A stretch of 63,774 nt of DNA, the filler included, from Candidatus Methanoxibalbensis ujae (GTDB lineage Archaea; Halobacteriota; Syntropharchaeia; Alkanophagales; Methanospirareceae): assembly GCA_026134085.1 (NCBI GenBank). It is 4 parts of 4 records of this genome, joined end to end, with 100 filler letters (N's around TTAATTAATTAA, not from the genome) between each part and the next. Parts side by side here need not be neighbours in the genome. Positions count along the whole stretch, not along the records: positions 61,440 to 63,774 come from JAOQIN010000083.1; 3 more parts are not named here. One strand, 5' to 3'. Under the pieces are notes generated by a model. The model was not told the origin of the DNA. It was given only the letters and a program-made list of their open reading frames with translations, and searched no databases. Numbering within the stretch: the first letter of the stretch is position 1; each line of letters opens with the position of its first letter. A program made the position numbers and the translations under genes. Positions 1 through 63,774 of the stretch are shown in pieces.

Positions 1-430
1 TCAGGACATATCATGGCAGGTGAGAAAGGGGGCTGAGAAAATGAAAATTGCGTCACCTCCCTCCTCACTCTACTGATGAATCCGATTGAAAATGGAATTT
101 AAAAGAACAGTTTCTGAAAACCTTAATACTGAAGAGCTGAGGAAAGCGATTGTCACTTCAGAAAGCTGACAGAATCAATATCTTCTGCAAAAAGACTGGA
201 TCGGGGAGTTTCTGCCGACACCTTATAAAGAGCAAGCAGAGAGCAAGCAGAGAGAAGTGTGTGAGAGTGTGAGCGGCTGTAAGAAGCAAACTTATGCTTT
301 TCTAACCGTCTATTATTACCCGTCTATTATTACATATGCCGGCATATCTCACATTGACTTCCTCCAGACTCACATAAATAAAAGCGAATATAGCGAAACT
401 GACGATAGCTGCAGGATTAAATGATGCCTC

Positions 431-3067
431 TTATTCATTTTTCAACCACCTTAAAATATAAGCAACTGCTAATAATGTAATTGCGAATATACATTCAAAT
501 CCCGGTATCTCTTTTTGTTCCTCTGTTGATCTGTTCCCTTCAGGCGTTTTCTTGGTATCAGGCAACTCAGAATAGCTATGATACCTGAATATGGAAATAC
601 CTAAGAAGGCAGGATCATCTGAATAATAATCAAATAAATCATTGATACAGCTCTCCACATCACTTTTATCTCCGAAACCTTCATGTATACCGATACCTAT
701 CACTGCTTTAGCTCCTTGTCCCCGTACAGAACCCATTTCTTGGGCAACTGCATCCTTAATTTCTTCAGGAGTGTTGAAACCTGAACCTCCGCTGTCATAT
801 GCCATGATAACAAAGAAATCCAGAACAGAAGCTAAATCCTTTATTCTATCCTCAGTGTAATCCCGAGAGTCATAGAGTATGTCTGCAGATAGCTCAGTTC
901 TTCCGTTTATTTTCTTCTTAATTGCATTTATGACTTCCATATAGTCATTCCATACATCCTCCCTATTTGAATTCCATAAGTCACTCGTGTAAGGTTCTAT
1001 GTCTATATTTATACCATCAAATGCCCCAAGTGATTTTTCGTTATAGTTCAAAATTTTCTCAACATCTCTAACTGCTTCATCCTTGTGATATGGATTTTTG
1101 TAGAAGTTTGTGTAATCGTAAATCCCTTCTTCCTTGTTATCTGCTATCTCAAGAATCATCGCATGCACTTCTATACCATTCTCATGCGCAGTCTTAACAA
1201 ATCTTTCATACTTCCAAATGTTGTTCACATCTGTGCTTAGGAAAATCGTGTTTATTCCCGCAGATTTTAGGTCATTCATTAAGGTTGGCAGATCGTATCT
1301 GTCATAATCGTAAAGCCATACCGCTTTTATTTTGCCTTCGGGCACGGTTGGTGGTGCGGGTGTAGGAGTGGGGGTTAGTGCAGTTTTTCCTATTGCTGCA
1401 ATCCGAATGTTATCTACACGTATAGGAGACCACTCGTCGCCATAATCTGGCTTACCGTAATATCCAATTCCAAGATAGCGAAAAGGATCTATTCGAAAAT
1501 CAGCATTTTCATTTGTATAAAAACTCTCTCCTGTGGATTTTTTGGTGATATAGATATCTACTTTTTGAGTTGAAGCGTGATATTTTAGTTTCACATGATA
1601 CCAAACATTCGACTCAGGCGGTTTATTAGCCCAATGGGAGTGTCCATAACTGTCTGCTATTAAGAAATTTTTACCGTAGGGGTCGTCCCAGTGGAACTCT
1701 ATCCTAAATACAAAATTTTCTATGGTATCAGGATTGTCATAATAAAATGCAACTAGTGGATAGGTCCCCCAATCCAAATTTTCACATTTCATATCCAACT
1801 CAATGATTATATCCTGATGATTAGTATCTACAGTTGGAAATTCAGGAGAATAAGCCCAATACTTATGAGCAAAATTGTCAAAAGTTTTAACATAATAGTT
1901 ACCATGCTCAGAATCCCAATAAGCATATTCAGGAGCTAACGAGGTATAACCAGGATTAGTTTCAAAATCTTCTTCATAATATATAAAAGGTGGTGTGGGT
2001 GTTGGTGCTGTTTTAGGTGTTTTAAGATCAAGGCCAACATTTTCTGGAGTTGTGCCCTCTTTAGTTAATAGGACTGTTGGTTCAGGAGAAATGTATTTTG
2101 CCACAAAGATATGGTCAAACCAAGATTCGCCGTTTTCGTCTCCACCATTTATCAATATTATCCTCCTACTCTCATTTAAACTGTGCACCTTTGCTTCATG
2201 CCAGGAATCATAAAGATTACCAGATTCCCATATTCTGCCTTTAATAACACCATCTCTAGCGCTGAGAATCGTTTCCACATTGAACCATGTTAAGACTTTC
2301 TTATTGCTGTTAATAGACCGTTCATCGAATAGCACTCTATTTGAACGCCATTCGGGATGAGGATCTGAATAATATGTTGCTCTGAAAACATCAAAATAGA
2401 GAATATAATCTTTAGGCTTTCCAAGATCGTTTACACTTTCAGGCACGAAGTAGAGTATTGTTTCCTGACCATTATGTGTTCCCACCCCATTCCACCTTAC
2501 TTTCATACCAACTAGGGAATTTGGTAATGCAGGAATTATGTGGGAAATTATTTTTGTATATTTTTTCCCAAAGAAATGAGCGTAACCATTTTTTAAATCT
2601 AAATTTCCAGTTCCTTCTTCTTCGTAACTCCATTTGTTGATATCTAAACTCGTCCCTTCAAAATCATCGAAAAACTCAAACACCTTATCCCCATCGCTCA
2701 CCGCACCTGCACTCGGATTCCCATAATACATTTTTATATTCGTCTCACCATTCGCAGGAATTAGGGGAACTTTCACCCATATCTTCGCCTTTTTAGCATT
2801 AGAATCCCATTCTTCAATCCAATAACTTAACTCTTGAGAATCCGTTGAAAATCTGATATCAGAACCATCTGATTTAGCCTTTGAAAAATCAAAATTTGCT
2901 GAATTCAATTCTACCAGTATTTGATAATCCGTCAGAGTTTTACCCGAATTTTCCTTTATTGTTATTTCCCTATAATATTTCCAGTCCCCTCCACCCGAAA
3001 GACTGAAGGCAGATACTGTTCCAATACTGAAGAGAAAGATCAACAAACATAGTATAACCTTTCTCAT
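431..3067 (-). CDS. Secreted cell-surface protein: DUF2341 domain, beta-sandwich repeats, C-terminal TIM-barrel glycoside-hydrolase-like domain, PGF-CTERM anchor
   Basis: Signal peptide; DUF2341 motif 'DGSDIRF...LSYWIEEWD...IWVKVP...MYYGN'; PT-rich linkers; 'FDGINIDIEPY...MAYD' GH18-like motif; C-terminus 'IPGFECIFAITLLAVAYILRW'. Confidence 0.8.
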   Translation of the reverse strand: MRKVILCLLIFLFSIGTVSAFSLSGGGDWKYYREITIKENSGKTLTDYQILVELNSANFDFSKAKSDGSDIRFSTDSQELSYWIEEWDSNAKKAKIWVKVPLIPANGETNIKMYYGNPSAGAVSDGDKVFEFFDDFEGTSLDINKWSYEEEGTGNLDLKNGYAHFFGKKYTKIISHIIPALPNSLVGMKVRWNGVGTHNGQETILYFVPESVNDLGKPKDYILYFDVFRATYYSDPHPEWRSNRVLFDERSINSNKKVLTWFNVETILSARDGVIKGRIWESGNLYDSWHEAKVHSLNESRRIILINGGDENGESWFDHIFVAKYISPEPTVLLTKEGTTPENVGLDLKTPKTAPTPTPPFIYYEEDFETNPGYTSLAPEYAYWDSEHGNYYVKTFDNFAHKYWAYSPEFPTVDTNHQDIIIELDMKCENLDWGTYPLVAFYYDNPDTIENFVFRIEFHWDDPYGKNFLIADSYGHSHWANKPPESNVWYHVKLKYHASTQKVDIYITKKSTGESFYTNENADFRIDPFRYLGIGYYGKPDYGDEWSPIRVDNIRIAAIGKTALTPTPTPAPPTVPEGKIKAVWLYDYDRYDLPTLMNDLKSAGINTIFLSTDVNNIWKYERFVKTAHENGIEVHAMILEIADNKEEGIYDYTNFYKNPYHKDEAVRDVEKILNYNEKSLGAFDGINIDIEPYTSDLWNSNREDVWNDYMEVINAIKKKINGRTELSADILYDSRDYTEDRIKDLASVLDFFVIMAYDSGGSGFNTPEEIKDAVAQEMGSVRGQGAKAVIGIGIHEGFGDKSDVESCINDLFDYYSDDPAFLGISIFRYHSYSELPDTKKTPEGNRSTEEQKEIPGFECIFAITLLAVAYILRWLKNE

Positions 3068-3973
3068 CTATATCCCCGCCCAGACCTATTGTTCGCTTCT
3101 TTACCTCAGAGAAAACTTAAGTAACTTTCGCTTTTTTCTCCCTTATCAATTTTGAGATGCACTTCCAGATATAATTTTCACCTGTTCTACACCGCCACGA
3201 AGCACATACAGATTCAAGCCCGAACGCCTATGCCCTTTCGGTTTCGGGAATTTTTCCCTCTTCCCTATGCGCCTATGCGCTTATGAGGCGAGAAGGAGAG
3301 AAGCGAAATAGGGAGTTAACGACTCAAAGAAATAGCATAAGCGAAGTGGAGAGTGCAGGTGGCACAGACGGAGTTCATAGAAAGGTATTCCAGAAGAGAA
3401 AAATAAGAAAAAAATAAGAAAAGGAGATTGTGTGAAAATGAGGATATTGAGAGAAGGGAAATGTTTAGTTCTTCATGGATGGAGGATGGGAAATTGGAGC
3501 CTTTGCACGATATTCATTGCACGATATTGATAAGGCAAAGGAAGCCGCGGGCATTTGAGGACAACGCCGCTGTGATTGCTGACGATAAGGGAACTATTGC
3601 TGACGACAAGGAAACTCCAAAAGGCTCTGAGATGAGGAGCTCTGCTGCGAGAGAAGAGGTTGAGCGATTCTATCATATTGCATCTGCCGCCACAATTATT
3701 AAAAATGAGTTGAAAAGAGGCAGAGAAGGGCAGAAGATGGATGAATGGATTTTTGGAGGTTTCTTTGGCTTTCAAGCATTTATGTGGTATTTGTTCTTCT
3801 TCTGCCTCTTCTCTTTCTTCTCTCATTTCAATCTCTGAGAACTGGTCTGCTTGAATAGGCTTAATCATTGCAATACTCGGCGTCACAGTTGAGTTTTGGC
3901 GGATAAAAAGATTTTTAAAGGGATTATGAAAAATGAAAAATAGAAAAATAAAAAACAAAAGAGGAGAGAGGGA

Positions 3974-4058
3974 GCGGGGGTTACCGAGTCAGGTCAAAGG
4001 TGGCAGACTCAAGATCTGCTCCCGAAGGGGTTCGCAGGTTCGAATCCTGCCCCCCGCA
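3974..4058 (+). tRNA. tRNA-Leu(CAA)
   Basis: Acceptor stem GCGGGGG/CCCCCGC-A; anticodon arm GCAGA-CTCAAGA-TCTGC; long variable arm; T arm GCAGG-TTCGAAT-CCTGC. Confidence 0.97.
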
Positions 4059-4078
4059 TTCCAGACTCGCAAAAGGAG

Positions 4079-4687
4079 ATGCGGAAAAAACATCTTGAGA
4101 TGCTCCTCGAGCGTCTTGATGATATCCCCTCGCCCGATGTGCACACTGAACAATACACAACACCGGCGAGCGTGGCTGCTGAAATGCTCTTCTTCGCATT
4201 CACAAACGGTGATATCGCCTACAAAACAGTGGCTGATCTCGGCTGCGGAAACGGCATACTCGGCATCGGCGCGAAAATTCTTGGCGCAGATAGAGTCATA
4301 TGCGTTGACATAGATGAAAAATGCCTGGAAGTCGCAAGAATTAACTGTCGTAAAATAGGCGTTGATGTGGAGTTCGTGTGCTGTGATGTGAGAGAATTCA
4401 ACGAAAAATGTGATACAGTCGTTATGAATCCTCCTTTCGGCGCTCAAATCGCGAACAGGCATGCAGATAGAATATTTATTGAGTGTGCAATGAGGATCTC
4501 AGACACAATATACTCCATTCACAACGCTGAAAGCGAGAATTTCATCAAATCTTTCATGCCAGATGACTTTGAAGTTCTCTGCATCATCTCAAAATTTCCG
4601 ATGAAAAGGCGCTTCTCTTTTCATAAAAGAGACAGGAAAGTCATGGAAATCGGAATATACAGGATGAAAAGAATACGAGGGCGCTGA
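4079..4687 (+). CDS. METTL5-family SAM-dependent (RNA) methyltransferase
   Basis: EQYTTP, DLGCGNGILGIG and MNPPFG motifs. Confidence 0.9.
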   Translation: MRKKHLEMLLERLDDIPSPDVHTEQYTTPASVAAEMLFFAFTNGDIAYKTVADLGCGNGILGIGAKILGADRVICVDIDEKCLEVARINCRKIGVDVEFVCCDVREFNEKCDTVVMNPPFGAQIANRHADRIFIECAMRISDTIYSIHNAESENFIKSFMPDDFEVLCIISKFPMKRRFSFHKRDRKVMEIGIYRMKRIRGR

Positions 4688-4782
4688 TAGCGTTGATGTG
4701 ATTCAGGATGTGCTCCACTGTGAGGGCGGAATAATGAAGATGGAGCATGCGGTGAAGATGGAGCATGCGGCGTGATGCGGGT

Positions 4783-5583
4783 ATGGAGGTAAGAGTTGTT
4801 CTGGTTGAGCCAAAACGATGGGAAAATGTGGGAGCAGTTGCGCGTGTTATGAAGAACTTCGGTTTCTCCTCACTGTACATCGTCATCTCTCCTCCTGATG
4901 ACCGCGCATCGCAGCATTCTATCAGATCCATCAGATTTCAGAATTCCACGCATTTCACTCACGCGCACGCTGGCTGCACGCACATTGACAGAAGAGCATT
5001 CTATGTGGCTTCTCACGCAGAAGATGTGCTTGAGAGATGCAAAATTGTTTATACAGTAGAGGATGCAATCGCAAACTCACATATTGTTGTGGGAACGACA
5101 GCAAAAATTGGCTCGGAGATGAATGTGTTGAGGAGACCCTTTTTTGAACCTGAGAAATTAGGCAAATTTACAATGCGAAAGAGAGGAATATTAAGTCTTC
5201 TTTTTGGGAGGGAGGACATAGGACTGCTAAATGAAGAGTTGAAGAGGTGTGATATCGTCCTTCACATACCTGCACATCACGAGCATCCTGTTATGAATCT
5301 CTCGCATGCTGTTGCAATTGTTCTTTATGAGATCTACAAGTTCAGGCGGACTGCTGGTGCTGCTACGAGGCTTGCGAGTGTGGAGGATAGGGAGCATCTC
5401 TTAGCGCATTTCCGCACGCTTCTTGAGAGAGTTGAGCACAGGGAGCACAGGCGTGAGCGCACGATGATTGTTCTGAGACACATATTCGGCAGAGCAGGCG
5501 TAACGAGCAGGGAGGTTCGGACGGTTCACGGCATGCTTCGCAAGACGCTGCGCATGCTTGCGCGTAAAGCGGGTGAGCGTTGA
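4783..5583 (+). CDS. trmJ: SPOUT tRNA methyltransferase, TrmJ/TrmH family
   Basis: VVLVEP..ENVGAVARVMKNFG, LLFGREDIGLLNEEL and MNLSHAVAIVLYE motifs; start placed at ATG 4783. Confidence 0.85.
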   Translation: MEVRVVLVEPKRWENVGAVARVMKNFGFSSLYIVISPPDDRASQHSIRSIRFQNSTHFTHAHAGCTHIDRRAFYVASHAEDVLERCKIVYTVEDAIANSHIVVGTTAKIGSEMNVLRRPFFEPEKLGKFTMRKRGILSLLFGREDIGLLNEELKRCDIVLHIPAHHEHPVMNLSHAVAIVLYEIYKFRRTAGAATRLASVEDREHLLAHFRTLLERVEHREHRRERTMIVLRHIFGRAGVTSREVRTVHGMLRKTLRMLARKAGER

Positions 5584-5600
5584 GATGAGATGAGCGCAGA

Positions 5601-6359
5601 TCAGCCGAAGATTCCGTTTATATATGCTTCTGTTCTCCTGTCCTGTGGGTTTCCGAATATCTGAGGAGTCTTGTCGAATTCAATCAGCTCGCCGTTCAGG
5701 AAAAAGGCAGTGTAATCAGAGATGCGAGCTGCTTGATGCATGTTGTGTGTGACGATTATGATTGTGTATTCCCGTCTCAGTTCACGGATGAGCTCCTCTA
5801 TCTTCGCTGTTGAAACAGGGTCAAGTGCTGAACAGGGCTCATCAAAAAGTATAACCTCAGGCTGAACGGCGAGTGCTCTCGCTATGCACAATCGCTGCTG
5901 CTGACCTCCTGACAGGCGAAGCGCACTCTCATATAGTCTGTCTTTCACCTCATCCCACAGAGCAGCCTTTTTCAGGCTCAGCTCAACAATCCTGTCAAGA
6001 CTCCTCTTATCTCTGATTCCGTGAATCCTCGGACCGAATGCGACATTGTTGTAGATGCTCATCGGGAAGGGATTTGGTTGCTGGAAGACCATTCCCACGC
6101 GGCGGCGCAGGCTCGTGACATCTATGCCGTTCAGGATGTCCTCCCCGTCAAGATATACATTTCCACTGACCTTCGCACCGTCAAGGTCAACCAGCCTGTT
6201 GAGAACACGCAGAAAAGTCGTCTTCCCGCATCCGGAGGGTCCTATAACCGCAGTCACATTGTTCGCATCTATCCTCACGCTCACGCCTTTCAGCGCATGC
6301 ACATTCCCGTAATACACATTCAGGTCATATGTCTCCACTTTCACAGCCATTTCAGACAT
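5601..6359 (-). CDS. pstB: Phosphate ABC transporter ATP-binding protein
   Basis: [52 protein letters not shown]. Confidence 0.95.
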
Positions 6360-6400
6360 CACCTCCCTTCAGGCATATTCACCGCGATTTTTCACATTAT

Positions 6401-7270
6401 TCACATTATTTTTCTGATGTATCTGTTACGAAGAATCAAAGCAGATACAGTTACTATGAGAAACATGGTTAAAAGGACGAAAGAAGCACCTGAAGCCTTT
6501 GAAAATGCTGTAGATGAGTGACGACCTTGTGTTGAAACCATGTATATATAAACAGGAAGAGAGCCCACAGGGTCAAAAATAGAGCGTGGCAGGAATGACT
6601 CAAGCCCCGAACCCGCTGTGAGAAGGACGACTGCAGTCTCTCCGAGAGCCTTTCCCAATCCGAGCAGAACACCGGTGATCATGCCGGGAAATGCGTTGCG
6701 GAGCACGACCTCACGAACTGTCTGCAATTTTGTTGCGCCAAGCGCGAGAGATGCCTCCCTCAGAGACCGGGGAACAGAACGGAGAGCCTCCTCAGACGCA
6801 CGGATTGTCCACGGCAGAATCATGAAACCGAGCGAAAGACCGCCCGATAACAGTGAAACGCCAAAATGCATGTAATGAACAAGCAAAATAAGCCCAAAAA
6901 GCCCTATCACTATTGAAGGAATTCCAGCCAAACACTCAACAAGAAACCTTATTGCTGATGTAAGCTTATTTTCAGGTGCATATTCAGCAAGATATATCGC
7001 AGAACATACGCCCAATGGAACAGCAAAGAGAAGACACACACATGCCAGACATAACGATCCGATTATTTGAGGAAATATTCCTCCTTCCACAAGCATATGA
7101 GGAGGGCTCAGAAGGAAATCAGGATTTATCGCACTCATTCCGTTTATTGCAACATAGGAGAATATGATTATGAGAATTGCAGCAGGTATTAATGCGAGTG
7201 AAAGTGTGATTCTCACCAAAATACGCTCCTTTCTCCTCTCGTTATTTCCCATTATTGCTGTTATGTCCAT
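6401..7270 (-). CDS. pstA: Phosphate ABC transporter permease PstA
   Basis: LAGIPSIVIGLFG, EAA loop LREASLALGAT, GETA motif; operon position. Confidence 0.92.
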   Translation of the reverse strand: MDITAIMGNNERRKERILVRITLSLALIPAAILIIIFSYVAINGMSAINPDFLLSPPHMLVEGGIFPQIIGSLCLACVCLLFAVPLGVCSAIYLAEYAPENKLTSAIRFLVECLAGIPSIVIGLFGLILLVHYMHFGVSLLSGGLSLGFMILPWTIRASEEALRSVPRSLREASLALGATKLQTVREVVLRNAFPGMITGVLLGLGKALGETAVVLLTAGSGLESFLPRSIFDPVGSLPVYIYMVSTQGRHSSTAFSKASGASFVLLTMFLIVTVSALILRNRYIRKIM

Positions 7271-8169
7271 TTTCTTTTCACCTCTCGTCTGACAATTGCT
7301 GTTGTGATTATGTTAAATAATGCGACAATGACAAAAAGAACAACTCCGAGTGCGAAAATTGCATGCTGATGCATTGAACCCCATGCTGCATAGCTGTATT
7401 CTATCACGATCGTTGATGTGAGAACGCGAGCCGTATCAAATATGGATGATGGTATAAACGGAACATTCGGATTTCCGACAACCATCAGAACCGCCATGGT
7501 CTCACCGACGGCATTTCCCATGCCGAGTATGAGAGATGCGAGTATGCCGGAGCGGGCGTTGGGAAGCACGACCTCACGAACTGTCTGCAATTTTGTTGCG
7601 CCAAGCGCGAGAGATGCCTCCCTCAGAGACCGGGGAACAGCCAGAATGGCATCATCTGAAATGCTCACAACATGAGGGAATGTCATCACCGCGAGGACAA
7701 GCCAAGCCGCAAATATGCACTCCCCACTTCCCAAACCGTGCTCACGGATGAGCACAACAATCACAAACAAACCGAAAAAGCCCAGCACAACGGACGGAAT
7801 GCCGACGAGCATCTCAATACATGGCTTCAACACATTCCTCAAGGAGGGCGGCGAAAACTCAGCGAGATATATCGCAGCCGGTATTCCAATTGCAGCTGAA
7901 ATGAGCAATGCCCCCGCTCCAACAATAAATGTGCTTATTACAGTGGGCAAAATTCCAAATTCATCATGTGATGGGATCCAGTTCATTCCTAAAAAGAAAT
8001 CCTTTCCGAGCAAAAGTGCGGGAAATCCTTCATATATCATGAAAATAACAATGAAAAAAACAATTGAGGCGGAGAATATTGCTGAAATCTGCAGAACGCG
8101 CTCCACCATTTTCTCATGCATTCCTTTCCACTGCTTTTCCTCATTCTCCACCTCCCGCACGATTTTCAT
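7261..8169 (-). CDS. pstC: Phosphate ABC transporter permease PstC
   Basis: GIPSVVLGFFG, LREASLALGAT, GETMAVLMV; operon position. Confidence 0.92.
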   Translation of the reverse strand: MKIVREVENEEKQWKGMHEKMVERVLQISAIFSASIVFFIVIFMIYEGFPALLLGKDFFLGMNWIPSHDEFGILPTVISTFIVGAGALLISAAIGIPAAIYLAEFSPPSLRNVLKPCIEMLVGIPSVVLGFFGLFVIVVLIREHGLGSGECIFAAWLVLAVMTFPHVVSISDDAILAVPRSLREASLALGATKLQTVREVVLPNARSGILASLILGMGNAVGETMAVLMVVGNPNVPFIPSSIFDTARVLTSTIVIEYSYAAWGSMHQHAIFALGVVLFVIVALFNIITTAIVRREVKRKWT

Positions 8170-8175
8170 TCGTGC

Positions 8176-9195
8176 TCACCTCTTCCTGCGCACGAGAAAG
8201 AGCGCAAAAAGCACAGTCGCCGCAAAAAAGATCGCTTCATACCCGGGCTGAGTCGCTGCCGGTGTTGGAGTTGGAGTCGGGGTTGGAGTCGGGGTTGAGG
8301 TCTGAGTGGCAGACGGAGAGGCTGTTGGTGTTGGTGTGGTTACAGGTATGAATCCGAGTTTCTCAACGATTTCCCGTCCCTCCGTGCTCAGAACGAAATC
8401 AATGAACGCTCTTTCAAGTGGTGAAGGCTCTCCTTTCGTGATGAGATACAGGTTTCTTGAGATGGGATATCTGCCTGAGAGAACATTCTCAACAGTTGGC
8501 TCAACGCCGTCAATTTTCAGCGCCTTCACGCTCTCATCAACATGTCCGAGAGAGATGTAGCCGATCGCGTTCCTGTCTGTCGCGACGGTCGCTTTGACTT
8601 CGCCATTTGATGGTTTGACACTCGCACGCACAGCCATCTCACGCCCGTACGGTTTCATCACGAACTTCTCAAATGTCTCTCTTGTTCCGGAACCGGCTTC
8701 TCTCGTTATAACACGGATTTCAGCGTCTTCACCACCCACTTCCTTCCAATTTTTTATCTCACCTGCAAAAATTTTTGAAATTTCATCCGTTGTGAGCTCG
8801 TTGATATCATTTTCTGTGTTGACAATGATTGCAACACCGTCTTTCGCTATCACAAAAGGATTCAAATCGGGATATCTTTTCCATTCCTCCTCTTTTATGT
8901 CTCTTGATGCGGCACCTATATCAATGTCTCCCGCGCCAACCGCCTTTATGCCATGTCCGGAACCACCTCCGCTGACTGTTATGCGAAGGTCCGGGTTGCG
9001 CTCCATCAGAATATTTGCACACTCCTGATTTATCGGAAGAACAGTTGTGGAGCCCGCAATCGTTAGTTTGCCTGAAAGTTCCTGAGCATCACACGCAGGC
9101 AGAAACAGCGCCGGAAAGAGCACTGCAACGAGAGCAACAACCGCTCTGCTCATTCTCTGATCACCCCTCATCCACACATCTTTCCTTTCTTTCAT
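8176..9195 (-). CDS. pstS: Phosphate ABC transporter substrate-binding protein with PT linker and PGF-CTERM-like (PGY) tail
   Basis: AGSTTVLPI, GGGSGHGI, REAGSGTRETF; C-terminus PTPTPT..QPGYEAIFF..VRRKR. Confidence 0.93.
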   Translation of the reverse strand: MKERKDVWMRGDQRMSRAVVALVAVLFPALFLPACDAQELSGKLTIAGSTTVLPINQECANILMERNPDLRITVSGGGSGHGIKAVGAGDIDIGAASRDIKEEEWKRYPDLNPFVIAKDGVAIIVNTENDINELTTDEISKIFAGEIKNWKEVGGEDAEIRVITREAGSGTRETFEKFVMKPYGREMAVRASVKPSNGEVKATVATDRNAIGYISLGHVDESVKALKIDGVEPTVENVLSGRYPISRNLYLITKGEPSPLERAFIDFVLSTEGREIVEKLGFIPVTTPTPTASPSATQTSTPTPTPTPTPTPAATQPGYEAIFFAATVLFALFLVRRKR

Positions 9196-9470
9196 GACTA
9201 TATAAATGTTGTGGAAAATTTATTCATCGCGTAAAGCACACTATTTATTATACATAAATTATAGAATAAAATTTTATAAAGAGATATATGGAAATAAAGA
9301 GAGAATAAATAGAAGTTGAGAGCATATAAAATAAAATAAAGAACAGAGGAGGAGGCAGCGGAGAAGAGGGCTTAATGCGGAATCGCTGCAGAAAAACGAA
9401 AAACAAAAAAAACAAAAAACAAAAAACAAAAAAAAATACAGGCTCTCAAGCCCGCAGAGAATCACGCACA

Positions 9471-9836
9471 TCAACGGCGGCCAACCTCACGCATCACGCG
9501 CTCAACAAGCATGTCCCAATACTGATCCCTTTCTTTTGACTCTTCAGTGTCCTCAAAAACGATCTCATCATCATCATATTTTGAAATGACGCCGATGTAG
9601 TTGAATGTGACGCTGTCCCATTCATTTTCTGTGAGTGCTCTACCTATTGCTCCCTCTATCACTCTTCGCTTTAGAATCAATTTTCCGTCTCCTCGTATCC
9701 TTATAATCCCGCTATAGCGCTCAAAATATGCATTATTTGATCTATTATCATTGCATATTGCCCTCGCTATTGCCATGTTAAGAGGTATTGCCTCTATGAA
9801 GACGCTCACCATTTTCATCACCTCAACAATCATCAC
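9471..9836 (-). CDS. Hypothetical protein
   Basis: Clean 121-aa ORF just downstream of the M42 peptidase, preceded by a GGTGA-type ribosome-binding motif. Confidence 0.6.
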   Translation of the reverse strand: MMIVEVMKMVSVFIEAIPLNMAIARAICNDNRSNNAYFERYSGIIRIRGDGKLILKRRVIEGAIGRALTENEWDSVTFNYIGVISKYDDDEIVFEDTEESKERDQYWDMLVERVMREVGRR

Positions 9837-9851
9837 CCGACAATCATCACC

Positions 9852-10919
9852 TCAACAATATTCATGCACGGTTTCAAGCGCTTTTGCTATCAGTTCAGCG
9901 CATCTGTCGAGGTCTTTCAGGTCAAGCATTTCAACAGGAGAGTGTATATATCTTGCTGGGATGCTCACCACGCCTGTTGGGATGCCGCTTCTCGCTATCT
10001 GAATTGCGGTTGCATCTGTTGTTCCCCCTTCAGACACACTGAGCTGATATGGGATTTCGTACTTCTTCGCTGATTCTTCAAGCCATTTAAGCACATTTCT
10101 CGGTGTGATTATACCGCGACCTGCGGCATCTGAGACTGTTATCACGGGTCCTTTTCCGAGCTCCACAGTTGTATCTCTTCTGTCAATTCCGGGATGACCG
10201 CCTGCGATCGCCACATCTGTTGCAATTGCGATATCCGGCGATATTTCAAATGCGGATGTTCGTGCGCCCTTCAGACCGACCTCCTCCTGAACCGTTGCGA
10301 CTGCCACGACCTCGGCTGATGATGATGTGCGCTTGAAAGCTTCTATCATAGCAGTGACGCCTGAGCGGTTGTCAAATGCCTTGCATGTGACTATGTGGTC
10401 CGTGATGAATGTGAAATCCCGGTCAATTGTTATGGGAGTGCCGATAGATATTCCACGCTTCTCAACCTCATCACGGCTGCTCGCGCCTATGTCAATGAAC
10501 ATGTCCCTCGCCTCAACAACTTTCTTCCGCTCATCCTCACGCATCACATGCGGCGGCTTCGCGCCTATGACTCCTCTCACATTTCCATCGGGAGTGTGCA
10601 GTATCACGCGCTGATGCAGAAGAGTCTGGTCAAACCATCCGCCTATGCATGTGAATCTTATGAAACCATCGTCATCTATCTGCTTCACCATCATCCCTAT
10701 CTCATCCATATGCGCCGCTATCATAACAGATGGAGTCTCTCCCTTCTTCACCGCAACTAGATTTCCCATGTTGTCCACTCTTATCTCATCAGCAAATGGC
10801 TCCAGAGCATCCTTCACAATCTCTCTGACCTCATCCTCATACCCGGAAATCCCATGAGCCTCCGAAAGTCGCTTAAGCAGTTCCCCGATGTTCGCCGCGC
10901 TCATAGTATGTGGATGCAC
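9852..10919 (-). CDS. M42 family (TET) aminopeptidase
   Basis: AAHMDEIG, KAFDNRSG, VQEEVGLKGA, GGTTDA, RYIHSPVE motifs. Confidence 0.93.
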   Translation of the reverse strand: MHPHTMSAANIGELLKRLSEAHGISGYEDEVREIVKDALEPFADEIRVDNMGNLVAVKKGETPSVMIAAHMDEIGMMVKQIDDDGFIRFTCIGGWFDQTLLHQRVILHTPDGNVRGVIGAKPPHVMREDERKKVVEARDMFIDIGASSRDEVEKRGISIGTPITIDRDFTFITDHIVTCKAFDNRSGVTAMIEAFKRTSSSAEVVAVATVQEEVGLKGARTSAFEISPDIAIATDVAIAGGHPGIDRRDTTVELGKGPVITVSDAAGRGIITPRNVLKWLEESAKKYEIPYQLSVSEGGTTDATAIQIARSGIPTGVVSIPARYIHSPVEMLDLKDLDRCAELIAKALETVHEYC

Positions 10920-11084
10920 ATCACTTAATATATCAGGTTATTGACAACAGTTGTTGGCCACCTTATTGACCACAAGCACGGGCGTCGGCAGTTTCACTTT
11001 CATTCTGTCCATGCTCAGGAGTGTCTGCTTGTTGGAGCCTTCCAGCCGGGGAAAGTGTCAAAATGGAGCAGGTGAAAGAAAGAT

Positions 11085-11477
11085 ATGGCCATGAAAGTAT
11101 CCGCGAAATTCTGGAGGGAGCAGGATGCGAGATACAATCTTGAAGGGACGAGATGCCTGAACTGCGGCTCGTATTTCTTTCCTCCTCGTTCCGTGTGTCC
11201 CAGGTGCAGAAGAAAGGGTAAGATCGAGCGATACCGATTCTCGGGAACGGGAAGAGTTCTGACATACAGCGTCGTTCATCAACCGAATGCATGCCTCCGT
11301 TCTCCATATATCATCGCAATTATTGAGCTTGATGAGGGGGTTAAAGTGCTTTCTGAAGTGATTTGCGGCGAGGATGAGATAAAAACTGATCTTCGTGTGA
11401 AAGCGGTCTTCAGAAAGCTCGGCGAAGATGGGGAGAAGGGCATCATATACTACGGCACGAAATTTGTGCCTGCATAG
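11085..11477 (+). CDS. DUF35-type Zn-ribbon/OB-fold protein
   Basis: RCLNCG..FFPPRSVCPRC Zn ribbon, OB fold, IIYYGTKF C-terminus. Confidence 0.88.
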   Translation: MAMKVSAKFWREQDARYNLEGTRCLNCGSYFFPPRSVCPRCRRKGKIERYRFSGTGRVLTYSVVHQPNACLRSPYIIAIIELDEGVKVLSEVICGEDEIKTDLRVKAVFRKLGEDGEKGIIYYGTKFVPA

Positions 11478-11683
11478 CTTGTGCCTGCATAGCACATCGC
11501 CGTCCGCTGAGCTCGCCGAGGTGCACCGGCGCACCAGGCATCGGGCATCAGGCATCATTAACTCATCCGGGCGTAAGGCAGAGATGAGAGCAGCAAGTGT
11601 GTTATGTGTGCATCTTATATGTGCGAGAAGGTGCAAGGGAAAGAAGGCAAAGGAGCATTGCGCATGAGGAGGTGTGAAGAAGG

Positions 11684-12646
11684 ATGTTAAGTGTGAATGA
11701 GTATGGAGTGGAAGTATTTGAGGAGATGATGGATCTCGCTGAGGAATTGAATGTGGAAGTTGTTGAATTGGACGGCGGAACGACAGTTATAGATGCCGGG
11801 GTGAACGCGAAAGGAGGATTTGAAGCGGGACTTTTCATTGCGAGAATTTGTATGGCTGACCTCGCCGAGATAAGATTTGCGAGTTACAACATAGATGACA
11901 TCTCGCTGCCTGCTGTTGAAGTGACAACCGATCATCCTGTCATCGCATGCATGGCTTCGCAGTATGCGGGATGGCGCGTGAAGGTGGGCAAGTTCTTCGG
12001 CATGGGTTCAGGACCGGCCCGTGCACTCTCAAGGAAGCCTCCTGAGCTGTATGAGAAAATAGGATATATGGATGATGCTGAAGAAGCGGTCCTGGTGCTT
12101 GAGACGAGCAGCATTCCTGATGATGCAGTCGCTTCAAAGATAGCAGAGGCGTGCATGGTTGAGCCAGACAGCCTGTATCTCGTGGTGGCACCAACAGCAT
12201 CAGTCGCAGGGCTCGTTCAGATCGCTGCAAGAGGCGTTGAAACAGGCGTTCACAAGTTTGAATCCATAGGGTTTGACATTAACACAATAAAACACGGACA
12301 CGGCATAGTGCCAGTATCGCCTGTTGTCGGCGACGATGTGAAGTGCATGGGCACCTCAAATGACTGCATCATATATGGAGGGCGCATGTATTACGCGGTT
12401 GAATACGAGAACATTGATGAGTTGAAGGAATATGTGCGGAAAGTTCCCTCAATCAATTCCAGAGATTACGGCAGACCTTTCTACATCACATTCAAGGAGG
12501 CGGGATTTGACTTCTTCAAGGTTGATGCGGCGATGTTCGCACCTGCTGAAGTTACAGTGAACGAGTTGAGAAGTGGAAAGGTTCTCAAGAGCGGAAGCGT
12601 GAATAAAGAGGTGCTCCTGCAGTCAATCGGTGCTGAAACTCCGTGA
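11684..12646 (+). CDS. mch: Methenyltetrahydromethanopterin cyclohydrolase
   Basis: MLSVNE, IDAGVNAKGGFEAG, ACMASQYAGW, MGSGPARAL, FDFFKVD..FAPA. Confidence 0.96.
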   Translation: MLSVNEYGVEVFEEMMDLAEELNVEVVELDGGTTVIDAGVNAKGGFEAGLFIARICMADLAEIRFASYNIDDISLPAVEVTTDHPVIACMASQYAGWRVKVGKFFGMGSGPARALSRKPPELYEKIGYMDDAEEAVLVLETSSIPDDAVASKIAEACMVEPDSLYLVVAPTASVAGLVQIAARGVETGVHKFESIGFDINTIKHGHGIVPVSPVVGDDVKCMGTSNDCIIYGGRMYYAVEYENIDELKEYVRKVPSINSRDYGRPFYITFKEAGFDFFKVDAAMFAPAEVTVNELRSGKVLKSGSVNKEVLLQSIGAETP

Positions 12647-12667
12647 CCCTCCGGTGCAACGCAGCAA

Positions 12668-13384
12668 TCAACAACGCCTATCAACAGCGAGGATTTCCCT
12701 GCCCGCGCAGTTTTCAATGAAGTTCTCACCGTAAGCACGTTTCAGCAGAGCAGTGGCGATCTCGCCCGTGCAGTGGCAGGGAGCCACTTTTCTCACACCC
12801 ATCCTTCTGAATGCCTGTGTGACATCTTTGAAACCGAGATGAAAGCCCCCCATCGCAATTGCTATCTCATCGTTGAACCGCTCCTTCACGAATCGCAGTA
12901 TATTGACGATGCCGGGATGTGCGCAGCCAGTTATAACGATCAATCCCTCCTCCGTTTTCAAAACAAGCGACTGTTCCTTTGTCCAGGTGCCAAGCTCGCC
13001 CGTGGAAAACACATCCTTCATTATCTCAACAGGCTCCCTCGGTTGAATTTCAACAACATATGACAGTTCATGCAGCTTCTCCTTTAATTCGCTTGAGAAT
13101 GATGTCGGTATGAACACGCGAATTCCGGAATTCCTCTTCAGAAGCGCAAATACACCACCAATATGATCCCAGTGCTCATGCGACAGGATGAGAACCTCTA
13201 TTTTTGAGATGTCAACACCAAGCGCACGCATGTTGAACATCAGCGTCGAACCATCACCGCCCGTATCAAACATCACACGCCTGTCAATCACGCATGCAAA
13301 TCCCCACGCAGCCTTCAGTCGCTCATCACAGGCCCTGTTGTCATAAACTGTCAGTATCCTCATCTTCATCACTACCCATCTCAC
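12668..13384 (-). CDS. MBL-fold metallo-hydrolase
   Basis: [34 protein letters not shown]. Confidence 0.9.
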
Positions 13385-13519
13385 ATTTGTCTCACATCAC
13401 ATTAAAACAATCACTATCCCCATGCGCCTCCATGCGCCTCCGCACAGCAGCAGATTGCATATCACGCCATGCTAAAGCAGGAATTGTGTGTATGTGTGTG
13501 TGGGTGGGTGGTGATTGCT

Positions 13520-13963
13520 CTCATACTATTTCACAAATAGCAAATAAATTGAGATATCTGTTCGCAGGAACTGCTAACAAAAGTGAGTTGCTGATGAGAT
13601 ATTTCACATACGGGGACGGCGGCGCTGACATACTTCCGTTGAGCAATCTATACAAAACAGAAGTGCGAAGATTGAATTCCTCGGAATTCCCGTAGGATAT
13701 TGAGGAAGAAGCATTGAGGAAGAAGCCTTCAGCAGGTCTCTGGAGAGGTCAGACAGTCTGAAATAGGAATGTCTTATGATGACCTGGACAGAATTTTGAA
13801 AGCCATTGAATCCCGGAATTTCACAAATTGCAACATGGAAGAAGTGGAGAAAGTGAAGAAAATGATTAAAGCAAAGCACAAGACTCAAAAACTGCCAGTT
13901 TTCCTGTGTGAAAATTGTGGGTTGAGCGACCAAGTTGAGCGACTAATTGAGAATGAAAGTTGA
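13520..13963 (+). pseudogene. nadE: Truncated, frameshifted NH3-dependent NAD+ synthetase fragment
   Basis: Pieces [34 protein letters not shown] / KKPSAGLWRGQT / GMSYDDLDRIL lie in different frames; N-terminal half absent. Confidence 0.8.
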
Positions 13964-14020
13964 GAATAAAAATTCAGTTGAGAATAAAGATTCAACACTC
14001 ACATAATCTGAGATTTTTAA

Positions 14021-15281
14021 CTTTTTCGGCGGGAAGTCCCCTTGCGAGAGGGAGGGGATGAGAGCCGATAAGTATTTATACTTAGAAATATGTGGAGAAA
14101 TATGTGGACATGAAAACGATGCTCAGCTATAAGTTCCGCATATACCCATCAAAAACTATTCAGCAAAAGCTCAACGAGCAGATTGAGCTGTGTAAGTGGC
14201 TATATTACTCTCAGAGCTGAACAAAGCAAAGGATGAATGTGGAAAGCTGAAACCCAAAGATACTCAGGCTCTCATCGTAAAGCTAAAGCAAGAAGAAAAT
14301 CCTGAACTGAACAAAGTTTACGCTAAAGTCTTACAGATGGTGAACTATCAGCTCTGGTCAAACATTAAGGCTTTGGCTGAGCTCAAGCAGAATGGGAAGA
14401 AAGTTGGCAAGCTCCGCTACAAAACAGGCAATTCGTTCAAAACCCTCAACTTCAACCAATCAGGATTCGGGATTGATTTTGAGAACAAGAAACTCATCCT
14501 CTCGAAGATTGGTTCCATTCCCATCAAGCTCCATCGTCCCGTAGAAGGAAAGATTAAAGGTGTGATAGTGAAGAGGGAAAGAAGCGGTAGGTGGTATGCA
14601 ATCGTGCAGGTAGAGAATAATGCTAAGCAATTACCTCCAACTGGGAAAACGGTAGGAATAGATGTCGGCATTAGGCATTTTCTCACCGATTCTGATGGAA
14701 GACATGTTGAAAATCCAAGATTTTACGAGAGGACGCTGAAGAGTATAAAAATCCTGCAAAAAAAATCCTGCAAAAAAATCTCTCAAGAAAACAAAAAGGC
14801 TCAAAGAATAGGGAGAAAGCAAGAATAAGGCTTGCCAAAGCCTATGAGAAATTAGTAAACCAACGCAACGATTTTCTCCATAAACTTTCTCGTTTTTATG
14901 TGGATAACTACGATTTGATCATGGTTGAAGACTTAAAGATAATATGGTTAGGAATCACCGCCTCGCCCAGAAGATACTTGACGCCTCTTGGAGTAAATTC
15001 CTTCAAATGCTCTCCTACAAGGCTGAGAGGGCTGGTAGGAGAGTTGTGAAGGTTTCTCAGAGAGGCACTTCACAAGAGAATGAGGAGAAAATAAAGGATA
15101 GAGATTATAGAGCCGCTGTAAACTAAATAGGGGTTTATCGGGGCTGGGACGGCCCTCTGAGCCTGTGGAGGGGAGACCTATACTCCGTATCTCCGCTTTT
15201 GCGGTGGTAACGGGGCAAGTCTCCTCTGAGAAGCAGGAACCTCCCCTCGCTGTATGCCCCTCAGTGAGGGGAGGAGGTCAC
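14021..15281 (+). mobile_element. tnpB: IS200/IS605-family (IS1341-like) element with frameshifted tnpB and no tnpA
   Basis: MLSYKFRIYP start at about 14110; VGIDVGIRHFLTDSDG (RuvC-I), VED (RuvC-II), DRDY..AVN (RuvC-III) across several frameshifts; hairpin-rich left end at about 14028-14067 and right end ending GGTCAC at 15281. Confidence 0.85.
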
Positions 15282-15451
15282 CAGACTCTATGAGCATAAC
15301 TGCACAACATTAGTTTATTCTGATGGCAAAAAGCATGCGGACTTTGCAAATTTTTTTATTTATATTCTCTATTTGAAAAGCAAAACTATTAAAAAAGCTT
15401 GCAGATTTTTTCATTTATTTTTTCTCAGTATGTCTCACGCCTTAGTATGTC

Positions 15452-16096
15452 TCACGCCGCCTCATAAAGCAAGATACTGCTCATGATATCGCTCAAAATA
15501 ATGGCACATCCTGCAAGAAGAGGGATTGAGAGGTTGTCATCAACATAAAAAAGCGGTGTTCTCAAAGGAAAAGTGTCTGCGATTGTGGCACCTGTTGCGC
15601 CCGATAACGCCATAATGAGCGATGACGGGTGGTTGATTGCGCAGAAAAATATGTAGCACGATGCGAAAGATGTGAGGAACATGGCGGATGCGACAGGAAA
15701 TGGTTTCACAGAGGGCCTGCGAGGAGTATCGGGATGCTTTGCAGTCAGCATTATTCCAGAAACAGCATCTCCCGTTGAGAGCATAAGGACTGATGCAGTT
15801 GCAATCTCCCTCGGAAATATCAGAAAGCAGATGAACGCGCCGAGAAAAAAGAAAAAATATCCACCGACCCTTCTTCGTTCGTAATCACGAAGCATTGGCA
15901 ATTTAAGCACATCATGCAACCTCAGCCACTCAAGAAGGCACAGAAATACGATAAAATATGCAAATCCATACATAAAGAATGCGTGAAATTCCTCAGGAAC
16001 GAAAAAGCCGAACATTGAGATTTGTAAGCCGCCGAGCAAATGAACAGATTTTCTCTCAATTTCCCTCCTGAAACTGATCATCTGCTTCTCCGCCAT
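15452..16096 (-). CDS. Polyprenol/diacylglycerol kinase family (dolichol/phytol kinase-like) membrane protein
   Basis: REIERKSVHL, GDAVSGI, VDDNLSIPL motifs; multiple TM helices. Confidence 0.8.
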   Translation of the reverse strand: MAEKQMISFRREIERKSVHLLGGLQISMFGFFVPEEFHAFFMYGFAYFIVFLCLLEWLRLHDVLKLPMLRDYERRRVGGYFFFFLGAFICFLIFPREIATASVLMLSTGDAVSGIMLTAKHPDTPRRPSVKPFPVASAMFLTSFASCYIFFCAINHPSSLIMALSGATGATIADTFPLRTPLFYVDDNLSIPLLAGCAIILSDIMSSILLYEAA

Positions 16097-16149
16097 GTTC
16101 CTTTCCTCACCGTTATGGTATTGAAACAACACAGCGCAGCCACAGAGGA

Positions 16150-16683
16150 TCAAAGTATATTTCGGATGACAGCTGCTGGCAATCTGTCTCTGTTTGAGAT
16201 TGTGACTTCAAACATTTTAAATGTCTTTTTTATGTTGCGCACGAGTGCGTGATTTGACCTCAAATGAACTGTCACTATCATACATTTACCGCTTTTCACA
16301 GAATCTTCAACAGCATTGACAAAAGCATCTGATTTCAACTCCATCGGTCCGATCTCATCAATGATTATAACATCCGCATTATCTATGGCATTTCTTATTG
16401 CTTTCACACCTATATGCTCCAATTCAGCGATATTGACGCCGTATTTTCCAACCTTTGGCTTTCCTTTTATTTCAATATGTGCGAGAATCCCTCTGTCACC
16501 TGTGCTTATGTCCTCAACAATGAATCCCACACGCATTTTGTTTTTTCGCAGCTCTTCAGTGAGAATGCCACCTGCCGATATGCGCTCATCTCTCAGAGAT
16601 TTAAGCACTTTCCTCACGACTGTTGACTTCCCTATGCCGGGTTTTCCGGTTATTCCTATTCTGACACCCCTGCACATTCCCAT
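16150..16683 (-). CDS. Nucleoside-triphosphatase, THEP1/NTPCR family
   Basis: ITGKPGIGKST, RVGF, VGKYGV, IIIDEIGPMEL. Confidence 0.92.
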   Translation of the reverse strand: MGMCRGVRIGITGKPGIGKSTVVRKVLKSLRDERISAGGILTEELRKNKMRVGFIVEDISTGDRGILAHIEIKGKPKVGKYGVNIAELEHIGVKAIRNAIDNADVIIIDEIGPMELKSDAFVNAVEDSVKSGKCMIVTVHLRSNHALVRNIKKTFKMFEVTISNRDRLPAAVIRNIL

Positions 16684-16740
16684 GACATAATTATCATACG
16701 CTCATTTTTTATTCTCAGCGTGCACTCTCAGCGTGCACTC

Positions 16741-17865
16741 TCAGCGTGCGTGCTTCAGCGAGCGGGCAACATGTGAGGGCAACATGTGAACGCCGACTAT
16801 CATGGGATAAGCGCCGAACTGAAGATTTTCAGTGCCATAATCTGTATAAGTCAGGCCGATAGCGAGATAAACAATGTTTTTTCTGAGCATTCTGAGCATT
16901 CTCCACCTGTAAGTCCACCTGTGTTTCTCTCTCATTTCATTCCATATTTTGTAAAATTCAGCACATCTGCATGGCCATTTCCGATATATGCTGCCTGAAG
17001 TGTCCTGAAATGTCATGTGGATGTATATTTCGTGGCTTTTTTCTCCTGCTTCATCAGTTTTCTCATCTGTTTTCCCGGGTGTTTTGTTTTTGATTTTGTT
17101 TTTGATTTTGATTTTGATTTTGTCTTTGATTTTGTTTTTGTCTCTGTCTTTGTTTCCGTTTCTGTCTCTGTCTCTGTCATTTTTTGATGATGTCAATCGC
17201 TTCTCATGTATTCGCAATATTCTTTTTGCCTTTATCAATCCAAGTGTTCTGCCGGATTCAAATGCGGATTTCACTGATTTATCAGCGATTTTCTCAAGAA
17301 ACTCAAAACTCTCGTGCTCATCAAGCTCTCTGACTGTTCCCTCGCTGTGGATAAGGAAGCGATCTTCCTTCCGTGGTCTGCGACCCCTCCATGCATCCAC
17401 ATAGATTCTGCTGACACATAGGTTTCTGAATTTGTGATTTTCAATCTCGTTGAGATAAATGCTCTGTGGTCGCAGCCAGTTACCATCGCGGTCAACGCCT
17501 GCAACACATACTTTACCCTTCTCAGGGCGTGCGATCGCGAGCACCGTCATATGAACAGGATTCCATGAGCGCAATGCGCGGATTTCCGCCCCTTTTTCTA
17601 TGGTGATGCGAGAGCCGTGCGCTACTTTAAGCCTTCGCAGCCCTCGCACGAAGGTGCCGCGTGGGAGATATGCGTTCTCTATATTGAGGACATCACCGAT
17701 CCCCACCTCATCCAGAACAAACTCCGCATGCTTTCCGAAGAAAGATACGCGCATGTATTCATGCTCATCCGCAACAATTGCATCAACAACAGCAGCATCT
17801 TCACCTCCTGACGGGATAATTCGCAGCACTTTACCTCTGATCCTCAATTCTTCAAACACCCCCAA
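16741..17865 (-). CDS. Hypothetical protein with N-terminal RPA-like OB fold and a further OB-like region carrying a low-complexity K/D/N insert
   Basis: N-terminus 'IRGKVLRI...IVADE...VSFFG...IGDVLNIENAY' resembles RPA OB folds; 'VCVAGVD.DGNWLRP' motif. Confidence 0.6.
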   Translation of the reverse strand: MGVFEELRIRGKVLRIIPSGGEDAAVVDAIVADEHEYMRVSFFGKHAEFVLDEVGIGDVLNIENAYLPRGTFVRGLRRLKVAHGSRITIEKGAEIRALRSWNPVHMTVLAIARPEKGKVCVAGVDRDGNWLRPQSIYLNEIENHKFRNLCVSRIYVDAWRGRRPRKEDRFLIHSEGTVRELDEHESFEFLEKIADKSVKSAFESGRTLGLIKAKRILRIHEKRLTSSKNDRDRDRNGNKDRDKNKIKDKIKIKIKNKIKNKTPGKTDEKTDEAGEKSHEIYIHMTFQDTSGSIYRKWPCRCAEFYKIWNEMREKHRWTYRWRMLRMLRKNIVYLAIGLTYTDYGTENLQFGAYPMIVGVHMLPSHVARSLKHAR

Positions 17866-17897
17866 CGCTATATATTGAGAGGCACATAAAGAAGGGG

Positions 17898-18458
17898 ATG
17901 CGTGTTCCTGAGGAGCATCGGAAATCCGCGGCGAAACAGCACTTCAAGTTCGCCATACTCACAATAAGCACATCAAAGGCTGAGAAGGCACGCCATTGTG
18001 ATCGGCACACGCTCCGCGCCACGGAGATCGCCACAGAGATCGGTGATGTTTCAGGCGAAACAGCAATTAAACTGCTGAAAAGCAGGGGGCATGATATCGT
18101 GATGTATGATGTGCTGCCTGACGATGCTGAGAAAATAAGAGCATCTGTGATGCGCGCACTGAGCAGCGATGCCGATGTCATCATAACAACAGGCGGCACA
18201 GGTCTTGCAAGAAAGGATGTGACGATTGAATCAGTTTCTGATATGATTGATAAGGAGATCACAGGATTTGGAGAGATATTCAGGATGAAAAGCTATGAGA
18301 AAATAGGAAATGCAGCAATTTTAAGCAGATCAATTGCAGGAGTTATAAATAATAAACTCATATTCTGCCTGCCAGGCTCTCCAGATGCTGTTGAACTTGC
18401 AATGAATGAGATAATACTTGATGAGTTACCTCATATAATGAGGCATGTGCGTGAGTGA
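17898..18458 (+). CDS. moaB: Molybdenum cofactor biosynthesis protein B
   Basis: AILTISTS, DVSG, TTGGTGLARKDVTIE, FCLPGSPDAV. Confidence 0.92.
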   Translation: MRVPEEHRKSAAKQHFKFAILTISTSKAEKARHCDRHTLRATEIATEIGDVSGETAIKLLKSRGHDIVMYDVLPDDAEKIRASVMRALSSDADVIITTGGTGLARKDVTIESVSDMIDKEITGFGEIFRMKSYEKIGNAAILSRSIAGVINNKLIFCLPGSPDAVELAMNEIILDELPHIMRHVRE

Positions 18459-18470
18459 AAGAATGAAAGT

Positions 18471-18830
18471 TCAGAATCTGAAGAGAAATCGCTTCAAATC
18501 AACCCTGCCGTTGATGACTTCAACCCCCTCCTCCCGCAGAAGTCTTTCCTTAATGAGGCTGCCCTCCTCACCCATGCCGCTGTATCCGCCGCTGTATCCG
18601 CCCATCCTGCCATCGCTGCGCACGACTCGGTGACAGGGCACATCTTTTCTTCTGTTCCTCTTCAACGCCTGACCGACCGCACGCGCATATTTTGGACTGC
18701 CAAACTTCTTCGCAATCTCACCGTATGTGCTGACTTTCCCCCGCGGTATCATTTTCACGATCTCGTAAACCGCACTGTCAAAGTTCCTGTTATTTTTCCT
18801 TTTCATGTTCAAACATATAAGAGCGGGCAA
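18471..18830 (-). CDS. Methylated-DNA-protein-cysteine methyltransferase (MGMT family, C-terminal domain only)
   Basis: IPRGKVSTYGEIA, ARAVGQAL, active-site VPCHRVV. Confidence 0.88.
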   Translation of the reverse strand: MPALICLNMKRKNNRNFDSAVYEIVKMIPRGKVSTYGEIAKKFGSPKYARAVGQALKRNRRKDVPCHRVVRSDGRMGGYSGGYSGMGEEGSLIKERLLREEGVEVINGRVDLKRFLFRF

Positions 18831-18966
18831 AAAACGACTCCTGCTGAAAGCGCGATGGAAGAGCTTCGCAGAATGGTGAAAGGCGTCCTTAAGGCAAGCT
18901 CAAACAGCTCTCTGAAGAGAAGTGAAGAGAAGTGAGGAGAAGTGAAGGAAGGGGGGAGGAGATGCC

Positions 18967-19848
18967 ATGAAGAAGAAAATAATTTTGGGGACGAGAGGCA
19001 GTGAGTTGGCGTTGAAACAGGCGGAGAAGGTTGTTGAAGCGCTTGTTGATGCGTTTAATGTTGAAGTTGAAGTGAAGACTGTGAGGAGTTTTGGAGACAT
19101 CATGCAGGATATACCGCTGTATGACATGCCGACTAAGGGAGTATTTGTGAAGAAGTTGGATGCTCTCCTTATTTATCGCAAGATAGACATGGCAGTGCAC
19201 AGCATGAAGGACATTCCGCTTGAGCGACCTTCTTCCCTTGAGACTGCTGCTGTTCTTCCGAGGGACTCGCCTTATGATTCACTGATTTCCCGTGATGTTG
19301 AAGATCTGCCGTCAGGTGCGGTTGTGGGGACCTCAAGTGTCAGGCGTCGCCTGCAGATCATGCACAGTTTCCCCTCTGTTCATGTGAGGGACATCCGTGG
19401 AAATGTGGACACGCGCCTGCGGAAATTGCGAAGTGGCGAATATGATGCGATCATTCTTGCTGAAGCCGGCATACAGCGCCTGGGCATTGAGGTGGATGGG
19501 AAGCGTTTGTGCGGCGAGCCATTCGTGCCAGCGCCAAATCAGGGCATAATTGCGGTGGTTGCCCGCTCTCACAGCGCTGAAAGCGAGATGCTCCGTGAGA
19601 TAGATGATGCCAAAACGAGATTGGAGGCGGAGGTGGAGGAGGAAGTTCTTCGCATTCTCGGAGGCGGCTGCGCAGTGCCCGTCGGCGTCCTCGCAAAAGC
19701 AGGAAAAAGCCACATAGAACTGGAGGTCTATGTGGGCATCTCGCCCGAGAAATATGTATATAGAAGGACAAAGGTGACAGGAACTGATCTGAATGAAGTG
19801 CGTGAATTTGCGATAAATGTGAAGAGAATGAGGGAGGAGATGAGTTGA
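18967..19848 (+). CDS. hemC: Hydroxymethylbilane synthase
   Basis: GTRGSELALKQ, AVHSMKDIP, VGTSSVRR, IRGNVDTRLRKL, GGGCAVPVG. Confidence 0.96.
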   Translation: MKKKIILGTRGSELALKQAEKVVEALVDAFNVEVEVKTVRSFGDIMQDIPLYDMPTKGVFVKKLDALLIYRKIDMAVHSMKDIPLERPSSLETAAVLPRDSPYDSLISRDVEDLPSGAVVGTSSVRRRLQIMHSFPSVHVRDIRGNVDTRLRKLRSGEYDAIILAEAGIQRLGIEVDGKRLCGEPFVPAPNQGIIAVVARSHSAESEMLREIDDAKTRLEAEVEEEVLRILGGGCAVPVGVLAKAGKSHIELEVYVGISPEKYVYRRTKVTGTDLNEVREFAINVKRMREEMS

Positions 19849-19900
19849 GAGTTGACGCGCGTGCCGGTTGAAAACTTCACGTATAAAATGAACGAGGTAT

Positions 19901-21022
19901 GTGATGAAGCGCAATCCCGAAATATGTATTTCAGGATTTATCTTGTATGGAGATGATTTTGAGGTAATCCGCGGACATGTTGTTGTGCGAGATGGCATTA
20001 TAAGAGAAGTTTCTTGCGATGCGAAATGCGAGGTGAGGAGCATTGTCATTCCTGCCTTCATCAATGCGCACACGCACATCGCAGATTCTGTCGCGAAGGA
20101 GCCTCCCGAAATGCCTCTTTCCGATTTGGTGGGTCCCGGAGGTTTAAAGCATCGCATCCTGTCAGAAACGCCATATGAGGTTATTGAGGACGCCATGCGA
20201 GATACAATTAAAGACATTTTCAGCACTGGCACCCTCATCTTCGCGGACTTCAGGGAGGGCGGAGTTCGGGGAGTTCTCTCTCTCATAAAAGCCGGATCTC
20301 TGTCAGGGGTCCCTGTTAAGCCCAGGATCCTCGGAAGACCTTTGAGCGAAGAGGATGTTGATGCGATATTTGAACTTGCTGACGGCGTGGGAATGAGCAG
20401 TGTCGCGGATCATCCTCGTGATTTAATTGAGTTTGTCGCCGAAGAGGCGAGAAAACGCCAGAAAATATTCGCGATTCACGCGGGCGAGCGAAATTCTGAT
20501 GATATCAGCTGTGCTTTGGATCTGCATCCCTCTTTCATAGTGCATCTGGTCCACGCATCACATTCACATTTTAAAAGAATGCAGGATGAGGGAATTTCCG
20601 CAGTTATATGTGTGCGTTCCAATCTTGTGACGGGTGTTGGTCTGCCACCTTTGAAGGAAATGCTCAATGCCTCCTTAAATGTATGCATAGGCACGGACAA
20701 TGTCATGCTGAACAATGTTGATATATTCAGAGAAATGGAGTTCGTATCAAAAATATTCAGGATAGATGATCGTGAAGTGCTTAAAATGTGCACTCTGAAC
20801 CCTGCTGCTTTTTTAAGTGATGAGAAGTGGGGCATTGAGGAATGCAGAAAGGCAAACCTGATTGTTCTCCGATTATCGCCAAACTTGCGATTTTTGAGCG
20901 AGAGAAATCTGGTCAGAGGAATTGTGCGAAGAGCATCAAGGGAAGACATCGCCTCCGTTATCTGCGGCACTTGCTGCGTTTCGCATGAGATGAGAGAGCT
21001 GAGAAAGAGAAATATGAGATGA
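19901..21022 (+). CDS. Amidohydrolase-superfamily metal-dependent deaminase
   Basis: PAFINAHTHIADS, IHAGE, VHLVH, IGTDN motifs. Confidence 0.88.
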   Translation: MMKRNPEICISGFILYGDDFEVIRGHVVVRDGIIREVSCDAKCEVRSIVIPAFINAHTHIADSVAKEPPEMPLSDLVGPGGLKHRILSETPYEVIEDAMRDTIKDIFSTGTLIFADFREGGVRGVLSLIKAGSLSGVPVKPRILGRPLSEEDVDAIFELADGVGMSSVADHPRDLIEFVAEEARKRQKIFAIHAGERNSDDISCALDLHPSFIVHLVHASHSHFKRMQDEGISAVICVRSNLVTGVGLPPLKEMLNASLNVCIGTDNVMLNNVDIFREMEFVSKIFRIDDREVLKMCTLNPAAFLSDEKWGIEECRKANLIVLRLSPNLRFLSERNLVRGIVRRASREDIASVICGTCCVSHEMRELRKRNMR

Positions 21023-21033
21023 GAGAGCAGATG

Positions 21034-21900
21034 GTGAACTGAGTGGCTTCTCCCCTCGCACATCGCTAATCGTACACTGCACGGGAGTCTGGGGCTGTTT
21101 CACATCAGCCCTTCTCATCAGCATGTAGCCGAGGAGCCTTATATTCACGCTACCGTTCGAGTCACGATTGTATTCCAATACACAATCCCTGCATCTGAAC
21201 ATCCTCTTTCCAACTACCGTGTTCGTTGAACAACATCTCCATCATGTGATGGCTTCATTCACAGTATTGGTGTTTCAGCCCACAGAGCCTTGTATGTGAG
21301 CATGTGCTTTAAAGGGCATTGTGTGCACCTTGCGGTTGTTCTTTCTGCACCTCGCTTTACCCTTAACACTTTTTCTGACTTTTACCAAATACTATGGATT
21401 GCCCTGTGCAAAACGTCCGCTACCTTCCTCTTTGTGCTCCACGTGCTCTTTGATCCATTTCAAAGCGTGCTTAATCTTCTTTCTTCCCACCGATTTCTTG
21501 ACCCAGTTGTAGTGTTATTGCCCTTACTTCTCCGCCAAGAAATCTCTTTTTCTTTTTCTTTGCACTCCAAAACCCCATAACTCCACAGATAGGGTTTGCT
21601 TCTGTCGATTGCTATCACCACGCTTCTCTCACTAACGGTAAATGAGGGAGGAGCTCACAAAACGTGATCAGAAGTTTCAAAATTAACGAAGTCAATTTCC
21701 CTCCGGTAAATGCAAGTAGAAATCACGCCTAAAAAGCTCAGATTCACAAATCTCAACGTCATCTGGTGTATCTTGATGGGGCTCAATAGCAACTCAAACA
21801 CCGCCTCTCCTTCCCGATACTGGTATGCGAGCTCAGCACTTGGCGATTTTGGTATCTCTTTTCCTTTTATCTGCGAAGGGTACTCCTTTTTTTAATTCGC
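21034..21900 (-). pseudogene. tnpB: Heavily degraded IS200/IS605-family tnpB remnant
   Basis: Minus-strand fragments MFRCRDC.LEYNRDSNGSVNI (Zn finger plus RuvC-III), LTYKAL and NNRKVHTMPF; ends in GTTCAC as IS605 right ends do; many stops. Confidence 0.7.
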
Positions 21901-22359
21901 CTGCAGAATCGCTCGGCTTGTTGCTTATTGGCGGGCTTATTGGCGGAATACATCCCGACATATCGCCAGAATCTCCGGAGCTCATACTCATAAGCAGTTC
22001 ACGTCATTTGTGAGGTGCACGACCTTGCACTTGATGACCTTCCGCACGCTCACACCTATAGCTTTTATTATGTGTAAATGTGAAAAATCGTGGAAGCCAC
22101 ATCCACCGTAACCGGTGGTCTTCTTGCGGCAAATTTATTGGAGCAGCGACACAGGAGAGAGATAACAAATCAACAGGAAAGATCAAATCAATAGGAGAAA
22201 TGAATGGAAGATCTGAAGCACAGAAGCTCCTCTGCTACGGCACGCTACGGCACGGGATGGAGCAATGCGGGGAGCGGCAATATAATAAGGGATGACATAA
22301 GCATAATAGACATAATAGGGAATTTCAGGAAAGGGATCTCAGGGAGGATGTGAGGAAAA

Positions 22360-22644
22360 ATGAGGATAAGATTGCCGGACGGTCGTGAGGTTGAATCTGA
22401 GCAAGTGGATTTTGAAGTGATAAGGGAGGACTGGAACGAGTACAGGCTTGAAGACGGCACGGTGCTGAAGTTTAAGACAATAGTTACGGACATTATCCGC
22501 ACTGAGGATCACGATCCAACAACGGGAAATCCGATATATCATGTGCGCTCAACGAACATTTTGAGGGTGAAAGTGCCTGAACATCTCAAAAAACTTCCGA
22601 CTAAGAGGAAAGGAGAGGCGCAGGAGAATGTTGAAGTGCGGTGA
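22360..22644 (+). CDS. Small conserved archaeal hypothetical protein
   Basis: 94-aa ORF with GAGG SD; 'EDWNEYRLEDGTVLKFK' natural-looking sequence. Confidence 0.75.
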   Translation: MRIRLPDGREVESEQVDFEVIREDWNEYRLEDGTVLKFKTIVTDIIRTEDHDPTTGNPIYHVRSTNILRVKVPEHLKKLPTKRKGEAQENVEVR

Positions 22645-22808
22645 AGCAGCGACGCTCGCCGCGCTGATCGCAGCACAGAGCCAGCGGACTCTTCGGGAGA
22701 AGGTCTGAGGCATTTGAGCAATGCAGTCCTCAAAAAAACTTTTAATGCGCCTAAAATTAATTTTTATCGTGGGGAAAGTTTAAAAGGTTATATTCTTATA
22801 GACAGAAG

Positions 22809-24071
22809 ATGGGCGGAAAGGGATATCTACCAGAGGAATTATTGAATTTTTTTGAAGATGAAAACGGCAAGACTATACTGGTGAAGGGTCCTCCTGGAAC
22901 AGGAAAGACCATATTTGCGCTGACGTTGTTGAGTATATTGAGAGGAGAGGGCGTCTATCTGTCAACAAGAGTTGATCCCGAGATGCTTTATCTGACATGT
23001 CCCTGGATAAAGGATGAGATATCAGAAAACAACATCGTGGATGCGACGCGCTCCGAGCGCCCATCAGTTAAGCGGACGAAGGCTATAAAGCCTCTTAAAT
23101 ACACTGATGCACCCGAATTCCTGCGGAGTGTGTATGAGCGCACGGAGGAAATGGAGAATCCTGTCGTCATAATAGATTCATGGGATGCAGTTGCTTCATA
23201 CACCGGTTTCTACGAGCCCAAGGACAGGGAGCGACTTGAGCACAATCTCTGCGATTTTGCACGCAAAACAGGCACAAAAATGATTTTCATCGCTGAATAC
23301 ACGGATCAAAGGTCGCTTGATTACCTTGTTGATGGCGTGATTATTGTGGAATACATGCAGGAATCTGACAGAATTCTGAGAAGAATGTTCATTCAAAAGC
23401 TGAGGGGATGTGCGATCCGCAATCCTCTCTCTCTCTTCACGCTCAATGGAGGGGTTTTTAAATCTCTGAAATACGAGCCTCTCAGCGAAAAACTGAGGGA
23501 ATTGAATCTCACAACTCCAGAGCCCATTGAGAGAACTGATGGCGCTGATGATTACGTATCAACAGGTGTGCGGGAGCTTGATAGTCTGTTGGGAGGGTAC
23601 AGATACCTAAACATATTTGAGGGCGATTTCCTTCCTTTCAGAATGCTCGCACAGGCAGCTGCGATTAACTGTCTGAACTCCGGAAAGAGAGTGGGAATAA
23701 GCGCTGTGCACAGTGAAATGCTCGATGAGATAATGCCTTTCGTCAGAGAAGATTTCCGAGAAAATGTCATCGAAGAGAATACGACGAACATGGATTGCAA
23801 TATGATTATTGTTGATATTGATGATATTGATATGAATATGCGCGATTTTTATGCTGATTTGAGAGCTAAAGGGAAAGTGGCACTGTGTTATGCGAGGGAG
23901 AACTCAGCAAAATCTCTTGAGGTGAGGCATATTGCATCAACATTCATACGCACAAAGCGATATATGGGGATTCCATGCATATACGCTGAGACGCCATTCA
24001 CAAAAGTGTATGCGCTTGAGTGGGATGTCTCTGCGGGATTTCCAGCGGTGAGAGCAACACCTATAGAGTGA
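22809..24071 (+). CDS. KaiC/RecA-superfamily P-loop ATPase (GvpD-like) with degenerate second domain
   Basis: KGPPGTGKT, IIDSWDAV, LDYLVDGVI, KLRG; second-domain STGVRELDSLLGG. Confidence 0.8.
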   Translation: MGGKGYLPEELLNFFEDENGKTILVKGPPGTGKTIFALTLLSILRGEGVYLSTRVDPEMLYLTCPWIKDEISENNIVDATRSERPSVKRTKAIKPLKYTDAPEFLRSVYERTEEMENPVVIIDSWDAVASYTGFYEPKDRERLEHNLCDFARKTGTKMIFIAEYTDQRSLDYLVDGVIIVEYMQESDRILRRMFIQKLRGCAIRNPLSLFTLNGGVFKSLKYEPLSEKLRELNLTTPEPIERTDGADDYVSTGVRELDSLLGGYRYLNIFEGDFLPFRMLAQAAAINCLNSGKRVGISAVHSEMLDEIMPFVREDFRENVIEENTTNMDCNMIIVDIDDIDMNMRDFYADLRAKGKVALCYARENSAKSLEVRHIASTFIRTKRYMGIPCIYAETPFTKVYALEWDVSAGFPAVRATPIE

Positions 24072-24239
24072 TTGGTTGGAACGGAAGTGTGTCGGCAGTT
24101 CAGGCGGTTCTCAGTGAGCCGCAGTGAGCAGTGCCACAGCAGTGCCACAGCAGTGCCACAGTGAGCAGCGTGCATAATCAGCCATAATCATAATCCATAA
24201 TATGTCATCGTTATTATAACAGAAGCCAAAATAAGGCAT

Positions 24240-25103
24240 ATGAGTGAGGAGGAGCATCGTGCTGCGGGTGAAGCGCATGCGGAAGGGGCAGAATCACACG
24301 AGGAAGCAGTGAGGAAGAGCATGGAGCATGTGAAGCACAAGGTAATGGTGATAAGCGGGAAAGGTGGTGTCGGTAAGACGACTGTTGCGGTAAATCTCGC
24401 GTTTGCACTCAGCATGCGAGGTCTGGATGTCGGTCTGATGGATGCTGACATTCATGGGCCTGATGTGCCCAAGATGCTGGGCATTGAGGACAGACGACCT
24501 GAAGTGATTGATGGCAGAGTAAATCCCGTGCATGCGACACCCCGTCTCAAAACAATTTCGATCGCTTATTTCCTGCCTGACAGGAATGCCGCGGTCATAT
24601 GGCGAGGACCTTTGAAAATGCATGCAATTCGTCAGTTCCTCTCAGATGTGAACTGGGGAGAACTTGATTATCTCGTGATAGACCTGCCGCCTGGCACGGG
24701 AGATGAGCCTTTGAGTGTCGCACAGCTCATTAAAAATGTTGATGGCGCTGTAATCGTGACAACTCCGCAGGAAATGTCGCTGCTTGATGTGCGTAAGGCT
24801 GTGAAGTTCTCTCAGGTGCTCGGAATTCCAGTGATAGGTATAGTTGAGAACATGAGTGGTATGATCTGTCCACACTGCGGAAAGGAGATAAATATATTCA
24901 AAAAGGGAGGGGGAGAACGAGCAGCCCGTGAGATGGGAGTTCCTTTCCTCGGCAGCGTGCCATTTGACACTCGTGTGGTTGAGGATGCTGATGCTGGCGT
25001 CCCGTTCATGCTCAGAAACACAAATGTGAAAGATTCATTTGAGAAAATTGTTGAGAAAATCAGAAACTTCGTCGAACGAAGACAGACAACACAGACAACA
25101 TGA
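24240..25103 (+). CDS. Mrp/NBP35 Fe-S cluster carrier ATPase
   Basis: [39 protein letters not shown]. Confidence 0.94.
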
Positions 25104-25531
25104 CAGTCTGCATAGTCTGAAAGTCAGAGAAGAGCGTGGAAGCAGAAGCGATGCAGAAGCGATGGGAGTGATCCTGTGCCATTGCTGTGGAATCGGATCG
25201 TTGGAACCACCGAGATCGTCGTTACCCAGCGTTGGATATGAGCAACCAGCATATGCAGGGAACCTGTGCTGCTTTATCTCCCACGGGCAGGCCCATTTCC
25301 TCTCCTGGCTTAAACTGCTTATTGCTTTTGCGGATTTGCCATATTTCGTGCAAATCTACATGAGGATTTGTGTGTTAACTCTGGATTTTGGGGAGTTCTG
25401 GCAGGGCATGTCCGCCTGTGTCCGCCTGTTCTCATAGGGAGCGTATGCACATAATATAACCTCCGCAGGAGGAGTCGTGGAGAGGGATGGGAGATAAGAG
25501 AACATGATATTATGATTGAGGGGAGAGGAAT

Positions 25532-26515
25532 ATGACGGTGCTCAGGATAACATTTCTGGGAACAGCTGGCTCTGTGCCGACACCTGAACGGAACCCGTCA
25601 GCAATTGTCATCAGGCGGGAAGCTGATCTCTTCATGTTTGACTGCGGAGAAGGCGCTCAACAGCAGATGATGCGTGCCAAAACAGGTATGAAAATATCAG
25701 CAATATTCATCACTCACTTCCACGCTGACCATGTGCTCGGCATTCCTGGGTTGATTCAGACACTTTCAATGCAGGGCAGGCAGGAACCTCTTGAGATATA
25801 CGGACCGAAAGGCGTGAAAAGATTTCTGTATCATCTGCTGTCCCTTGGATATGGTGGTAAATTTGAAGTGAAAGCGATTGAACTCAATCCAGGTGATGTC
25901 GTCAGGCGGGACGGATATGTAATAAAGGCATTCAAAACGCTGCATAATGTCCGCAGCATAGGCTATGTGCTTGAGGAGGACATGCGTCCGGGAAAATTCA
26001 ACAGGGAGCGTGCGATAGCGTTGGGTCTGAAACCGGGACCGCTCTTCTCAAAACTGCAGCACGGAGAGAGCGTATTCGTTGATGGTCGTGAGATACGCCC
26101 GGAAGATGTGCTCGGTCCTCCTCGTCCAGGTCGCAAAATCGTGTATACAGGAGACACAAGACCTTCAGAGAGCATTGTGGAATCAGCTAAAAACGCAGAC
26201 ATCCTCATTCACGATGGCACGATGTCAGAGGAGGAGAAGGAACAGGCAATTGAATATATGCATTCAACAGCCTCTGAAGCCGCAGAGATCGCAAAGCGTG
26301 CGAATGTTCGCAGACTCATATTGACGCATATCAGCGCGAGATACTCAGATGAAAACGGCGTGCAGAAACTTGAGGAAGAGGCGAAAAAGATATTTGAAAA
26401 TGTTGAGATCGCGAGGGATCTTATGACACTGGATGTGAGATACAGAGATGGAGATAACAGAGACGGAGATGAAGATGAAGATGAAGACGAAAAAATGAAA
26501 AAGACTGAGAGCTAA
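25532..26515 (+). CDS. rnz: Ribonuclease Z
   Basis: FLGTAGSVPT, FDCGEGAQ, THFHADHVLG, GP exosite, YTGDT, HST, LTHISARY. Confidence 0.95.
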   Translation: MTVLRITFLGTAGSVPTPERNPSAIVIRREADLFMFDCGEGAQQQMMRAKTGMKISAIFITHFHADHVLGIPGLIQTLSMQGRQEPLEIYGPKGVKRFLYHLLSLGYGGKFEVKAIELNPGDVVRRDGYVIKAFKTLHNVRSIGYVLEEDMRPGKFNRERAIALGLKPGPLFSKLQHGESVFVDGREIRPEDVLGPPRPGRKIVYTGDTRPSESIVESAKNADILIHDGTMSEEEKEQAIEYMHSTASEAAEIAKRANVRRLILTHISARYSDENGVQKLEEEAKKIFENVEIARDLMTLDVRYRDGDNRDGDEDEDEDEKMKKTES

Positions 26516-26755
26516 GCGTCATTTTTTATTTGTTTATGTATTTATTGTATTATTTATGCTTTATTATGCCAACAGCACAGCGGTCAATTTCATCAAAATG
26601 TGCGGAATCAATGTGCACGGAGTGAGGATTCGGTGCACAAACAACAAATCAATTGGCGTCAGGGACTGAGGAAGCACAGATCACAGCACAGGTCACTAGA
26701 TGCTGTCGTGCATTTTTCACTCTGGCATCTTTCGCTCTACATCGGAGCTTCCATA

Positions 26756-26827
26756 TGCCCCAGCTGGGAATCGAACCCAGGTCTTGGGCTCCGCAGGCCC
26801 AAGGGATATCCACTACCACACTGGGGC
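26756..26827 (-). tRNA. tRNA-Arg(GCG)
   Basis: Minus strand GCCCCAG...TGGGC-CTGCGGA-GCCCA...CTGGG-TTCGATT-CCCAG-CTGGGGC-A cloverleaf. Confidence 0.96.
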
Positions 26828-26871
26828 TCCAGTTATCAATTACTTTTTCATAAAAAAAATAGCGTGCGCTA

Positions 26872-28119
26872 TCAGCGGAATCCTCGCTGTTCTGCTATCT
26901 CCCTTGTTCTTCCTATGATCACAAATTCAGCTCTCTTCAAATGCTCGACTGTGGTGCATCCTGTCAGAAACATTGCGATTTTCAGCTGCATGACAATCTC
27001 ACGCACTCTCTCACACACGCGATCAACAGCTTCCTCTATGATCTCCTCTGATTTCAATGCGCTCATGTCAATTCTTCTTTCGCTTCTTTTGCCCGCTCCT
27101 TCTGCGATTGTGTTTATATCACTCACACGCATATCTCTCCCACGCATATCGCTCTCACTCATATCTTCATCTCTCATCATATCTCTCATATCACCCGCAT
27201 CATGGGGATGCGTGTCTGCTGAGTCAAATATTGCTTTCAGGAATGGCTGTGCCGCGCTGCATATATCGGCTCCCACGGCTATGCATTTTGCAATATCGAG
27301 CCCGCTCCTTATGCCGCCTGTTGCTATTATTTTCACAGGCATGTTTTTGCATTCAAGTATGCTTTCAATTGTTGAGATGCCCCAATCCATGAATGTGCTG
27401 CCAAGTTTCTCAAGCATTCTGTCGCCTTCTGCACGACACATCTCAGCGATGACGAGGTTTGTGCCGTCATTACCGCCAACATCAATTGCGTGAACGCCAG
27501 CATTGTGCAGTTTTCGTGCCACTTCATATGAGATTCCTCCACCCGTCTCCTTGACTATAACTGGCTTTTTAAGCGATTCACAGACTTCTCTTATCACCGC
27601 GAGGCATCCTCTCCCGTCCAATTCTCCTTCCGGCTGGACTGCTTCCTGCAGAAAATTCAGATGAACGGCGAGCGCATCCGCATCCACCATTTCCACAACA
27701 CGCTCAGCAACCTCAACACCGAGGTCACGAATCTGAACGACGCCTATGTTCGCATATACGAAGGCATGAGGCGCATAGTCACGGACAACGCTGAAGGAAT
27801 CCTCGTTGCGAGCATCCTCCAATGCAGCACGCTGCGAGCCAACGCCTATGCCTATTCCCATCCTCTCAGCAGCTGAGGCGAGTATGCGGTTTATCACCTT
27901 TGTTTCAGGATGACCTCCCGTCATTGATGCGATCATGAGGGGATATCTGAAAGAGAATCCGAGAAAATTCACACGCATGTCTATATCCTCCTCATATATC
28001 TCAGGCAACGCATTGTGTATCAGTATCACATCATCAATGCTGCGGTGCACACGGCGCTCAACATCTTCCTCCACGCATATCCTCAGCTGCTCTATCTTTC
28101 GCTGTGAAGTTTTCCCCAT
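26872..28119 (-). CDS. fni: Type 2 isopentenyl-diphosphate delta-isomerase with an insert near the C-terminus
   Basis: Start placed at MGKTSQRK; MTGG, GVGSQRAAL, HLNFLQEAVQPEG, VIVKETGGG, ATGGIRSGLDIAK. Confidence 0.93.
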   Translation of the reverse strand: MGKTSQRKIEQLRICVEEDVERRVHRSIDDVILIHNALPEIYEEDIDMRVNFLGFSFRYPLMIASMTGGHPETKVINRILASAAERMGIGIGVGSQRAALEDARNEDSFSVVRDYAPHAFVYANIGVVQIRDLGVEVAERVVEMVDADALAVHLNFLQEAVQPEGELDGRGCLAVIREVCESLKKPVIVKETGGGISYEVARKLHNAGVHAIDVGGNDGTNLVIAEMCRAEGDRMLEKLGSTFMDWGISTIESILECKNMPVKIIATGGIRSGLDIAKCIAVGADICSAAQPFLKAIFDSADTHPHDAGDMRDMMRDEDMSESDMRGRDMRVSDINTIAEGAGKRSERRIDMSALKSEEIIEEAVDRVCERVREIVMQLKIAMFLTGCTTVEHLKRAEFVIIGRTREIAEQRGFR

Positions 28120-28537
28120 CCTCCGCCTCTTTTTCATCAGAAAATGAAAGAACGCGTGAAAATGAAAAATGTTTGCTGTCTGCACGCAGTGAGTTGTGGA
28201 CTTTTTCACGGCATGCAGATTCTGAGAGAGGGACGAGGTGGAATGAAGCAGAAGGACGGGGCAGAAGGAACCACTGTGCGAGGTGATCCCCACTCGCTGC
28301 TCGCTGACGCGCCATGAGCGAGATTTAGAGCAGGTGCGGAGGTGCCTCATGCGAGGCGTGTTGAGGACGCTGTCGTGTTTGTTGAATAAAAAAGAGCAGC
28401 ATCCGAAACAACTCTCTTACGGGGCAAAAGTCGCTTCTTGAACTCGCAGACAAGCCTCAAAAAATAGATAGATTTGTGGAGATCATGCGACATTTCGGCA
28501 TTTCATCCGTGCTTCTCTCTCTTGCTCTCGCATCCTT

Positions 28538-28911
28538 TCATGACCAGAGCATAATAGCAGGAATCCAGTCATTATACTTATTTCCGTTTGCATCAATGAA
28601 TTCAGTGCAGTTTATCCATCCATTTTCTGTTTTCAGTGAAGATGTGTGATGAATCTGCGGATAGGAGCCCGTCACTATTGTTATATTGTATGTCTCATAA
28701 GGCATCAATACGACAGTTCTGTTGAAGGGGATGTTCATCCAGTCACCTTCGTATCCGCTCCATGATGCTTCAGCACACCATGTTGAGTTGCATATAAGAG
28801 CATGTTCAGTGTGACCGCCTGTCCCTTCACATGCATATGTGTATAATTTAGTCGCTATTATCTTCGTATTTGTTTTTATTGTTCCTACAAATTTCCCTGA
28901 AATGCTCGGAT
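28538..28911 (-). CDS. 3' fragment (contig edge) of a secreted protein ending in the conserved 'PSI.G...GTGGH...GSYPQI.H...WIPA..L' domain
   Basis: Open frame from the contig edge to the stop at 28538; homologous to the C-terminus of the 45137-48799 ORF. Confidence 0.8.
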
Positions 28912-29011
28912 NNNNNNNNNNNNNNNNNNNNNNNNNNNNNNNNNNNNNNNNNNNNTTAATTAATTAANNNNNNNNNNNNNNNNNNNNNNNNNNNNNNNNN
29001 NNNNNNNNNNN
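28912..29011. other. Artificial contig linker
   Basis: N-run, TTAATTAATTAA (stops in six frames), N-run; 100 nt. Confidence 0.98.
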
Positions 29012-29271
29012 CCTATGTATTGCTTCTGCTCGACGAGGTGCACCTTGAATCCCGCATCAGCAATGCCGAGTGCTGCATACATGCCTGTGATGCCAGCACC
29101 TATGACAAGCGCTTCAGGGACGACATCAACATCCTTCTCCTCAACTTCGCCGAGATATGCCCTCTCCACAGCTTCATGTATCTCAGCCATCTTTTCCTTC
29201 GCGAAATCCACAACCTCACCAGCAGGTTCCTCTACCTCCTCTGTTGCTTCCTTCCCTCCCTCAACAGCCAT
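29012..29271 (-). CDS. hdrA: 5' fragment (contig edge) of a heterodisulfide reductase subunit A-like flavoprotein
   Basis: 'VVPEALVIGAGITGMYAALGIADAGFKVHLVEQKQYIG' is the HdrA FAD-binding segment; GGAGGTGA SD. Confidence 0.75.
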
Positions 29272-29919
29272 TATTTCACCTCCTTCCCCTTCCTATGGAA
29301 TCCCGCCCATATTAAACTTTTTCCATTTTTCCCTCTTTCAATCAATTCTCACACTCCGCATGATCACCCACACTCCGCATGATCACTCACACTCCGCATG
29401 AACACCCCACCATAATGTCATTGTCCTGTGAAACGGCAGGTTTAAATCCCGGCAGGTTTGACTGCAGACCTCCTGCCGGGCACTTCTCCCATTTCCCCAT
29501 TTCCCCAAAATGGAAGAAATCACAGCAGCCCAGCGGTCCTCTATCTGTTCCTCTCTTCCACTCATCATATGAGGAGACTCGGGGTTCAGAGAGAGGCCTG
29601 AAAGTCTGAGAAAATCCTCAAACTTCATCCAATACATCCAACTCCTCAGGAATCAATGGCATCAGGAATCAATGGCATCATGATCATGGCGAGCGCACGG
29701 GAGAGACTGCTGTATATATATGAGCGTGGCTATATGTGAGAGAAGAGAGGAAAAGGAGAGAAAAAGGAAGAGCAAAAGAAAAAGAATAGAATAAAAAGAG
29801 AAGAGAAGATGGAGGTGCAGGAGGGCGCAATTAGAGTGCGTGGAATGTGAGAGGAAACGAGACGGGAAAGTAACAGTAAAAGAAAAATATAAGAGAAGGG
29901 AAAGGTGCAGTGGGAGTAG

Positions 29920-30570
29920 ATGTATATAATCATTGTGGGTTTGGGAGGAATAGGAAAAAATCTTGTTGAAATAGCCGTAAAAGACAAGAACGATGTGGTT
30001 GTCATAGACAGAGATGAGAAGAGATGTGCAGAGATCGCATCAAAATATGATGTTCTGACAATTGTCGGTGACGCTACACAGCGAGAGACTTTGCTTGACG
30101 CAGGTGCCGAGACAGCAGATGCACTGATCGCGACAACATCAGACGATTCTGCAAACCTCATGATATCTCTCACAGCAAAGGAGCTCGGAACAAAGAATGT
30201 CGCAACTGTCGTGAATCAGGAGGAACATGTGGAAATGTTCAAGAAGGAGGGAGTTTCTCTGCTTGAAAGCCCTGATAAAATCATCGCAACTCACTTATAC
30301 ATGCTCCTCAGAAGACCTCGCATAAAGTGTTTCCTCAGCATAGGAGGAGGAAAGGCAGAGGTGTTTGAGATAGCAGTTTCAGGAAAATCATCAGTGCTGG
30401 GAAAAAAAATATCAGAGATAAATCTGAAGGATGGAATAATTGTAGCAATAGAGCGGAATGGAGACATAATACTGCCAAAAAAAGACACAGTATTGCGTGA
30501 AGGAGATTTATTGACTGTTTTTGCCGAGTCAAAGGCTGTTGAAAAAATAAGCGCTATTTTCTCACCGTGA
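29920..30570 (+). CDS. trkA: Trk potassium uptake NAD-binding subunit
   Basis: IIIVGLGGIG Rossmann motif, GDAT, TrkA-C domain. Confidence 0.92.
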   Translation: MYIIIVGLGGIGKNLVEIAVKDKNDVVVIDRDEKRCAEIASKYDVLTIVGDATQRETLLDAGAETADALIATTSDDSANLMISLTAKELGTKNVATVVNQEEHVEMFKKEGVSLLESPDKIIATHLYMLLRRPRIKCFLSIGGGKAEVFEIAVSGKSSVLGKKISEINLKDGIIVAIERNGDIILPKKDTVLREGDLLTVFAESKAVEKISAIFSP

Positions 30571-30703
30571 GCGCACTCTCAGTTCAACCTCAGTTCCTCA
30601 TCATTCAATCTCCATCGCACATCACCACCACACATCATAATCATAAAAATAAAATCATGACCTCAATCATAACCTCAATTATATCGTCTCATCAATGTGA
30701 GTT

Positions 30704-32191
30704 GTGATGCGGTTTCCGAATCTGAGAGTGCTGTTGAGGGACATAGGTGGCATTCTGAATGTATTGGGCATTGTGATGCTGGTTCCGGCGATTGTTGCAT
30801 ATTTTTTCAAAGATTTCGTCGCGTTTGAACACTTTTTAATAACAGCTATCTGCACATTGACAGCTGGGATAGTCCTCCGTTGCATTTTCAAGCGCTCATA
30901 TGACACTGAATTGAAACATGCTATGGTGTGTGCAGCGCTTTCCTGGCTTATTGTGTCCGCGATAAGCGCGCATATATTTGTTGTTGTTGGAGGATTTGGC
31001 TGGATTGATGCCTTTTTTGAATCCATGTCCGGATGGACTGGCACGGGTCTTACTGTCACGCATCCTTCAAGTCTAACGAAGACACTGCAGTTCTGGAGGA
31101 GCATGATGCAGTGGCTCGGCGGCGTAGGTGTGATTGTGCTCATGGTTTCCATACTTGGTCGTCGTCCCGGGACCGGTGCGTATGCGCTGTACAGGGCAGA
31201 AGCGCGTGAGGAAAAAATAAAGCCAAGTGTGATCTCAACCGTGCAGACAATATGGTGGATATATCTGCTCTTCACGATCATCGGCATTTTTATATTGAAA
31301 TCAGCGGGAATGAGCCTCTGGGAATCGATAAATCATGCGATGACTGCGATAGGCACCGGAGGATTCACTATCACTGACGGGAGCATCTCGTATTATGACA
31401 ACACGATCATAGAAATTGTGATAGTGCCTTTGATGATAGCGGGAGCGATTTCATTCCTGGTGCACTACAGGTTTATGACGGGTGTTCTTCCTTTCCGGAG
31501 GAAGAGAGGGGATGCTCGTGCCTATTTCGTTGATATGCAGTGCAGAACTTTCTTTCTGATCCTTCTCATACTTGTTGTCGCAGTAGTGGGTGCAAACATT
31601 TTTTATTACGGAAATATCATTGAATCGCTGCGCTTCTCCTCATTTCAGACAATATCTGCGCTCACATGCACGGGCTTCCAGACTGAGATGAGGATATATG
31701 AGTGGTCGGAATCTGCGAAGTTGTTACTTGCATTTGCAATGATCCTGGGGGGTTGCGCAGGTTCGACTGCAGGTGGCGTGAAGATATGGCGACTGATGAT
31801 AATATATAAAGGAATATCAGATGCAATACATCGCACATTCGTGCCGAGAAGAGCAATTATATCACACAGGCTTGGAGACAGGGTGCTTGATGATGATGTG
31901 ATGAACAAAATCCTGTCAGAGGCTGCGATACTCATATTGATGTGGCTGTTCTTCATATTCATAGGGATTATCGTGCTGTCTTTTGTTGTTCCTGAGTACA
32001 CACTCTCAGACATAATATTTGAGGTGTGCTCAGCGCAGGGAAATGTCGGCCTGTCAACAGGAATCTCAGGCTCATCTCTTCATCCCGCAGGAAAAATTAT
32101 GCTCATCCTGAATATGTATGTCGGACGCCTTGAGATCATACCTGTCCTCATGCTGCTCCGCTCGCTTATCAAAGGATTCAAGCCTCTTTAG
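30704..32191 (+). CDS. trkH: Trk potassium uptake membrane subunit
   Basis: FESMSGWTGTG, QWLGGVG, TGGF, GGCAGSTAGGVK, SAQGNVGLS, GRLEI. Confidence 0.94.
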   Translation: MMRFPNLRVLLRDIGGILNVLGIVMLVPAIVAYFFKDFVAFEHFLITAICTLTAGIVLRCIFKRSYDTELKHAMVCAALSWLIVSAISAHIFVVVGGFGWIDAFFESMSGWTGTGLTVTHPSSLTKTLQFWRSMMQWLGGVGVIVLMVSILGRRPGTGAYALYRAEAREEKIKPSVISTVQTIWWIYLLFTIIGIFILKSAGMSLWESINHAMTAIGTGGFTITDGSISYYDNTIIEIVIVPLMIAGAISFLVHYRFMTGVLPFRRKRGDARAYFVDMQCRTFFLILLILVVAVVGANIFYYGNIIESLRFSSFQTISALTCTGFQTEMRIYEWSESAKLLLAFAMILGGCAGSTAGGVKIWRLMIIYKGISDAIHRTFVPRRAIISHRLGDRVLDDDVMNKILSEAAILILMWLFFIFIGIIVLSFVVPEYTLSDIIFEVCSAQGNVGLSTGISGSSLHPAGKIMLILNMYVGRLEIIPVLMLLRSLIKGFKPL

Positions 32192-32330
32192 ATTGATATT
32201 TAGATTGATAAGAGGATAAGAGAGGATGATAAGAGGCGATGAGGAGACGATGAGAGAAGACGATGAGAAGACAATGAGAACGAAGGAAACAATGAGCACG
32301 ATGGGAAGGTGGAAGGATGAGGTGGTGATG

Positions 32331-33797
32331 TCACCTGTGCACTATGACGACATTTTCCATTTCCCTGAGATCTTCCATTTTCTTCAGTTTCATCCAGCGC
32401 TCCTCGCATTCAACTGTGAATTTCGCATTTTTGTTCGCGTTTATGAGTTTCATGACATTCTCAAGTGCGATTTCAAGTGCGCTGTCCTCAATATCTTCAG
32501 GTATTTCAGACTGACCGACTGGATATGTTTCAGATAGCTCTTCTGGAAACGCTCCGAATGGAGGTTTCATTATCAATATATGGTCATAACGCCTTTTCTC
32601 CGCCTCGTGTTCGCTGAGCATTGATGTTGTGATGAGCACATTTCCGCGGAGATTCAACCGACTTATTTTCTTTGCGAATCGCCTCACCTCAGGTCTCATT
32701 GCTGAGATCTCGCTGAGATAGAAGAAGGGATGTTTCGTCGCTGAATCATATTTCTCAATGAAATCTGCATATTTTGCAAATCTCTTCAATCCATCCAGAA
32801 GCGCGGGATGCGCCCTGCACCTTCTCTCGCAAAGCTCCCACAGCGAACCCTCCACAATGCTCTGCTTGACAGTGCGCATCTCCTCAAATGTCGCATATAG
32901 ATTGTGGGATGCGAGGATCTCAACACTCTCCATGAGCTCACGAACGCTGTGTGATGTGCATATCGGACATGAACATGGCAGGTAGTTGAGGTTCTTCACA
33001 TGATATGTGCCCTCATTCGTCAGATACCTGCCGTCTCTCGCATATAGCGCATATGCTGCCGAGTCAAAAATGTCGCAACCCATCGCAACAGCGAGCGCAA
33101 AAAACATCGGATGCCCTGCTCCAAAAAGGTGAACGGGCGCATTGGGCGGAAGTTTCCTCTTGACAGCCATCACGATGTCAACAATCCTCCTGAAATCATA
33201 AATTTCGAGCAGCGGAACAATGCCTCCTATTGGATATATGTCAAAGCCCGAAAGGCGCTCGGCACATGACTCCCGCAGATCCGTGTATGTGGAACCCTGA
33301 ACAACTCCAGCAATAAGCGGGCGCTCCTCATCACGCAAATTCACAAGAGTTTTAGCCTCTTCCGCTCTCCTCAGCGTTTCCTCCACATCCCTGAGCGCTT
33401 TCCTCCTGCTCACAAAAGGAGGTGTCGGTATGTCGAGAGGAACAACAATGTCAGAGCCTATTCGCACCTGGAACTCAACGATCTCGCGATTTCTGACTCC
33501 CAGGTCCCCGTATTCATACAGCTGATACGACCCCGAATCCGTCATGAGCGGCTTCTCCCAGCCAATGAGCGCATGAACACCTCTCCTCAGAGCTTCTTCC
33601 CTCAGAGACTGATTCCTGTATATGACGTAAGCGTTCGTGATTATGATCTCCGCACCGTATTCCGCCATATCGCATGGCTTCACAAGAATGAGGTTCGGAT
33701 TTATCACCGGCATTATCGTAGGCGTCTCAACAACACCGTGAGGCGTGTGCAGCCTGCCAATCCTTCCAAGCAGATCCTTGTGCAACACCTCAAACAT
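32331..33797 (-). CDS. tgtA: tRNA-guanine(15) transglycosylase (archaeosine TGT), short form without C-terminal PUA domain
   Basis: ETPTIMPVINP, MTDSGSYQL, LDIPT, HLFGAGHP, FDSAAY, LPCSCPIC. Confidence 0.94.
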   Translation of the reverse strand: MFEVLHKDLLGRIGRLHTPHGVVETPTIMPVINPNLILVKPCDMAEYGAEIIITNAYVIYRNQSLREEALRRGVHALIGWEKPLMTDSGSYQLYEYGDLGVRNREIVEFQVRIGSDIVVPLDIPTPPFVSRRKALRDVEETLRRAEEAKTLVNLRDEERPLIAGVVQGSTYTDLRESCAERLSGFDIYPIGGIVPLLEIYDFRRIVDIVMAVKRKLPPNAPVHLFGAGHPMFFALAVAMGCDIFDSAAYALYARDGRYLTNEGTYHVKNLNYLPCSCPICTSHSVRELMESVEILASHNLYATFEEMRTVKQSIVEGSLWELCERRCRAHPALLDGLKRFAKYADFIEKYDSATKHPFFYLSEISAMRPEVRRFAKKISRLNLRGNVLITTSMLSEHEAEKRRYDHILIMKPPFGAFPEELSETYPVGQSEIPEDIEDSALEIALENVMKLINANKNAKFTVECEERWMKLKKMEDLREMENVVIVHR

Positions 33798-34108
33798 AAA
33801 TTCAATAATGCCGCATGATGCTTTATTATCTCCGTCGTCTTGCGCGCTGCGTCGTGAAGTCGTGATGAGCGGTGATGACAGCTATCCGCCCCCTCATCTG
33901 TGTCACATCCATCGCCTTCAGCATACCCTCACCTGTCAGCGACTTTCTCCACTCCATATCTATTGCCAGAGTTACATCTGTGACATCAGTGTGCGAGGCG
34001 GGCTTCGTCCGACAGCCCGGACGTCTGCGGGCAGGTGGCAGGAGATAAAAAGGTGACAGGTGATAAAAAGGAGGAAAGTGTGGAAGAGGATGCGCGGGAG
34101 GGAGGTTT

Positions 34109-34774
34109 ATGCTGACATTGGAGGATGCGCTTCGTCTGAATCCCGATCTGAACCCGAATCTTTTCATGCCATCGCCTGAGGATGTGCTGCGCTCGTTGGA
34201 TGAGCCGCCTGTGAGTGAGTGGTTGCATTTTATCGCAGCCGAGCACACTGTTGAGCGATATTTCACCGTGCTTCTGTTTGTGCCATGTGCCGAGAAAAAG
34301 CCCTATGAACCGCCGAGAAGTGCGCTTTTCAGGAAATTGCTATCTCTTGAGCGTAGATTTCAATCAATATACATGTGCGCGGTATCAGAGCCCCTCTCAC
34401 TTGAACCTCGCGAATTCTGGAACTTCAGATGGCGCGGTCACAACATGATATATGATGCTCCCTTTTTTCCGTGGATAGAGAAATATGGATACAGGTGGGA
34501 TGAGAACATTGCGGAAAAAGTGTGGAGCAGGCTCGCATCAGTTGCCCATTCGTGGTTCAAGCGGAACAGGGAGCGATTTGAGAATGTGATCGCATTTGCT
34601 TGCCCAGATTCCGGATATCGAAAGATATTGAGGCATGTGTCTGTTGACATTTTTGTGCCATCTGAGGAATGTCCTTCAGAAGAGGAGACCTATGAGGAGA
34701 ATGTTTCACGCATCTACACAAACGAAAGACTGTGGAAAGCTCTTGAAGATGTTATCATGAATTTGGAAAGATGA
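34109..34774 (+). CDS. Stand-alone DUF5591-like (archaeosine synthase ArcS core-like) protein
   Basis: 'LLFVPCAEKKPY', 'VSEPL.L.PRE' and 'YDAP' resemble the ArcS PC..KPY...SP...VPRE...YD.P core; divergent from tgtA. Confidence 0.6.
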   Translation: MLTLEDALRLNPDLNPNLFMPSPEDVLRSLDEPPVSEWLHFIAAEHTVERYFTVLLFVPCAEKKPYEPPRSALFRKLLSLERRFQSIYMCAVSEPLSLEPREFWNFRWRGHNMIYDAPFFPWIEKYGYRWDENIAEKVWSRLASVAHSWFKRNRERFENVIAFACPDSGYRKILRHVSVDIFVPSEECPSEEETYEENVSRIYTNERLWKALEDVIMNLER

Positions 34775-34984
34775 ATGCTCACACAGCACACACGCCACTG
34801 TGATCGCTCTCACCCTCTCTGCTGTGCTCCGCATCTGCTATGAAGTGAATCTGCTGTCGAATCTGCTATGAAGTGAGGAATGAGGATAAATGGGCTCCGC
34901 TGTGAGGCTCATAGGCATGATAAGCTGTGAGGCTCATAGGCATCACAGGCATCATAGATAAGTATGCCTCCTTAATAAATAAAG

Positions 34985-37900
34985 ATGCGCGAGCGTCTGA
35001 CGGAGATGTGGGAGGAGTTTCTTGAGAAGTATTACTGGGAGGATGTGATAGCGCTTTCAAATGAGTATCCTGAGAAGCGCAGTTTATATGTGAGGTTCAC
35101 GGATGTGCTGAAGTATGACATTCATCTTGCTGATCTTCTGCTGAATGATCCTGATGTGGCGCTGCAGACAGCATCAGAAGCGCTGCGCACATTTGACATA
35201 CAGACAGGCGTCTCACTTGAGAACGCGGTTGTGAGGATTGTTGAGATCCCATCAAGCATTAAGATTCGCGACATAAGGAGCGAGGACATCGGCAAGCTTA
35301 TATGTGTGGAGGGTCTTGTGCTGAAGGTGACTGAAGTTCGTCCTAAAATGGTGAGCGCGGCATTTGAATGTCCGCTGTGCCACAATGTTTTTTTCGTGCC
35401 CTGGATTACGAGGTTCAAAGAGCCTGAGAAATGTGATATATGCGACAGAAAGGCTCGTGGGTTCCGTCTTGTGGTTGAGAAGAGCAAGTTCATAAATGCG
35501 CAGAAGATAAGGATTCAGGAATCTCCTGAGGAGCTGAGGGGTGGGGAGCTCCCTCAAACGATAGATGTGAACCTTGAAGAAGATCTCACAGGTCTCATAT
35601 CGCCAGGCGAACGAATAAAAGTGACGGGAATACTCCGCTCTTATCAGATGCAAAACAGCCCTTTTTTCGGCATATTCATTGAGGGAGTCTCAATTGAGAA
35701 AAGCGGGGAGGAGTTCGAAGAGATAGAGATAACAGAGGAAGATGAGCGAAGGATAAAGGAATTTGCTTCGCTTCCAGATGCTTATGAACGGTTGAAGAAC
35801 AGTATTGCACCCTTTATATACGGATATGAGCGCATAAAAGAGGCGTTGCTGCTTCAACTCTTCGGTGGCGTGCCTAAGGAGCTTCCTGATGGCACAAAAA
35901 TAAGAGGCGATATACACATATTGCTCGTCGGAGATCCCGGAGTTGCAAAGTGTGTCAGCGGAGACACAGAAATAGTGCTTGCGGATGGCTCTGTTCATGA
36001 GATAAGAGCACTCTCCCACAGTATAAGCGGCTTCGTGGATGACGGAGTGTTCATGAGAACTGATTTAGATGTTTTCTCAATGAGTTCAGACGGCAAAATC
36101 ACGAGCTCAAAGGGCGACCTGCTGTGGAAGAGAATTGCTCCTCAAAAATTGCTGCGCATCCGCACAAAATCAGGTCGTGAGATAGAGGTGACGCCCTCTC
36201 ATCCCTTCTTCACATCTGAAAGAGGGCGCATTATCATGCGGAAAGCGGAGCACCTGAAAGCCGGAGATTTCATCGCAACACCGCGAAAAATAAAAGTGAG
36301 AGGGGAGCCACAGTCAATCGTTATAGGAGACAAAATTGTTAAAACCACTCCAGAATTCTGGAGGTTCATGGGCATCATCACTGCTGAAGGGCGTTTTATG
36401 CGTCATGACATCTGCAATTTTGTTTTTCAGGGAGGCGTTCGTTTCAGTTTCTGCAAGTCATTGCTTGATACCATCGGTTTTTCAGAATATGATGTGCCCA
36501 AACTTCTTTTCAAATGCACTAAGCGAGAGATTTCAGCGTTTATTTCAGCGCTGCTCGGCTGTGATGCGAAGCCATGTGGTGGCAGCATACGCCTCACATC
36601 ATCATCGCGAAAACTGCTCGCCCATGTTCAGCATCTCCTGTTGAGGTTCGGCATATTGTCACGGATACATCGCGTGCGCGGTGCAAAGAATGTTTATTAT
36701 CTTCTGATATCTGGAGATGTCACCGGAGATTATTTCGTCAGGGCTGGAGACGATGCTGAGGCATCACGCTGGAGAAATGACAGGCGCTGCTTCTGCAGCA
36801 TGGATGTCTGCAGCATGGATGTCATACCAGATATCTCCTCATTGTTGAGGGAGATAAGGCAGGAGCTGAGGATGGCACATGATGAGTGTGGTGTTCGTCA
36901 CATGCGTCATTACGAGAGCGGTGAGAGAAATCCAACGAGAAAGGCGTTGAACAAGATAATTGAGCGCTTTGAACGCAGAATGGAGGAGGTGAAAAGGAGA
37001 TCTGGATTCGGGTGCTCTGAAGGAGAGAGCTCAACCGAATGCAGCTGTTCAGGTGCGTTGAGCGATTATCCGATGTCTGCTGAGGAGATTGAGAGTGTGC
37101 GGAAAAAAGTGGAAGTGCTGAAAAAACTTGCGAATTCAGATATTTTCTGGGATGAGATCTCTGATATAGAGGAGATAAAACCCTCAGAGCCATATGTTTA
37201 TGACATTCAAGTGCCATTTCATCACAACTTCGTCGCAAATGATATTTTTGTGCACAACAGCCAGATGCTCTCCTACATTGCAGAACTTGCGCCACGCGGC
37301 ATATACACAGGCGGCAAGAGTGCCACAAGCGCCGGTCTCACTGCTGCAGCCGTGAAGGACGATTTCGGTGAGGGTCGCTGGACGCTTGAGGCAGGAGCAC
37401 TCGTCCTTGCGGACAAAGGAATTGCAGCGATAGACGAGATAGACAAGATGGAAAAAAGGGATAGAGATGCAATGCATGAGGTGCTTGAGCAGCAGAGCTA
37501 CCATCCCTCATTTTCAATTGAACTCGCAGATGGCGTTTATAAGATAGGTGATTTTGTTGAATCCATTTTCAGAAGATATGCTCACAGAGTTGTGCGTGGC
37601 ATCAGATGTGAGATAATATGGACTGATGACCTGAACATTGAAATACTTTCAACAGATTTTCGCAGCATATTCAGGACGAGGGTGAACAGGGTCAGCAGGC
37701 ATGAAGCACCCGATTATTTCGTGCGAATAAAATATGAGAGTGGAAAGGAGATTCTGGTGACGCCTGAGCATCCGGTATTTGTGATGAGAGATTGTGAAAT
37801 TCATGCGGTTGAATCATCAAAGGTGGAAATCGGAGACTTCTCTCCCGCCACCTTTCCGTCTCTCTCCGTATGTGGGATGAACAGTGCATGTGAGAACAGT

Positions 37901-39151
37901 GCATGTGAGATTAACAGAGAGATGGCGACACAGCGGCATTGCGGCGTGCATGCTGAATCAGCGGCATCGTGGCGTGAAGGCTGTGTGGATGCTGCGAGAG
38001 ATGCGGATGCTGCGAGAGGTGTGGATGTTGCGAGAGATGCGGATGTTGCGAGAGATGCGGATATTGTGAGAAAACCGCACAGCGCAGCTTTCACGCTTTT
38101 GAGGGTGATAGATGTTGAGATCGTTCCGAATGAAGGCAGATACAGGACGAAATGGGTTTATGATGTGACTGTGGAGCCGACACACACATTCATAAGCCAT
38201 GGGCTCATACTGCACAACACGGTAAGCATAGCGAAAGCGGGCATCACCGCAAGGCTGAACGCGAGGTGTGCATTGCTCGCAGCGGCAAATCCAAAGCTCG
38301 GAAGATTTGACAAATACACTCCGATTTCCGAGCAGATAAACCTGCCTCCCACGCTTCTTTCGCGCTTTGACCTCATTTTCACGATGATGGACGAGCCAGA
38401 CGAGGTTGAGGACAGGAAAACTGCCGAATACATACTGGATTCGCATATTTACGGCGAGATTCTTATGAGGAAGCGCATTGCGATGAAAGGCGATTTAAAG
38501 ATGAGCGAAGTGATGAGCGATATCAGCACCCATATCAGCACCCAGCAGACAGCGCCCGACAGAGCAGCAGAATATAATGAGGTGATGCGCAGGGTTTCCA
38601 ATATTGTTGACGCTGAACTTTTGAGGAAGTATGTGGCATATGCTCGTAAAAACATAATTCCGGTGCTTTCAGAAGGCGCTCGCAGACGCTTCCTTGATTT
38701 CTATATAAATCTGAGAAGGCAGAGCTATGGGAATGAGAACGCACCTGTTCCCGTCACAGCGAGGCAGCTTGAGGCGCTGATAAGACTTGGAGAGGCTCGC
38801 GCTCGCGCATCACTTCGTGATGTTGTCGTGGAGGAAGATGCAGAATGCGTGATAGACCTTGTCTCATATTGTCTCAATCGTGTTTTCGTGGACCCCGAAA
38901 CGGGGAAGTTGGATGTGGATGTCGTGACAATAGGCACGCCCAAAACGAGAAGAGATCGCATGAAAATGCTCCTTGACATCATAAAAGAGCTGGGAAGAGA
39001 GTACGGAAGCGATGTTGTTCCGATCGAAGAGGTGCTTGATATCGCCGAGGAGAGAGGCATTGACAGACAGAAGGCGGAAGAGCTGATTGAAAAACTGAAG
39101 AGGGAGGGTCTCCTATACGCACCACGAAATGATATGATAAAGATCGCATGA
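34985..39151 (+). CDS. mcm: MCM replicative helicase with two inteins
   Basis: N-domain Zn finger CPLC..CDIC; GDPGVAK|SQ Walker A; IDEIDKM Walker B; SRFDL Arg finger; TARQLE. Confidence 0.97.
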   Translation: MRERLTEMWEEFLEKYYWEDVIALSNEYPEKRSLYVRFTDVLKYDIHLADLLLNDPDVALQTASEALRTFDIQTGVSLENAVVRIVEIPSSIKIRDIRSEDIGKLICVEGLVLKVTEVRPKMVSAAFECPLCHNVFFVPWITRFKEPEKCDICDRKARGFRLVVEKSKFINAQKIRIQESPEELRGGELPQTIDVNLEEDLTGLISPGERIKVTGILRSYQMQNSPFFGIFIEGVSIEKSGEEFEEIEITEEDERRIKEFASLPDAYERLKNSIAPFIYGYERIKEALLLQLFGGVPKELPDGTKIRGDIHILLVGDPGVAKCVSGDTEIVLADGSVHEIRALSHSISGFVDDGVFMRTDLDVFSMSSDGKITSSKGDLLWKRIAPQKLLRIRTKSGREIEVTPSHPFFTSERGRIIMRKAEHLKAGDFIATPRKIKVRGEPQSIVIGDKIVKTTPEFWRFMGIITAEGRFMRHDICNFVFQGGVRFSFCKSLLDTIGFSEYDVPKLLFKCTKREISAFISALLGCDAKPCGGSIRLTSSSRKLLAHVQHLLLRFGILSRIHRVRGAKNVYYLLISGDVTGDYFVRAGDDAEASRWRNDRRCFCSMDVCSMDVIPDISSLLREIRQELRMAHDECGVRHMRHYESGERNPTRKALNKIIERFERRMEEVKRRSGFGCSEGESSTECSCSGALSDYPMSAEEIESVRKKVEVLKKLANSDIFWDEISDIEEIKPSEPYVYDIQVPFHHNFVANDIFVHNSQMLSYIAELAPRGIYTGGKSATSAGLTAAAVKDDFGEGRWTLEAGALVLADKGIAAIDEIDKMEKRDRDAMHEVLEQQSYHPSFSIELADGVYKIGDFVESIFRRYAHRVVRGIRCEIIWTDDLNIEILSTDFRSIFRTRVNRVSRHEAPDYFVRIKYESGKEILVTPEHPVFVMRDCEIHAVESSKVEIGDFSPATFPSLSVCGMNSACENSACEINREMATQRHCGVHAESAASWREGCVDAARDADAARGVDVARDADVARDADIVRKPHSAAFTLLRVIDVEIVPNEGRYRTKWVYDVTVEPTHTFISHGLILHNTVSIAKAGITARLNARCALLAAANPKLGRFDKYTPISEQINLPPTLLSRFDLIFTMMDEPDEVEDRKTAEYILDSHIYGEILMRKRIAMKGDLKMSEVMSDISTHISTQQTAPDRAAEYNEVMRRVSNIVDAELLRKYVAYARKNIIPVLSEGARRRFLDFYINLRRQSYGNENAPVPVTARQLEALIRLGEARARASLRDVVVEEDAECVIDLVSYCLNRVFVDPETGKLDVDVVTIGTPKTRRDRMKMLLDIIKELGREYGSDVVPIEEVLDIAEERGIDRQKAEELIEKLKREGLLYAPRNDMIKIA
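35951..37258 (+). mobile_element. Intein 1 in MCM Walker A (436 aa) with degenerate LAGLIDADG endonuclease and HTH-like region
   Basis: GDPGVAK|CVSGDT...TPSHPFF...VYDIQVP..NFVANDIFVHN|SQ. Confidence 0.93.
37496..38218 (+). mobile_element. Intein 2 in MCM (241-aa Ser-start mini-intein)
   Basis: HEVLEQQ|SYHP...VTPEHPVFV...WVYDVTVEPTHTFISHGLILHN|TVSIAKAG. Confidence 0.92.
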
Positions 39152-39193
39152 TTTGATGTATATATATAAACATTCATAAACATTCATTGCTGA

Positions 39194-39547
39194 GTGAATG
39201 AGGAGATGAGTGAGGAGAAAGAGCATGAAATTGAAACTGAGCAGGGGGGAGGCGGAGATGAGCTGCGGGGAGCTGCGGAGGATAAATATGAGATCGTCAT
39301 ACCGAGAGGCATTGCGACAGGAATAGTGTTTGAAGCGGCAGAAAAATTCGGCCTGGAAGTTGATCAGGAAGTGCGAGATGAGGATGTTCCGAAGATAGTG
39401 CTGCGTGGCGACTCTCCCGAAATCATGGAAATGGCTCACAAATTCATATATGAGAAGCATAAACAGTGGATAGAATCAATTGAGGAGCAGCGGAGAATAC
39501 GAAGAGAGCGCATAATGCGAAAGATGCGCCGCCGTAAGGAAGTGTAA
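39194..39547 (+). CDS. Hypothetical protein
   Basis: Clean ORF downstream of mcm with protein-like composition. Confidence 0.65.
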   Translation: MNEEMSEEKEHEIETEQGGGGDELRGAAEDKYEIVIPRGIATGIVFEAAEKFGLEVDQEVRDEDVPKIVLRGDSPEIMEMAHKFIYEKHKQWIESIEEQRRIRRERIMRKMRRRKEV

Positions 39548-39734
39548 TAAGACGGTGGCGATTTTGCGATGACAAAATTTGCGATGAACTCATTTCAATC
39601 AACCCACATGACAGCCGCCATGATCTTCTTCTGAGGTGACCTCGGATCTCACCTGAACCATAGGCATTCACCTCATCCTGTCCTTTTCCGGGTCTTCCCC
39701 CTTCTTCAGCGTTCCCCTTTCACCTTTCAGCGCG

Positions 39735-39855
39735 TTGAGCGCGGTCATCTGCCCCCGGTCTTCCTGTTGGAGCGGGTGATGGAAGGTGAGTTCCCATTCC
39801 TCATCTGTCAACTCATCAAGCTTCATTCCCTCAGCAGGATTTGTTATTGAGGCCT
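39735..39855 (-). pseudogene. IS5-family transposase N-terminal remnant
   Basis: Minus strand MKLDELTDEEWEL / LPSPAPTGRPGADDR (frameshifted) matches the IS5-type 'LTDEEW...LP....GRP..DDR' start. Confidence 0.6.
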
Positions 39856-40040
39856 ATATGGCTTACGCGCACCTGTTTGAATCTCAATACTCCAACCATA
39901 ACTGGCGCAGCTTCTCGCTCACCCGTTTGTCATCGCTCGTCGTGATCGCCGTGTGATCGCCGTAAGACGCGATGAAGCGATGCCCGGAGTTCGTGACAGC
40001 GGAGTTCATGACAGAGCTGAGAGGGGCACCATGCATCATA

Positions 40041-40244
40041 TCATCGTTCCTCACATTCCTCACGCATTGAACGACCGTAGTGGATTTTAACAGCATATCC
40101 CTTGCGGCATAATGTATCTGCATTCGCCTCAGGCAGCATCACGATATCCTCACGATATAGCCTGTAATTTCTACCGTCTATGCTGACAAATGACGGCATC
40201 TCTTTCAATACCCTTATCATTTCCATTTTTAAGCCATTCTTCAT
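40041..40244 (-). CDS. GINS (Gins15/51) C-terminal B-domain, in the -1 frame relative to the A-domain
   Basis: IRVLKEMPSFVSIDGRNYRL.REDIVMLPEANA..L..KG.A is the Gins51 B-domain pattern. Confidence 0.8.
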   Translation of the reverse strand: MKNGLKMEMIRVLKEMPSFVSIDGRNYRLYREDIVMLPEANADTLCRKGYAVKIHYGRSMREECEER

Positions 40245-40642
40245 TTTTTCAAGGTGAGCTTTTCCTCACAATCCTCATCATCTTCCGTGCCGAGCATGGA
40301 TAGGAGTATCCTATTGATGCTCTCTTCAACCTGTTTTTGTATGACCTCATATGCGGTGCGCTCATCATCAAGCATTCCTTTCGGAACAATTTTTGAGCCT
40401 GAGGATGCAAATTTCACTATTTTTCCCATTCTTCTCCTCACGATATTCTCAATTTTCATCCGCGCATTCTTGCGCTCATCCATTAGTATCTCCCTTTTTC
40501 GGCTGTCATCAACGGATTTTATCTCCTCATCAAGCCTCTTCATATACGAACGGACTTCTTCGCAGAAGTTTTCAGGGAGCTCCTGTAGGGAAGCAGTCCT
40601 TCTTTCACGCTCCAGAATATCCCATAAGCGCGCTATATCCAT
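40241..40642 (-). CDS. GINS (Gins15/51) N-terminal A-domain
   Basis: ERRTASLQELPENF..., RRRMGKIVKFA, M..DER; conserved position downstream of priS. Confidence 0.85.
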   Translation of the reverse strand: MDIARLWDILERERRTASLQELPENFCEEVRSYMKRLDEEIKSVDDSRKREILMDERKNARMKIENIVRRRMGKIVKFASSGSKIVPKGMLDDERTAYEVIQKQVEESINRILLSMLGTEDDEDCEEKLTLKK

Positions 40643-40667
40643 TTTATCACTCTTTCATCACACCACA

Positions 40668-41858
40668 TCATCCCACGCCGCGCGCAGCATCGCAGATTTC
40701 CGCCACCCCTCTGCACATGAAATACACGGCAGCACACACAGGAAGTTCTGCTTCTTCGCCATCTTCAACTGCGTATTCATGTCCTTTCATTCTGACTGCA
40801 TTTCTTTTAAGCGCTTTCACGCGCACTGTTCTGTCGCTGCTGAATGCCACCGCATCCTCAAGAGGCTCAAAATCATCAAGCTCTTTCACGCTGAGAGGTT
40901 TCACAATGAGCCCCGTTTTGCCATGAAGCGATGTTGGCATTCTTATGAGGCGGTGGATGTCAGAAGTCACAGGCGCATCTGGTTTCATGCTTCGCAGTGA
41001 AACAGCATGGTCCTGAATAAGCCTGCAATGCACTCCTGGAATCCAGCGGAGCCTGTTGTCAAGCATGCATCTTGCCACCCACTCCTCAATCGCATCATCA
41101 TCCATCTTCGCCATGAACTCAACGACTTTCATTGCACTTTTCACACCAACACCATCAATCCTGCAAAGCGCCTTGACTGCATCATCCCTATCCATGCGCT
41201 TTATTTCGCGGAAAAAATCCATAAGCCCTCTGAATATCCTTCGCCTCCATCCTCCCCCATGCCTCCACGCCTCGCTGCCGATACCGGGATCCACGCTCCT
41301 GAACTCGCTGTCAAGACCACTTGCACTCAGATAATCAACAATTTCCCTCCGCTCCTTGTTTCGGAGCGCACGCACATCATCACGACACACATGAACATGA
41401 TACCCGCGAGCACCAGAAAACACGATCTCTATATCCCGCTCATCTATCCCAAAATCAGCAACAAGAAAATCCATGAGCTTTGCTGTCTCCACTTTTACAC
41501 GCTCAAGCATCTTATCGTAGCTTATCTCTCCTCTGATAATATGATCGGCGTCGATAATATGATCAGCGTCAAGATCAAATATCAGGTCAGCACCTCTCCA
41601 CCCCTTATCAGCCATGTTCGCTGCTGAGGGTCTCTCATATATCGCAGACGAGAAAAAAACATGTGCGGGCGCATTCTCTCGCAGAAACGAGCGGATCTCC
41701 GCAGCACTCCTGAACGCCCTGTGCCTGCTCATCATTTTCACTCCAAACGGAATGAAACCCCACTCACGCATCCAAAAATCCCTGGGCATGCTCAATCCAG
41801 CCCGCTTATAATACGATGCGAACATGCGACGCAGAAATCTCACAGTATCGTAATTCAT
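40668..41858 (-). CDS. priS: DNA primase small (catalytic) subunit
   Basis: REWGF, GADLIFDLDADH, FSGARGYHVH, D.PVT.DIHRLIR.P.SLHGKTG. Confidence 0.96.
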   Translation of the reverse strand: MNYDTVRFLRRMFASYYKRAGLSMPRDFWMREWGFIPFGVKMMSRHRAFRSAAEIRSFLRENAPAHVFFSSAIYERPSAANMADKGWRGADLIFDLDADHIIDADHIIRGEISYDKMLERVKVETAKLMDFLVADFGIDERDIEIVFSGARGYHVHVCRDDVRALRNKERREIVDYLSASGLDSEFRSVDPGIGSEAWRHGGGWRRRIFRGLMDFFREIKRMDRDDAVKALCRIDGVGVKSAMKVVEFMAKMDDDAIEEWVARCMLDNRLRWIPGVHCRLIQDHAVSLRSMKPDAPVTSDIHRLIRMPTSLHGKTGLIVKPLSVKELDDFEPLEDAVAFSSDRTVRVKALKRNAVRMKGHEYAVEDGEEAELPVCAAVYFMCRGVAEICDAARGVG

Positions 41859-42049
41859 CAGCCCTCACCACTCCTCTCCAACCCCTCTTCACTCACTATC
41901 ACCATCGCTCGCTATCTATCACTTCACGATCGCTATCACAATCGCAACCACAATCGCAAATTAAAAGCCCGCAAAGAAAAGAATTTCCAAGCATGTTCAG
42001 TGAGGAAACAGGAAAACTGAAAAGATGAAAAAACAGAGAGACAGATGAG

Positions 42050-42919
42050 ATGTTGCGCATCGCGCTGCCAAAGGGGAGTTTGGAGGAGCAGACACTCCTC
42101 CTCTTCAAGCAGGCTGACCTTGAGGTGAAAAGGGCGGATAGAGCATACAACGCCACTATTGACGACGAACGCATTCGCAGCGTCAAAATACTGCGACCTC
42201 AGGAAATCCCTGTTTTTGTTGAGCAGGGCTACTTCGACATCGGCATCACAGGTCTTGACTGGATTCTTGAGCGGGAGGCAGATGTCGTTGAGGTCTGCGA
42301 CCTGAAATTCAGCAAGACAGCAGAGGAAGGTACTGTGAAAATTGTTCTTGCGGTGCAGGAGGACAGAAACATAAAATCAGCAAAAGATCTGCCTCCAAAC
42401 AGCATAATAAGCACGGAATATCCAAACATTACAAAAAAATTCTTCAAAAATCTCGGCATACCTGTCCAAATTTTCTTCTCATACGGTGCAACAGAGGCAA
42501 AAGACATGATGGATGCTATCGTTGAACTCACTGAAACTGGCGAAACTCTCCGCAAAAACAACTGGAAAATCATTGAAACCATCCTTGAATCGTCAACGAA
42601 ACTCATCGCAAACAAGGATGCTTGGAGAGACCCTCATAAAAGGCGTGAAATAGAGGAGATTGCAACGCTCCTCTTGGGCGTCATTGAGGCTCGTGGAAAA
42701 GTCCTTTTGAGCATGAATGTCGCGGAGAAAAACCTGAAGAATGTAGTTTCCGCTCTGCCTGCGATGAAAAAACCCACCATCTCGCAGCTTTACGAGCCGG
42801 GATTTTACGCAGTTGAGGCAGTAGTGAGCAAGAAGGATGTGAATACGCTGATTCCAAAGTTGAAATCGCTCGGCGCAGAGGACATTATTGAGCTCAATAT
42901 ATCCAAAATTGTGAGATGA
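42050..42919 (+). CDS. hisG: ATP phosphoribosyltransferase (long form)
   Basis: IALPKGSL, RPQEIP, DIGITGLDW, TEYP, GATE, TETGETL, C-terminal PAMKKPTIS domain. Confidence 0.95.
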   Translation: MLRIALPKGSLEEQTLLLFKQADLEVKRADRAYNATIDDERIRSVKILRPQEIPVFVEQGYFDIGITGLDWILEREADVVEVCDLKFSKTAEEGTVKIVLAVQEDRNIKSAKDLPPNSIISTEYPNITKKFFKNLGIPVQIFFSYGATEAKDMMDAIVELTETGETLRKNNWKIIETILESSTKLIANKDAWRDPHKRREIEEIATLLLGVIEARGKVLLSMNVAEKNLKNVVSALPAMKKPTISQLYEPGFYAVEAVVSKKDVNTLIPKLKSLGAEDIIELNISKIVR

Positions 42920-43052
42920 AATATGAAATAGGGAAAAGAGGCGGAAAAAGAGCGAGAAAAGAGACGAGGACAGAAGCGAAAGATCGGGAAAGAGGCTTGA
43001 GCGGCAGTAAGCAGTGAGCGGGAAGCAGTATCAACAAGCAGGGGAAAGAGGC

Positions 43053-43763
43053 GTGAGTGAAATTTTTGTTGTGTTTGCAGTTTTCTTCGCATTCACACTG
43101 CGGACAATCACCGGTTTCGGCTCTGCCATGCTCCTCTCCCCCATTTTAAGTGCTGTTCTACCTCCGAAGAAAGCAGTTATCCTCATTATTCTGCTTGAAA
43201 ATGAGGTGAATTTTGTGTATTTGATGAGGGAGAAACTGAATTTCTCGTTTAAAGAGGTTTTTATAGGAGGAGTTATTGGTATTTTCTGCGGAATTTTTCT
43301 GTTTAAAAGGATTTCGCAGGATGAACTACGCATGCTGATTGGCATTTTCGTCGCTTTTTTCGCCATTCTCCTCCTTTTCGGCTTTCGGTTTGAGGTGCCG
43401 AAGAAGTTTGAGAGATTTTTCTTCTTTGCACTCGGCAACTTCAGCGGAGCAATGGGCGTTCTGACAGGCATAAACGGTCCGCAAATTGTCCTGGGATTGG
43501 CAAATCAGGGCTATGACAGCAAATTCATAAGAATTTTCATCATCTCCTACCTCATCGTCATCGATTTTGTAACATTAATGCTCTTCACATTCGCTGGAGA
43601 ATTGTGCTGGAGTATCATAAAGTTGGGATTTCTTTGCATCCCTTCACTTTCAGTTGCATACATTTGCGGTAAAATTGTTGAAAAGAGGACAAGTAAGGAA
43701 TTTTTGAGGGTTCTAATGCTCACTCTCTCGCTTTTTGCCGGTATTTTTTCTGTTATCCGATAG
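43053..43763 (+). CDS. TauE/SafE sulfite-exporter family membrane protein
   Basis: TGFGSAML, G..G.LTGINGP, multiple TM helices. Confidence 0.85.
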   Translation: MSEIFVVFAVFFAFTLRTITGFGSAMLLSPILSAVLPPKKAVILIILLENEVNFVYLMREKLNFSFKEVFIGGVIGIFCGIFLFKRISQDELRMLIGIFVAFFAILLLFGFRFEVPKKFERFFFFALGNFSGAMGVLTGINGPQIVLGLANQGYDSKFIRIFIISYLIVIDFVTLMLFTFAGELCWSIIKLGFLCIPSLSVAYICGKIVEKRTSKEFLRVLMLTLSLFAGIFSVIR

Positions 43764-44071
43764 CCTTCCACCCGCCGCCATCACGAGGCGCATTGACGCG
43801 GAGCTGCCGGCAGTGGCAACAACCTCCATAAACGAAAACAGCGTCGCGGCAGCATAAACAGGCTCACAAGCACACGACGCGCTGCACGCTGCCTCCATAT
43901 AAAAATATAACATATTAAATATTTCATCATACTTTTTAAGTAAAAATACGCAGAGATAGCGATATATGTGGAAAGCGGAATGATGGAGGGATGTCGCAGC
44001 AGACATGCATGCTCTGAAATTTACTGAAATATTTTTAAGTATATGTGCATGGGGATGAGGAGGTAATAAAT

Positions 44072-45130
44072 ATGGAGGGATATGTGATGAAGCATGGAGC
44101 GATATTCATCGCAATGTTCCTATCGCTGTTCGTGATTGTTGCGGCGGTGCACGCGGCAGAGTCTGAGGTGAGTGTCAGTGTGGTGCCTGCGGTCGTGAAG
44201 AGCGCTCATGGCGAGAAATTCACTGTTGAAATCTGCATGGACACCCGAGATAAAGAGGTATATGCGGCTCAGTTCACGCTCCTTTTTGACAGTGAAATTC
44301 TCAATGTGACCTCCCTGAAGAAAGGAGACCTGCTCAGCGGAGATGGCAATGAGACGCTTGTCGTTCGGGAAGACATGAACAACACGCTCGGAAAGGTAGA
44401 ATACGGCGAGATGCGGTTGGGAGAGGGAGGTGTGAGTGGAAAAGGAACGCTCGCATCTGTCTCATTTGAGGTTGTGGGGAACGCGGGCAGGAGTGCATTG
44501 AAGCTGAGCGATGTTCACATACTCTCACCTGATCTGGATGAGATTGATTTTGAAATTCAGCACGGAGAATGCATTGTCGGAAATGCAACTGCTGCCGATG
44601 TGATGGATATCACGGTTGAGGAAGCATATGAGATGATGAGAGAGCATCCTGAGGATTTCATACTGCTTGATGTCAGGACAGAGCATGAATATGAGTCAGA
44701 ACATATATACATGAGGGGTGTTGAGGTCCTGAATATACCATCAGATGAGCTTGAAAAAAGAGTTGATGAGCTCAAAGGAGAGAAGAAGATAATTGTTTAC
44801 AGCTCCTCAGGTGATATAAGCAGGTCTGCTGCCAGTAAATTGGCGGAAAAAGGCTTCACAGTGTATAACATGCTCGGTGGCATAGGGGAGTGGCGTATTC
44901 ATTACGATATCACGCATTCCGACACAACAATACAGCCATTGCATACGCCCGAAGCATCTCATGCAGCGACGCCGAGGTCATCTCCTCATACGACCTCACA
45001 TGGTCTTGAGGCATTCGCTCTCAGCATTGTGATACTCATAATGAAAAGACGACTGAGGACGACTGGGACGACTGAGAGAGGAGGAAGTGATGAAACGGGA
45101 GATGAAACGGGAGAGAGGAATCGGGAGTAA
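44072..45130 (+). CDS. Secreted cohesin plus rhodanese-like protein with degenerate C-terminal sorting signal
   Basis: Signal peptide; cohesin-like 'FTVEI...VYAAQFTLLFD..IL.V...KGDLL...GTLA.V.F'; rhodanese ILLDVRT..EY..EHI; tail HGLEAFALSIVILIMKRR. Confidence 0.8.
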   Translation: MEGYVMKHGAIFIAMFLSLFVIVAAVHAAESEVSVSVVPAVVKSAHGEKFTVEICMDTRDKEVYAAQFTLLFDSEILNVTSLKKGDLLSGDGNETLVVREDMNNTLGKVEYGEMRLGEGGVSGKGTLASVSFEVVGNAGRSALKLSDVHILSPDLDEIDFEIQHGECIVGNATAADVMDITVEEAYEMMREHPEDFILLDVRTEHEYESEHIYMRGVEVLNIPSDELEKRVDELKGEKKIIVYSSSGDISRSAASKLAEKGFTVYNMLGGIGEWRIHYDITHSDTTIQPLHTPEASHAATPRSSPHTTSHGLEAFALSIVILIMKRRLRTTGTTERGGSDETGDETGERNRE

Positions 45131-45136
45131 TGAGAA

Positions 45137-48100
45137 ATGAGAGCGGGGACAGTGATGAGGATTGTTGCATTATTTGTTCTCTATCTGTTATCTGTTCTGT
45201 CTTCTTCCGCATCAACGCCTGAGGTGCATATTGTTTCACAGCCTCATCATGTGGGTGATTTTTTTATTGTGAACATAACTGTTGACTCAGGGGATGAGGA
45301 GATATATGCGGTTGAATATGAACTGGAGTTTGACAATCACATATTGAATGCGATATCTCAGAATAAAGGAGATTTTCTGAAGGGCAACACGATTGTGAGC
45401 ATAAACAGAACAGATAATGAAAAAGGAATTGTTGAATATGCTGAGACAATAACGGGAGAAGGTGGTGTGGCGGGGAAAGGAACGCTTTCAACGATCACAT
45501 TTAAAGCGATAAGTGCTGGAGAGAGCGCACTGCGTCTGAATGTCACTTTTATAAGCACTTCCTATGAATATCTGACTGCTGAAACGGTTGCGCACTGCAC
45601 TGTTGTTCCAACAACAGAACCGTCATCAACAACACATTCTCCTGCAACATCCACAGCCTCCACAACATCTCCAGCACCTCAACAAGCGTCCAGCGACGAT
45701 GCGGCGCCTTCACCGTCTGCAACATGTTCTCCATCTCAGCACGCTTCTCCGGCAGCACTGATCAAACCGCAAACGCCTCAATTGTCGCCCACACGAACAG
45801 CATCTCCCGACAATCGCTCTCAATCATCAGATGACCTGCATGTCCCAACACATCCAAATACCACAAATGCGAGTGCGCCTTCACCGCAGTCATCACCGTC
45901 ACAATCGCCGTCACGATTGCCGTCACGACCATCACCGTCACAACCATCAAGACAATCCCCTGTTGGAGGAGCGGCGACAGCGACAGCGGTGGCGGTTCTT
46001 GCATCGTCTCTCATGAAAATGCGCAGGAGTGATGGGAAAGCGGGGATATATGCGTTTGTTCTGATATGCATGATTCTGCCGGTTTATCTGTTGCCGCTCA
46101 GTGAGGCTCCTGTGCCCGTGATTGAGGCTCCTGTGCCCGTTATTCTTGTTGAACAATCCCAGGAAAATGTCTCTGCAGGACAGATGTTCACGGTGAACAT
46201 AACTGTTGATTCTGGGGATGAGGAGATATATGCGGTTGAATATGAACTGGAGTTTGACAATCACATATTGAATGCGATATCTCAGAATAAAGGTGATTTT
46301 CTCGGGGACAATACGATTGTGAGCATAAACAGAATAGATAATGAAAAAGGAATTGTTGAATATGCTGAGACAATAACAGGTGGTGGAGGTGTAAGAGGAA
46401 GAGGAACTGTAGCATCAATTACATTTAAAGCGCTCGGCAGAGCGGGTGAAAGCTCGCTTATTCTGAAGAATGTGAGTATAATAAACTCTGATCTTGTGAA
46501 GGTATCAGCGAGAGTTGTGAATGGAAGTGTGAAAGTGGATGCGCCGATCTCGGATTTCACAGTTCAGGGATTTGTTTTCCGTGCGAACGGGTCGCCGTGC
46601 ATGCATCCCGCTGTGACTGTGAGGAACATGAACACGAGCGAGGAATGGGCTGCGGAGATCTCTCAAAACTCCTATCGCTGCGATCTGAGATCGGGGGACG
46701 ATGTGATAGCGGGAGAAGTGCTCATGCTCGTCGCGATGGCGACAGATGAGGAGCAGATGATCAACAAGACGCTGCATACGGTCACGCAATCTGAAATTGA
46801 TTCAGGCTGCTTGCGGATGAACCTCACGCTTTCGCCTGTGAGGCATGATGTGCGCATACTCACGAACTACTCACCGCCTTCAGGCATAAAAATTGAGAGA
46901 GATGGCGAAGAGATTGCACATGGTCAAAATCTGACAGTCGGATATGAGTATCACATCGGATATATGGTGGAAAACGCGGGGAACATAATGGAAGATGTGC
47001 GCATAACTGTTAAAATTGCAGGCATAAGCGGAGAGCACATCATAAGCGCACACAATGTGACTGTTGATGCAGGTGAGTGCTATGAAGGAGATGTCATCTG
47101 GAACACATCATCCTCTGCACCCGGTGTTTACGAGATCATCGTGAATGCGAGCATTCAATCAGATGGGCACATTTATGACGAGAGAAAACGCGAAGTAATG
47201 CTTGTATTGCCGCCATGTGACATTGAGATATCGGCAATAAAAATAAATCCGAGATGCAATGCTGTCCATGGCTGGACTTTCAGAAATCAGGAGAATGAGA
47301 TATGCGCAAAAATCATAAACAACGGCAGTGGAAATGCTGAAAATTTCAATGTGAGCTTCATGATTGAGGGCTCCCTGCTCGACAAATCACTTGTGAAATG
47401 CCTTAACGCGGGCGATGAAAAGGAGCTGTGCGTCACATGGGCTCCCCTCTCTCCCGGAACATACGAACTGAATGTGACCGCTGATTATCCGAACGATGTG
47501 AACAGGAGAAACAACATCATGCTTATGGAAATACAAGTTCACGATAACGGATACAAAGGAAAGCGATATACAGGAGGAGAAGACATAAAAACTGTGCTTT
47601 CATATTATGGAAAGCTCAACATTTCATATTCCTTTGGTGATAGTTATCATCTGAAAAAAATGTTTTGGAGGAGTTATGAGGTGAATTGGAGCGATGATCT
47701 CGTCCCTGATCATGCAATTGTGAAAGCTGCAAGATTATATCTTTATTATTATGCTGATTGGACGCCGAATGGCATAGAGAACTATCTCACGCTCTATTTC
47801 AACGATTTTCAGACGCCGATAGATGCTGTGTATAAGGATCGTGTTGCATTTAAGAACGAAAACAATCCATCTGGCGTAATAGTTTACGATGTCACATCAC
47901 ATTTCAATGCGAGCGGCGGGAATATAGCCAGGATTTGCAACGGATACAGCAGTGGTGGCGGTGCTTTCATAGATGGGATGTTTCTTATTGTGATATATGA
48001 GCTCAGGAGTGAGGTTGAGAGGGTCATATGCGTGAATGAGGGTTATGATATACTGAGAGCTGATGAGAATTACTGCGTCAACGCAACTGAAGCGACTGCT

Positions 48101-48799
48101 TATGCGCCGTTTGAACTTGCATTTCTCCCGGATGGGCATGTGAGGCTGATAGCAGTAGCGCCTCAAGCCGACAGCGGAGAAAGTGAGCTGTGTTTCAATG
48201 ATTTTTCGTGGCGGAACATGTTCCATCCCGCAGCTTCTGCAAAAACAATCACAGCCGAGCAGCCGAGGATAGGCATATGCGATGTTGATGTGAGCGAACA
48301 CATGCGATCAATCGGAAATATCGCGATGATACGCAGCAGATCAGACGACATGGCAGCGAGCAATGTGATACTTGTTGTTGACGGCTCACTCATATACGAC
48401 ACGGGCGAAAGTCCCAATCCCTATCCAAGCATCCCGGGCACTTTTGAATGCGTTTTCACACCATTCCACAACATAACAGTGAACGCAGCATCTGTTTATC
48501 CCTGCAATGGGACTGGAGGGCATATAGAGCGTATTGAAATAAGAAATGAATCATGGAGCGCTTCCACTGAGTGGAACGGATATGCCGGTGTATGGAACGA
48601 GGTCAGATTTGATGATAAATTCACACTAATTGCAAATCATTCATATAATTTGACAATAGAGGTGGGCTCATATCCTCAAATAATTCATTCATCTGATGAT
48701 TCTGTAAAGGAAATGGGGGAAATTGTCTGCGTATTCACTGATGTAAACGGCATTGTGCATGAGAACTGGATACCTGCCATGCGGCTGGGAGTGTGGTGA
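45137..48799 (+). CDS. Large secreted protein: two cohesins, S/P linker, CARDB-like domains, DUF3344-like region, conserved C-terminal domain
   Basis: Two near-identical cohesin repeats; CARDB 'NNGSGNAENFNVSF...GTYELNVTAD...NN'; NGYKGKRY..G motif; terminal WIPAMRL. Confidence 0.8.
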   Translation: MRAGTVMRIVALFVLYLLSVLSSSASTPEVHIVSQPHHVGDFFIVNITVDSGDEEIYAVEYELEFDNHILNAISQNKGDFLKGNTIVSINRTDNEKGIVEYAETITGEGGVAGKGTLSTITFKAISAGESALRLNVTFISTSYEYLTAETVAHCTVVPTTEPSSTTHSPATSTASTTSPAPQQASSDDAAPSPSATCSPSQHASPAALIKPQTPQLSPTRTASPDNRSQSSDDLHVPTHPNTTNASAPSPQSSPSQSPSRLPSRPSPSQPSRQSPVGGAATATAVAVLASSLMKMRRSDGKAGIYAFVLICMILPVYLLPLSEAPVPVIEAPVPVILVEQSQENVSAGQMFTVNITVDSGDEEIYAVEYELEFDNHILNAISQNKGDFLGDNTIVSINRIDNEKGIVEYAETITGGGGVRGRGTVASITFKALGRAGESSLILKNVSIINSDLVKVSARVVNGSVKVDAPISDFTVQGFVFRANGSPCMHPAVTVRNMNTSEEWAAEISQNSYRCDLRSGDDVIAGEVLMLVAMATDEEQMINKTLHTVTQSEIDSGCLRMNLTLSPVRHDVRILTNYSPPSGIKIERDGEEIAHGQNLTVGYEYHIGYMVENAGNIMEDVRITVKIAGISGEHIISAHNVTVDAGECYEGDVIWNTSSSAPGVYEIIVNASIQSDGHIYDERKREVMLVLPPCDIEISAIKINPRCNAVHGWTFRNQENEICAKIINNGSGNAENFNVSFMIEGSLLDKSLVKCLNAGDEKELCVTWAPLSPGTYELNVTADYPNDVNRRNNIMLMEIQVHDNGYKGKRYTGGEDIKTVLSYYGKLNISYSFGDSYHLKKMFWRSYEVNWSDDLVPDHAIVKAARLYLYYYADWTPNGIENYLTLYFNDFQTPIDAVYKDRVAFKNENNPSGVIVYDVTSHFNASGGNIARICNGYSSGGGAFIDGMFLIVIYELRSEVERVICVNEGYDILRADENYCVNATEATAYAPFELAFLPDGHVRLIAVAPQADSGESELCFNDFSWRNMFHPAASAKTITAEQPRIGICDVDVSEHMRSIGNIAMIRSRSDDMAASNVILVVDGSLIYDTGESPNPYPSIPGTFECVFTPFHNITVNAASVYPCNGTGGHIERIEIRNESWSASTEWNGYAGVWNEVRFDDKFTLIANHSYNLTIEVGSYPQIIHSSDDSVKEMGEIVCVFTDVNGIVHENWIPAMRLGVW

Positions 48800-48891
48800 A
48801 TGAGTGATGAAAATGGAGGAGAGGGATGATGAGGAGGGGTGATGAAGAGGGGTGATGAAGATGAAGTGACAACGGAGGAGGTGAGTGTTTT

Positions 48892-50202
48892 TTGACATCG
48901 GGATTGATCAGGAACTGTTGTGCCGTTTTGATCATGATATCTGTGTTGCCTGCTGTGCTTGCGGCACCGTTTATGACTGTGGAGTCGCCGGGCAGTGTGC
49001 ATTGTGGCAGGAATTTCACTGTGAACATAACAGTTTATCCGAGGGGAAATGAGGTGTTCGGTGCGGAATATGTGTTGAGGTTCGACCCTTCCGTGCTGCA
49101 TGTGTGCTCACAGAGTAACGGGACATTTCTGAGTCATGACGGTGTTTATACGATCATACATCATTCTGAGGACAATGAAAATGGAGCCGCAATATACGGG
49201 GAGACAAGGAGCGGAGTGGGCGGAGTAACGGATCCGGGCGTTCTCGCGACGATAACATTCAAGGCGGAAAGATGTGGAAAAACCTGCATGCTCAACATAA
49301 CCGAGGCGAGATCTGTTGTATATGACAGGATAAATGAAACTTACAGTTCTGTGGATGCAGAAGTGCTCAATGGGACTGTTGAGATTGAGCCATCATCGCC
49401 TTTCAACATAACAGGTTATGTTTTTTATGAGAACGGGAGTGTGTGTGAGAATCCAAATGTGACTGTGGAGAACATGAACACGAGTGTTGAATGGACTGCG
49501 AACACGACATCCAACAGGTATATGCTCAATCTCAGCTACGGTCCTGATTTGCTCGTCGGTGAGGTTCTTCGTTTCAATGTGACGAGCGAGGATGAAAGCA
49601 TGTTCAACATGACATATCACACCATAACATCTGAGGATGTTGAAGCAGGCGGCATATGTCTCAACATCACTGTTGGAGAGCTGAGAAAGCCGGATCTCGT
49701 GGTTGCAGATGTGTGGGTGTGCTGGCCTGAAAACTGCAAAATATGCTACAAAATCATGAACACGGGAGATGATGTGGCGCCAGCAGGTCACAGGACAGTG
49801 CTGCTCATAGATTTTGCTGAGGCTGCGTATGATGTTGTCAATGTTTCGCTTTTGCCGGGCGAGAATCACACAGGATGCTTTGACAGTCAGTGGACATACA
49901 CGCCGCCCAAGGACGATATAATGGTGCGCGCAGATGACACCGAAATCGTTGATGAGCATGATGAAAACAACAACCACATATCAACAGTTTGGAAATGTGG
50001 GGATGTGAACAATGATGCGTGGATAAACATATTTGATGCTGTCAAAACGCTCAACCGTGCAACTGATCCAGATTTTCCAGTTTCATGTCCATGGGCGGCT
50101 GATGTCAATGCTGATGGCTCCATAAACATATTTGATGCGGTCAAAATACTGAATCGCGCAACAGATCCGGGATTTCCTCTGCGCTGTAAATGCGAGTTGT
50201 GA
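48892..50202 (+). CDS. Secreted cohesin-CARDB-dockerin protein
   Basis: N-terminal cohesin; KPDLVV..CARDB; duplicated dockerin loops GDVNNDAWINIFDAV / ADVNADGSINIFDAV. Confidence 0.85.
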   Translation: MTSGLIRNCCAVLIMISVLPAVLAAPFMTVESPGSVHCGRNFTVNITVYPRGNEVFGAEYVLRFDPSVLHVCSQSNGTFLSHDGVYTIIHHSEDNENGAAIYGETRSGVGGVTDPGVLATITFKAERCGKTCMLNITEARSVVYDRINETYSSVDAEVLNGTVEIEPSSPFNITGYVFYENGSVCENPNVTVENMNTSVEWTANTTSNRYMLNLSYGPDLLVGEVLRFNVTSEDESMFNMTYHTITSEDVEAGGICLNITVGELRKPDLVVADVWVCWPENCKICYKIMNTGDDVAPAGHRTVLLIDFAEAAYDVVNVSLLPGENHTGCFDSQWTYTPPKDDIMVRADDTEIVDEHDENNNHISTVWKCGDVNNDAWINIFDAVKTLNRATDPDFPVSCPWAADVNADGSINIFDAVKILNRATDPGFPLRCKCEL

Positions 50203-50369
50203 TGATGAGGATGATGATAGGATAATAATGATGTGATGGTGATAATGGTGAACAGATGGTGAGCTGTGACGAGGAATGTGTGTAAAAAGAAGAGAAGAAG
50301 GGAGAATAGGGGAGAAGAAAGAGGAAGAAAAGAGAAGAAAATAAAAAATAAAAGAAAAAAGAGGGGGAG

Positions 50370-52823
50370 GTGATGCGAATGAATGGAGGAACGAATGAAA
50401 ATAAAAATAAAAGAAAGAAGGGAGTGATATATTGCAGTGTTATACTGCTTTTGGTTGCAATGTCAGCATCAACTGTCACGCATGGTGGTGAGTTCTATTT
50501 TTCGCCGCAGCACAGCGTGTGCTCCGTGGGTGAGAGCACTCATGTGTTGCTGATGCTCAACACCAGCACCGCCATCAGAGGATATCAGACGGATATCTAC
50601 TTTGATCCATCAGTAGTGCGCATAGAGAGTGTGAATTGCTCAGTCAGTCCATGGGGTGGTGGAATGGCCTCTGTCACGCGGTATGAGGATCATGTGACAA
50701 TTGCTGAGATGGGTGGCAATGTTCCTGAGGGGCACTATGTGCTTGCAAACATATCGCTTAATTGTGTGGGAGAGGGCCTTTCTCATATTGACTTCAGAAA
50801 CACGCTGCTTTCAGATCCTCTTGGGAATCCCGTGAATGTGAGCATGATAAACGGCACTGTAAGAGTTGAGAAAGTTGAGAAAGTTGAGAAAATCGTGATA
50901 AACGAGTTCATGGCTGATCCGAGCGCTGGTGATGACTGGGTGGAGTTATACAATCCCTCCGCATCAGATGTGAACCTCACCGGCTGGTCTCTCAACGACA
51001 GCACATCTCGCATAAAAAAGCTGAGCGGCAGCATACCTGCGGGAGGTTACCTTGTTGTGCATGTGGGAAATCGGCTGGACAAAAACGGAGATGAGATCAT
51101 ATTGCTTAAAGACGGCATCGTCATAGACAATGTCACATACGGAGGGGCACCCGGAAATGCACCCGTCCCTCCAGCTGACAGATCAACAGGAAGATATCCG
51201 GATGGAAAGGACACTGATGTGGACAGCGAGGACTTCGTTGTATTTGATGTGCCCACGCCGGGAGCGAAGAACGAGGTGATGCGCGAGGAGCCTCTGACTC
51301 CCTTCCTCGTGTTCGGCTATGTTCATTCAGAAGCGGCGAGCAGTGTGGGTGCGCCTCTTGTGAAAGTGACCAATCTGAACACATCCGAGATTTTTGTCGC
51401 TGAGACCGCGGAGAATTACTATCAGATTCTCATGTCATCTGATGATGTGAGTGTGGGGGATGTGCTGCACTTTGAGGCTTCAGGCGAAAATGCTGAATTC
51501 AACATCACAGTCTCCGAGGACAACATTGAAAATGGCGGGCTTTTCTCTGTCAACATCACGATAGCACTGCTGCCCGACCTGAGTGTGAGTGCGATGGAAA
51601 CGCCTCCTGAGATTTATGCAAATATGGAAAACATCATAAACGCGACAATCTCAAATGTGGGATGTGCTGATGCATCTGCATTCAATGTGTCGCTGTGCGT
51701 GAACGGCACTGTGATTGATCATGTGAGTATAGATTCGCTGAGCGCCGGAGGAACAGTGAATGTAAGCTTCGCATGGACGCCGCCATCAGCTGGCGATTAT
51801 GAGATATGCGTGGTTTCAGATGCCGATGATGATGTTGAGGAGAGCGATGAGAAAAACAATGCATTATGCAGGAATGTGACTGTCTATGTCCGTGAAAAAG
51901 GAGTTCATGTGATCATCGGTGATTATTCAGTGCTGCCTGATGGCGAAGTGAGCGCACCGATAACACTTCATAACATCATTGACTATGGAGCTGGAACGAT
52001 ATGCGTGGAGTATGATCCGCATGTAATTTATGTCACTGATGTGAGCAGCAGTCAGCATTCATATGTGGGTTCCTACAACATCGACAACGCAGAGGGAGTT
52101 GTATGTATCTCGGCATGGAACGAAACTGGAGCGAGCGGAGATATAGTATTTGCATATGTGAGGATGAAAGCGGTTGGATCTGAGGGGAGCTCATCATCGC
52201 TCATCCTGAACATAAAGAAGCTTGTGGACATACATTACAGAGATGTTCCGACATTCGTGGAGAAAGGCTCATTCAGTATAAAAGAGGGAAATGCGCCGAT
52301 TGTCGGCAATCCCACCGCAACACCGAACATCATACTCAACGACAACGGCAGAGCTCGTGTTCATGGAACAAACATCACACGCCTTAATGTGAGCGTTTCA
52401 GACGATTCCGGCGTCTCCTCTGTGACGGTAAATCTCACGCCAATACTCGGACCCGGTCATGATGAGGTGCCCATGACACTGATAGAGGGCGACAGAAGGA
52501 GCGGCATATGGTCAGTCGTGACAAATGCAACATACGGCGTGAATAACACTCACTGCCTGCGTGTGAACGCGACAGATGTCTTCGGAAACTCAAACACCGA
52601 TAAATGCATACTGCTCACCGTTTTGAGACGGGGAGATATCGTCCGTGATGACAGAGTGGACATCGCAGATGCGCTGTATATTGCGAGATACACGGTGGGA
52701 CTTGAGCCAGCACCGGATGAGATTGTCGCCGGTGTCGTCCCCGCAGATGCATTTGACGGTGTTGACATGGCAGATGCGCTGTATATTGCGAGATACACGG
52801 TGGGACTTGAGCCAGCACCATGA
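50370..52823 (+). CDS. Secreted cohesin-lamin tail domain-CARDB-cohesin-dockerin protein
   Basis: LTD 'IVINEFMADP...DWVELYNP....VNLTGWSL...PTPG'; CARDB LPDL...ESDEKNN; dockerin RGDIVRDDRVDIADALYIARYTVGL duplicated. Confidence 0.85.
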   Translation: MMRMNGGTNENKNKRKKGVIYCSVILLLVAMSASTVTHGGEFYFSPQHSVCSVGESTHVLLMLNTSTAIRGYQTDIYFDPSVVRIESVNCSVSPWGGGMASVTRYEDHVTIAEMGGNVPEGHYVLANISLNCVGEGLSHIDFRNTLLSDPLGNPVNVSMINGTVRVEKVEKVEKIVINEFMADPSAGDDWVELYNPSASDVNLTGWSLNDSTSRIKKLSGSIPAGGYLVVHVGNRLDKNGDEIILLKDGIVIDNVTYGGAPGNAPVPPADRSTGRYPDGKDTDVDSEDFVVFDVPTPGAKNEVMREEPLTPFLVFGYVHSEAASSVGAPLVKVTNLNTSEIFVAETAENYYQILMSSDDVSVGDVLHFEASGENAEFNITVSEDNIENGGLFSVNITIALLPDLSVSAMETPPEIYANMENIINATISNVGCADASAFNVSLCVNGTVIDHVSIDSLSAGGTVNVSFAWTPPSAGDYEICVVSDADDDVEESDEKNNALCRNVTVYVREKGVHVIIGDYSVLPDGEVSAPITLHNIIDYGAGTICVEYDPHVIYVTDVSSSQHSYVGSYNIDNAEGVVCISAWNETGASGDIVFAYVRMKAVGSEGSSSSLILNIKKLVDIHYRDVPTFVEKGSFSIKEGNAPIVGNPTATPNIILNDNGRARVHGTNITRLNVSVSDDSGVSSVTVNLTPILGPGHDEVPMTLIEGDRRSGIWSVVTNATYGVNNTHCLRVNATDVFGNSNTDKCILLTVLRRGDIVRDDRVDIADALYIARYTVGLEPAPDEIVAGVVPADAFDGVDMADALYIARYTVGLEPAP

Positions 52824-52898
52824 CCCCCATTCTTTTTTTCTTTGCGTCTGCGAGGTGTGAATGACGGAAATGTGTGAAGGAAATGGAGAGGAGGACTC

Positions 52899-53777
52899 AT
52901 GACAAATGTGATCCCCTTTGCTTTATTGACTCTGTTTACACTTTTATTGGCTCCGTTCACACCTGCAGGTGGCACGACTGAGGACGCAGTTGTTGCGGTC
53001 GTGAGCGTGCCAAATGTGTCAATATCGCCAAATGCTCATGTCTCAGTTCAGATATCAATACAGAACATAACAGATTATGGAACGGGCACGATAGAGGTTA
53101 TGTATAACTCCTCGGTTGTTGATGTGACAGAGGTCAGAGGTTCGCCCGAATCAGAAGTCATCGCCTATAATATCGACAATTCATCGGTGAAAATATCCGC
53201 CTGGAATATGACAGGAGTAAGTGGAAATATAACATTCGCAAATCTGACATTCAAGTCGATCGGCATCCCCGGAAATTCTTATTTGAATCTGAATGTCAAG
53301 TCATTGCGGAACATTCGCTATGAGAATGTGCCTTATCAGACAATCAATGGCAGTATTGATGTGATGTCGCCTTCATCCTCAGAATCACCGCCATCATCAG
53401 GTGGATCATCATCAGCATCATCAGCATCATCAGCATCCTCATCAGCATCATCAGCATCATCAGGAGGTTCATCAGCATCTTCCTCATCACAATCGCTACC
53501 TCCACAATCTTCATCTCCATCATCATCTCCATTGTCATTACCATCTCCATCATCGTACAGTGCGGCAGCCACTGATAATACAACGGCCACTGATAATACA
53601 ACGGCAGCCGCTGATAATACGACCACACATGTCACTTCAACACAATCGCCATCACCAACTCAATCGCCGCCACCACAAACTCAATCGCCGTCACCTGTCG
53701 CAATTCCTGCCGTTGCTGCGATCGCCACAATAATCATCATAATTCTCATGAAAATCATGAAAATGCTGAGAAGATGA
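52899..53777 (+). CDS. Membrane-anchored cohesin protein (signal peptide, cohesin, Ser/Thr/Pro linker, C-terminal TM plus basic tail)
   Basis: Cohesin homologous to the second cohesin of the upstream ORF; long poly-Ser linker; IPAVAAIATIIIIILMKIMKMLRR. Confidence 0.82.
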   Translation: MTNVIPFALLTLFTLLLAPFTPAGGTTEDAVVAVVSVPNVSISPNAHVSVQISIQNITDYGTGTIEVMYNSSVVDVTEVRGSPESEVIAYNIDNSSVKISAWNMTGVSGNITFANLTFKSIGIPGNSYLNLNVKSLRNIRYENVPYQTINGSIDVMSPSSSESPPSSGGSSSASSASSASSSASSASSGGSSASSSSQSLPPQSSSPSSSPLSLPSPSSYSAAATDNTTATDNTTAAADNTTTHVTSTQSPSPTQSPPPQTQSPSPVAIPAVAAIATIIIIILMKIMKMLRR

Positions 53778-53838
53778 GATTATTGCTTGCGCATGAGCGA
53801 TCAGCCCTGGCGATAAATGGGCGATAAATGGACGATAA

Positions 53839-54861
53839 ATGAAACAAATGGATGGAATGAGTGTGAGGGCTGCGGTGTTCTGGGTCAACAGGGATTTTCT
53901 CATGGAGGAGAATCGTGCGATAGATGCATTGACTGTGATATTGAGGACGAGAGGATGCAGATGGCGTGCGTGCAGGATGTGCGGTTTCTGGCATGAAAGC
54001 GTGCCGTCGGTGACGCAGGACGAAATACTTTCGCAGTTCAGCAGTGCGCTGAGCGCAGCGTTCAAAAAGGGGCTGTTGAGGCGTGATGATGATTTTATGC
54101 TGAAAATATTCACATCCGGCAGCTTTTTCGACGATGCTGAGATAACGGATATCACGAGGATGCGCATGCTCGACATGCTCAGCGAATTTGATGGACTGCG
54201 GAAGATAATCGTTGAGACACGCCCTGAATTTGTGAGTGAGGAAAAGCTGAACGCATGCATCTCGGCACTTAATGAGGCAAATGAGCGATGCTTTATGGAG
54301 GTTGCTTTTGGTCTTGAAACCGCTGACGACTTCATCAGAGCAAAATACATAAACAAGGGTTTCTCCTTTGAAGATTTCAGAAATGCAGCGCTGAAGGTGC
54401 GGAAATGCGGTGCATCAGTGAAGGTCTATCTGCTTTTGAAGCCTCCTTTTGTCTCTGAACGTGCTGCAATAGAGGATGCTGTGAGGTCCGCGATCGCAGT
54501 CAGAGAAATCGCTTCCACAATATCGCTCAACCTTTGCAATGTTCAGAAGGGAACATTCGTTGAGCGCCTTTGGCGTTCATTCATGTTCAGACCGCCGTGG
54601 CTGTGGAGCGCAGTTGAAGCCATCATCCGCATTAAAATTGAAACTGAAAAGGCAGTGATATCCGATCCTGTGGGAGCGGGCAGCCGGAGAGGTCCGCATA
54701 ACTGCGGAAAATGTGATAAAAATGTGAAAGATGCCATTGAAAAATTCAATCTCACACAAAATTTGGAACATCTTGAGTGCGTTCGTGGCTCATGCACATG
54801 CATGATGATATGGAATAAACTGATTGAAGTTGATGATCTGCTTTTCAACGCGATTCCATGA
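53839..54861 (+). CDS. Archaeosine biosynthesis radical SAM protein RaSEA
   Basis: TVILRTRGC....C.MCG, KIFTSGSF, VETRPEFV, GLET, YLLLKPPF.SE, RPPWLWS, RGPHNCGKCD. Confidence 0.88.
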   Translation: MKQMDGMSVRAAVFWVNRDFLMEENRAIDALTVILRTRGCRWRACRMCGFWHESVPSVTQDEILSQFSSALSAAFKKGLLRRDDDFMLKIFTSGSFFDDAEITDITRMRMLDMLSEFDGLRKIIVETRPEFVSEEKLNACISALNEANERCFMEVAFGLETADDFIRAKYINKGFSFEDFRNAALKVRKCGASVKVYLLLKPPFVSERAAIEDAVRSAIAVREIASTISLNLCNVQKGTFVERLWRSFMFRPPWLWSAVEAIIRIKIETEKAVISDPVGAGSRRGPHNCGKCDKNVKDAIEKFNLTQNLEHLECVRGSCTCMMIWNKLIEVDDLLFNAIP

Positions 54862-55303
54862 TGCCGGATGTGACATGAGTGGCGAGTTGATTTATCAAAT
54901 CTCCTCTTTTCACTTTGTGTTTGCATTTTTCATTTTGTTGTGTGGTTTATTGACATCTGAAATAATTCATGAAATAATTCATTCAAACTCTGCTCATATT
55001 CTTTTTGCTTTTCATTCAGTTCTGAACACTGCTCTGGTCGTCTTTTATTATTCTGTTTTGTTGTTTATAATATTTTAATATTTAAAATAATCTTTATTTT
55101 TTATTTTTTATATGATTTATATAATTTATTAAAATTTATAAGTAAATTCTTACCAAATTTACCTCACTTAATGCGGATAATCTGATCTTCAGCGCTCATT
55201 CGGATGCTCCGGATGAAGAAAATTCTGCAACCTCACATGGAGAGGGCGTTCTCATTCATTATGTGGAATAAATAAGGAAAATAAGGAAAGCAAAGGGGAT
55301 AGT

Positions 55304-56350
55304 ATGAGAAAGATAAAAGCTGGCGTGCTGGGTGCGACTGGCAGTGTTGGTCAGCGTTTTGTGCAGCTGCTCTCGTCCCATCCGTGGTTTGAGATTGCAG
55401 CCGTTTTCGCGTCTGAGAGGAGTGCTGGCAGGGAATACAGTGAGGTTGCGAAGTGGTTTCTGCCCACTGAGATGCCGGGTGAAGTTGCTGAGATGACTGT
55501 GAAGTCTCTGCGTGAGCTTGACGATGCTGATGTTGATATAATGTTCTCGGCGCTTCCAAGAGCGGTTGCGGCGGATGTTGAGAAGAGATGTGCGGAGCTC
55601 GGATATGCTGTATCAAGCAATGTCGCTGTGCATCGTCTTGAGGAAGATGTGCCACTTGTAATTCCAGAGGTAAATGCATCACATCTCGCGCTTATCGGAC
55701 ATCAGAAGAAGCGCCGCGGATGGGATGGCTTCATAGTCACGAACCCGAACTGCTCCACAATAATACTCACAATCAGCCTCAAACCCCTTATGGAATTCCG
55801 CATTGAGGAAGTGCATGTCGCCACAATGCAGGCTGTCTCAGGCGCGGGGTATGCCGGCGTCACTTCAATGGCAATACTTGACAACATCATACCTTTCATC
55901 GCGAAAGAGGAGGAGAAAATGGAACGAGAGCCTCTTAAAATACTTGGAACGCTTGAAGGCGACAGAATAGTGGATGCTTCTTTCAAAATATCCGCATCCT
56001 GTCATCGTGTTCCCGTGATAGACGGGCATACAGAGGCTGTATGGGTGAGGTTCGCCGAAACTGTCACGGCAGAAGATGTGAAAAGTGCATTTGAATCTTT
56101 CAAATCTGAGCTTAAGACTCCATTTTCACCAAAAAATCCGATAATCGTGCGGGAAGAGGAGGACAGACCTCAGCCTCGCCTTGACAGAGATGCTGAAAAA
56201 GGCATGAGCATTTCAGTTGGCAGAATAAGGGAAAGCAAGGGCGAAGGAAGCGAGATAAAATACATAGTGCTCGGTCACAACACAATCAGAGGTGCGGCAG
56301 GCGCATCCATATTGAACGCTGAGCTTCTCGTTGAACTCGGATATCTGTAA
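55304..56350 (+). CDS. asd: Aspartate-semialdehyde dehydrogenase
   Basis: GATGSVGQRF, VPLVIPEVN, NPNCST, QAVSGAG, HNTIRGAAG. Confidence 0.96.
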   Translation: MRKIKAGVLGATGSVGQRFVQLLSSHPWFEIAAVFASERSAGREYSEVAKWFLPTEMPGEVAEMTVKSLRELDDADVDIMFSALPRAVAADVEKRCAELGYAVSSNVAVHRLEEDVPLVIPEVNASHLALIGHQKKRRGWDGFIVTNPNCSTIILTISLKPLMEFRIEEVHVATMQAVSGAGYAGVTSMAILDNIIPFIAKEEEKMEREPLKILGTLEGDRIVDASFKISASCHRVPVIDGHTEAVWVRFAETVTAEDVKSAFESFKSELKTPFSPKNPIIVREEEDRPQPRLDRDAEKGMSISVGRIRESKGEGSEIKYIVLGHNTIRGAAGASILNAELLVELGYL

Positions 56351-56449
56351 ACTACTCCCAGCTTTCGCAGGATTATAGGTCATAAGCCCTAAGGCGCACC
56401 CTCTGGCATCAGGGAGCGTCGCCCTAATGCCAATGTTCGCAGATTGAAA

Positions 56450-56549
56450 NNNNNNNNNNNNNNNNNNNNNNNNNNNNNNNNNNNNNNNNNNNNTTAATTA
56501 ATTAANNNNNNNNNNNNNNNNNNNNNNNNNNNNNNNNNNNNNNNNNNNN
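56450..56549. other. Artificial contig linker
   Basis: N-run, TTAATTAATTAA, N-run. Confidence 0.98.
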
Positions 56550-57594
56550 AACAGTGCGAAAATATGAGGAAGTGGTTGAAAAATGTCTCAACGGAATAAG
56601 AGAAACACTGCATAAACTCGGCATTTACCACGACAGATTCGTATGGGAGAGTGAGTTCGTGCGCTCAAGTGATGTTTCAGATGTTGTCAAAGCGCTTGAG
56701 AGGAGCGGGAGATTGATTGTTCACGGGAACGCTGTTCTTTTGAAAATGGAGAGTGTTGATAAGGACCTTGTGATCAGGCGTTCTGACGGGACCTCTCTGT
56801 ATTCAACGAGGGACATTGCATATCACAGGTGGAAAAGCGAGCGATGCGATTTCATGATTGATGTTTTGGGGAAGGATCATGAGCTTGTTGCGAAGCAGTT
56901 GGGAGAGGCTCTTGATATTTTGGGTGTGAAAAGACCTGAAATACTGATTTTTGAGTTTGTGTCGCTGCCTGAGGGATCCCTTTCAACGCGTGCTGGCAGG
57001 TTCATAAGCGTTGACGAGCTTATTGAGCGAGCTGTTGCGCGTGCGTATGAGGAGGTTGCAAGACGGAGGGATGACATTGATGAGGAGAAGAAGAGAAAAA
57101 TAGCAAATATCGTTGGTATAGGAGCGATGAAGTATGATATGGTGCGTGTCTCTCCCGAGAAGAACATGGTCTTCAACATAGAGGAGGCGATTGATATAGA
57201 AAAAAAAGGTGCTCCTTTCATTCAGTATGCGCATGCGAGGGCTTCAAGCATATTGAGGGAGGCTGAGAAGCGGGGTATCTCCGATAATGGAGTAAATAAA
57301 AATGATTTGAAAAATGATTTGAAAATAGAGCATTCTTCCGAGCGTGCGCTTTTGATGAAGCTTGCGATGTTTGACGCTGTGATTCTGCGTGCATGCGACG
57401 AGAGGAAGCCTCATATAGTTGCGAAATATGCTCGTGAGCTCGCTGAGGTGTTCAATCAGTTCTATCGTGACTGCGCTGTGCTGAGTGCGAGAGATGATGT
57501 CCGCTCATCTCGCCTGCTAATCGTGAAATGTGTGAGGAGTGTTCTGAAAACATCGCTGAACCTTATGGGAATTGAAGCGCCTGAAGAAATGTGA
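56550..57594 (+). CDS. argS: Arginine-tRNA ligase, 3' part (contig edge)
   Basis: RSDGTSLYSTRDIAYH, LSTRAG, QYAHARASSI, FNQFY, MGIEAPEEM. Confidence 0.95.
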
Positions 57595-57601
57595 GATCCC
57601 A

Positions 57602-58456
57602 TCAGCACACCTGCAACAGTTTTTCCTTTATTCTCATCTGATATTCCTGCACCCTCACGAAATACGCGGGCTCGCCTCTTGTTATCAAGATGCGCTTATC
57701 TGATGATATCCTGCGATAGAACTGTCCGTCTATGACGAGCTCAACTTCCTTTTCAGAGAGTGTTTTTATGCTTATGTTTCTGTCAATGTCCGCAACGATG
57801 GGGCGAGCAGCAAGTTTGAAAGGCGCAATAGGAACGATAATCATCGCCTCAACACTTGTGTCGACGATAGGACCTCCTGCGCTCATGGCATATGCTGTGC
57901 TTCCGATAGGTGTTGCGAGAATCAAACCATCAGCACGAATCCGCTCTATCTCCTCGTCGTCCATGAATATCGCGAGATGAAGCATCTTGCCCGGCTTTGC
58001 GGTGATTATGACCGCCTCGTTCATCGCATACGGTATGTGATCATTTCCATCTATGCGCACCGAAAGACGTTCTTCCCGCTCAACAGTGCATCTGCTCATT
58101 TTCAGCATCTCGGCGATCACATCAAACGCATTTTCAGGCTGAACTTCCGTCAGAAATCCGAGATCACCCGTGTTCACTCCCAAAACAGGAAGTGTTTTGC
58201 GCATTAAATGCAAAGTTCTCAATATAGTTCCATCTCCACCTATACAGATGATGAAGTCAGCATCTATATCTCCTATGTCACAGCCTTCCACATGAAGTTT
58301 CCGCGCAGTTCTTTCATCCACAAGCACAGTTATGTCGTCACGCAATGATTTTATATGCTCATGCAATCGTTTTGCCAGCAATACATCATCAGAACTGCCG
58401 CGGCAGACGATTCCGATGCTGTGCTTTGAAAATCTGAGATCAAATCTCTTTCCCAT
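57602..58456 (-). CDS. nadK: NAD kinase
   Basis: GGDGTIL, GVNTGDLGFL, MNE, DGLILATPIGSTAYAMSAGGP. Confidence 0.94.
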   Translation of the reverse strand: MGKRFDLRFSKHSIGIVCRGSSDDVLLAKRLHEHIKSLRDDITVLVDERTARKLHVEGCDIGDIDADFIICIGGDGTILRTLHLMRKTLPVLGVNTGDLGFLTEVQPENAFDVIAEMLKMSRCTVEREERLSVRIDGNDHIPYAMNEAVIITAKPGKMLHLAIFMDDEEIERIRADGLILATPIGSTAYAMSAGGPIVDTSVEAMIIVPIAPFKLAARPIVADIDRNISIKTLSEKEVELVIDGQFYRRISSDKRILITRGEPAYFVRVQEYQMRIKEKLLQVC

Positions 58457-58562
58457 CCTTTATCGCACACTCTTTCCATTCTATCTCATTTAAACATCAT
58501 TCAACAATTCCCGTTCAACATCATTAATCTCTGCTGCGACGCTGCAATCGTGGCACATAACA

Positions 58563-58973
58563 TCACTCATCTCCGCACAATCTCGAGATTGCCTCAGCGA
58601 GATCTCCTCCTGTCTCTCTGAGCATTGCCTTTGCATCTTCTTCAGAGCAGCCTGCCTTTGCCATAACGAGCTCGATGTCCTCCTGCGATATTGATGTCTC
58701 CTCTTTCTTCTCAGCCTCCATCTCATCAGCACGCACCTCGGGCTTCCTTCGCACCTCGGGCGTCCCGGTCACCTGAAATATCTTTGAGCCCTGCGCATCC
58801 ATCACTGTGACAGTGGCATTTTCAAGCACTATCTCCGAATCATGTGTCCTGATGATTACCTCCTTCACTCCTTCCAGCTCCTCAACACTTATTCCCGCCC
58901 GCCTCATGAGCTGAGCGAGCGTTTTCATGTTCAATCCCGAACCGCTTGCTCTGAAACCTCCTCGCCTCATCAT
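58563..58973 (-). CDS. nac: Nascent polypeptide-associated complex protein
   Basis: MRRAGISVEEL..VKEVII NAC domain; UBA 'EDIELVM..AG.SEEDAK..L.ETGGDLAEAI'; start placed at ATG 58973. Confidence 0.9.
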   Translation of the reverse strand: MMRRGGFRASGSGLNMKTLAQLMRRAGISVEELEGVKEVIIRTHDSEIVLENATVTVMDAQGSKIFQVTGTPEVRRKPEVRADEMEAEKKEETSISQEDIELVMAKAGCSEEDAKAMLRETGGDLAEAISRLCGDE

Positions 58974-59053
58974 TTTTCTATTGAGCGCGTATCCATATAA
59001 GATGTGAGTGAGCGCGCGGAGAATGCAGCTGCGCCAAAGTCCAAAATGGAGGT

Positions 59054-60673
59054 ATGATTGACATGTCGCCCGGCGGTGGGGAAATACCGCGTGTAGTGTT
59101 CGCTGCGGACAGGAGTTCAGCCGGGAAGACGACCGTGTGCATAGGCATAATGGCACTGCTTCGCGAGATGGGCTTCACAGTTCAGGGATTCAAAGTTGCG
59201 CTCGATTACATAGACACGGGATTTCATTCCATCATCACAGGCAGGGCATCACGCAATCTTGACGGTTTCCTGATGAGCCCGGCAGACATTTTGAAAATAT
59301 TCGCACGCGCATGTGAGGGTGCGGACATCGCTGTCATAGAAGGAGTGAGAGGGCTTTATGAGGGCCTGAATTACGATGACGATGTGGGGAGCACTGCACA
59401 GATATCAAAGATACTCGGTGCACCTGTCATTCTGATTGTTGACGCACGCAGCTTGACGAGAAGTGCAGCCGCACTTGTGTCCGGATATATGAATTTTGAC
59501 GAAGTTGAAATCGCAGCAGTCATATTGAACTACATAGGCACGGAGAGACATGGAGAAAAGGCTGAGAAGGCGATTGAGAGATATTGTGGCATTGATGTCA
59601 TCGGAAAGATACCTGAGGACAGGCATCTCAAAATAGGGATGCGGCATCTCGGATTGATAACAGCAGTTGAATGCATGAAGCGCATGTCAGATTTCAATGC
59701 GGTTATAGAGCGTATAAAGCGTGTCATAGGTGAGAATGTGGATGTTGATGCTGTTGTTGACATCGCACGCAGAGCTCGTAATATTTCAATTCCTGCAGAT
59801 GTCACACTGCCCTGCAGCGTTGAGCTGCCCATAGTGTCCTCATCACTGTCTTCATCACCATCCTCATCACCATCCCCATCACCAGCAGCACGCGCCTCGC
59901 ATTCATCGTCCACCTCACATACTGCTGCATCCTCCGCATCACTTTCACCTGCGCTTTCGTCTGCGTCAGTATCCTCCGCCGCTCCTGTTTCGCAGTCGCA
60001 CAGTGAGCGTGAGGAGCGTGTGAAGATCGCAGTTGCGTATGATGAGGCATTCAACTTCTACTATCAGGACACACTTGACATGCTTGCGTGTGAGGGTGCC
60101 GAGATCCTTTTCTTCAGCCCGATATATGACAGACAGCTGCCTGAAGGCATAGATGCGATATACATAGGAGGCGGATTTCCGGAGATTTATGCTGAAGATC
60201 TTCAGTCAAACGAAGACATGCGAGCATCGGTCAGGGAATACTATGAGAATGACGGCGTCATATATGCGGAATGTGGCGGTTTGATGTATCTCATGGACGA
60301 ACTGGAATATGAAAGTAAGAGATATGAGATGTGTGGTGTTATAAGAGGCAGAGCGGAGTGGACGGATGAGCGAAGAATTGTGAATTATGTTGTTGGTGAA
60401 ATTCGTCGTGATTGTTTTCTGGGGAAAGCAGGCAAGAGGTTCAAGGCGCATGAGTTCCATCGCTCAAAGATAATGTTGAGAGATGAATCCACAGACTTCG
60501 CATACCGCATATTCCGCGGTGAGGGCATAATCAGGGTGAGAGAGAGAGATGCAGTTGTAGGGCTTGACGGCATAATCACGAAAAACTGTATCGCATCATA
60601 CACGCATGTTCATGCGGTTGCATTTCCGAGATTTGCAGAGGATTTCGTGAGATTTCTGCGTCAGATGCAATGA
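59054..60673 (+). CDS. cfbB: Ni-sirohydrochlorin a,c-diamide synthase (CfbB; CbiA/CobB family) with Ser-rich interdomain insert
   Basis: SSAGKTT, DYID, RNLDGF, IEGVRGLYEG (recalled as CfbB-type; CbiA not excluded), MRHLGL, YAECGGLMYL, HEFH. Confidence 0.8.
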   Translation: MIDMSPGGGEIPRVVFAADRSSAGKTTVCIGIMALLREMGFTVQGFKVALDYIDTGFHSIITGRASRNLDGFLMSPADILKIFARACEGADIAVIEGVRGLYEGLNYDDDVGSTAQISKILGAPVILIVDARSLTRSAAALVSGYMNFDEVEIAAVILNYIGTERHGEKAEKAIERYCGIDVIGKIPEDRHLKIGMRHLGLITAVECMKRMSDFNAVIERIKRVIGENVDVDAVVDIARRARNISIPADVTLPCSVELPIVSSSLSSSPSSSPSPSPAARASHSSSTSHTAASSASLSPALSSASVSSAAPVSQSHSEREERVKIAVAYDEAFNFYYQDTLDMLACEGAEILFFSPIYDRQLPEGIDAIYIGGGFPEIYAEDLQSNEDMRASVREYYENDGVIYAECGGLMYLMDELEYESKRYEMCGVIRGRAEWTDERRIVNYVVGEIRRDCFLGKAGKRFKAHEFHRSKIMLRDESTDFAYRIFRGEGIIRVRERDAVVGLDGIITKNCIASYTHVHAVAFPRFAEDFVRFLRQMQ

Positions 60674-60701
60674 TTTATTTATTTTTGGAACAATCAAGTA
60701 A

Positions 60702-61016
60702 TGTGCGGGCTAGCCTGGGGGGTTCGGCGTCCCCTGTAACCCGAAACCGTCGGCATGCGGGAGGCGAAGCCTGAGGGCGGCTCCGGATGCTGCGAGTGCA
60801 GCTCGGCGCCCGACTGTGAGGCATCGTCCTGCGGGGTCGCCGTCGGCGTCGTGCATTCTGGAGGGAATGTGCGGCGTCATGACCGCGGGCACCGGTTCAG
60901 GCCCGGAAGGGAGCAGACCCACCGCGGGCGGTCGGCGCTCGCAGGGTCGCGGTGCTGAGAAAGGCGCTGAGGGACTGGCTCGTAGCAAAGGAGCCAACCG
61001 ATGGCGTGCCCGCACA
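60702..61016 (+). ncRNA. Archaeal signal recognition particle (7S) RNA
   Basis: Terminal helix TGTGCGGGC/GCCCGCACA; Alu-domain GGGGGGTTCGGCGTCCCCTGTAACCCGAAACCG; helix 8 TCAGGCCCGGAAGGGAGCAG. Confidence 0.95.
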
Positions 61017-61225
61017 TTCTGTTGCATGGCAATATGCATAATTGTCGCAATGCGAGTGGAAATTGAAATCTGCTATTCCAGAGAGGCACTTCGCTCTCCT
61101 CATCCCGCCTTCCGATTCAAAGAGCGGGGCATCACGAAAAAGAAAAGAGAGAAAGAAAAGAGGCAGTTTAAGGAAATAAATGGAAGATAAGGAAGGAAAT
61201 GGAATATAAGGGGATATTATCCATT

Positions 61226-61339
61226 CTATTTCCGAGCTCTTCTTCTCCTTATGAAGAAAAGCAGGACGAATATTGCTGCAGGAATTGCTATCGTTGAGAA
61301 CTCGGGTATTACTGTTGTTTCAACCGTAGTTGTAACGCG
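61226..61339 (-). CDS. 3' end (contig edge) of a PEF-CTERM protein
   Basis: Minus strand ...TTVIPEFSTIAIPAAIFVLLFFIRRRRARK*. Confidence 0.8.
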   Translation of the reverse strand, partial: RVTTTVETTVIPEFSTIAIPAAIFVLLFFIRRRRARK

Positions 61340-61439
61340 NNNNNNNNNNNNNNNNNNNNNNNNNNNNNNNNNNNNNNNNNNNNTTAATTAATTAANNNNN
61401 NNNNNNNNNNNNNNNNNNNNNNNNNNNNNNNNNNNNNNN
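61340..61439. other. Artificial contig linker
   Basis: N-run, TTAATTAATTAA, N-run. Confidence 0.98.
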
Positions 61440-61516
61440 GGAGGGCGTCCCTGCCCTCCGTTTTCGTTCATTTTTTCCACCATAACCCTTAAAAAGCGAA
61501 AGGACGAATGGTAAAG
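61440..61516 (+). repeat. 77-nt terminal direct repeat (assembly circularity overlap), copy 1
   Basis: Exact match to 63698-63774. Confidence 0.97.
61488..61495 (+). promoter_or_regulatory. Possible TATA box for the coat-like gene
   Basis: CTTAAAAA about 30 nt upstream of the GGAGGTGA SD and ATG 61536. Confidence 0.4.
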
Positions 61517-61535
61517 CGTGGCGGGAGGTGATAAA

Positions 61536-61883
61536 ATGAGGCGAAAAGCGAACAAAATGAGGTCGTTTTTGAAAAAGGCGAAAGAAATCCTCTTGCACAA
61601 AAGCAAGGGTTTCAACGACATGGTGTATATGGCGACGGCGATAATTTCAACGGTTATCGTTGCGATGATTGGCGTCTATATTTCCGCCCAAATCTACGAT
61701 GTGATGAACCTTGAACCCGACAGTCCATTTCAAACGGCGATGCAAGGAGCGATAAACATTATGAACACGACCTATCCGTTGCTCGTTGTTGTCGCTATTG
61801 GCATCATAGCGGGCATCGTTATGAGCTATTTGCTCGGTGGATTCGGTGTTGCAGGAGGAAGCGAAAAGCAAAAGGGACAATAA
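61536..61883 (+). CDS. Putative major coat protein (two hydrophobic helices, class III-like leader) of spindle/rod-shaped archaeal virus type; pilin-like alternative
   Basis: GGAGGTGA SD; basic leader ending KSKG|F; hydrophobic helix 1, loop, NTT sequon, helix 2 YPLLVVVAIGIIAGIVMSYLL. Confidence 0.6.
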   Translation: MRRKANKMRSFLKKAKEILLHKSKGFNDMVYMATAIISTVIVAMIGVYISAQIYDVMNLEPDSPFQTAMQGAINIMNTTYPLLVVVAIGIIAGIVMSYLLGGFGVAGGSEKQKGQ

Positions 61884-62010
61884 ACGCTGAACACTACCGC
61901 CTACCGCCTAATCGCCCTTACTGGATTGTGAGGGGCGAAACGGATACGCCCTGATTTCCGATTTTTTCGCCTTCAGGGTCGGTAAAGGTTCAAATCCCCT
62001 TTCGGCAACC

Positions 62011-62026
62011 GAAATATATTTAAATA
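62011..62026 (+). promoter_or_regulatory. BRE/TATA promoter upstream of the HTH gene
   Basis: GAAATATATTTAAATA about 45 nt before ATG 62072. Confidence 0.6.
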
Positions 62027-62071
62027 AGGGCGAAAGTAGGGAAAGGAACGATAATAAGGGTGAAAGGTGAA

Positions 62072-62611
62072 ATGGAGACGAAATTGGCGGAATTGGAAAG
62101 GGAAAAGGAAAGGGAAAAGGGCGAAAGGGTGATTACCGTCCAAGTTCCCGTAGAGGTTCAACGGTTCAGGCGTTTAAGCGTTGAGGAACGAGTGGAAATT
62201 GTCCGAAAACTCTACTTTGACGAAGGTTTGACCTATGACCAAATCGCAAAGGTTCTCCGTATAAGTCCCCGTGATATAGCGAAAGCGGTAAGAGGCGAAA
62301 AGATAACAGAAACCGAAGCGGACAAGTTAAGGGCGGAAATACGGGAATGTAAGCAAAAGATAAAGGAACTGGAAGAGCGATTAGACCGTGCTTCAAGGTT
62401 CATAAGGGCGACATTCGCCCATTTTACCGTTGAATATAGCGACCTGTTCGGCTCGGAAAAGGTAAAAGGCAAACTCTTTGTCTTTTGTCCCTATTGTCGC
62501 AAACTCGTCCATTTGACCTATAAGGAAGTTCCAACGCCTGAGTCGGAAAAGGAAAGGGAAAAAACGGTTAAAATGTGGGTGTGCGAAAAATGTGGCAGAA
62601 TACCGTTCTGA
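62072..62611 (+). CDS. HTH-coiled-coil-Zn-ribbon DNA-binding protein
   Basis: AGGTGA SD; HTH LYFDEGLTYDQIAKVLRISPRDIAKAV; heptad segment; CPYC...CEKC. Confidence 0.75.
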   Translation: METKLAELEREKEREKGERVITVQVPVEVQRFRRLSVEERVEIVRKLYFDEGLTYDQIAKVLRISPRDIAKAVRGEKITETEADKLRAEIRECKQKIKELEERLDRASRFIRATFAHFTVEYSDLFGSEKVKGKLFVFCPYCRKLVHLTYKEVPTPESEKEREKTVKMWVCEKCGRIPF

Positions 62612-62963
62612 CCTTTGACCTTTTGTCTATGTCTAAGGGCCCGGGCGATGAACTATATAATCCCCCCCTTTTCCCCCCCTTAAATCCGCCGATTCTCCAG
62701 GGGGGAGGTATTATATGTCTTGGGCGACCTCTTCCTTTGACGAGAGGGGCATTTCTGTGCGTCTCATGCGATTTTTTTCGGGGGTCACGGACACGAAAAA
62801 CTCGGCTCACAGGGCGTTTTCGCAAACCCCTCGCCGTATTACTTTTTCGCCCTTTCGTAATACCTCATGGTCGCCTTACTCGCCCTTGCGAAAGGGAGGT
62901 GATGGAAGTGGAAGCGTCGTAAGGGCGTAAGGCGACGAAAAAAAGGCGGGAGGTGATGGAGCC

Positions 62964-63443
62964 GTGTCTGTTTGGGAATTGGACAAGTCGGAACTTATAA
63001 CTTTCGGTCAGCGACGGGGATATGCGGTGAAACTCTACGAATACTCGTTCAGAGGTCGCAAGGGTCGCTTTCTGACGATTGAGCAGTATGAAGCGATGCG
63101 AGATGACTATCTCGGCGAGTATATCAACCGACGAAAGTCGCAGGTTACAGTTCCAAATGCGGAAATAGCGAGGCGAATAGCGAGGGAACTATTTTATTTC
63201 GCCGAACAATTGGAGCAGTCGCAGGGCGACAAGGGTCAATTGTCCGCTGACGAAGAGCGAGACATAAAGGCACTTGTATCGGACTTGCTCGGTGAAAGGA
63301 AAATGAACGAAAACGGGGCGGTGGAACCGCCCCAAAATGAACGGAACGAGGAACAGAACGATGAACAAAGGACTTCGTTTCGCCCCAAAGTGCATAATAG
63401 ACCGCCTTCTGAAAGTTCCACTGGCGAGGAGGGAGCAGATTAA
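62964..63443 (+). CDS. Hypothetical protein, possibly PC4/PUR-like ssDNA-binding with acidic disordered tail
   Basis: GGAGGTGA SD 7 nt before GTG; beta-beta-beta-beta-alpha pattern rich in aromatic/basic residues. Confidence 0.55.
   Translation: MSVWELDKSELITFGQRRGYAVKLYEYSFRGRKGRFLTIEQYEAMRDDYLGEYINRRKSQVTVPNAEIARRIARELFYFAEQLEQSQGDKGQLSADEERDIKALVSDLLGERKMNENGAVEPPQNERNEEQNDEQRTSFRPKVHNRPPSESSTGEEGAD
63300..63344 (+). promoter_or_regulatory. Hairpin motif copy A (candidate strand-specific replication/priming site)
   Basis: AAAATGAACGAAAAC-GGGGCGG-TGGAA-CCGCCCC-AAAATGAACGG. Confidence 0.65.
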
Positions 63444-63684
63444 GGAGGTAGTCCATGACCCCGACGCATCACACTTTCAGAGGACTTGGGTCGTCGGAAC
63501 GCTTGCATTCTGGGGCTACTCATACGAAGAGGTCGCAGACATTCTCATTAAGCACTGGAAAGAGGGACACTGCGAGACATGGAAGGACTTTTCGCCCAAA
63601 GAGACAAGGCGACAAGTGGAATGCTGGTTCAGGAAATTCGGTCAAAAGGTCGCAGAGAAGCGAAAACGGTATCTCGGTCGTTAG
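63361..63684 (+). CDS. Stand-alone primase large-subunit CTD / PriX-like helical protein
   Basis: FAPKCII.RLL...SHFQR..V...L...G.S.EEV..IL...KDFS.KETRRQVE parallels PriL-CTD FPPCI..LL...H..R..L..FL...G...EI...PDF....TRYQV. Confidence 0.65.
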   Translation: MNKGLRFAPKCIIDRLLKVPLARREQIKEVVHDPDASHFQRTWVVGTLAFWGYSYEEVADILIKHWKEGHCETWKDFSPKETRRQVECWFRKFGQKVAEKRKRYLGR

Positions 63685-63687
63685 TAG

Positions 63688-63732
63688 CCGTTCATTTGGA
63701 GGGCGTCCCTGCCCTCCGTTTTCGTTCATTTT
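63688..63732 (-). promoter_or_regulatory. Hairpin motif copy B, inverted (candidate strand-specific replication/priming site)
   Basis: Minus strand AAAATGAACGAAAAC-GGAGGGC-AGGGAC-GCCCTCC-AAATGAACGG. Confidence 0.65.
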
Positions 63733-63774
63733 TTCCACCATAACCCTTAAAAAGCGAAAGGACGAATGGTAAAG
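63698..63774 (+). repeat. 77-nt terminal direct repeat, copy 2
   Basis: Exact match to 61440-61516. Confidence 0.97.

Follow-up and report, generated by a model that had tools for sequence, protein, structure and literature searches.

A 2,258-bp, probably archaeal circle from a family of very small plasmid-like elements, with a predicted primase helix-bundle protein between two mirrored hairpins

The stretch of DNA analysed here (the window, 63,774 nt with its filler) joins four parts of the Candidatus Methanoxibalbensis ujae MAG (86 contigs, 1.99 Mb). Its last contig (C82, positions 61440-63774), with a spacer of N/TTAATTAATTAA between it and the remainder of the window, is a real circular unit of 2,258 bp, as a preliminary description of this DNA had proposed. 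Positions 61440-61516 and 63698-63774 were 100% identical over 77 nt at a spacing of 2,258 bp, a kind of terminal repeat found in this contig only (1 of the 86 contigs of the MAG). The junction from 63697 to 61440, where the sequence goes back 2258, was continuous in Logan contigs of three runs from three studies, with one bridging contig per run; this support consists of assembled contigs. One of these contigs (X1) is possibly from the source sample, another (X3) is a diverged variant and the third (X9) is a 2,285-bp circular permutation with about 8% divergence. The features of the unit are as follows.

61440..61516, no strand: terminal direct repeat, left copy, an exact 77 nt equal to 63698-63774; assembly overlap of the circular unit
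61536..61883, + strand: ORF1, 115 aa, small protein with two hydrophobic helices; alternative GTG start at 61518
62011..62030, + strand: BRE/TATA-like promoter element (CGAAATATATTTAAATAAGG) upstream of ORF2
62072..62611, + strand: ORF2, 179 aa from ATG, 183 aa from a GTG at 62060
62638..62963, + strand: region X, conserved non-coding block upstream of ORF3, in all aligned units
62964..63443, + strand: ORF3, 159 aa, with a variable linker and a C-terminal tail overprinted on ORF4
63300..63344, + strand: site A, AAAATGAACGAAAAC-(8-bp G+C stem, GGA loop)-AAAATGAACGG, within the ORF3 linker
63337..63684, + strand: ORF4, 115 aa, stand-alone helical protein, predicted primase helix-bundle kin
63688..63732, - strand: site B, AAAATGAACGAAAAC-(GGAGGGC...GCCCTCC)-AAATGAACGG, same architecture as site A, spanning the circle junction

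All four ORFs are co-oriented on the + strand of the circle, which is purine-rich (GC skew +0.146, AT skew +0.126). No sigma-70-type promoter was found in the circle, 1.8 being expected by chance, and the TATA-like box upstream of ORF2 (CGAAA-TTTAAATA, 62011-62030) is kept in five of the six relatives having this gene. Shine-Dalgarno-like motifs (GGAGGTGAT/GGTGA) precede ORF1, ORF2 and ORF3; they had been reported for all four ORFs, but the motif and ATG assigned to ORF4 (AAGGAGGT followed by ATG at 63455) open the wrong frame, as judged from codon-position variation. Variable sites fall 17/34/27 over the three codon positions in the 63455 frame versus 27/17/34 in the frame 63337-63684, the former being a third, non-coding frame, and the Shine-Dalgarno-like string before the 63455 ATG is not conserved in relatives. 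Pfam and PHROG scans, together with inspection of 16 loci (the circle studied and 15 metagenome relatives), detected no HUH Rep, AEP catalytic domain, helicase, integrase or packaging ATPase, which agrees with the earlier statement that the element has no recognisable replicase, integrase or packaging enzyme.

These 15 relatives come from hydrothermal and sediment metagenomes and are all whole small contigs of 1.7-4.5 kb, none of which (0/15) is embedded in a larger genome; IMG/VR and the phage collection gave no matches. Exact terminal repeats are present in L003, L010, L011 and L017, with units of 1.6-2.3 kb, L004 has a 155-nt terminal repeat at 99% identity, and the relatives of 4.1-4.5 kb consist solely of two units joined head to tail. 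Region X, ORF3, site A, ORF4 and site B together make up a core of some 1.1 kb that all units keep; their cargo differs. The circle is a member of a hitherto unrecognised family of tiny plasmid-like circles, probably of archaea. That it is instead an assembly artefact, either a collapsed tandem repeat or a piece of a larger genome, is very improbable. The 77-nt overlap does equal a common assembler k-mer, and two-unit contigs occur among the assembled relatives, but the same junction is present in the independent Logan assemblies of the three runs, including the diverged 2,285-bp permutation. Moreover, four relatives carry terminal repeats whose length differs (108 and 123 nt), flanking foreign sequence was seen at none of the 16 loci and no second copy of the unit was found in the MAG.

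ORF1 is cargo and lies outside the family core, being split in L003 and absent from circles L004, L010 and L011 and from all group-2 circles, which carry only soluble DNA-binding-type cargo. Its product is a membrane protein of two helices, weakly linked to structural proteins of virions, and in having two hydrophobic helices it is laid out like small archaeal capsid proteins. The 'virion structural protein' family phrog_16261 was matched by 35 of 36 ORF1 family members (best E 4.8e-6), and the nearest named Atlas clusters, VP1-like (0.85) and His1_capsid (0.83), are leads only. The preliminary description had called this protein coat-like; of that label, only these weak leads stand. Alignment of the ORF1 family by hhalign with SSV1 VP3 and His1 VP21 gave probabilities of 0.5% and 0.65%, SSV1 VP1/VP3 fall in other PHROGs, and the Pfam search returned generic membrane noise only. 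Homologues fall into 115 clusters at 58-83% identity, almost all of them carried by contigs between 0.5 and 5.6 kb long. A single one was found among 400 genomes, in a lower-GC, provirus-like ORFan island with a tyrosine integrase at its end, where a protein of 1,015 aa also matches a PHROG. No other virion or morphogenesis gene was detected on the circle in the Pfam and PHROG scans. ORF2, confined to group 1 of the family (6 of the 16 loci), reads as a regulator or DNA-binding protein and likewise as cargo; it has a helix-turn-helix at the N-terminus, a zinc ribbon (CxxC...CxxC) at the C-terminus and also a coiled coil. The helix-turn-helix had been recognised before and is weakly supported by Pfam (HTH_38, E 2.5e-4; also HTH_23 and Sigma70_r4).

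Residues 1-86 of ORF3 are confidently predicted (pLDDT about 90) as a four-strand sheet followed by a long helix, with strands at 2-8, 18-29, 32-46 and 53-63 and a helix at 66-86 according to DSSP of the predicted model. This ββββα arrangement would correspond to a PC4/Pur-alpha-like fold of nucleic-acid-binding type. The fold matches, which are in the middling range, include Pur-alpha (3n8b, Z 7.0, 74/74 residues), AcrIIA22 as second best (7jta, Z 6.8, rmsd 2.2, 55/56 residues) and the PC4-like protein of T5 (4bg7, Z 6.5), the latter being also the best Foldseek match (E 0.028). Further matches are 5a4n (Z 6.3) and 6ycs (Z 5.2), and all these scores lie in the range of common arrangements. 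ORF3 would share its predicted topology with PC4/Pur-alpha-like proteins, the matches spanning the whole domain, but it lies outside their sequence family, and a role as conserved core protein of a replicon would be new. No relevant Pfam match was obtained for its family (0/14 members at E<=10), and no ORF3 was found in 400 other genomes. Variable sites are distributed 39/28/57 over the codon positions, a third-position bias. The earlier designation 'SSB-like' is retained as to a predicted nucleic-acid-binding fold and not as to its type, which is PC4/Pur-alpha-like rather than an OB-fold SSB, at middling Z. Invariant acidic and tyrosine residues are E5, D7, E40, E43, D47, D48, Y25, Y42 and Y49; Pfam and PHROG gave no HUH or Rep_trans signature, and residues 1-110 contain no conserved histidine. 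A minimal AEP was also considered for ORF3 and rejected, with hhalign probabilities of 0.1% against the AEP fusions described below and 0.35% against the PriS of the MAG, and no AEP among the 50 fold matches listed.

On sequence signatures and a predicted model, ORF4 appears related to the primase helix bundle represented by the PriL C-terminal domain, PriX and PriCT, which sustains its earlier description as PriX-like. The AF2 model is all-helical, with four or five helices (pLDDT 79.6), and its top fold match, in the middling range, is the domain of RepB' that forms the helix bundle (3h20 residues 200-307, Z 6.0, 92 aligned). The PriL Fe-S domain (6di2, Z 4.6) and the NrS-1 and pRN1 primase helix bundles fall at Z 4.0-4.6, with matches to 6a9w (Z 4.5), 3m1m residues 275-370 (Z 4.4) and 6gt7 (Z 4.0); Foldseek returned nothing significant (no match of E below 3). 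ORF4 itself has no Pfam match. Its profile has 29 relatives, and PF04104 (DNA_primase_lrg) was matched by 11 of the 30 aligned members, all in profile region ~114-185, with P0017 as the sole member above the gathering cut-off (25.3 bits, cut-off 22.4). By hhalign, the family aligned with residues 263-319 of the MAG's PriL (E 1.8e-4, probability only 49%), over the segment H..R..L..FL..G...DYD..T.YQ, and in at least 20 genomes the ORF4 profile finds frames whose length, 340-406 aa, fits PriL.

In three distant relatives (P0023, P0033 and P0037) the ORF4 domain is fused N-terminally to an AEP-like domain, in which DxD and SGxxGFH motifs are seen by eye and Pfam LigD_Prim-Pol/DNA_primase_S match only at E 0.05-0.18. 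Relatives of ORF4 are found fused to or beside AEP domains in the order of the 'InversePrim' family, as in primases of mobile genetic elements; PriCT stands ahead of the primase domain in this family, and PriCT, PriL-CTD and PriX are homologous, according to the parts of the source consulted (Kazlauskas et al. 2018, PMC5862659). Like PriX of Sulfolobales, PriL-CTD and PriCT-1/2, ORF4 is predicted helical with a PriL-CTD sequence signature, but it stands alone on a replicon devoid of any primase: an AEP fused to or beside ORF4 was found at none of the 16 loci, this circle included. The PriCT domains of mobile elements are described as AEP-fused in the same parts of that source, and the term 'stand-alone' has 0 occurrences in the whole of it (PMC5862659). 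In the close family, cysteines C19 and C79 of ORF4 are invariant and C63 nearly so; none of these is conserved in the wider family, and the four-cysteine 4Fe-4S pattern is absent from ORF4. The 4Fe-4S cluster belongs to PriL-CTD only and is absent in PriX and PriCT-1.

ORF4 is flanked by sites A and B, which are near-identical, lie on opposite strands (inverted repeat I2) and share invariant ATGAACGAAA and ATGAACG flanks. The ORF4 start codon falls in the 3' repeat of site A. Folded as DNA, the two sites reach -10.4 kcal/mol (z -5.5) and -8.5 kcal/mol (z -4.6), respectively. Among 17 distinct site A/B sequences there are 7 different stems, every one perfectly paired, and some units have additional ATGAACG/CGTTCAT copies. 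From these sequence features, and by analogy with the IncQ plasmids discussed below, sites A and B look like priming signals; on the + strand, site B also resembles a hairpin-plus-T-run terminator after ORF4. Region X comprises a C7-T4-C7 tract, a near-invariant hairpin followed by a T-run, and a stem with compensatory changes; double changes were seen in 6 of 34 predicted pairs. It had no Rfam match, and a 71-aa ORF within it is not conserved; the region might belong to the origin, or else serve as a leader of ORF3 or as a small RNA.

Taken together, these data are best read as a double-stranded mini-replicon, most likely a plasmid or plasmid-like satellite of archaea, from a family of about 1.6-2.3 kb, that borrows the catalytic subunit of a host or helper primase, a reading to which we give an even chance. 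The core of about 1.1 kb would constitute the replication module, sites A and B presenting the same hairpin signal on complementary strands and acting as single-strand initiation sites in the manner of ssiA/ssiB of RSF1010. ORF4 would supply, in trans, a module for both primer initiation and template recognition to an AEP catalytic subunit, which the circle does not have and which could be the host PriS or the primase of a helper element; PriS and PriL are both encoded in the MAG. Leading-strand synthesis outward from each site would then be performed by the host polymerase. ORF3 might bind or melt the origin, or coat the exposed strand, ORF2 might control expression or copy number, and ORF1, as exchangeable cargo akin to viral structural proteins, may help transfer while being dispensable for the replicon.

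The closest parallel is RSF1010 (IncQ), which similarly has two hairpin sites of about 40-45 nt in inverted repeat on complementary strands and encodes beside them a primase helix-bundle-type protein, the bundle of RepB' being the best fold match of ORF4. The circle, about a quarter of RSF1010 in size, has a counterpart only to the helix-bundle part of the RSF1010 replication proteins: it has no AEP catalytic domain, RepA helicase or RepC iteron initiator, and its setting is of archaeal type (TATA/BRE promoter, PriL-like sequence signal). In the part of the literature consulted, initiation by RepB' takes place at two inverted hairpin sites of 40 nt that lie on complementary strands, and RepB' needs its helix bundle to form dinucleotides (PMC8567376). 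The preliminary description had declared the gene set impossible to match to a described element, which was overstated: the paired hairpins combine with ORF3 and ORF4 into a coherent module of replication type, for which IncQ plasmids offer a known analogue. Several points weigh against the borrowed primase. The fold scores are middling (Z 6.0 for ORF4, 7.0 for ORF3) and the hhalign probability against PriL is 49%, site B could be a plain terminator, RSF1010 requires a helicase (RepA) and an initiator (RepC) without counterparts in the circle, and ORF1 is tied to a PHROG of virion proteins and to an island resembling a provirus.

Alternatively, the circle might be a rolling-circle replicon with an initiator of a new type, in which ORF3 nicks one strand at or near a hairpin site and the displaced strand is primed at the other with ORF4; we regard this as unlikely. 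The second-best fold match of ORF3, AcrIIA22, is a PC4-like protein that nicks plasmids, described in the part of its report consulted as a metal-dependent nickase needing an acidic loop residue (PMC8545432), and ORF3 has invariant acidic and tyrosine residues. However, AcrIIA22 has no C-terminal helix and nicks without sequence specificity, and the ORF3 family shows no HUH/Rep_trans signature and no Pfam match in its 14 members at E<=10. Co-oriented genes and a purine-rich + strand would also suit rolling-circle replication, but this bias is explicable by co-oriented, purine-loaded genes. Rolling-circle origins typically have hairpins with flanking iterons, but two equivalent sites on opposite strands suit two-strand priming more than a dso/sso pair. 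Rolling-circle plasmids of haloarchaea and Thermococcales (about 1.7-3.5 kb), the pRN1 family and the fusellovirus satellites pSSVx/pSSVi are the small elements with which the circle may be compared. Small cryptic archaeal plasmids and pSSVx/pSSVi are likewise small circular extrachromosomal DNA of archaea, the satellites being helper-dependent, but they have recognisable Rep (HUH) or prim-pol/helicase replicases, and the circle family has none.

It is possible, although we hold it to be improbable, that ORF1-bearing circles are virus satellites or 'infectious plasmids' packaged into particles or vesicles for which ORF1, a helper virus of spindle-shaped or pleomorphic kind, or both provide the building material. 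The helix layout of ORF1, its phrog_16261 and Atlas leads, the tyrosine integrase of the island holding its genomic homologue and the 115 clusters on mostly small contigs argue for this satellite lifestyle. Against it stand the hhalign probabilities below 1% with SSV1 VP3 and His1 VP21, the placement of SSV1 VP1/VP3 in other PHROGs, the Pfam noise, the empty searches of IMG/VR and the phage collection, the lack of any other morphogenesis gene on the circle, and members that are still circular with ORF1 split (L003) or, in most cases, missing. An autonomous ultra-small virus, its four genes sufficing for virion and replication, had been put forward and is not borne out; the ORF1 leads and the small closed gene set speak for it, but every point against a satellite applies here too, ORF1-less circles of 1.6-1.8 kb have the same replicon, and group-2 circles bring only soluble DNA-binding-type cargo. 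We consider such a virus extremely unlikely because ORF1 is broken or absent in sister circles, and no further virion gene is present. A bolder combination, in which these would be the smallest archaeal replicons yet, with ORF4 capturing the host PriS for the mirrored hairpins, ORF3 opening or nicking the origin and ORF1-bearing members being packaged, seems quite doubtful.

The link of the circle to its host rests on binning, as had been cautioned. Relatives of ORF4 are over-represented in the family to which the MAG belongs, and a sister circle was placed in a Bathyarchaeota bin; with sister elements in bins of different phyla, the binning of small circles calls for caution. The large pool of 2-5 kb circles to which the ORF1 family (115 clusters) belongs is missing from IMG/VR, plasmid and phage collections. 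If the borrowed-primase model is true, a replicon needs only a specificity module for the borrowed primase and its recognition sites, and polymerase, primase catalytic domain, helicase and nickase would all be dispensable on the replicon itself. The family would then offer a natural minimal system for start-site choice by a primase helix bundle, which is currently studied with RepB', pRN1 and PriX, and the circle could become the backbone of a small vector for archaea that are uncultured or hard to transform. Should ORF1-bearing members be packaged, no virus-like or satellite dsDNA element of archaea would be smaller than the 2.3-kb circle.

The window was made by concatenating MAG contigs through N/TTAATTAATTAA spacers, and the element studied here is contig C82 (61440-63774) of a MAG comprising 86 contigs and 1.99 Mb, with a completeness of 89%. 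The terminal 77 nt of C82 are identical at both ends, which gives a unit of 2,258 bp, and such a terminal repeat is absent from the remaining contigs of the MAG. The junction from 63697 to 61440 was crossed by one Logan contig per run in three sequencing runs belonging to three studies.

X1 (possibly the source sample): 621-bp junction record
X3: 394-bp junction record, diverged variant
X9: 2,285-bp junction record, circular permutation with ~190 differences

Independent assemblies thus agree that the unit is closed, and these contigs, together with the identical ends, bear out the circular molecule proposed in the preliminary description. Contigs of the element in X1 had a mean k-mer depth of about 846-912.

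Homologues of ORF3 fell into 6 clusters in a collection of 5.8 billion proteins, on contigs of 841-4,276 bp. The preliminary description had proposed to look for relatives in metagenomes and in IMG/VR: the metagenome scan led to the recovery of 15 related loci, each an entire contig of 1.7-4.5 kb, and IMG/VR contained no family relative when scanned with ORF1, ORF2, ORF3, the ORF1/ORF3/ORF4 family alignments or the ORF4 relative P0023. DNA searches of plasmid and phage collections (PLSDB, INPHARED), scans of GTDB genome contigs (species representatives) with the ORF3 and ORF1 alignments, and tblastn of ORF1 against the phage collection (E<=10) gave no match either. No family locus had chromosomal or large-virus flanks, and six of the metagenome contigs carried terminal repeats.

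L003: exact terminal repeat of 123 nt, unit 2,315 bp
L010: exact terminal repeat of 108 nt, unit 1,618 bp
L011: exact terminal repeat of 123 nt, unit 1,749 bp
L017: exact terminal repeat of 123 nt, unit 1,991 bp
L004: near-exact terminal repeat, unit ~1,804 bp
L014: near-exact terminal repeat, unit ~2,101 bp

The start of L010 (positions 1-14) is one mismatch off the Nextera mosaic-end sequence (…TATAAGAGACAG), and the ends of this contig and its 108-nt repeat may be partly adapter-influenced. Three longer contigs, L007-L009 (4.1-4.5 kb), consist of two differing units joined head to tail via the shared ORF4/site-B region and nothing more. True co-integration or multimer formation could explain them, as could an assembly path through the shared repeat. 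Region X, ORF3, ORF4 and a hairpin are common to all units, and the remainder varies by unit.

Group 1 (the window's element L001, L003-5, L010, L011): ORF2, an HTH + zinc ribbon protein
Group 2 (L014-17, plus a single unit from each of L007-9): no ORF2, but a C2H2 zinc-finger/coiled-coil protein plus a pair of soluble ones
Other units: an AbrB-like protein

Coding frames were judged by the phasing of variable sites over codon positions 1/2/3.

ORF3: 39/28/57
ORF4 frame, 63337-63684, + strand: 27/17/34
Frame of the SD-preceded ATG at 63455: 17/34/27
ORF3/ORF4 overlap read in the ORF4 frame: 4/3/9
ORF3/ORF4 overlap read in the ORF3 frame: 9/4/3

Every locus keeps the frame of the ATG at 63455 open, yet its substitution phasing is non-coding. 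The fourth-gene start placed there in the preliminary description is therefore in the wrong frame, and ORF4 corresponds to 63337-63684. Constraint on ORF4 accounts for the invariance of the C-terminal tail of ORF3. Region X (62638-62963) was treated as non-coding because its frames contain a stop in L004/L005, its sequence is divergent in group 2 and its indels are not multiples of three; a 71-aa and a 115-aa ORF in this block were rejected as genes since their frames are not conserved. An Rfam search on six loci gave nothing above threshold and a single sub-threshold chance match. Within region X, positions 62654-62700 hold a C7-T4-C7 tract with a G-run after it (GGGGGGAGG), and this stretch could adopt unusual DNA structures.

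Two near-identical hairpin sites flank ORF4 on opposite strands.

Site A: 63300-63344, + strand, within the ORF3 linker
Site B: 63688-63732, read on the - strand, directly after ORF4

Both share the architecture 5'-AAAATGAACGAAA(A/G)(C/G), stem, loop, AAATGAACG-3', the stem having 7-9 G+C-rich pairs and the purine-rich loop 3-6 nt. The flanks do not vary across the 17 distinct site sequences, which have seven different stems, each perfectly complementary. The window's sites A and B have folding energies of -10.4 and -8.5 kcal/mol (DNA parameters), corresponding to z values of -5.5 and -4.6 against shuffles. Additional ATGAACG/CGTTCAT copies are present in some units. The seemingly invariant M-N-E and N-E-R residues of ORF3 are these DNA repeats, and the start codon of ORF4 is the ATG within the 3' repeat of site A. 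On the + strand, site B resembles a hairpin-plus-T terminator, a role that does not account for site A, because A has no gene to terminate.

The AF2 prediction for ORF4 is helical (pLDDT 79.6), and its fold matches included the PriL Fe-S domain, NrS-1 and two pRN1 helix-bundle entries (Z 4.0-4.6); Foldseek found nothing. A profile search of 1.84 billion representatives brought 29 relatives. Three ORF4 relatives, P0010, P0014 and P0023, are located on contigs of 31-79 kb. Pfam DNA_primase_lrg was matched by 11 of the 30 aligned members over a single region, with one above the curated cut-off, and every other Pfam family by at most 2 of the 30. The ORF4 family aligned with residues 263-319 of the MAG's own PriL by hhalign (E 1.8e-4, probability 49%). 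In three relatives, the domain lies N-terminal to a second domain with VxDIDS, KFSGxxGFH and LxRxYSIN motifs, which we read as putative AEP motifs I-III; the Pfam E values are no better than 0.05-0.18. Passages of Kazlauskas et al. (2018) describe PriCT-1/2, PriL-CTD and PriX as homologous, PriCT-1 as the helix bundle of RepB' and pRN1, and an 'InversePrim' family in which PriCT-1 precedes the primase domain. In two related genomes (L038:7764-9750 and L039:7922-9856) a conserved pair of genes of ~355 aa and 73 aa precedes the ORF4-like gene, and the ~355-aa product, considered as an AEP, is not AEP-like. In L041, an ArdC-like anti-restriction gene adjoins the ORF4-like gene. These three contexts suggest integrated or plasmid-type elements with ORF4's primase-helper domain.

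Residues 1-86 of ORF3 are predicted to form four antiparallel strands and a long helix (pLDDT ~90). The fold matches listed are those spanning the whole domain, with middling scores.

Borrelia Pur-alpha: Z 7.0, 74/74 residues
AcrIIA22: Z 6.8
Phage T5 PC4-like protein: Z 6.5
Burkholderia PC4 homologue: Z 6.3
Human PC4: Z 5.2

The best Foldseek match was the T5 protein (E 0.028). ORF3 had no sequence-family (Pfam) match and no homologue in 400 other genomes of the phylum, and the best score of an Atlas search (0.78) was uninformative. A cryptic AEP was also considered for ORF3, since ITFGQRRGYAV is locally like SGxRGYH, but the hhalign probability was below 1%. A complex prediction of ORF3(1-110) with ORF4(17-115) scored 0.00 and gives no verdict.

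Paired hairpin sites and a helix bundle are also found in RSF1010, for which sections of PMC8567376 describe leading-strand mode replication from a pair of 40-nt hairpins, ssiA and ssiB, which lie on complementary strands and serve as recognition sites of RepB', a protein whose helix bundle is needed for dinucleotide formation. Unlike RSF1010, the mini-circles have no catalytic domain, helicase or initiator. In the most economical model, ORF4 would work in trans, serving an AEP catalytic subunit of the host or of a helper; PriS and PriL are both encoded by the MAG. Synthesis would start at A and B and run away from the ORF4 segment, to the left and to the right respectively, and ORF3 may open or coat the origin. 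The main mechanistic rival is rolling-circle replication with ORF3 as a PC4-like nickase, for which a passage of PMC8545432 on AcrIIA22 offers a precedent.

The ORF1 family is large and tightly conserved (115 clusters, 58-83% identity), is characterized by two hydrophobic helices, and occurs on contigs of 0.5-5.6 kb nearly throughout, with a few at 8-15 kb. A virion role is favoured by matches of 35 of 36 members to phrog_16261 'virion structural protein' (best E 4.8e-6), by the VP1-like and His1-capsid-like annotation of the nearest named Atlas clusters, which score <0.9 and are leads only, and by the one genomic homologue found in a survey of 400 genomes, which lies in an ORFan island of lower GC with a tyrosine integrase at its end. 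However, hhalign against SSV1 VP3 and His1 VP21 was null (probability <1%), SSV1 VP1/VP3 are assigned to other PHROGs, Pfam yields membrane noise alone, and circular relatives do without the gene; only the window's element has it intact, L003 has it split, in L005/L006 it starts at the contig end, and elsewhere it is missing. On this balance, the ultra-small autonomous virus of the preliminary description is very unlikely, and a satellite or vesicle-borne nature of the ORF1-bearing circle is a minority reading. In L003 (464-829), a sister circle otherwise 86% identical, the ORF1 homologue is in pieces of 75 aa and 40 aa. The central part of ORF1 (61602-61831) recurs in further X1 and X2 contigs of 531-3,262 bp whose flanks are unrelated, which shows the gene circulating between different small elements of these samples. 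The lower-GC ORFan island with an ORF1-like gene at L046:6000-20000 (contig C1 of genome G392) is a candidate provirus: it encodes large proteins (517, 569 and 1,015 aa), of which the 1,015-aa one matches a PHROG, and at its end lies a tyrosine integrase whose tail is a zinc ribbon.

Linkage to the host is by binning only, as the preliminary description had recognised. The CRISPR check that it had proposed was run with the MAG's own 6 arrays (G000 contigs C4, C12, C13, C24, C57, C78; 128 spacers, common 29-30-nt repeat), and no spacer targets the family, the longest partial match being 19 nt with 2 mismatches. By tblastn the four proteins had no second copy or homologue in the MAG. When 68 genomes of the order, the MAG included, were searched with DNA, the element was not recovered from the 67 others; the matches returned were of 23-36 nt only (E 3e-4 to 8e-3), which we treat as chance. 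The protein of a sister element (2,438-bp contig, the same size as L003) is deposited under 'Candidatus Bathyarchaeota archaeon' and one ORF1 homologue under 'Candidatus Geothermarchaeota archaeon'. Strong ORF4 relatives (E<=1e-32 to the family profile; 25-42% identity to ORF4 by blastp, E down to 4e-17) were found in 5 of 54 other genomes of the MAG's family and in no genome of other families (401 genomes searched), on contigs of 5.7-82 kb with ORFan/ArdC-type surroundings. This confinement, judged from sequence similarity, hints independently at the MAG's family, opposite to the deposited names.

The literature searched yielded no published description of circles with this gene set; the text of the ANME-1 virome paper mentions unclassified circular elements as 'most likely plasmids'. 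The kinds of component are known, namely a small plasmid, a PriCT/PriX-type domain, a PC4-like fold and ssi-type hairpins. What appears to be undescribed is their combination, a replicon with no replication-specific proteins other than a PC4-like one and a primase helix bundle that stands alone.

Follow-up and report, generated by a model that had tools for sequence, protein, structure and literature searches.

A complete circular element of 2258 bp carries a gene for a stand-alone helix bundle which, by profile comparison, is homologous to the PriL-CTD/PriX/PriCT helix-bundle superfamily, and this gene lies between two inverted hairpin sites. On balance, we read the helix bundle as the module that starts primers for a minimal replicon; this replicon is probably a virus satellite and would prime at the hairpin sites with a borrowed catalytic primase. 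The feature pointed out in an earlier note is real and larger than first noted, and adds a new variant to the replication modules of archaeal plasmids and satellites.

The window, i.e., the whole 63,774-nt stretch of DNA analysed, consists of four contig pieces with N spacers between them, and the circle is a contig of its own (C82 of the binned genome G000, 61440..63774). As this contig has a 77-nt terminal repeat (61440-61516 = 63698-63774), it is a circle with a unit length of 2258 bp, and its closing joint (63697->61440) is present in run X1, which may be the source, and in run X3 of a different study. A single metagenome scan yielded 15 relatives (16 loci counting the window), with unit sizes of 1618-2315 bp; five of the 16 have exact terminal repeats of 77-123 nt and three further loci have near-terminal repeats. 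The circles form a family that is probably from deep-sea archaea. The members share one core, made up of the helix-bundle and PUR/PC4-fold ORFs, a non-coding block and a pair of inverted hairpin sites of 45 nt each, whereas the other genes are swappable cargo: the PUR-like and helix-bundle ORFs are each found in all 16 loci and every cargo family in at most seven. The features are as follows.

61536..61883, + strand: cargo, a small protein (115 aa) with two hydrophobic helices, inferred to be like the major capsid protein of spindle-shaped viruses; 3 of 16 loci
62060..62611, + strand: cargo, a regulator-like protein with HTH, coiled coil and Zn-ribbon (Pfam HTH_38, E 2.5e-4, below cut-off); 6 of 16 loci
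62640..62950, + strand: core, a conserved non-coding block with C-runs and several stems
62964..63443, + strand: core, ORF4, a protein with a predicted PUR/PC4/Whirly fold (about residues 1-90) and a disordered acidic tail
63300..63344, - strand: core, hairpin site A, a candidate ssi-like priming site that overlaps the ORF4 tail and the 63337 start
63337..63684, + strand: core, ORF5, the stand-alone PriL-CTD(Fe-S_N)/PriX/PriCT-type helix bundle, 115 aa (107 aa from 63361)
63688..63732, + strand: core, hairpin site B, an inverted copy of A just 3' of the stop codon, at the right edge of the conserved module
40668..41858, - strand: context, the chromosomal PriS on contig C16 (PF01896, E 1.6e-24), the candidate partner proposed in the earlier note

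From 62650 to 63750, most bins are 64-87% identical to the window, with 50% at the indel-rich 62900 bin, and beyond this core identity drops to 23-57%. Within the non-coding block (62650-62900), ten relatives show 68-82% identity, compared to 23% just outside; no reading frame is open across all relatives, 10 of 60 predicted pairs are compensatory and Rfam gave no match, and the block is a candidate melting/entry site or promoter/leader. A 71-aa ORF (62715-62930) and antisense frames were rejected, being not open across members and having a dN/dS of 0.4-0.9. The PUR/PC4-fold protein is, judging from its predicted fold, likely to be ssDNA-binding or duplex-destabilising. Further cargo among the 16 loci comprises a C2H2-led trio (seven loci), an AbrB/MazE-like protein (five) and a 115-aa protein (four). 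An HUH-like 'HYH' motif in a 129-aa cargo protein was dismissed, as it is lost in the homologue of that protein and absent from the window circle. Three loci of 4.1-4.5 kb (L002, L006 and L010) each contain two different circle types in tandem, joined inside the common core, and may be real hetero-multimers or assembly joins/chimeras.

The ORF at 63361-63684 (+) translates into the 107-aa protein that had been quoted, and an in-frame ATG at 63337 gives a 115-aa form. This ATG, which lies inside the upstream hairpin site, is probably the true start, as L011-L014 have no start other than its equivalent. In its substitution pattern, the ORF is under purifying selection and a real gene, with a dN/dS of 0.19-0.31 against all six relatives tested, compared to 0.64-3.3 in the two shifted frames. 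It is open, with no in-frame stop, in all 16 aligned copies; Arg41 is invariant in the 15 complete circle copies (15/15), and the C-terminal helix is basic and strongly conserved. Two to four cysteines out of C11, C71 and C88 (window 63391-63624) and C55, present in most relatives, are kept in the circle subfamily; they do not align to the PriL Fe-S ligands and may serve as a new metal site or form a disulfide. In several members (L002-L008 equivalents), a GGAGG lies within the site A hairpin, read on the mRNA strand, just 5' of the conserved ATG, and the helix-bundle gene may in this way be translationally coupled to read-through of the tail of the upstream ORF. A frameshift fusion of ORF4 and ORF5 was not seen, and their overlap is constrained in the ORF5 frame only.

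The likeness to the PriL C-terminal domain suggested in the earlier note was borne out by HHalign, in which the 17-row family alignment (P0015, P0019 and P0022 having been removed as repeats or unrelated) matched 23 PriL rows at 90.9%, with an E of 1.1e-6 over 59 columns. Residues H38/R41/D76/F77/T82/Q85 align on the invariant PriL residues H266/R269/D295/F296/T301/Q304. The aligned part covers PriL 255-313 only, i.e., the Fe-S-free half (Fe-S_N) of the C-terminal domain, and the ORF does stop before the Fe-S cysteines, as had been stated, C321/C330/C338 (invariant in the 23 PriL rows) being outside the alignment. However, the proposed match of FAPKC to the PriL FPPC motif is not supported, as it is outside the aligned region and C11 is lost in distant relatives. 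The protein is not a PriL itself: it has 107-115 aa and no N-terminal PriS-binding domain, and C250/C321/C330/C338 are outside the aligned part. It is stand-alone, and a weak search of 416-2000-aa proteins found no longer form.

The family profile has matches in 37 of 401 genomes; among the 30 loci fetched, 19 were PriL and two were Prim-Pol ORFs with the helix-bundle domain at the C-terminal side. The PF04104 cut-off was passed by one of the 19 members scanned (P0021). For the ORF itself, Pfam and PHROG gave no real match, the PriX profile PF18689 gave none at E<=1 and PDB sequence searches returned nothing meaningful; Foldseek against the PDB found no match at E<=0.001 for either the helix-bundle or the PUR-like protein. 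The ESM Atlas gave a feature score of 0.79 to a PriX cluster, which is a lead only. The top BFVD fold match was A0A0C5K163 (TM 0.63, rmsd 1.4; 141 aa), presumably the same protein as AJP62017, also of 141 aa. The score was 61 bits against the viral stand-alone family and 0.6 bits against host PriL, and in sequence terms the helix-bundle protein descends from the former and not from the latter. Of the PriX NTP site D70-x-R72-x-R74, only the central Arg has a counterpart (R41, via PriL R269); the equivalence of R41 and R72 is inferred from the partial text of PMC5700102.

The hairpin sites are 45 nt long and consist of a GTTCAT box, a GC stem of 7-8 bp, a 3-5-nt loop, a T-run and a second GTTCAT box. 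This pattern has two matches in the 63.8-kb window and none in 100 shuffles. The inverted A/B pair flanks the helix-bundle gene in 14 of 15 relatives, and the fifteenth (L016) ends before site A. In a set of 18 hand-picked distinct copies, with a stem named by the analyst, 94% of cells are paired, compared to 55-68% for slid stem controls, and seven of the eight pairs changed on both sides; none of 500 shuffles did as well, a figure that is not a probability because the site copies are related. Near the gene, no such hairpin pair was found in any of 11 larger elements. The 70 IMG/VR matches to the site pattern were taken as chance, since they come without core genes and without a comparable stem. 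In summary, the pairing of the hairpins itself follows from covariation, and by analogy sites A and B are candidate origin/priming sites, a feature that the earlier note had missed.

No primase, Rep or helicase was matched by Pfam among the 28 ORF-family representatives of at least 80 aa (both strands; 17 smaller ORF families were outside the scan), which agrees with the earlier claim of an element with no catalytic AEP. The same 28 representatives include no Pfam match to a RepA helicase, a RepB' catalytic domain or a RepC initiator; no ATPase was found on the circle, and the longest ORF on any family locus is 252 aa. All that the circles keep is a cis-acting set (the non-coding block and the inverted pair of hairpin sites) plus two small proteins, both non-catalytic. 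As they carry only an initiation piece, an ssDNA-binding-type protein and facing hairpin sites, they seem to borrow the catalytic part from the host or from a helper virus.

We tentatively name the host PriS(L) as the borrowed primase. In the binned genome, PriL is on contig C2 and PriS on C16, and their link to the circle is the bin only. PriX provides a precedent as a separate Fe-S-free initiation subunit (PMC5700102, partial text), and the molar excess of PriS over PriL and PriX in Saccharolobus, about 13:2:1 (PMC12019639, partial text), may by analogy count for a host partner. So does the finding that ANMV-1 and virus G416 encode a stand-alone helix-bundle protein and no PF09250 or PF01896 match; among 20 ANMV-1 ORFs and most long G416 ORFs, Pfam detected no primase, polymerase or helicase, the long ligase-domain proteins being partly unannotated. 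Against a host partner, the available text of PMC5700102 describes PriX as anchored to PriSL through an N-terminal tail (residues 10-27) and as needing both this tail, to hold PriL, and D70/R72/R74, whereas the circle protein appears to have the Arg only and its N-tail is short and variable. A Prim-Pol of a helper virus is a less probable source, though a live and plausible one, since two of the eight larger elements with a helix-bundle domain carry their own Prim-Pol within 10 kb and the pletoitzamnaviruses of ANME-1 encode an AEP (10.1101/2022.07.04.498658, partial text). A complex prediction of PriS, PriL and the helix-bundle protein scored 0.00 without a verdict and counts neither way.

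The replication cycle that we propose is modelled on the IncQ plasmid RSF1010. The duplex would open, with the PUR/PC4-fold protein presumably melting it or holding the single strands, and sites A and B, whose pairing is known from covariation, would be extruded as hairpins on opposite strands. The bundle would then bind the T-rich strand beside the hairpin, together with an initiating purine nucleotide via Arg41, a role suggested by its homology, and an archaeo-eukaryotic primase encoded off the circle would synthesise the primer. With the GTTCAT strands as templates, the two primers would face each other across the gene, and a borrowed polymerase and helicase would copy each strand continuously round the circle. 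The place of the helix-bundle ORF in the invariant core, as expected of a replication gene, supports this cycle. A more speculative extension is that the circles form a new enzyme-free replicon class, in which a viral PriX-like adaptor makes the sequence-unspecific host PriS(L) prime site-specifically, at two hairpins and on the leading strand only, while the PUR-like protein opens the DNA, and that ANMV-1-type viruses hijack the host primase with the same adaptor.

It is unlikely, in our view, that the bundle no longer aids priming and acts instead as a site-specific DNA-binding initiator/autoregulator on the GTTCAT boxes, with replication starting from a transcript/R-loop or by ordinary host priming and the hairpins serving as operators/terminators. 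The partial PriX motif and the strongly conserved basic C-terminal helix would suit such a protein, as would the position of site B right after the stop codon and the overlap of site A with the start, and in ColE2 Rep a PriCT-1 with an HTH unwinds origin DNA (PMC5862659, partial text). Yet the Arg41 and D-F/Y-x4-T-x2-Q signature in common with PriL is retained, and terminators have no need of identical flanking boxes on both strands.

An accessory inhibitor would be expected to behave like cargo, yet all 16 loci have the gene, enclosed by two conserved sites, which makes it improbable that the protein is a decoy that occupies the host or helper primase, or primed templates, against a competitor while the circles use helper Rep functions on the non-coding block. 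What speaks for a decoy is that larger viruses and proviruses also carry a family member as a single gene amid small early-type genes, that a Prim-Pol of their own is encoded within 10 kb in two of eight such loci, and that satellites often interfere with their helpers (10.1101/2025.02.15.638363, partial text). Equally improbable is that the hairpins are recombination/resolution sites for cassette swapping or multimer resolution, with recombination-dependent replication aided by the PC4-like protein: the conserved module is bordered exactly by site B on the right and by an ATGAAC box on the left, two different units stand in tandem in L002, L006 and L010, and a PDB title implicates the T5 PC4 homologue in recombination-dependent replication, but the circles encode no recombinase, assembly via the common core may have joined the tandem contigs and the primase-type helix bundle would be left unexplained. 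It is hardly credible that the circle was produced artificially by assembly, or that it is part of a larger element with an unassembled primase gene, despite evidence that comes entirely from short-read assemblies and a capsid-like segment common to other contigs, given the exact and near-terminal repeats, the recurrence of the 2258-nt joint in a run of a second study and the lack of any PUR-like family member on recorded contigs over 6074 nt.

Members with the capsid-like cargo, including the window circle, are probably satellites of a spindle-shaped virus. This cargo protein matched phrog_16261 ('virion structural protein') weakly (E 0.007) and had no PDB sequence match; homologues occur in five of 400 other genomes, three of them small and similar and one (E 3e-13) in an integrase-bearing element of G392. 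The capsid-like core (61602-61831) is common to other contigs in runs X1-X3, which match there only and have a word depth in X1 of about 155-160, versus 850-910 for the circle, depth being no copy number; such contigs are suggestive of a helper virus. The integrated element in G392:C1 (L040:16892-17233 to L041:7262), which encodes a tyrosine integrase and an unannotated protein of 1015 aa besides the capsid-like homologue, is a possible helper-type provirus. Outside the window, G000:C86 (L114-L116; 45,912 bp, GC 0.40) has at least seven near-full-length spacer matches from the genome's own CRISPR arrays and encodes RuvB, a DEAD helicase, a TROVE/Ro60 protein, a glycosyltransferase and no recognised capsid; it resembles a virus or other mobile element that has the binned genome's organism as its host. 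It was discarded as a helper, having no capsid-like or helix-bundle homologue. TROVE/Ro60 proteins were seen in two different ANME-1-associated mobile elements (L022:6371-8083 and L114:11468-13057).

The binned genome is a candidate host, linked to the circle by binning only, and a related, near-identical circle was binned with Bathyarchaeota. None of the 128 G000 spacers matches any circle (best 25/36 bases; shuffled best 0.68), and the tetranucleotide correlation between circle and genome, 0.47, falls between the 5th and 25th percentile of host fragments. Searches of 68 order genomes found nothing beyond short RBS-like matches and those of 400 phylum genomes with two queries found no match, both being weak negatives because only 2-4 candidates were scored per genome; IMG/VR held no close relative of the three circle proteins tried. 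The binned genome is of the same family as a Methanophagales/ANME-1 genome, and 7 of 54 genomes of that family have stand-alone helix-bundle relatives. Elsewhere in the window, a 1388-aa MCM-like ORF (34985-39151) has, by eye, two large insertions that look like inteins, and a GC-rich intergenic stretch (60710-61030) 3' of a cobyrinic-acid-synthase-like gene looks, also by eye, like a structured RNA, possibly SRP RNA.

The earlier note knew of no description of such a strategy, and a literature search, which mostly lacked subscription papers, likewise gave no stand-alone PriL-CTD-like gene on a mobile element and no description of the circle family; the available text of PMC11529989 and PMC12934983 describes nothing like it. 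The family fell below the >10-kb cut-off of an ANME-1 mobilome survey (10.1101/2022.07.04.498658, partial text). If the reprogramming of a host primase is true, it would be categorically new. If our reading is right, a mobile element can commandeer a primase with the initiation module alone. Such an element would be a natural test, in two parts, of the model in which the site and the occurrence of primer initiation are decided by the helix bundle, and a replication gene could be assigned in ANMV-1-like viruses, in which such genes lack annotation. The 107-115-aa protein and the two 45-nt candidate sites are suited to direct assay, and, should a host be found, the core, about 1.1 kb in size, might serve as a minimal vector backbone.

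The nearest protein kin are the ANMV-1 hypothetical protein AJP62017 and relatives in proviruses of ANME/Methanosarcinales (family profile E 3.8e-30), but these are annotated as 'hypothetical', lie in tailed viruses or proviruses of 38-46 kb, often have C-terminal extensions and were found with no flanking hairpin pair. In L020, L021, L022 and L023 (L024 nearby), the stand-alone helix-bundle gene is 3' of a conserved protein of ~355 aa with no Pfam match, a possible functional partner in proviruses. At L186:110-1692, a helix-bundle relative seems, by eye, to be interrupted beside a reverse-transcriptase-like ORF, which suggests a group II intron insertion.

The circles resemble the satellites of spindle-shaped viruses (SRCEs, pSSVx and pSSVi) in being small, in the hydrophobic, putatively capsid-like gene of some members and in their swappable modules, and in pSSVi a helicase reportedly contacts the host primase. 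However, SRCEs are of 2.7-9.0 kb with an RCR Rep or an AEP-helicase (10.1101/2025.02.15.638363, partial text), whereas the circles are of 1.6-2.3 kb with neither; NMV2S encodes a helicase-primase (10.64898/2026.08.12.739948, partial text). The bundle domains of PriCT-1/PriCT-2 and pRN1 belong to the same superfamily as the circle bundle (PMC5862659, partial text), and the family profile matches Prim-Pol-fused domains, but PriCT domains are described there as fused to mobile-element AEPs, whereas the circle bundle stands alone on an element with no AEP. In RSF1010, the sites at which RepB' primes are two inverted repeats of 40 nt with a hairpin at nt 7-27, and synthesis starts on T with dATP. 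When separated, the RepB' domains gave low amounts of short products in trans, and the authors favoured action in cis (PMC8567376, partial text). The circles are like the IncQ RSF1010 ssiA/ssiB in carrying two inverted hairpin sites, as seen from their anatomy and covariation, with the priming role drawn by analogy; yet RSF1010 encodes a catalytic domain fused to the bundle, the helicase RepA and the initiator RepC (PMC8567376, partial text), of which the circles have none; the circles differ further in having the gene itself between the sites and in encoding a PUR/PC4-fold protein as well. As in Sulfolobales PriX, the bundle is a separate gene, Fe-S-free and homologous to PriL-CTD, with a conserved Arg opening the central helix, but PriX is a chromosomal essential subunit with D70/R72/R74 and a PriL-binding N-terminal tail (PMC5700102, partial text), whereas the circle protein is on a mobile circle, with an Arg match only and without the tail or a PF18689 match. 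By analogy, then, the circles would work both like an IncQ ssi replicon and like PriX, and they are a member of neither.
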